From a virus (lineage: Duplodnaviria; Heunggongvirae; Uroviricota; Caudoviricetes): a stretch of 17,106 nt of DNA. The DNA lies in IMG/VR virus record IMGVR_UViG_3300042922_001018; one strand, 5' to 3'. The position numbers and the translations under genes are program-made. Below are positions 1 to 17,106 of this stretch, piece after piece. How positions within the stretch are numbered: position 1 is the first letter of the stretch; the number at the start of each line of letters is the position of its first letter. The notes beneath the pieces were generated by a model. The model was given only the letters and a program-made list of their open reading frames with translations. It made no database searches and was not told the origin of the DNA.

Positions 1-1073
1 GCGGCCAGCGCCTCGTGGAAGTCGCCGACCTTGACCAGCACCTTGGCGACGTTCTCCATGTTCTCGGCCGTCGCCATGTTCGTCGCCATGACGATGATGG
101 CGTAGACCTTGTCGGTGGTGAAGTTCTTCCAGTCGAGGGTCTCGTAGGAGCGCAGCACCTCCTCGAACGACGGCAGGTTCAGCGTCTCGTCCCACTGCTT
201 GAACGCGAGCGCCGCATCCTCGCCGACCGTGGCAATCATGGCCTGGTCGCGGGTCGCGCGGTCGGGACCGACAGCGGCCAGCAGACGGAACACGTTCACC
301 CAGGAGCGACGCGAGGGGTACGCGCCGTCGGCCTTGGCGGGGTCCGACGGGACGACGGTGGTCACGATGCCCGTACCCGAGTGGTTGTTGTTCAGGTAGG
401 CAGCGCCACGAGCGAACTCGACGTACTCGGCCTCGGAGGCCTGCTTGCCGAAGTTCTGCGGCAGGAGGCGAAGCCACTGCTCGACGGGCACCTCGAAGTC
501 GATGTGGATGAGACGGTTCGCCATCGGCGGCGCGATGTACTGGCCGTTCGCGCCGGTCGTGACCGGGTTCGCCGCGAGGATGATGTGCACGTTGTCCGGG
601 AGGCTGATGCCGTCCAGACGACGGTCCTGGATGAACGAGAGAAGCGCGGCCTGCACGTCCTCCAGCGTCGAACGGAACTCGTCGAAGAAGAGGATGACGC
701 CGTCGTAGGAGCGGCCGGTGCCCTCCAGCGGCTCGCCGTCGAGGTCGAGGTCGTAGACCATCCCGCCCTTGGCGATGGCGACCGCGTCGCGGAACCAGTC
801 GGGCTTCGTCGTGATGGTGTACGGCATGTGGAGCGGCTTGCCGTCCTTGTCCGTGTGCTTCACGATGGGCAGACCCTCGACGAACGCGGGGTCTTTGCGG
901 CCACCGATGATGTCGATGACGTAGAAGTTGTGACGCTCGGCGAGGTCGCGAACCGAAGCGGTCTTGCCGATGCCGGGGTCACCGTTCAGGAGCGGAGCGA
1001 GGCCCGCGTTGAGCGCGCCCATGATGAGCTTGTCCTGCGTGGTGTCGTCGGCGGCTGCGATGAGCTTGGACAT
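1..1073 (-). CDS. MoxR-like AAA+ ATPase, 3' end runs off the window
   Basis: Not in the ORF track; translated by hand: MSKLIAAADDTTQDKLIMGALNAGLAPLLNGDPGIGKT. Walker A GDPGIGKT, Walker B ILFFDEF, sensor-1 ILAANP, Arg-finger PPMANRL. ATG at 1073 preceded by GAAGGGA RBS. No stop seen before base 1. Confidence 0.9.
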   Translation of the reverse strand, partial: MSKLIAAADDTTQDKLIMGALNAGLAPLLNGDPGIGKTASVRDLAERHNFYVIDIIGGRKDPAFVEGLPIVKHTDKDGKPLHMPYTITTKPDWFRDAVAIAKGGMVYDLDLDGEPLEGTGRSYDGVILFFDEFRSTLEDVQAALLSFIQDRRLDGISLPDNVHIILAANPVTTGANGQYIAPPMANRLIHIDFEVPVEQWLRLLPQNFGKQASEAEYVEFARGAAYLNNNHSGTGIVTTVVPSDPAKADGAYPSRRSWVNVFRLLAAVGPDRATRDQAMIATVGEDAALAFKQWDETLNLPSFEEVLRSYETLDWKNFTTDKVYAIIVMATNMATAENMENVAKVLVKVGDFHEALA

Positions 1074-1109
1074 GATGATGTTCCCTTCAATCTGGCCCAG
1101 AGGCCGTTT

Positions 1110-1155
1110 GCTTGCTGACACCTTGAAGGTAGCATGCCCCGAAACGCCATGTCAA
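1110..1155 (-). promoter_or_regulatory. Sigma70/SigA-type promoter of the ATPase, with GTGTCAGCAAGC motif
   Basis: Minus strand: TTGACA (1155-1150), 18 nt, TGC-TACCTT (-10 at 1131-1126), 4 nt, GTGTCAGCAAGC (1121-1110). T-rich tract upstream of the -35. Confidence 0.75.
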
Positions 1156-1197
1156 GTCCAGACGCGAAAAAAGTTTCCCAAGTCTGGAATCAACCGC

Positions 1198-2259
1198 TCA
1201 GCCCAAGGACTGCACCGCTGCGACGACCTGCTCCTGAGTGATACCCGCGGGCAAGGAGATGGTGGGAACAGAACCAGGAGAGGTCATCGTCCGAGTCTCC
1301 AGCCGCGAAGCTGAAGCGTTCTCTGGACCGGCCCACGAGTGGCGCAGAACACCGCTGCTCGCAGTGCCACCATCGAAGAACTGGTACGACGTGTTCTCCC
1401 GCTCGAACAGGACATTGCTCATCACCATCTCGGTGGCTGATGTGTTGCTTGTACGGCGAAGGTGCATGTTGCCCTTCACGCTGCCTGACAGCGTGACATC
1501 CATGCTCACGCGCGCGGTCTCGCCCGGTGCAAGAGCGATGTTGGTGCCGTTACGGCCTGCGGGAACCCAGTCGCCTGAGACGTAGAAGTTGTACGCGGAG
1601 GTGACGGTGGACGTGTTCGTCACGTCCGCACTAATGGAGTACGCACCTGGACCGGCGTAGTCCAACGCCCCAGACATCTCGACGACGGCAGTGCCGTTCC
1701 CTGCGTTGTTCGTACGGGCGACCCGTACGCCGTCCGGAGCCGTGGAGATGACCGCGCTGTTAGACGGTACATAGCCCGCATCAGACACCGGCCCTGTACC
1801 GATAGGATTCGTGGAGAGGTTCGTACGCTCCAGTGTCCAGCCGGTGTAAGAGCCGTTCGAAGCTTCCGCAATCGAGGAGGACTCAGACGTGCGGATGAAC
1901 ACACTTCCGGATGCGGACTTCGTCGCAGCTACCCAACCATCCGGGGATGTCAGAAGCTCGAAGCGGTTACCGTCCGTAGGCGTGAACCCGATGGACGAAG
2001 AGCGCAACCCGTTCAGGTCTGCCGCGTAGCTATCACGTTCAGCAAGGTACGCGGCCTGAGCTGTGGCGACACGGTCGAGGTCACCCTTCGCGTTCAGGTC
2101 ATTCGCGTTCGCGATGAAGCCGCTGATGGCGAAGGAACCGCCAACGAGTAGGATGAGGGTAATCGCAATACCCGCGATGATGAGGATGGGGTCAGTCGCG
2201 CCGCGCTCTTCGCGCAACCGCTCGATTTCAGCCTTCTTGGCCTTCAACTTGTCCAGCAA
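1198..2259 (-). CDS. Long type IV pilin-like protein with variable C-terminal insert (left triplet, third gene; 353 aa)
   Basis: Basic leader ending EERG, hydrophobic ATDPILIIAGIAITLILLVGGSF, then AKGDLDRVATAQAAY. Insert bracketed by TNLSTNP and FFDG...WAGPENASAS. TTG start 1 nt after the upstream stop; the nearest in-frame upstream stop is 5 codons away, so the start is constrained. Confidence 0.75.
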   Translation of the reverse strand: MLDKLKAKKAEIERLREERGATDPILIIAGIAITLILLVGGSFAISGFIANANDLNAKGDLDRVATAQAAYLAERDSYAADLNGLRSSSIGFTPTDGNRFELLTSPDGWVAATKSASGSVFIRTSESSSIAEASNGSYTGWTLERTNLSTNPIGTGPVSDAGYVPSNSAVISTAPDGVRVARTNNAGNGTAVVEMSGALDYAGPGAYSISADVTNTSTVTSAYNFYVSGDWVPAGRNGTNIALAPGETARVSMDVTLSGSVKGNMHLRRTSNTSATEMVMSNVLFERENTSYQFFDGGTASSGVLRHSWAGPENASASRLETRTMTSPGSVPTISLPAGITQEQVVAAVQSLG

Positions 2260-2260
2260 C

Positions 2261-2827
2261 TCAGTTTCCGTTCACTCGGTCGAAAGCGTTCTGCACCCAG
2301 GACCATGCAGCCCCACCCATTGACGTAGCCTGCGTCTGGAGACCAGCCGGAAGCGGGTCGGGGAGGTTCGGTCCGGTTCCCAGGGAGAAGATGGTCGTGC
2401 TCGTAGACAAGCGCACGAATACCTCGCCGGATGCAGACTTGACCACAGCACCCCAACCGGCGGTACCACCCGTACCAAAGCCGGTAGAGATGATGGGGAG
2501 GCCCGCCGTTGGCGTGAAGCCGAGAGTCGAGTTCTGGAGGGTAGTGGTCGTAGCGCCAGTCGGGATGTTCACGCGCAAGGCGCCGTAGCTGTCGCGCTCG
2601 GTCATGTACGCAGCCTGGGCGGTCGCGATGCGGTCGAGGTCGCCCTTCGCGTTGAGGTTGTTCGCGTTCGCGATGAAGCCGGAGACGGCGAAGGAGCCAC
2701 CGACGAGCAGGATGAGCGTGATGGCGATACCCGCGATGATGAGGATGGGGTCCGTCGCGCCGCGCTCCTCGCGGAGGCGATTCAGGTCGGCACGAAGGCG
2801 CGCCAAGTCGGGGAGTTTGGAAGTCAT
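2261..2827 (-). CDS. Short type IV pilin-like protein (left triplet, middle gene; 188 aa)
   Basis: Leader ending EERG, ATDPILIIAGIAITLILLVGGSF, AKGDLDRIATAQAAY, compact globular part with no insert. Confidence 0.8.
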   Translation of the reverse strand: MTSKLPDLARLRADLNRLREERGATDPILIIAGIAITLILLVGGSFAVSGFIANANNLNAKGDLDRIATAQAAYMTERDSYGALRVNIPTGATTTTLQNSTLGFTPTAGLPIISTGFGTGGTAGWGAVVKSASGEVFVRLSTSTTIFSLGTGPNLPDPLPAGLQTQATSMGGAAWSWVQNAFDRVNGN

Positions 2828-2843
2828 GTATTCAAGTGTATCG
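2828..2843 (-). promoter_or_regulatory. -10 element for probable leaderless transcript of the short pilin
   Basis: CGA-TACACT-TGAATAC-ATG. 2823-2843 matches 8583-8603 at 20 of 21 nt. No clear -35. Confidence 0.7.
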
Positions 2844-2870
2844 AATCGAGAGCCGGAACCCGACCCAATG

Positions 2871-2914
2871 GAGAGAGGGCATCCCCGCGCTGTATCGCGG
2901 GGATGCCCTCTCTC
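2871..2914 (-). terminator. Intrinsic terminator-like hairpin after the long pilin at 2925-4169
   Basis: Perfect 19-bp stem GAGAGAGGGCATCCCCGCG / CGCGGGGATGCCCTCTCTC with 6-nt loop, 10 nt past the stop codon. No U-tract, which is common in Actinobacteria. Confidence 0.8.
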
Positions 2915-2924
2915 GGTTGGGGAG

Positions 2925-4169
2925 TTACTGCATCAGAGCGGCGACTTCAGCTCCGAAAGCGTCCCAGTCAATGCCCTCTGGGATGGTGAAATCGGACGCC
3001 ATCGTGAGGCCACCCGGCGTGGAGTACGAAGAACGAGACTCCAGGATGGAAACGGTCTGTCCGGGCGTGCCAGCCCACTTGCCGCGGTACTGCCAGTTGG
3101 GGTCAACCCAGGCGCCCTGACCGTACGCCCCGACGCTGTCACCGCTGAACCAGTCGCCGCTGGCGCTCTTCTGGAGCACGAAGTTGTCGTACTTCAGCGG
3201 CACCGCGGTGGTACCGGCAAGAAGCTTCAGGCTCGTGAAGTTGGTTGCACCGGCCGGAACCGTGGTGAAGTTCATGTTCGGTTCGGCGTGAATCGGCAGG
3301 ACAACCTTGTGTGTACCAGCCTGGTTCGGGATGGTGCGGCTCTGAGTGTAGGTGAAGTTTCCGCCGTTACGAAGCATGTGCGACGTTCCGACAGTGAGAG
3401 TCGCGCCCGCGCCTGGGACCGGGGCGTCCAGCGTGACGTTGAACGAGAGGTTCAGCAGGTCGCGTGTGCCCCAGATAGCCGGGTTCATCTCGTGGAGGGT
3501 AGACCAGCCACGAACACCAGAGTCGTTTACGAACAGGCTGGAGACATCGAAGGTTCCCGTGTTTACGGCGCCAGTGCTGCGAGCGTTCAGCTTCCAGTTG
3601 CCCCCGGCGTCCTGCGTACGGGTCACGGTGGTGCCTGTGTTGGTCGTGATGCCGTCAACCACATCGTACGTCAGGTCAGGATTCGCGAAGTAGTTCTTGC
3701 TCTGCTCGTCCCAGACTCCCCAGACGGTCTGCGCCGCGGAAAGCTGAGGCTCCGCCGGGGCGGTGGTCTCGGAAGAACGGACGAACACCTTGCCACTGGC
3801 GGAACGCGTCGCCGCGACCCAACCGGTTTCAGCTACCTGGACGACGGTGTCGTTGCCGTCGGTCGGAGTGAACCCGATGTCAGAGTCTTCGAGACTACGG
3901 TCCTCATAGTCTTCGCCGAATCGAGGACCGACACGGTAAGGCGCGTACGCGTCTTTCGTCGCGAGGTGGGCGGCTTCAGCGGTTGCGATACGGTCAAGGT
4001 CGCCCTTGGCGTTCACGTCGTGTGCGTTGCCGATGAAGCCGGAAACCGCGAAAGAACCACCCACGATGAGGATGAGGGTAATCGCGATACCGGCGATGAT
4101 GAGGATAGGGTCAGTTGCGCCGCGCTCACCCATGAGACGGCGCGCGGAAGGGGAGGATTTCTTAGCCAT
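2925..4169 (-). CDS. Long type IV pilin-like protein with variable C-terminal insert (left triplet, first gene; 414 aa)
   Basis: MAKKSSPSARRLMGERG|ATDPILIIAGIAITLILIVGGSF...AKGDLDRIATAE. Insert bracketed by KNYFANP and WFSGD...WAGTPG. Start moved from 4259 to 4169 because TAGAAT lies 7 nt upstream. Confidence 0.78.
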   Translation of the reverse strand: MAKKSSPSARRLMGERGATDPILIIAGIAITLILIVGGSFAVSGFIGNAHDVNAKGDLDRIATAEAAHLATKDAYAPYRVGPRFGEDYEDRSLEDSDIGFTPTDGNDTVVQVAETGWVAATRSASGKVFVRSSETTAPAEPQLSAAQTVWGVWDEQSKNYFANPDLTYDVVDGITTNTGTTVTRTQDAGGNWKLNARSTGAVNTGTFDVSSLFVNDSGVRGWSTLHEMNPAIWGTRDLLNLSFNVTLDAPVPGAGATLTVGTSHMLRNGGNFTYTQSRTIPNQAGTHKVVLPIHAEPNMNFTTVPAGATNFTSLKLLAGTTAVPLKYDNFVLQKSASGDWFSGDSVGAYGQGAWVDPNWQYRGKWAGTPGQTVSILESRSSYSTPGGLTMASDFTIPEGIDWDAFGAEVAALMQ

Positions 4170-4243
4170 ATGGTCCATTCTACCTAGCGGTTCTCCGAAA
4201 AGTGGTCGCGTCCCAATGTCGTAAGTCCACGATACAATGGAGC
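4170..4243. promoter_or_regulatory. Divergent promoter region with two -10 elements
   Basis: Minus: TAGAAT (4182-4177), 7 nt, ATG 4169. Plus: TACAAT (4233-4238), 5 nt, ATG 4244. Confidence 0.65.
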
Positions 4244-4924
4244 ATGACCGAATCCACATCTACCTTCACTGTTACCGCCGACGCCGAACGCCACATCCGC
4301 GCTGAGCGCGCCACCATCCGCGCCCGCATCTCTGCTCGCTCCGAACACAGCAAGGACGAGGCTTACAACGCGGTTCAGGCCGTCCACAGCCGCCTCGAAG
4401 CGCAGGCGCGCGCCTTCCGCCAGGGAGGTCACGCCGCCCCCGCGACATGGCATCACGCGAGCGCCCCGTCCTCGTACAGCATCCGCGAAGAGTTCAAGGG
4501 CGACGACAAGGAGATTCAGTCCCGGACCGTGTTCATCACCGCGTCCGTCGTGACGGTCAAGTTCCAGAACTTCGAGACGATGTCCGACTGGCTCGCGGAG
4601 CTGGCCGGAGAGACGCTGGTCGCCTCGCTCACACCCGAGTGGACCCTCACTGAGAAGACACGCAAGGATGCAGAGTCCGGCGTCCGCACGCAGGCTGTGA
4701 AGAACGCACGCGCCTATGCGGCCGACTTCGCAGCCGGAGACGACATCGACGCGTCTGCTCTTCGTCTCGTGAGCGTAGACGCATCCGTGAAGACAGGCTA
4801 CCCCTACGCCGCGGCTGGTGCAACTCGCGGTTCCGCTGGGGGCAGCGCGGCCTTCGCCGTGACCCCGAATGAGGTTACCGTCTCCGCGTCTGTCACAGCC
4901 ACCTTCGAGACGACTGAGGTCTGA
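4244..4924 (+). CDS. SIMPL/DUF541-like protein (226 aa)
   Basis: Pattern recalled for SIMPL proteins: FTVTADAERHIRAERATI, WTLT...RTQAVKNARAYAA, VTPNEVTVSASVTATF. Start moved from 4202 to 4244 (after TACAAT). No signal peptide apparent. Confidence 0.7.
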   Translation: MTESTSTFTVTADAERHIRAERATIRARISARSEHSKDEAYNAVQAVHSRLEAQARAFRQGGHAAPATWHHASAPSSYSIREEFKGDDKEIQSRTVFITASVVTVKFQNFETMSDWLAELAGETLVASLTPEWTLTEKTRKDAESGVRTQAVKNARAYAADFAAGDDIDASALRLVSVDASVKTGYPYAAAGATRGSAGGSAAFAVTPNEVTVSASVTATFETTEV

Positions 4925-4926
4925 GC

Positions 4927-5187
4927 ATGATGCCTGACCCTACCCGCGTGACCGGCGCTTTCACCGCTGCCACTGTCGCAGACGCATCCGCCGAACGTGA
5001 TGTTGTCGAGATGCTCATGCAGCGCGCGGGGTTCGATGTGGACTCGTTCCAGGTGACCGGCAAGGGCAAGCTCGTTGAGTTCTCCGCTGTCGGCGACGAC
5101 GCGCCCGTGCAGCGTATCCGCGAGATGCTCAGCGGCCGGGCCTTCCGCTATCCCGGACTCTGGACGCGCGTCGAGTCTGTGCGCTAA
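4927..5187 (+). CDS. Hypothetical protein (86 aa), possible ferredoxin/ACT-like alpha-beta fold
   Basis: Starts 2 nt after the SIMPL stop, GC3-rich codons, alternating strand/helix pattern by eye. Fold is a guess. Confidence 0.7.
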   Translation: MMPDPTRVTGAFTAATVADASAERDVVEMLMQRAGFDVDSFQVTGKGKLVEFSAVGDDAPVQRIREMLSGRAFRYPGLWTRVESVR

Positions 5188-5194
5188 CCAGGCG

Positions 5195-5216
5195 TACAAT
5201 GGACGGTGATTGGAGG
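5195..5216 (+). promoter_or_regulatory. -10 element and Shine-Dalgarno for a small ORF
   Basis: TACAAT 5195-5200; GGAGG 5212-5216, 6 nt before ATG 5223. Confidence 0.65.
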
Positions 5217-5222
5217 TTCACT

Positions 5223-5264
5223 ATGTGCACTGACTGTCCCTGCGGCGGCGCTTGCGGCTGCTGA
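5223..5264 (+). CDS. Candidate 13-aa Cys-rich peptide MCTDCPCGGACGC
   Basis: ATG TGC ACT GAC TGT CCC TGC GGC GGC GCT TGC GGC TGC TGA. Own -10, well-spaced GGAGG, terminator hairpin begins 8 nt after the stop. Confidence 0.6.
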   Translation: MCTDCPCGGACGC

Positions 5265-5271
5265 GATAACG

Positions 5272-5308
5272 CGAAGCGCCCCGGCTCTCGATGAGCCGGG
5301 GCGCTTCG
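5272..5308. terminator. Probable bidirectional terminator between convergent genes
   Basis: Perfect 16-bp stem CGAAGCGCCCCGGCTC / GAGCCGGGGCGCTTCG, 5-nt loop, between stops at 5264 (+) and 5321 (-). Confidence 0.85.
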
Positions 5309-5320
5309 TCGTAGGGAGCC

Positions 5321-6823
5321 TCAGCGGCGTCCGGTGAACACGTCCCCATCGGGAGCATCACGCAGGTCCACGCGGACGGTGATGTCTTTCAGGTGGGCCG
5401 GAATCTGGTCAGCGGCCTGCGCGTCGTAGTCCGACCCGATGAGAGCGGCGATGATGAAGCGCGTCTTGCCCTCTGCGAGAAGCGACTCGTACTCCTGCTC
5501 GCTCGGCCACGGCGTCTGCGAGTCCGTGAAGAGGATACCCACGTCCACACCGAGTTCGGCCAGACGGCGGAAGCCGACGCGCATGTCCGTGCCGCCGCCA
5601 CCTTCGAGGCGGACCCGGTCGGAAGCCCGCCGAAGCCGCTGAACCTCGGCGACCTCCGTGTCCACCGTGAAGAACTGGAGTTCCTTGATGCCAGCGACGC
5701 GGAGCATCGCGAACACCTCAGTGAGCGCACCGGGGATGTTCCCCAGGTTCGAGCCGGAGTTGTCCAGCGCCGCCGCCGCCGTGAGCTGCGAGTCGTTCCA
5801 CTGGGGGACGATGAGGTCAGCGACCGGCTGACGACGAGCCGCCTTGCGACGGTTGATGGTCTTGTAGCCGCGACGGTACTTGACTGCCGTGTGGATGAGC
5901 GCACGGAACACGTCCTGCCAGCGCACACGCGGCGGGGCGAGAACCACGTCCGCCCACTCCAGGAGAGTGCCGGGAAGCGTGCCGATGCCGTTCGAGGAGG
6001 ACTTCTGCGACTGCTCGCGGATGCGCTTCGCGACCTCGCGCTTCATGAACTCGCGGTCGGTCTCGCTCCACTCAGGGGTCTCGCCGTCGGCGTTGCCCTC
6101 GACCTCGTACTGGCGCTTCTGACCACCAGCGCCGGAACCGCACTCGCCCTCGCCGGGCTTGCCGTCCTGGCCCTGGGCGTCGCCCTGACCGCCGCCCTGG
6201 CCCTGCTGGTCCTGGTCGCCCTTGCCACCACCCTGACCCTGCGAGTCGCCCTGGTCGCCCTGCTGGCCCTGACCGCCACCCTGACCCTGGTCCTGACCCT
6301 GGCCGCTCTGACCCTGCTTGCCGCCCTGCTGCTTCTGGTCCTGGAGGTTGTTGTAGTACCACTCCGCCGTCTTGCCGTCGGGGAAGACCGTGCCGGTCTC
6401 GTCCTTGAAATGCTTCGGGTAGAGAATGTCGGTCATCGACTTCACGAAACGCTGCGGCAGAGCCGTGTTGATTTCGAGGTCACCGGCCTTGTTCCACTTG
6501 TCGAAGTCGCGAACGTCCGTGTGCTTCGCACGCTTGGCGTGGTGGCGCAGAACGTGCCAGACCTCGTGAACGAGGGCACCAGCGGCCCAGTCGAGGTCGC
6601 GCGTCATGCAGTAGTCGAAGTTGATGTAGACGCGGCCACGGTCGTCCACGGCCATCGCCCAGAGACCCTGGCCCTGAGCGACAGGGACGACGCTGAGCTT
6701 GAAGATGGCGGGAGCGAGGTACGGGGCGCCCATGTCGGATGCCTGACCGGAAGCGTTGAGCGTCGCGCGCAGACGCACGCGGTCGTACCACTTCTTCTGC
6801 TCGGTGGTGAGCTTTGCGACCAT
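5321..6823 (-). CDS. Putative metallopeptidase-VWA protein (DUF2201-like; 500 aa)
   Basis: N-terminal HEXXH (LVHEVWHVLRHH), Gln/Gly-rich linker, C-terminal VWA with MIDAS-like LDNSGS and GGGTD. Start moved to ATG 6823 behind a GAAGGGA RBS. Confidence 0.85.
   Translation of the reverse strand: MVAKLTTEQKKWYDRVRLRATLNASGQASDMGAPYLAPAIFKLSVVPVAQGQGLWAMAVDDRGRVYINFDYCMTRDLDWAAGALVHEVWHVLRHHAKRAKHTDVRDFDKWNKAGDLEINTALPQRFVKSMTDILYPKHFKDETGTVFPDGKTAEWYYNNLQDQKQQGGKQGQSGQGQDQGQGGGQGQQGDQGDSQGQGGGKGDQDQQGQGGGQGDAQGQDGKPGEGECGSGAGGQKRQYEVEGNADGETPEWSETDREFMKREVAKRIREQSQKSSSNGIGTLPGTLLEWADVVLAPPRVRWQDVFRALIHTAVKYRRGYKTINRRKAARRQPVADLIVPQWNDSQLTAAAALDNSGSNLGNIPGALTEVFAMLRVAGIKELQFFTVDTEVAEVQRLRRASDRVRLEGGGGTDMRVGFRRLAELGVDVGILFTDSQTPWPSEQEYESLLAEGKTRFIIAALIGSDYDAQAADQIPAHLKDITVRVDLRDAPDGDVFTGRR
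6122..6343 (-). repeat. Low-complexity Gln/Gly/Asp linker in the VWA gene
   Basis: QDQKQQGGKQGQSGQGQDQGQGGGQGQQGDQGDSQGQGGG..., built from imperfect CAGGGC/CAGGGT repeats. Confidence 0.8.
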
Positions 6824-6841
6824 GATGGGTTCCCTTCGGAG

Positions 6842-6886
6842 GCTTGCTGACACTCAGAGCGTATCAGGTCCGTTCGGGGCTGTCAA
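6842..6886 (-). promoter_or_regulatory. Sigma70/SigA-type promoter of the VWA gene, with GTGTCAGCAAGC motif
   Basis: TTGACA (6886-6881), 17 nt, TGA-TACGCT (-10 at 6863-6858), 4 nt, GTGTCAGCAAGC (6853-6842). Confidence 0.8.
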
Positions 6887-6893
6887 CCCTCGG

Positions 6894-8063
6894 TCACTGT
6901 TTGACTTCAGAAGCGTCCCCAGCGACCTCGGCCCACGTGATACCGGCCGGGAGAGTAATGCCGCTCGGCTGAGCCATCAGAATCGGTCGAGTGTACTTGA
7001 TTGAGGCTGAGGCGTTCGCAGCTCCTGCCCATCCATACGATGTAGGACCGGAAGCAACCGATGCACCGCTGAACCATTCGCGGCTGCTGTCGTACGCTCC
7101 AACGTACATGTTGACAGAAGACATCTCAATGGTCTGTCCGACGGTCAGGTTGCCCACGAAGAAGTTGATGCGAGATGACGTACCGTAATCCGCTTCCGAC
7201 ATGACGAACGTTGCGTACGCAGTGAGCGTCGTATTGGCGGGGACGGTCTGGGCCTGCGTTGCGGCGATGGCGGAACGAGAAGAACCAGCAGACGATACCG
7301 GGATGATGCTGTGCAGCGCGAACGGCGCCGGGGAACGGAGCTGGACCACGATAGTGACTGTCTCCCCCACAAGCGGCGTGCCCGCAGCGGCAGCCTGCTG
7401 GAAGGAAGTGTAGATGCGTGGCTGGAAAGCGAACTGGCGGACAGGCTGTGTACCCACCGCGGATAGGGTGGTCTGAAGAGCACGACCAGATGGCGCCCAT
7501 GGGGCAGCTACCGCGGCCGTCCCAGTCACGGTAGCGCTCGATACGACGCCCGTCGTCAGGTCAGTCGTCGTCGAGGCGCCGGGGTTCCGGAAGAGGTTTC
7601 GGTCGCTTTCGACCGGCGCGCCGTACTGCGGATTCGCGACATCCGGGCTAAGCTCATGGTTCTTGTCAGAGGTGGAAGTGCGGAGGTAGACATTCCCTGA
7701 GCCGGACCCGGCGACGGCAGCCCAACCGGAAGGCGATGAACGCACCTTCAGGTTCACGCTCTCGCTAGGCGAGAAGCTGGCCGCGGAGTCAATCAGCTCG
7801 GTGTTCGGCACTGCCACATCCGGGCCTACAGCGAGCGAGGCATACCGGTCGTTCTCAGAGATGTAGTGCCCCTGAGCGGTAGCTACGCGGTCAAGGTCAC
7901 CGCGCGCAGCCTGGTTGTCTGCGTAGGCAATGAACCCGCCGATGGCGAAGGTTCCACCCACAAGCATGATGAGACTGACAGCGATGCCGACGATGACCAG
8001 AATCGGGTCAGCCGCACCACGGTCATCGGCCGCGCGAAGGCGCAGCTTCTCCAGTGTCCTCAT
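6894..8063 (-). CDS. Long type IV pilin-like protein with variable C-terminal insert (right triplet, third gene; 389 aa)
   Basis: DDRG|AADPILVIVGIAVSLIMLVGGTF...ARGDLDRVATAQ. Insert bracketed by RNLFRNPG and WFSG...WAGAANASASIK. Ends LPAGITWAEV...EVKQ. Confidence 0.78.
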   Translation of the reverse strand: MRTLEKLRLRAADDRGAADPILVIVGIAVSLIMLVGGTFAIGGFIAYADNQAARGDLDRVATAQGHYISENDRYASLAVGPDVAVPNTELIDSAASFSPSESVNLKVRSSPSGWAAVAGSGSGNVYLRTSTSDKNHELSPDVANPQYGAPVESDRNLFRNPGASTTTDLTTGVVSSATVTGTAAVAAPWAPSGRALQTTLSAVGTQPVRQFAFQPRIYTSFQQAAAAGTPLVGETVTIVVQLRSPAPFALHSIIPVSSAGSSRSAIAATQAQTVPANTTLTAYATFVMSEADYGTSSRINFFVGNLTVGQTIEMSSVNMYVGAYDSSREWFSGASVASGPTSYGWAGAANASASIKYTRPILMAQPSGITLPAGITWAEVAGDASEVKQ

Positions 8064-8071
8064 CTGCTGAC

Positions 8072-8587
8072 TCAGAAGCCCTTGACGCGGGCCATCGCTG
8101 ATGTCACCCAGCTACCAGTGATTCCGGTTCCGGCGAGAACCACACCCTCCGGTACGACTGAACGGTCCGTCGTACCGATGATTTGGGAGGATGCCGACGT
8201 ACGAATGAACATCTCACCTGTCGGCGAGAGGGTCACAGCCGCCCACCCCGTCGCTGTCGCATTGACGATGATGGGATTGTCGGCGGTTGGGGTGAAACTG
8301 ATGGACGAGTTCTGAAGGTCGGTCTCGACGGTTCCTGGGTTCGCGATGTTCAGCCTCAGGCTAGCGTATCGGTCCTTCTCCGCGTAGAACGCGGCCTGTG
8401 CAGTCGCGATGCGGTCGAGGTCGCCCTTCGCGTTCAGGTTGTTCGCGTTTCCGATGAAACCGGAGATGGCGAAGGAGCCACCCACGAGCAGGATGAGCGT
8501 GATTGCGATACCCGCAATGATGAGGATAGGGTCGGTGGCACCGCGCTCTTTTTGGGCACGGCGCAGAAGAGTAAGCAGCCGGGTCAT
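8072..8587 (-). CDS. Short type IV pilin-like protein (right triplet, middle gene; 171 aa)
   Basis: KERG|ATDPILIIAGIAITLILLVGGSF...AKGDLDRIATAQAAFY; no insert. Confidence 0.8.
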   Translation of the reverse strand: MTRLLTLLRRAQKERGATDPILIIAGIAITLILLVGGSFAISGFIGNANNLNAKGDLDRIATAQAAFYAEKDRYASLRLNIANPGTVETDLQNSSISFTPTADNPIIVNATATGWAAVTLSPTGEMFIRTSASSQIIGTTDRSVVPEGVVLAGTGITGSWVTSAMARVKGF

Positions 8588-8635
8588 GTATTCAACTGTA
8601 TCGGCTTGTCCTCCGAATAGTGGACACGCCGATAC
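8588..8635 (-). promoter_or_regulatory. -10 element of the short pilin overlapped by an imperfect hairpin
   Basis: CGA-TACAGT-TGAATAC-ATG. Inverted repeat GTATCGGCTTGTCC (8598-8611) / GGACACGCCGATAC (8622-8635), 13 of 14 pairs, 10-nt loop. Confidence 0.65.
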
Positions 8636-8657
8636 TCACAGCTTCCCGCGTCAGCGG

Positions 8658-9830
8658 TTACTGCTTCACCTCAGCGATGTCTGTCATCACGTCGCTCCAC
8701 ACGATGCCGTCCGGCAGGACGAAACCGGTAGGCGCCGAAGAGACCGCCTGGAGCGTGCTCTTGATAGACGCTGAAGCGTTCGGAGTACCCGCCCAGGAAT
8801 AGGAGTCATCGCCCGCTGCGGCAGTCGCACCGTTGAACCATGTCCGGGATGCGTCATAATCGCCCCTGTAGATGTCGATGGCACTCAGCTCGATGTTCTG
8901 AGCCGCTGTGGACGAAGCTGTGAGCGTCAAGCTGAAACGTGAGGTTGGGCCTACACTAGCGGCGTCCAGGGTAAACGTGGCGTAGACCGTCTTCGTCGTG
9001 TTAGCGGAGGAGGTGCCGTCGCCGCCTTTCGTAACAGTCACGGTTCCTCCTGCGGCGTCGAAAACGTTGATAGCGGACGAGAGACCGGCAGCGTTGGTTC
9101 GAAGCTGCATCGCGACAGTAACGCGTTGTCCTTCAAGCGGTGTTCCCGCAGCCGCAGCAGCCTGATACGTCGGCTGAAGATTGAATGCGAAGTTCGACAA
9201 AGCGGGCACACCGCCGTTCCGTGGACCCAATGCCATCCGGTATGCAGAACCAGACGGCGACCAAGCCGCGGCTACATTTGAAACGGCGAATGGCCGCTTG
9301 TTAGGTGCCGTTCCTAGCGTGTCGAAAGAGAAGTCTGAAGTAGAAGTGGCGCCCGAGTTCAGGGAGAAGTTACGAGCAGATTCGACAGGGACTCTGGTAC
9401 CGGACCCAGCCGCATCGTGCTTGTGAATCGTGGAAGACTCTGAGGTGCGCAGGAACACATCGCCTGTCGATGAGCCAGCTACAGCCGCCCAACCTGCGTC
9501 CGACGTGCGGACCTTCACGTTTGTATCGGCGCTCGGCGTAAAGCCGATGCTGCCGTTCGACAGCTCAGTGTTCTGCGTCGTGATGTCCGGACCGACGGCG
9601 AGAGCGCCATACCGGTCGTTCTCGCTCATGAACGCACCCTCCGCAGTAGCCACGCGGTCAAGGTCACCCTGCGCGTTGAGGTTCTTGGCGTTCCCGATGA
9701 AGCCGGACACGGCGAAGGAGCCGCCCACGATGAGGATGAGGGTGATGGCGATACCCGCGATGATGAGGATAGGGTCAGTAGCACCCCGCTCCTTTTCGGC
9801 GCGGCGGAAAGCGGTCGAGAGAGTGGTCAT
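8658..9830 (-). CDS. Long type IV pilin-like protein with variable C-terminal insert (right triplet, first gene; 390 aa)
   Basis: KERG|ATDPILIIAGIAITLILIVGGSF...AQGDLDRVATAE. Insert bracketed by RNFSLNSG and WFNG...WAGTPNASASIK. Ends LPDGIVWSDV...EVKQ. Confidence 0.78.
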   Translation of the reverse strand: MTTLSTAFRRAEKERGATDPILIIAGIAITLILIVGGSFAVSGFIGNAKNLNAQGDLDRVATAEGAFMSENDRYGALAVGPDITTQNTELSNGSIGFTPSADTNVKVRTSDAGWAAVAGSSTGDVFLRTSESSTIHKHDAAGSGTRVPVESARNFSLNSGATSTSDFSFDTLGTAPNKRPFAVSNVAAAWSPSGSAYRMALGPRNGGVPALSNFAFNLQPTYQAAAAAGTPLEGQRVTVAMQLRTNAAGLSSAINVFDAAGGTVTVTKGGDGTSSANTTKTVYATFTLDAASVGPTSRFSLTLTASSTAAQNIELSAIDIYRGDYDASRTWFNGATAAAGDDSYSWAGTPNASASIKSTLQAVSSAPTGFVLPDGIVWSDVMTDIAEVKQ

Positions 9831-9866
9831 ACCACTAACTGTATCCGGTTAGTGCTCACTAACCGG
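9831..9866 (-). promoter_or_regulatory. -10 element with adjacent operator-like inverted repeat
   Basis: TACAGT (9843-9838), 7 nt, ATG 9830. CCGGTTAGTG-CT-CACTAACCGG at 9845-9866 has perfect 10-bp arms. Confidence 0.7.
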
Positions 9867-9913
9867 GCGAGGACCGCGACATCCCATACCGGAGTAAGGA
9901 GGGCGCGAACGCG

Positions 9914-10768
9914 TCAGTGCTTTTCGAGCTGGTTCTGCATCTGAGCGAACCAGGAATGCATCGCCTCTTCGGATGCTTCCCCAACACCCCAGAACGCTTC
10001 CGTATCGAAGGTACGACGGCCGCAACGGATACGAACATCCGGAGCTGAAGGATTGAAGCTATCACGGAGCACCCGGTATGATGCGCGGAGCGCTTCCTGG
10101 AGAGACTCGAAGTAGGCCAGCTTCGTCTGCGGGTACTCTCCACGAAGGTCTTCGACGGTTACCCACTTGCCGTGACGGAACACGCTCACGTTCGCGACGG
10201 TGTCCGATGCATAGATGAGCGCCTGCTCCACATCGTTCACGTAGAAACGGGCTGCCTTGCTCATCTTGGTCAGAAGCAGCTCATGGTAGTTCATCTCGAC
10301 CGCGAGCTTGGCGCCCTTCTTCACGGCGAGCATCAGACCCTCTTTGTACTCGTTCGCGAACCAGAGGTCTGTGAACCCGTAACCGAGCATGTCGGTCTCG
10401 TCAGGCATCACGCTCTCCTGAACGATTTCCGCCTTCGAGTCACCCGTATCCTCATCGAAGATGAAGCGGATAGCCGCAGGCACCGGCTGGTCATGGGCCT
10501 CATACACGTCGAGGAGCTGAAGTGCGAGGTAGTCGAACTTCGTGAGGAACTCTCGCGTGTCCTCGTCCGGGATGTATGCGTTCGCGGCCTTGCCCAGCGT
10601 GAACGGGTCCACGATGATTTCTTCCACCCTGAACGCAACACTCGCGCCGCGCCAGTTCGTCTCGTTCATCACGTAGACGTACGTCTTGTCAGCGGCTCCC
10701 AGCGTGTGCAGATGGATGACCTCAGAGAGGCTCTCCAATGTCGCGTAGAAGTCCCGCTGGAAGGTCAC
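9914..10768 (-). CDS. Hypothetical protein (284 aa); N-half resembles YezG/DUF600-like immunity proteins
   Basis: GTG start overlaps the dsbA stop (GTGA). ORF is solid. Family guess rests on recalled patterns: ADKTYVYV, HDQPVPAAIRFIFDEDTG, C-terminal DLWF. Confidence 0.45.
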   Translation of the reverse strand: MTFQRDFYATLESLSEVIHLHTLGAADKTYVYVMNETNWRGASVAFRVEEIIVDPFTLGKAANAYIPDEDTREFLTKFDYLALQLLDVYEAHDQPVPAAIRFIFDEDTGDSKAEIVQESVMPDETDMLGYGFTDLWFANEYKEGLMLAVKKGAKLAVEMNYHELLLTKMSKAARFYVNDVEQALIYASDTVANVSVFRHGKWVTVEDLRGEYPQTKLAYFESLQEALRASYRVLRDSFNPSAPDVRIRCGRRTFDTEAFWGVGEASEEAMHSWFAQMQNQLEKH

Positions 10769-11469
10769 TGTCCCAGCCAGCCCTGGATGTCAGTCTCCGG
10801 GTTGCCCGAACGGTTCACGGCTTCGCCGTTGATGGTGACCGTCGGCGTAGACACCCCGGTAGCACCCTCAGGAATGGGCGTCGTGCGGACCGCGTTACGA
10901 ACATACTTCGTCCACGCGTCGATGTCATCTTCGGAGATAGTCGCGCCGAGGTCGGCAGCGAGCGCTACCAGCTCTTCGTTCGAGAAACCAGGGCTTCCTT
11001 CGCTCGGCTGGTTCGCGTAGAGGTTCTCGACGTAGTCAGCGGTAGCGTCCGGGGAGGCAACCGCAACCGCGTAGATGCTGGCCGAGGAACGAGTGCTGTA
11101 CTCGGTCCCCTGTGACATGCGGTCCAGGATGCTGATGGGGTGGAACTTCAGGCCGAACTCGTCATTCTCCATGATGAGCGGGGTGTAGTTCTCCTCGAAG
11201 TCGCGGCACGCCGGGCACATCGGGTCGATGTAGACACCAACCTCCGTGGGTCCGTCCTTGACGACGATGCCACCGTCTTCCTGGATGACACTTGAACCGG
11301 CAGCAGCGTCAGGAAGCCGGGCAGGACCACCGGCCTGGCCGTTCACCCACACGACCAGTGCGACGAGCGCGAGAATGACAACGACGGCTGCGGTGGTTAC
11401 CCACACTGCAAACGACGGCCCCTTCTTCTGGGGGATGACGACCGGGGGTTTCTTGTTCTTCTTAGCCAT
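10765..11469 (-). CDS. dsbA: Membrane-anchored DsbA-family thiol-disulfide oxidoreductase (234 aa)
   Basis: Basic N-terminus plus one TM helix, YIDPMCPAC active site, FHPISILDR...YSTR motif typical of actinobacterial DsbA, cis-Pro loop STPT. Confidence 0.88.
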   Translation of the reverse strand: MAKKNKKPPVVIPQKKGPSFAVWVTTAAVVVILALVALVVWVNGQAGGPARLPDAAAGSSVIQEDGGIVVKDGPTEVGVYIDPMCPACRDFEENYTPLIMENDEFGLKFHPISILDRMSQGTEYSTRSSASIYAVAVASPDATADYVENLYANQPSEGSPGFSNEELVALAADLGATISEDDIDAWTKYVRNAVRTTPIPEGATGVSTPTVTINGEAVNRSGNPETDIQGWLGQ

Positions 11470-11476
11470 TGAGATT

Positions 11477-11496
11477 CTCCTGCGTCCAGTGTACCA
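11477..11496 (-). promoter_or_regulatory. Extended -10 promoter and RBS of dsbA
   Basis: TGG-TACACT (11496-11488); AGGAG (11481-11477) 7 nt before ATG. Confidence 0.6.
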
Positions 11497-11521
11497 TGCG
11501 GCCTCAGGACTCAGCCCACGC

Positions 11522-12085
11522 TCAATACCCGCCGACGGTTCCGAAGCGGTTCAACGGCCAGTAGCGGAAGTAGGCTACGCCCTTGATGTCTTCAGCGGAT
11601 ACGAACCCGTGCTCACGGCTGTCCGAAGACTCCGGACGGTTGTCGCCGAGTACCCAGTACATGCCTTCCGGAACCACCACAGAATAATCGTCGTTCTCGT
11701 TGATGGCGTATGGCTCCTCGGTGAAGATGCCGTTGAGTACCAGCTCGCCGTTGACGTAATCGACTTGGTCGCCGGGGATGCCGATGACTCGCTTGACGTA
11801 GTTGTTGCCGCTGCCCCACCCGTCCGTGACCACGATGTCGCCTCGTTTCGGGTCAGCGAGGCTGTTCGTCAGGAGGGCATCGCCTTCGATGAGCGTCTGC
11901 TCCATCGAGTGTTGCTCGACGATGTAGCCGGAGGCTGTCGTCTCACGCAGCATGAAGCCCGTGAGGACCATCGTCACGAGAAGAGCAGGAACGACCCACA
12001 GAAGCCGTCGGTAGCGTTTCCGCGCACGACGATAGTCAGAGAGGCCACGCCTAGTTGACGTAACCGAGAGGGTGCCAACGGACAT
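11522..12085 (-). CDS. lepB: Signal peptidase I (S26; 187 aa)
   Basis: One TM helix, catalytic Ser in HSMEQTL, catalytic Lys in YVKRVIGIPGD, GDNRPESSDSR box. AGGAGG upstream. Confidence 0.92.
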   Translation of the reverse strand: MSVGTLSVTSTRRGLSDYRRARKRYRRLLWVVPALLVTMVLTGFMLRETTASGYIVEQHSMEQTLIEGDALLTNSLADPKRGDIVVTDGWGSGNNYVKRVIGIPGDQVDYVNGELVLNGIFTEEPYAINENDDYSVVVPEGMYWVLGDNRPESSDSREHGFVSAEDIKGVAYFRYWPLNRFGTVGGY

Positions 12086-12086
12086 T

Positions 12087-12272
12087 TCAGTCGAGCGCCT
12101 CCTGGAGACGGCGCCGGTCCTCCGGGTTCACGAAGACCCCGTCGCGGTCCAGCTCGCGCAGTTCGGCATCCCGTTCATCGCGAAGCTTTCGTTCCGCGGC
12201 AACCCCGACCATCGCTTCACCGATACGGTCAAGCGATTCGCTGATACGCGATGAGGCCGGGTGCTGAGTCAC
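12087..12272 (-). CDS. Hypothetical protein (61 aa)
   Basis: Fills the gap between dut and lepB with 2-nt and 1-nt spacers; charged and helical. Confidence 0.6.
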   Translation of the reverse strand: MTQHPASSRISESLDRIGEAMVGVAAERKLRDERDAELRELDRDGVFVNPEDRRRLQEALD

Positions 12273-12274
12273 GG

Positions 12275-12736
12275 TCAGGCTGAGTAGCCAGTCGAGCCGT
12301 AGCCACGGTCGCCGCGCTCGGTCTCGCCGAGGTCAGCGAACTCCTCTGCGGTCATGAAAACCAGCTCCGGCGTCTCGAACTTCTGGATGACGAGCTGTGC
12401 GATGCGGTCACCGACGTTCACGAGGTAAGGGACATCGGAGAAGTTCGCGAGGTTCACCTTCAGCTCGCCGCGGTAGCCGGAATCCACAAGGCCCGGCGCG
12501 TTCAGCACGAAGATGCCGTGCTTCGCAGCCAGCCCCGAACGGGACATCACGAGACCCGCGTGACGGTCAGGAAGCGCGATGCGCACGCCCGTCCCGACGA
12601 GGCGGTGCTCGCCCTGAGGGATGTAGACCTCCTCTGTGCTGGAGAGGTCAAGACCCGCATCGCCCTGGCGGGCAAAAGCGGGCGCGATGGCCGAAAGCGT
12701 CGAGTCGAGAGTGATGGGGAGGATGTTGTCGGTCAT
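12275..12736 (-). CDS. dut: Trimeric dUTPase (153 aa)
   Basis: Five motifs: AGLDL, SRSGLA, GLVDSGYRGEL, GDRIAQLV, RGDRGYGSTG. Start moved from 13000 to ATG 12736 (AAAGGA RBS; TAGACT -10 at 12764-12759). Confidence 0.95.
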   Translation of the reverse strand: MTDNILPITLDSTLSAIAPAFARQGDAGLDLSSTEEVYIPQGEHRLVGTGVRIALPDRHAGLVMSRSGLAAKHGIFVLNAPGLVDSGYRGELKVNLANFSDVPYLVNVGDRIAQLVIQKFETPELVFMTAEEFADLGETERGDRGYGSTGYSA

Positions 12737-12794
12737 GAGAGTCCTTTCGTCTGCGAACAGTCTAGTCGGTCGCAGAGCGTTCAGCGGATGAGGG

Positions 12795-13745
12795 TCAGAG
12801 AGCGGACGACGCCTTGGAGAGGATGCCCTGCATCCTGGTGTACGCGATGTCGGCCATGTCGCTGTCCGTTCGCACCCGGATACCCTGGGCCGACAGCCCG
12901 ACGATGTCGGCCTCATACCCGTCTTCGGTGTACAGAACGCCGTTACGGAGGACGTACTCATCCACAGTACCCGGAATGAAGAACACGGTGCCGTCAGCAT
13001 GCTCGCCGAGGAGACGCGCCGTCAGTTCATCGCTCTTCGGCAGCTCGATGGTACGCCCGAACATCTCATCCCGAGTCTTGCCGAGGAACAGCTCGACGAC
13101 GTGGTGAGTGCTGAGAAGCGAGTGGCTGTTCGAAGCCGCGACGAACAGGTCAGCGGCACGCTCCTCATTGCCGTCGGTGTCGAGGACGGCGACGATGAGG
13201 CGTTCGGGCGAGCGGGTCTTGCTCCCGAAGGAACCGAAGTCAGTGCCTCGTCCGCGCGTGTCATCGGTGACGATGGCGAACAGCGGCTTGGTGTAGTTGC
13301 TCTCCCCACCGATGAGGAAGCCCTTGCGTTCCAGAAGCTCAGTGCGACGTGCCTGTGCGCGCTCGACCAGCGGGTTACGCCCTGCCGTCTTCGCAAGACG
13401 CCCGTACTCGGCCCATTCGTTCTTCGTCAGATTGGGAACGTCCGCGAGGCGCATGTATGCCGGACCGACATAACCATCCTGATGGACGCGTCCGAAAAGC
13501 ACCGGGGAGACGTTGTTCCAACCCCAGATAGCCTGGCCGGGGCACCCGACTCCGAATGGAACGGAGCGAACGGTCCCTTCGGTTCCCATGACATCGGCGC
13601 CGTAGGCAGCAGCCTCGGCCGCATTCAGTGAACTGTGGACGCTGTGAACAACGGTGAAGCCGCGACCTTCGTTCAGGTCAGAGTTGACGAGGGTGACGTA
13701 CAGCTTCTCGCCGTACTCGCTACGGTCGAACTCGACGTAATTCAT
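12795..13745 (-). CDS. Hypothetical protein (316 aa), phage-like
   Basis: Long ORF with its own promoter. NSDLNEGRG...GADVMG resembles a motif I recall from phage hypothetical proteins; not verified. Confidence 0.75.
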   Translation of the reverse strand: MNYVEFDRSEYGEKLYVTLVNSDLNEGRGFTVVHSVHSSLNAAEAAAYGADVMGTEGTVRSVPFGVGCPGQAIWGWNNVSPVLFGRVHQDGYVGPAYMRLADVPNLTKNEWAEYGRLAKTAGRNPLVERAQARRTELLERKGFLIGGESNYTKPLFAIVTDDTRGRGTDFGSFGSKTRSPERLIVAVLDTDGNEERAADLFVAASNSHSLLSTHHVVELFLGKTRDEMFGRTIELPKSDELTARLLGEHADGTVFFIPGTVDEYVLRNGVLYTEDGYEADIVGLSAQGIRVRTDSDMADIAYTRMQGILSKASSAL

Positions 13746-13780
13746 CTCTCCACCCTATCAGCTAGGGCGGTGTGCGTCAA
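13746..13780 (-). promoter_or_regulatory. Sigma70-type promoter, probably leaderless
   Basis: TTGACG (13780-13775), 17 nt, TGA-TAGGGT (-10 at 13757-13752), 6 nt, ATG 13745. Confidence 0.72.
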
Positions 13781-13785
13781 GCCAG

Positions 13786-13860
13786 TCACTCACGGTTCTC
13801 GTCGAGCATGTTCCGGACTTGCACCCAGGCTTCTTCAGCCGCAGCGTCCTGCGACGACAT
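13786..13860 (-). CDS. Candidate 24-aa peptide MSSQDAAAEEAWVQVRNMLDENRE
   Basis: ATG overlaps the upstream stop (TGATG), as at other junctions in this operon. Ends 5 nt before the next -35. Confidence 0.5.
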   Translation of the reverse strand: MSSQDAAAEEAWVQVRNMLDENRE

Positions 13861-14165
13861 CAGAACGCCGCCTTCGGGGTGAGGAAAAGACGCGCCAGGA
13901 TGCCACCGATGACACCGGCAATGACCGGGCCGAGAGGGATGATGTCGTAGCTGTGCTCGCTGAACGCCAGAGTGATGTAGAGCACCATGCCGAAGACCAT
14001 CCCGAACGCGATGTCGGGGTGGTCTTTCTTCGGCCGGGTCGCGACGAGAAGGATGCCGGTCGCCTGGGCGAACAGAGCGCATGCCACGAGGACCGCTTGG
14101 AAGTCCGCGTAGAAGAGGGCGTAACCAGCAAGCACCATGCCGATGTAGAAGATGATGAGTCTCAT
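13860..14165 (-). CDS. Small integral membrane protein (101 aa, about 4 hydrophobic segments)
   Basis: MRLIIFYIGMVLAGYALF...; start moved from 14270 to 14165 (ATGA overlap with upstream stop). Confidence 0.75.
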   Translation of the reverse strand: MRLIIFYIGMVLAGYALFYADFQAVLVACALFAQATGILLVATRPKKDHPDIAFGMVFGMVLYITLAFSEHSYDIIPLGPVIAGVIGGILARLFLTPKAAF

Positions 14166-14338
14166 GATTTCGCTTCCGTGTTTCGTCGTTGAGCGGCTTC
14201 TCGGATGTCCAGGTTCCGACGGCGGTAGTCCAGATACAGCACGGTCCGTTCGTGGTCCTCGTTCTGCCACTGCCCGTGACGGACAAGCAGGAGAACGCCC
14301 AGGGCCATGAGGACTAGCATCACAGCAAGAACTTCCAT
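14162..14338 (-). CDS. Small single-TM protein (58 aa)
   Basis: MEVLAVMLVLMALGVLLLVRH then charged tail; start moved from 14410 to 14338 (TGATG overlap). Confidence 0.68.
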   Translation of the reverse strand: MEVLAVMLVLMALGVLLLVRHGQWQNEDHERTVLYLDYRRRNLDIREAAQRRNTEAKS

Positions 14339-14817
14339 CAGGCTTCGCCCTCCCGTACAGCTTCGATGTCGTGACCGTAGTAGTCCCAGTTCATCGACTC
14401 CACCGTACAAGGAACGGCTCCAGAACGCAAATCGCGCAAGAAGGCGATGCTCCGCTCGCGGGCTGTCGGCTGCTGGTAGTAGGAGACCTCACCGTCGTTC
14501 ACTGGGTACGCCTGGTACGTCGTAGTCCAGGCGCTCTCGAACCAGTCCCATGCCCGTGACCCGGCGCGGTCGCTTCCGTCCCCGCGGACCTGGCCCCAGT
14601 TGAAGATGTGGCCGAAGACGCAGTTCTTCGAGGGACCACTCTCCGGGTCATCGGTACGGACGACATCGACACACCAGTCCTCTGCCGTCGTTGCTTCGAG
14701 AAACGCGATGAGGTCATCGAGCCGCTGTTCATCCTCGGCAGAAGGTCGCCAGCGCTTCATCAGCTCGCGCGCTTCCTGAGGGATTTCGGTGGTGGGGTCA
14801 CCTGTGTACCGGACCAT
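14338..14817 (-). CDS. Hypothetical protein (159 aa)
   Basis: TGATG coupling at both ends. Conserved-looking EDWCVDVVRT, NCVFGH, WDWFE, YPVNDG, YQQPTARER. Confidence 0.8.
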   Translation of the reverse strand: MVRYTGDPTTEIPQEARELMKRWRPSAEDEQRLDDLIAFLEATTAEDWCVDVVRTDDPESGPSKNCVFGHIFNWGQVRGDGSDRAGSRAWDWFESAWTTTYQAYPVNDGEVSYYQQPTARERSIAFLRDLRSGAVPCTVESMNWDYYGHDIEAVREGEA

Positions 14818-15092
14818 CAGAGCGTAATCACTGTCGTCTGGCCGTCGGCGCGCAAGCGGGCAGCGAGGTCATCGGCCGAACCGTCGTGGATGATGACGGT
14901 CTTCGGCTGGATGGGGAGCGCATTGAGGGCGAACTCCGCACTGGCAGCCGGAAGGATGAGCGTGACGTTCTTCAACGCGGCGGGACCAGCGGGGTGTTCG
15001 AGCACGCTCTTCACGTAGGAGCGGAGGCTCTTGATGTCGGTGAAGGTGTGGCCGCGACCGTAGCGGTTCTCGGCAGCCAACTGAAGAATCAT
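14817..15092 (-). CDS. Hypothetical protein (91 aa)
   Basis: First gene behind the promoter at 15093-15128; stop overlaps the next ATG. Confidence 0.75.
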   Translation of the reverse strand: MILQLAAENRYGRGHTFTDIKSLRSYVKSVLEHPAGPAALKNVTLILPAASAEFALNALPIQPKTVIIHDGSADDLAARLRADGQTTVITL

Positions 15093-15128
15093 GGGGCCAT
15101 GCTACACGCGCATGGCCCCATGTGTCAA
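15090..15128 (-). promoter_or_regulatory. Sigma70-type promoter with a 13-bp inverted repeat over -10 and start codon
   Basis: TTGACA (15128-15123), 18 nt, TAGCAT (15104-15099), 6 nt, ATG 15092. Arms CATGGGGCCATGC (15090-15102) and GCATGGCCCCATG (15110-15122). Confidence 0.78.
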
Positions 15129-15142
15129 CTCAGACGGTCAGG

Positions 15143-15541
15143 TCAGAAGGAGTGACGCGTGTTGCGTGCTTCCTTGATGTCGTAGGAGACGCTCGACTCG
15201 CCATCCTCGACGACCAGCTCCCAGTCGCCTTCCTCGGGAAGACCCTCAGGGAGCGTGATGAGCAGCTCGGCGCCGGGCTTAGCGAACACCTCGATGACGG
15301 AGACGTACTTCAGCTCCGTGCCAGGGATGCCTGCGGCCTCGCCCTGCCCAAGACGGGTGCTCAGACCGATGTTGTTCAGGAAGTCGGCGATGTACGCGCT
15401 CCAGCCGATGAAGTTGTCGTGCCACTCGGGAGTCGTGTACACGTAACGGAGCACGTGGGTCGGCTCTTCGGGGATGAATGCTGCGGTGTTCGCGATGTCC
15501 GCGCTGGTACCGGAGAAGGTAGAGGTTTCAATCGAAGTCAT
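15143..15541 (-). CDS. Hypothetical acidic protein (132 aa)
   Basis: Start moved from GTG 15550 to ATG 15541, 7 nt after TGG-TATCGT. Confidence 0.75.
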   Translation of the reverse strand: MTSIETSTFSGTSADIANTAAFIPEEPTHVLRYVYTTPEWHDNFIGWSAYIADFLNNIGLSTRLGQGEAAGIPGTELKYVSVIEVFAKPGAELLITLPEGLPEEGDWELVVEDGESSVSYDIKEARNTRHSF

Positions 15542-15615
15542 GTCCTCCACGATACCAGACGGTTCTGCGAAGGCCGCTCGCGGAGAATGCCGCGTCCGGT
15601 GGTAGGATGTACCTC
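15542..15615. promoter_or_regulatory. Divergent promoter region with two extended -10 elements
   Basis: Minus: TGG-TATCGT (-10 at 15554-15549), 7 nt, ATG 15541. Plus: TGG-TAGGAT (-10 at 15603-15608), 7 nt, ATG 15616. Confidence 0.68.
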
Positions 15616-15966
15616 ATGAGTCAGGTGTCAGACCCCGCACTACGGGTCGCCGGAAAAGCAGCCAGCCAGCGAATCAGCGACCGTGTATCGGAGTCGGTAT
15701 CTCGTCGCTACCTGGCTACGTCGGACCGGAACTACGACACGGTTCCCACGAAGCGACAGATTGCAGCCGTTCTTGCTGCACTGACAGAACTCACTCTTGC
15801 TCAGCATCTCCTCGGGACCGATGTCAAGGAGATGGGCACGCCTCGGAACGAAGACCGAGACGACCGTTTCAAGCAGGCCAACGGAATCGGCCGCTTCTTC
15901 TACGCCGTCGCTGACGAACTCGCCGAACAGGCGACCGCCGAAGAAAAGGCGCGCGGACAGCGATGA
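15616..15966 (+). CDS. Hypothetical protein (116 aa)
   Basis: Start moved from 15607 (inside the -10) to 15616; stop overlaps next ATG (ATGA). Confidence 0.72.
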   Translation: MSQVSDPALRVAGKAASQRISDRVSESVSRRYLATSDRNYDTVPTKRQIAAVLAALTELTLAQHLLGTDVKEMGTPRNEDRDDRFKQANGIGRFFYAVADELAEQATAEEKARGQR

Positions 15967-16385
15967 CGGGTGTAGCTGTAGTGACCGGCGCAGTGAAAAC
16001 AGTTGAGACGAAATCGCGGTACAACTGGAACCTTGACCGCATCTCGATGCTCCTCGCGTCTATCGCGACAGCGGGCATCCTGTTCGATGCTATCGCGACC
16101 TACTTCGCCGTGGAAGTGTTTCATGTCGGTCAAGAACTGAACCCCGTCATCCTATGGGCGGCGGAACAGACGAACTTCGGCATCGCGATGGTTCTCCGGG
16201 TGTTCGCCGGGGTTGCGCTCATCATGGTGTTCCTCGTGCTCATCCGCGCAATCAACACGCACCGCGAGAAGCTGCTCTCCGTCTATGCCCTCGGCCTTGC
16301 AGCCCTGATGCTGACCGCCCTATCGGGATGGCACATCTACATCATCATCACGCGTATCGCCACCATCGCGGAGTACCTCACCTAA
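15963..16385 (+). CDS. Membrane protein, DUF5658-like (140 aa)
   Basis: Three to four hydrophobic segments and LFDAIATY...ELNPVI, matching the D-x3-T...E-x-NP pattern I recall for DUF5658. Confidence 0.6.
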   Translation: MTGVAVVTGAVKTVETKSRYNWNLDRISMLLASIATAGILFDAIATYFAVEVFHVGQELNPVILWAAEQTNFGIAMVLRVFAGVALIMVFLVLIRAINTHREKLLSVYALGLAALMLTALSGWHIYIIITRIATIAEYLT

Positions 16386-16403
16386 GACGGCTAGCAAGCC
16401 GAG

Positions 16404-16438
16404 TTGACAACGCCAGACGGCAGGGTTAGAGTGTTCAC
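16404..16438 (+). promoter_or_regulatory. Sigma70-type promoter, probably leaderless
   Basis: TTGACA (16404-16409), 17 nt, TAGAGT (16427-16432), 6 nt, ATG 16439. Confidence 0.8.
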
Positions 16439-16735
16439 ATGACGAACCGTTTCCTCCTCAATGTCGCTCTCCCCACCAACAACGTGGAGGAGTTCCTGGA
16501 AGCCATCCGCTGCATCGGCGGCATCGAGCACGTGACCGTGACGGTGGACGCCGAGAACAAGCGCGACGCCGTTCGCGACCTTGAAGAGACCTTCGAGGAG
16601 TTCGGCGCCACCTACCAGGGCACGTGGTACATCGGCCTGAAAGAAGCCGTCCAGAAGACGCTCCGTAGGCAGACCGCGCGCGACACCGCGCGCAAGGTGC
16701 TGAAGCTGCACCGCGCATCCGCCTCATACGAGTGA
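16439..16735 (+). CDS. Hypothetical protein (98 aa)
   Basis: Directly behind a consensus promoter, GC3-rich codons, basic C-terminal helix. Confidence 0.8.
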   Translation: MTNRFLLNVALPTNNVEEFLEAIRCIGGIEHVTVTVDAENKRDAVRDLEETFEEFGATYQGTWYIGLKEAVQKTLRRQTARDTARKVLKLHRASASYE

Positions 16736-16740
16736 GGTCA

Positions 16741-16786
16741 ACAGCGGTGCCACCCTCGGGTAACGCCGTCGGTGTGGTGCCGCCGT
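16741..16786. terminator. Possible imperfect terminator between convergent genes
   Basis: ACAGCGGTGCCAC ... GTGGTGCCGCCGT; 12 of 13 pairs on the plus strand counting two G-U pairs; long loop. Confidence 0.35.
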
Positions 16787-17106
16787 TACTCGTCCGAGCC
16801 GACGAGTGCGCGAGAGACGTAGATGTCGAAGCGTACCGCCAACAGGTCGTCATCGACTCGGTGAACAGCTTCAGCGGTGAACGCCGGTAGACCGTGCACA
16901 GGGAAGTGCACCGAATCGGCGAGCGGGTAGAACCGGGTCCACGCGTAGTCCGTGACCAGCTCTTCCGCTACGCCTGGAGGGCAAGCAAGGATGAGTTCCG
17001 AACCGTCTGCCAGCTTGCCCATGTGACGAATCTCATGGTCCGCGACGTAGAGGCCCGTCAGTCCGTAAACAGCTTCGACTACCGAGACTCCGGAGTCTTC
17101 AATCCG
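16786..17106 (-). CDS. Hypothetical protein, 5' end outside the window
   Basis: The frame of the 78-aa track ORF stays open for 28 more codons to the window edge (RIEDSGVSVVEAVYGLTGLYVADHEIRH-MGKL), so 17022 is probably an internal Met. Confidence 0.65.
   Translation of the reverse strand, partial: RIEDSGVSVVEAVYGLTGLYVADHEIRHMGKLADGSELILACPPGVAEELVTDYAWTRFYPLADSVHFPVHGLPAFTAEAVHRVDDDLLAVRFDIYVSRALVGSDE

Follow-up and report, generated by a model that had tools for sequence, protein, structure and literature searches.

Modular pilins and related modules

Modular pilins are already known as a kind. Among the type IV pilins of Streptococcus sanguinis, PilB carries a vWA module and PilC carries Ig-like and lectin modules, the lectin module being a glycan-binding beta-sandwich; PilA is a small, non-modular pilin that partners and stabilises a modular one (PMC8179133, PMC9934059). 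The minor pseudopilin GspK and Thermus ComZ possess a domain inserted in the pilin head and are thought to sit at the filament tip (PMC8179133).

The window, i.e. the whole stretch of 17,106 nucleotides analysed here, harbors six paralogous pilin genes, all on the minus strand: long A, C, D and F, and short B and E (Table 1). As in S. sanguinis, a bulky module not specific to pilus biology is carried on a pilin moiety in a monoderm host, and each tightly coupled gene pair comprises one short and one long pilin, reminiscent of PilA. The S. sanguinis modules, a galectin-like lectin or vWA, are grafted C-terminally via a short loop and encoded in one chromosomal operon, whereas here a CBM4/22-type jelly roll of a phage-tail subtype is predicted to be inserted, the chain returning to the last helix of the pilin, and many paralogues with a non-canonical leader lacking Glu5 reside on a giant mobile element. 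The placement of the extra domain within the pilin fold, rather than appended to it, resembles GspK and ComZ. Unlike theirs, the insert is a predicted beta-jelly roll that follows the last strand, and clear relatives of it exist outside pilus biology.

The same module, with the same motifs and predicted fold, occurs in actinophage tails (PHROGs 14138 and 27130, tail or minor tail; 33, Dit; 7455), and the host group of these phages, Micrococcales, fits the likely host of the element. The phages carry it in tail, Dit, fibre or major tail proteins, frequently in tandem and usually in 2-12 copies, in contrast to the single copy per pilin here. Carbohydrate-binding families CBM4, CBM22 and CBM27 (CBM_4_9, PF02018) share the beta-jelly-roll fold, and PF02018 recognises some of the tail-protein copies; the window modules, however, fall below any Pfam threshold, are 8-17% identical to solved CBMs and have no attached enzyme.

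The thin pilus of the IncI1 plasmid R64 bears PilV adhesins, whose alternative C-terminal variants determine recipient specificity and are generated from one gene by shufflon DNA inversion. The present locus is similar in that a plasmid-encoded type IV pilus would have alternative adhesin variants, but these are separate, long-diverged genes. A role of the pilins in transfer may be hypothesised.

Organization of the locus

The genes are located on a giant plasmid-like, actinobacterial element, whose likely hosts are relatives of Curtobacterium. The TTG start codon of A lies 1 nt past the stop of B, and E sits 8 nt upstream of D. Pilins F and D are 47% identical over the full length. Pilin B ends in a longer tail type (LPAG...WSWV...RVNGN). 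An S26 signal peptidase gene is found 1.7 kb upstream of the pilins and a DsbA-like gene also just upstream, both syntenic in a relative.

Table 1. Pilin genes and their parts in the window (positions in nucleotides).
Feature	Position	Strand	Remarks
Long pilin A	1198..2259	-	353 aa ORF; TTG start; same gene called on JGI contig; scaffold aa 1-141, module 142-324, tail 325-353
Module of A, tail-type CBM-like	1288..1836	-	tblastn to Megan gp31; matches module profile
C-terminal pilin tail of A	1201..1287	-	tail profile 8.2e-10
Short pilin B	2261..2827	-	188 aa; module-free; aligns with common scaffold
Long pilin C	2925..4178	-	417 aa from ATG at 4178; ORF and JGI 417-aa gene call
Module of C, tail-type CBM-like	3030..3710	-	module profile 1.5e-53 (C itself is among the profile rows)
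C-terminal pilin tail of C	2928..3029	-	tail profile 1.7e-12
Long pilin D	6894..8063	-	389 aa; full-length AlphaFold2 model
Module of D, tail-type CBM-like	6984..7613	-	CBM22 1h6x Z 11.0; Foldseek; BFVD
C-terminal pilin tail of D (linker, LPAGITW, final helix)	6897..6983	-	tail profile; helix correspondence to short-pilin model
Short pilin E	8072..8587	-	171 aa; AlphaFold2 model; type IV pilins are top structural matches
Long pilin F	8658..9830	-	390 aa ORF
Module of F, tail-type CBM-like	8748..9386	-	module profile 1e-70 (F itself is among the profile rows)
C-terminal pilin tail of F	8661..8747	-	tail profile 1.9e-14

Identity of the pilins

Fold, signal-peptide layout and the machinery encoded on the same contig identify all six paralogues as type IV pilins. 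In the AlphaFold2 model of short pilin E (pLDDT 88.8), a helix (20-71) is followed by a head of four strands. An unbiased scan of 48,161 solved chains returned type IV pilins or pseudopilins as 16 of the 17 best matches. Thermus PilA4 aligned over 120 of 125 residues with an rmsd of 3.0 and a Z of 9.7, a range near 10 in which long helices alone can score; it was also the top Foldseek match (E 0.05), and GspK was among the structural matches (Z 5.7). The PilA4 superposition covers residues 15-384 of the long model (D) and 16-162 of the short one (E). The window's own proteins matched no Pfam, NCBIfam or PHROG model significantly, the best being PilA_Myxo (1e-4), phrog_7455 (0.0077) and Pilin_GH (0.17).

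The leaders lack the canonical Glu5/N-methyl signature (G|FTLxE) and an N_methyl Pfam match, and have Asp at +3. Their R-G-A-T-D-P-I-L junction is invariant or nearly so across 40 homologues. Pilus assembly genes were not found within the window, the nearest being located about 280 kb off on the contig. On this 450,372-bp contig, T2SSF and Peptidase_A24 genes are directly followed by seven short paralogues. Homologues on Curtobacterium megaplasmids adjoin a prepilin peptidase, a T2SS F protein and T4P-type ATPases.

The module family and its fold

The sequence-only reading had described extra segments in the long pilins. All four intervals, 174-217 aa in length, share the reading frame of the respective long ORF (A aa 145-318, C 161-377, D 155-354, F 153-355) and are correctly positioned; their ends required correction, as profile and model let the module begin about 4-7 aa earlier and finish about 6-8 aa later, giving module sizes of about 185-230 aa. 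The opening motif was recovered in all four (TNLSTNP, KNYFANP, RNLFRNP and RNFSLNS in A, C, D and F). The closing motif reads FFDG, WFSG, WFSG and WFNG, respectively, each followed by WAG; then comes ASAS in A, D and F, replaced by TVS in C.

Searched against 1.84 billion representatives, a profile built from the inserts detected 1203 proteins with E<=1e-3, 271 of them with E<=1e-10, and non-pilin proteins were matched down to E 1e-42. The signature, which opens with N-x3-NP and closes with (Y/W)FxG...W.G..NAS.S, is nearly invariant in 404 module copies. In the opening motif, the first N is conserved in 122/122, the second in 98/122 and P in 120/122 members; the closing positions F, G, W, G, S and S reach 93%, 98%, 96%, 92%, 94% and 93%. 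Because the profile finds 1203 proteins with the same positions nearly invariant, the motifs reflect homology and not chance.

The module is the specific subtype that Micrococcales phages repeat in minor tail, Dit-like and fibre proteins; the earlier reading had already linked similar bracket motifs to actinophage minor tail proteins. Eleven of 14 sampled profile matches fit tail PHROGs, including a major-tail-protein fusion and Dit. Insert A matched the minor tail protein gp31 of Microbacterium phage Megan over 98% of the query (tblastn E 9e-5). Further matches in cultured phages are Kozie gp33, Pumpernickel gp95 and gp34 of Arthrobacter phage ArV1 (tail protein). For the D module, a fold search of BFVD ranked minor tail proteins from phages of Arthrobacter, Microbacterium and Brevibacterium highest (E 1e-9 to 1e-7).

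The predicted fold of the module is a CBM4/CBM22-type (Pfam CBM_4_9) jelly roll, as expected by the earlier reading. Solved CBM22, CBM27 and CBM4 structures match the D model (1h6x, Z 11.0; 1of3, Z 10.6; 3k4z, Z 10.2), 1h6x with an rmsd of 3.5 over 150 residues (model range 150-327), and Foldseek retrieved CBM4/CBM22 at E 1.6e-7 to 1e-5. Pfam CBM_4_9 overlaps module copies in 3 of the 14 sampled matches, and PF02018 also recognises the terminal modules of related Curtobacterium pilins. The beta-sandwich in the model and the abutting tandem copies of the same unit of about 200 aa in tail proteins point to an independent domain. Jelly rolls of the CBM-like type can also bind proteins or be purely structural.

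Divergence of the heads

Pairwise comparison of 30 such pilins (435 pairs) gave median identities of 64% in the scaffold, 46% in the tail and 29% in the head; in 429 of the pairs the head is the more divergent part. Module C is the largest and most divergent head (26-30% identity to the other three), while heads F and D are 43% identical. The common 5' parts are only 62-76% identical in DNA, which gives no hint of recent cassette switching. Placed among the tail modules, the heads look polyphyletic (AU p 0.029); more than one exchange with tail proteins seems to have occurred. Of the proposed four receptor-binding heads on one pilin scaffold, the four divergent heads stand, albeit as one module family and not four unrelated folds; the scaffolds are paralogous and 40-65% identical, not a single identical one. 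Receptor binding would follow from the fold and relatives of the heads.

Insertion topology

Sequence profiles and models place the module as a true insertion: it follows the last strand of the pilin head, precedes the last helix and is tethered at both ends. The AlphaFold2 model of D (pLDDT 75, pTM 0.55, from a ten-row alignment; middling confidence) comprises a helix (20-71), strands (77-138), the beta module (151-358) and a terminal helix (377-388), the latter corresponding to helix 158-168 of the E model. All scaffold elements are common to both models, last helix included. The tail, 24 aa that follow the module, matches the very C-terminal end of short pilins that lack a module (best E 8e-11). 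With a cut-off of E<=0.01, its profile detected 16 of the 77 short pilins, in each case at this end, compared with 1/1540 shuffled and 0/77 reversed sequences; one of them, P0172, is encoded on the same contig (E 9e-10). The tail is thus the pilin's own C-terminus, and the module would therefore be inserted in the loop before the last helix, in agreement with the insertion claimed earlier. The PxG after the insert is present as claimed (LPAG, IPEG, LPAG and LPDG in A, C, D and F, about 17-20 aa before the stop; LPAG in B, VPEG in E). Its alignment with short pilins holds by sequence for others of the family; the tails of B and E, longer and different, gave E 1.9 and 8.1, E corresponding in predicted structure. 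Domain autonomy, likeness to tail and CBM proteins, and a PxG segment that aligns with short pilins were all found.

Alternative explanations

A plain C-terminal fusion as in S. sanguinis PilB and PilC, with the last 25-30 residues as part of the module or a disordered tail, would agree with a MAFFT alignment of the six window proteins alone, which puts the short-pilin tails before the module, with hhalign of the short against the long family, which reports the first 147 columns only, and with the missing tail-profile match of B and E. It is very improbable in view of the 16 module-free short pilins found by the tail profile and of the helix at the tail in both models. Moreover, 34 of 37 module-bearing family members retain the tail, whereas tail-protein modules abut one another without such a segment and P0132, a canonical pilin with the module as terminal fusion, stops straight after NAS.S. 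Two-chain folding of the D head (21-147) and tail (358-389) scored 0.47 against 0.01 for the best control (at least 86% of contacts agreeing between runs; partner pLDDT at least 62), a weak pass only; the pass mark is reached by 58/80 solved complexes and 2/110 mismatched pairs, but scores <=0.60 comprise only 7/80 solved complexes and both passing mismatches. The proteins might also be membrane-anchored or secreted surface lectins instead of pilus subunits, the N-terminal helix being a signal-anchor, perhaps S26-processed. The upstream S26 peptidase and DsbA-like genes, syntenic in a relative, the lack of Glu5 and of an N_methyl match, and the absence of pilus machinery from the window are in line with this. 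The predicted pilin lollipop, with pilins heading the structural matches, the conserved junction, which suits a prepilin peptidase better than an AxA signal-peptidase site, and the seven paralogues right after Peptidase_A24 and T2SSF, an arrangement shared with Curtobacterium, render it very unlikely.

A module on pili without an external receptor is unlikely. It could act in pilus bundling, in own-wall contact during extrusion or in masking of phage receptors, the last because phage tails recognise wall glycans that it could itself occupy. No member of the module family has a known ligand, and phage major tail or Dit-like proteins carry many tandem copies, so that single copies may add only weak avidity. 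The heads, however, diverge far faster than the scaffolds, a pattern typical of parts facing changing external ligands, and those modular pilins that have been characterised, with lectin or vWA modules, act as adhesins (PMC8179133, PMC9934059).

Proposed function

The long genes probably encode modular type IV pilins with glycan-binding heads, built of (i) a class III signal peptide and a 'lollipop' of long N-terminal helix and small beta-sheet head, (ii) the inserted beta-jelly-roll module of the phage-tail subtype and (iii) the pilin's own tail of linker, LPxGI(T/V)W and final helix. The element's own prepilin peptidase would cleave after the Gly of R-G-A-T-D-P-I-L, and the pilus machinery would polymerise the subunits via their N-terminal helices. 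The bulky heads would face outward, most likely on low-abundance or tip subunits, and may bind sugars. The most plausible ligands would be cell-wall glycopolymers, bound via the same module by phages of the same host group; plant polysaccharides may be an alternative. Four pilin genes bear different versions of the module; therefore, the pilus probably displays interchangeable adhesive heads. As the heads diverge faster than the scaffold and appear exchanged with tail proteins, the element may have at least nine adhesive heads of this kind at its disposal.

Gene organization

The window has a GC content of about 62% and represents roughly 58-79 kb of the 450,372-bp metagenomic contig JGI 3300042934. 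It encodes six pilin paralogues, for which the JGI gene calls match the open reading frames: the long pilins A, C, D, and F with an additional module, and the module-free short pilins B and E (see table). A SIMPL gene is located on the opposite strand between the two pilin groups. Genes for a dUTPase, an S26 signal peptidase and a DsbA-like thioredoxin are found upstream of the pilins. No cysteine occurs in any of the six pilins, heads included, so that residues for a DsbA substrate are missing. The AAA_5 and DUF2201 genes, a chaperone-like pair, are 4 kb apart in the window, and this layout is retained in the syntenic 20.7-kb contig L004. The DUF2201 gene contains a low-complexity stretch rich in Gly, Gln, and Asp (window 6164-6295) with degenerate short DNA repeats and weak NCBIfam matches to collagen-like adhesins.

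Features of the window and of the probable core pilus locus (L006) on the same contig; positions are those of the window unless L006 is named
Feature	Position	Strand	Remarks
AAA_5 (MoxR-like) ATPase gene	3-1121	-	follows A, closes its pilin group
Long pilin A	1198-2259	-	ORF, 353 aa
Module of A	1288-1836	-	from profile and model
Short pilin B	2261-2827	-	ORF, 188 aa
Long pilin C	2925-4178	-	ORF, 417 aa
Module of C	3030-3710	-	from profile and model
DUF2201 gene (metallopeptidase-like and VWA-like)	5321-6853	-	follows D, closes its pilin group
Long pilin D	6894-8063	-	ORF, 389 aa
Module of D	6984-7613	-	from profile and model
Short pilin E	8072-8587	-	ORF, 171 aa
Long pilin F	8658-9830	-	ORF, 390 aa
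Module of F	8748-9386	-	from profile and model
284-aa protein without known family, DsbA-like thioredoxin (N-terminal membrane anchor), S26 signal peptidase	9914-12085	-	directly upstream of the pilins; syntenic in L004
T2SSF, Peptidase_A24, seven short paralogues, three large ORFs (584, 1099, and 1362 aa; no Pfam match)	L006 962-11073 (about 341-362 kb)		same contig

Each short pilin gene is closely spaced to the long pilin gene that follows it. The gap is 1 nt from B to A (2259-2263) and 8 nt from E to D (8063-8072), and it amounts to 97 nt from C to B and 70 nt from F to E. L004 retains exactly the short+long pairs, followed by a DUF2201 or AAA gene, with pair junctions at 9997-10001 and 15025-15027. 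It lacks F and has a short pilin in place of C. A long-short-long triplet was ruled out as conserved unit, because L004 retains pairs only; the conserved unit is therefore the short+long pair. Tight coupling and conservation of the pairs suggest that short and long subunits may form a complex. The gene pairs recall the PilA-PilC complex of S. sanguinis (PMC9934059).

Pilin identity

The six proteins are alike over the first ~140 residues, with 45 invariant columns, among them the junction R-G-A-x-D-P-I-L. A leader of 15-20 residues ends with R-G and is followed by A-T-D-P and more than 21 consecutive uncharged residues, in agreement with the published definition of class III signal peptides (PMC9934059). 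Across 40 homologues, the junction positions R, G, A, T, D, P, I, and L show little or no variation. In all six N-termini the junction is non-canonical (R-G/A-T-D-P-I-L), with Asp at +3 and without Glu5. The canonical type IVa/IVb signature (N_methyl/IPR012902; G/(F/M)-T-L-x-E, Glu at +5) is absent, and none of the proteins matches Pfam N_methyl. Searches of the six proteins against Pfam, PHROG, and NCBIfam revealed no significant family. The best matches below significance were PilA_Myxo in NCBIfam (1e-4) and Pilin_GH or ComP_DUS in Pfam (0.17). The evidence for a pilin is therefore structural and contextual.

The model of short pilin E, based on 40 homologues (pLDDT 88.8), comprises a helix (20-71), a four-strand head (strands 106-139), and a final helix (158-168). 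With an N-terminal helix of ~50 residues and a small antiparallel beta head, the predicted structure has the lollipop fold of pilins. A scan of 48,161 solved chains, independent of Foldseek, yielded type IV pilins or pseudopilins as 16 of the 17 best matches. PilA4 of Thermus was the best of them (Z 9.7, rmsd 3.0, 120/125 residues) and was also first in Foldseek, with a weak E-value of 0.05. It also superposes on the model of long pilin D (Z 9.9, rmsd 2.6, 119 residues aligned).

At ~341-363 kb of the window's contig, genes for a T2SSF platform and a Peptidase_A24 prepilin peptidase are followed directly by seven short paralogues. The core pilus locus of the element probably lies here. Cultured relatives occur solely on Curtobacterium megaplasmids of 546-607 kb. 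In Curtobacterium pS16, homologues adjoin a prepilin peptidase, a T2SS F protein, and three T2SS/T4P ATPases. Genes for the assembly machinery accompany the pilins, with peptidase and platform on the window's contig and the ATPases in pS16. The proteins A-F belong to the type 4 filament pilin superfamily. They are placed outside its canonical N-methyl subfamily, because the leader lacks Glu5 and an N_methyl match. A megablast search with the whole window and a tblastn search with E against a phage collection gave no match, and a scan of viral contigs with E no confirmed relative.

Module signature and carriers

The sequence-only reading had described a variable, phage-tail-like cassette between bracket motifs in each long pilin. 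The four intervals proved to be in frame (A, residues 145-318; C, 161-377; D, 155-354; F, 153-355) and comprise 174-217 extra residues, and all listed motifs were found at their positions. The location stands, but the limits were slightly too narrow according to profile and model, which define the modules in the table. A profile built from ten pilin inserts was used in an exhaustive search of 1.84 billion representative proteins. It matched 1203 proteins at E≤1e-3 and 271 at E≤1e-10, mostly with 2-12 matched stretches each. Near-full-length matches numbered 162 in 146 proteins, and non-pilin proteins were recovered down to E 1e-42. In 404 module copies (146 proteins), the key residues of the closing bracket are conserved as F 93%, G 98%, W 96%, G 92%, S 94%, and S 93%. 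The 122 copies that include the opening bracket have its first Asn throughout (122/122), the second Asn in 98 (80%), and the Pro in 120. The tail-module brackets read (R/T)-N-x3-N-P and Y-F-D-G ... W-x-G ... N-A-S-x-S, with key residues at 92-100% bar the second opening Asn. Conservative changes aside, every key bracket residue is present in the four window modules. Judged by this conservation, the bracket motifs mark a genuine module of wide distribution. Since the module is common to 1203 mostly non-pilin proteins, the long pilins are modular pilins in the sense of a pilin joined to a module that is not pilus-specific. Although it has more than 1200 carriers and a sharp signature, the module is not represented by a dedicated curated entry in Pfam or the PDB.

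Fold and phage-tail relatives

A full-length model of D from ten homologues (pLDDT 75, pTM 0.55) consists of an E-like scaffold, a beta-rich domain (151-358), and a helix (377-388). Foldseek against the PDB matched this domain to CBM4, CBM22, CBM11, CBM16, and CBM27 (probability 1.0, E 1.6e-7 and weaker), led by CBM4 3k4z (E 1.6e-7) and CBM22 4xuo (E 1.2e-6). The tailspike TSP4 of phage CBA120 was also matched. In the scan of solved chains, the model of D aligned with CBM22 1h6x over 150 residues (Z 11.0, rmsd 3.5, model 150-327), followed by CBM27 (Z 10.6) and CBM4 (Z 10.2). The domain is thus predicted to be a beta jelly roll of the CBM4-CBM22 type, the fold that the sequence-only reading had expected. 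Among predicted viral structures, the best matches were minor tail proteins of Arthrobacter, Microbacterium, and Brevibacterium phages (E 4e-9 to 1e-7), together with proteins named CBM-CenC.

Sequence matches lead to the same phages. The insert of A matched gp31 of Microbacterium phage Megan (E 9e-5, 98% of the query), a minor tail protein whose gene comes immediately after that of the tape measure. For the insert of D, the match was a tail protein of Arthrobacter phage ArV1, a neighbour of baseplate J. By sequence and fold, the tie that the sequence-only reading had drawn to galactose-binding-like modules and minor tail proteins of actinophages holds. Tail PHROGs were hit by 11 of 14 sampled profile matches (14138 minor tail, 27130 tail, 33 Dit, 7455, and 1887), a count for which the module itself could account in part. 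Two carriers have tail parts independent of the module: P0104 starts as a major tail protein (phrog_2645, 5e-87), and phrog_1887 (1e-100) forms the end of P0120. The only direct PHROG match of the window proteins was a weak one, phrog_7455 on D (E 0.0077).

PF02018 (CBM_4_9) did not reach the gathering score with the window proteins. It is significant in several proteins with the module, and in P0018, P0019, and P0027 its match overlaps with copies of the module. On sequence grounds, the window modules are divergent relatives of CBM_4_9 and not recognised members. A sequence search of the PDB with the module profile returned chance-level matches only (E 0.27 or worse).

Position of the module in the pilin

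Modular pilins with a terminal fusion carry the module on a short linker at the C-terminal end. In the long pilins the chain continues beyond the module into a tail that belongs to the pilin itself, and five lines of evidence agree on an insertion within the pilin. A profile of 24 columns from the last residues of the long pilins was tested on 77 short module-free pilins of the family. It matched 16 of them at E≤0.01, always at most 14 residues from the C-terminus, with best values of 8e-11 and, for P0172 from the same contig, 9e-10. The controls gave a single match among 1540 shuffled sequences and none among 77 reversed ones. The window's own B and E, which have a longer tail of another subtype, were not matched (E 1.9 and 8.1). 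They correspond to the long-pilin tail only in (L/V)PxG and in a predicted helix at the end. An hhalign comparison of the short and long families returned the N-terminal 147 columns alone; the tail profile with shuffled and reversed controls was used in its place. The module is carried by 37 of 60 long proteins with this scaffold, and 34 of these 37 end in the tail.

The pilin tail does not belong to the module: tandem module copies in phage tail proteins abut without such a segment between them. A true C-terminal fusion occurs in P0132 (362 aa), a canonical pilin of another lineage with an A-F-T-L-L-E-type leader, in which the module stops after N-A-S-T-S. Pilins have therefore captured the module independently at least two times, in two topologies. 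In the models of D and E the structural elements follow one another in identical order, up to a helix at the end of each, and the superposition with PilA4 extends to residue 162 in E and 384 in D. Folding the head of D (21-147) and its last 32 residues as two chains gave a score of 0.47 against 0.01 for the best control. The runs agreed in at least 86% of contacts, with a partner pLDDT of at least 62. This counts as weak support: the mark was passed by 58 of 80 solved complexes and 2 of 110 mismatched pairs, and scores ≤0.60 were given by only 7 of those 80 complexes plus both passing mismatches. The insertion proposed from sequence alone, as opposed to a terminal fusion, is thus borne out by the tail profile, the tail of 34 module carriers, the tandem copies and P0132, the models and, weakly, the two-chain fold.

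Divergence and exchange of the heads

Scaffolds of the four window proteins are 40-65% identical, their heads 26-43%. Among 30 module-bearing pilins (435 pairs), the scaffold had a median identity of 64%, the tail of 46%, and the head of 29%, and the head was less conserved than the scaffold in 429 pairs. In the close orthologues D and P0008, both parts diverge equally (62% and 63%). A quick maximum-likelihood tree was calculated from 12 pilin heads, the module of the canonical pilin P0132, and 85 tail modules. The pilin heads are spread over at least four positions. One supported clade (SH-aLRT 99) contains the D/F group nested among tail modules, and P0011 is part of a separate supported clade. 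Constraining all pilin heads to one clade cost 93 log-likelihood units (AU p 0.029). The tree suggests, marginally and with long branches, that of C especially, that pilin heads and tail proteins may have undergone more than one exchange. A recent exchange of a DNA cassette was rejected, as the shared 5' DNA is only 62-76% identical. GC and GC3 of module and scaffold are similar in A, C, and D, and somewhat lower in the module of F.

The cultured Curtobacterium megaplasmids match the scaffold of D alone, not its module. Their long pilins have other modules, including terminal CBM_4_9 domains. In P0276 and P0280, from megaplasmids of Curtobacterium citreum and Curtobacterium sp. MCSS17_016, this scaffold occurs with a terminal CBM_4_9 recognised by Pfam. 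The cultured strains with these two proteins are a possible experimental entry point.

Proposed function and relation to known systems

The long genes most likely encode pilus subunits with one CBM-like head on the outer face, anchored at both ends. Cleavage by the A24 peptidase of the element and assembly by its own machinery would follow, and the heads would bind glycans. Long pilins may be low-abundance or tip subunits of the filament, since no other arrangement is considered able to accommodate bulky modular pilins (PMC8179133). As the module is used in phage tails of Micrococcales and the relatives of the element reside in Curtobacterium, cell-wall glycopolymers of Micrococcales such as Curtobacterium are the most economical guess for the ligand. 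Plant polysaccharides are an alternative. A wider scenario is rather unlikely: the element, a giant plasmid-like one of actinobacteria, would have repeatedly swapped receptor-binding modules with phage tails of the same host group at a fixed pilin insertion point. The at least nine heads would then offer a host-range-like choice of the cell walls gripped, those of recipient or partner bacteria, and the short+long pairs would form an adhesive tip.

Modular pilins explain the multiple functions of simple filaments. To our knowledge, few have been characterised, and nearly all known cases are terminal fusions. In GspK, a domain is inserted in the pilin, as in the long pilins here. Modular pilins are established and widespread, with more than 1200 proteins in 264 architectures, including lectin and CBM-like modules (PMC8179133). 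With these and the inserted domain of GspK in the literature, the general idea is not new. New are the identification of the module as a subtype from actinophage tail proteins with a sharp signature, the demonstration of a fixed insertion point by module-free relatives, the size of the repertoire, and the hint of repeated exchange with phages. An entire family has a single fixed internal insertion point, with the module in 37 of its 60 long members. The module shared with tails of phages of the same host group makes the guess of Micrococcales cell-wall glycopolymers concrete and testable. A common exchangeable part would connect the fields of phage receptor recognition and pilus adhesion.
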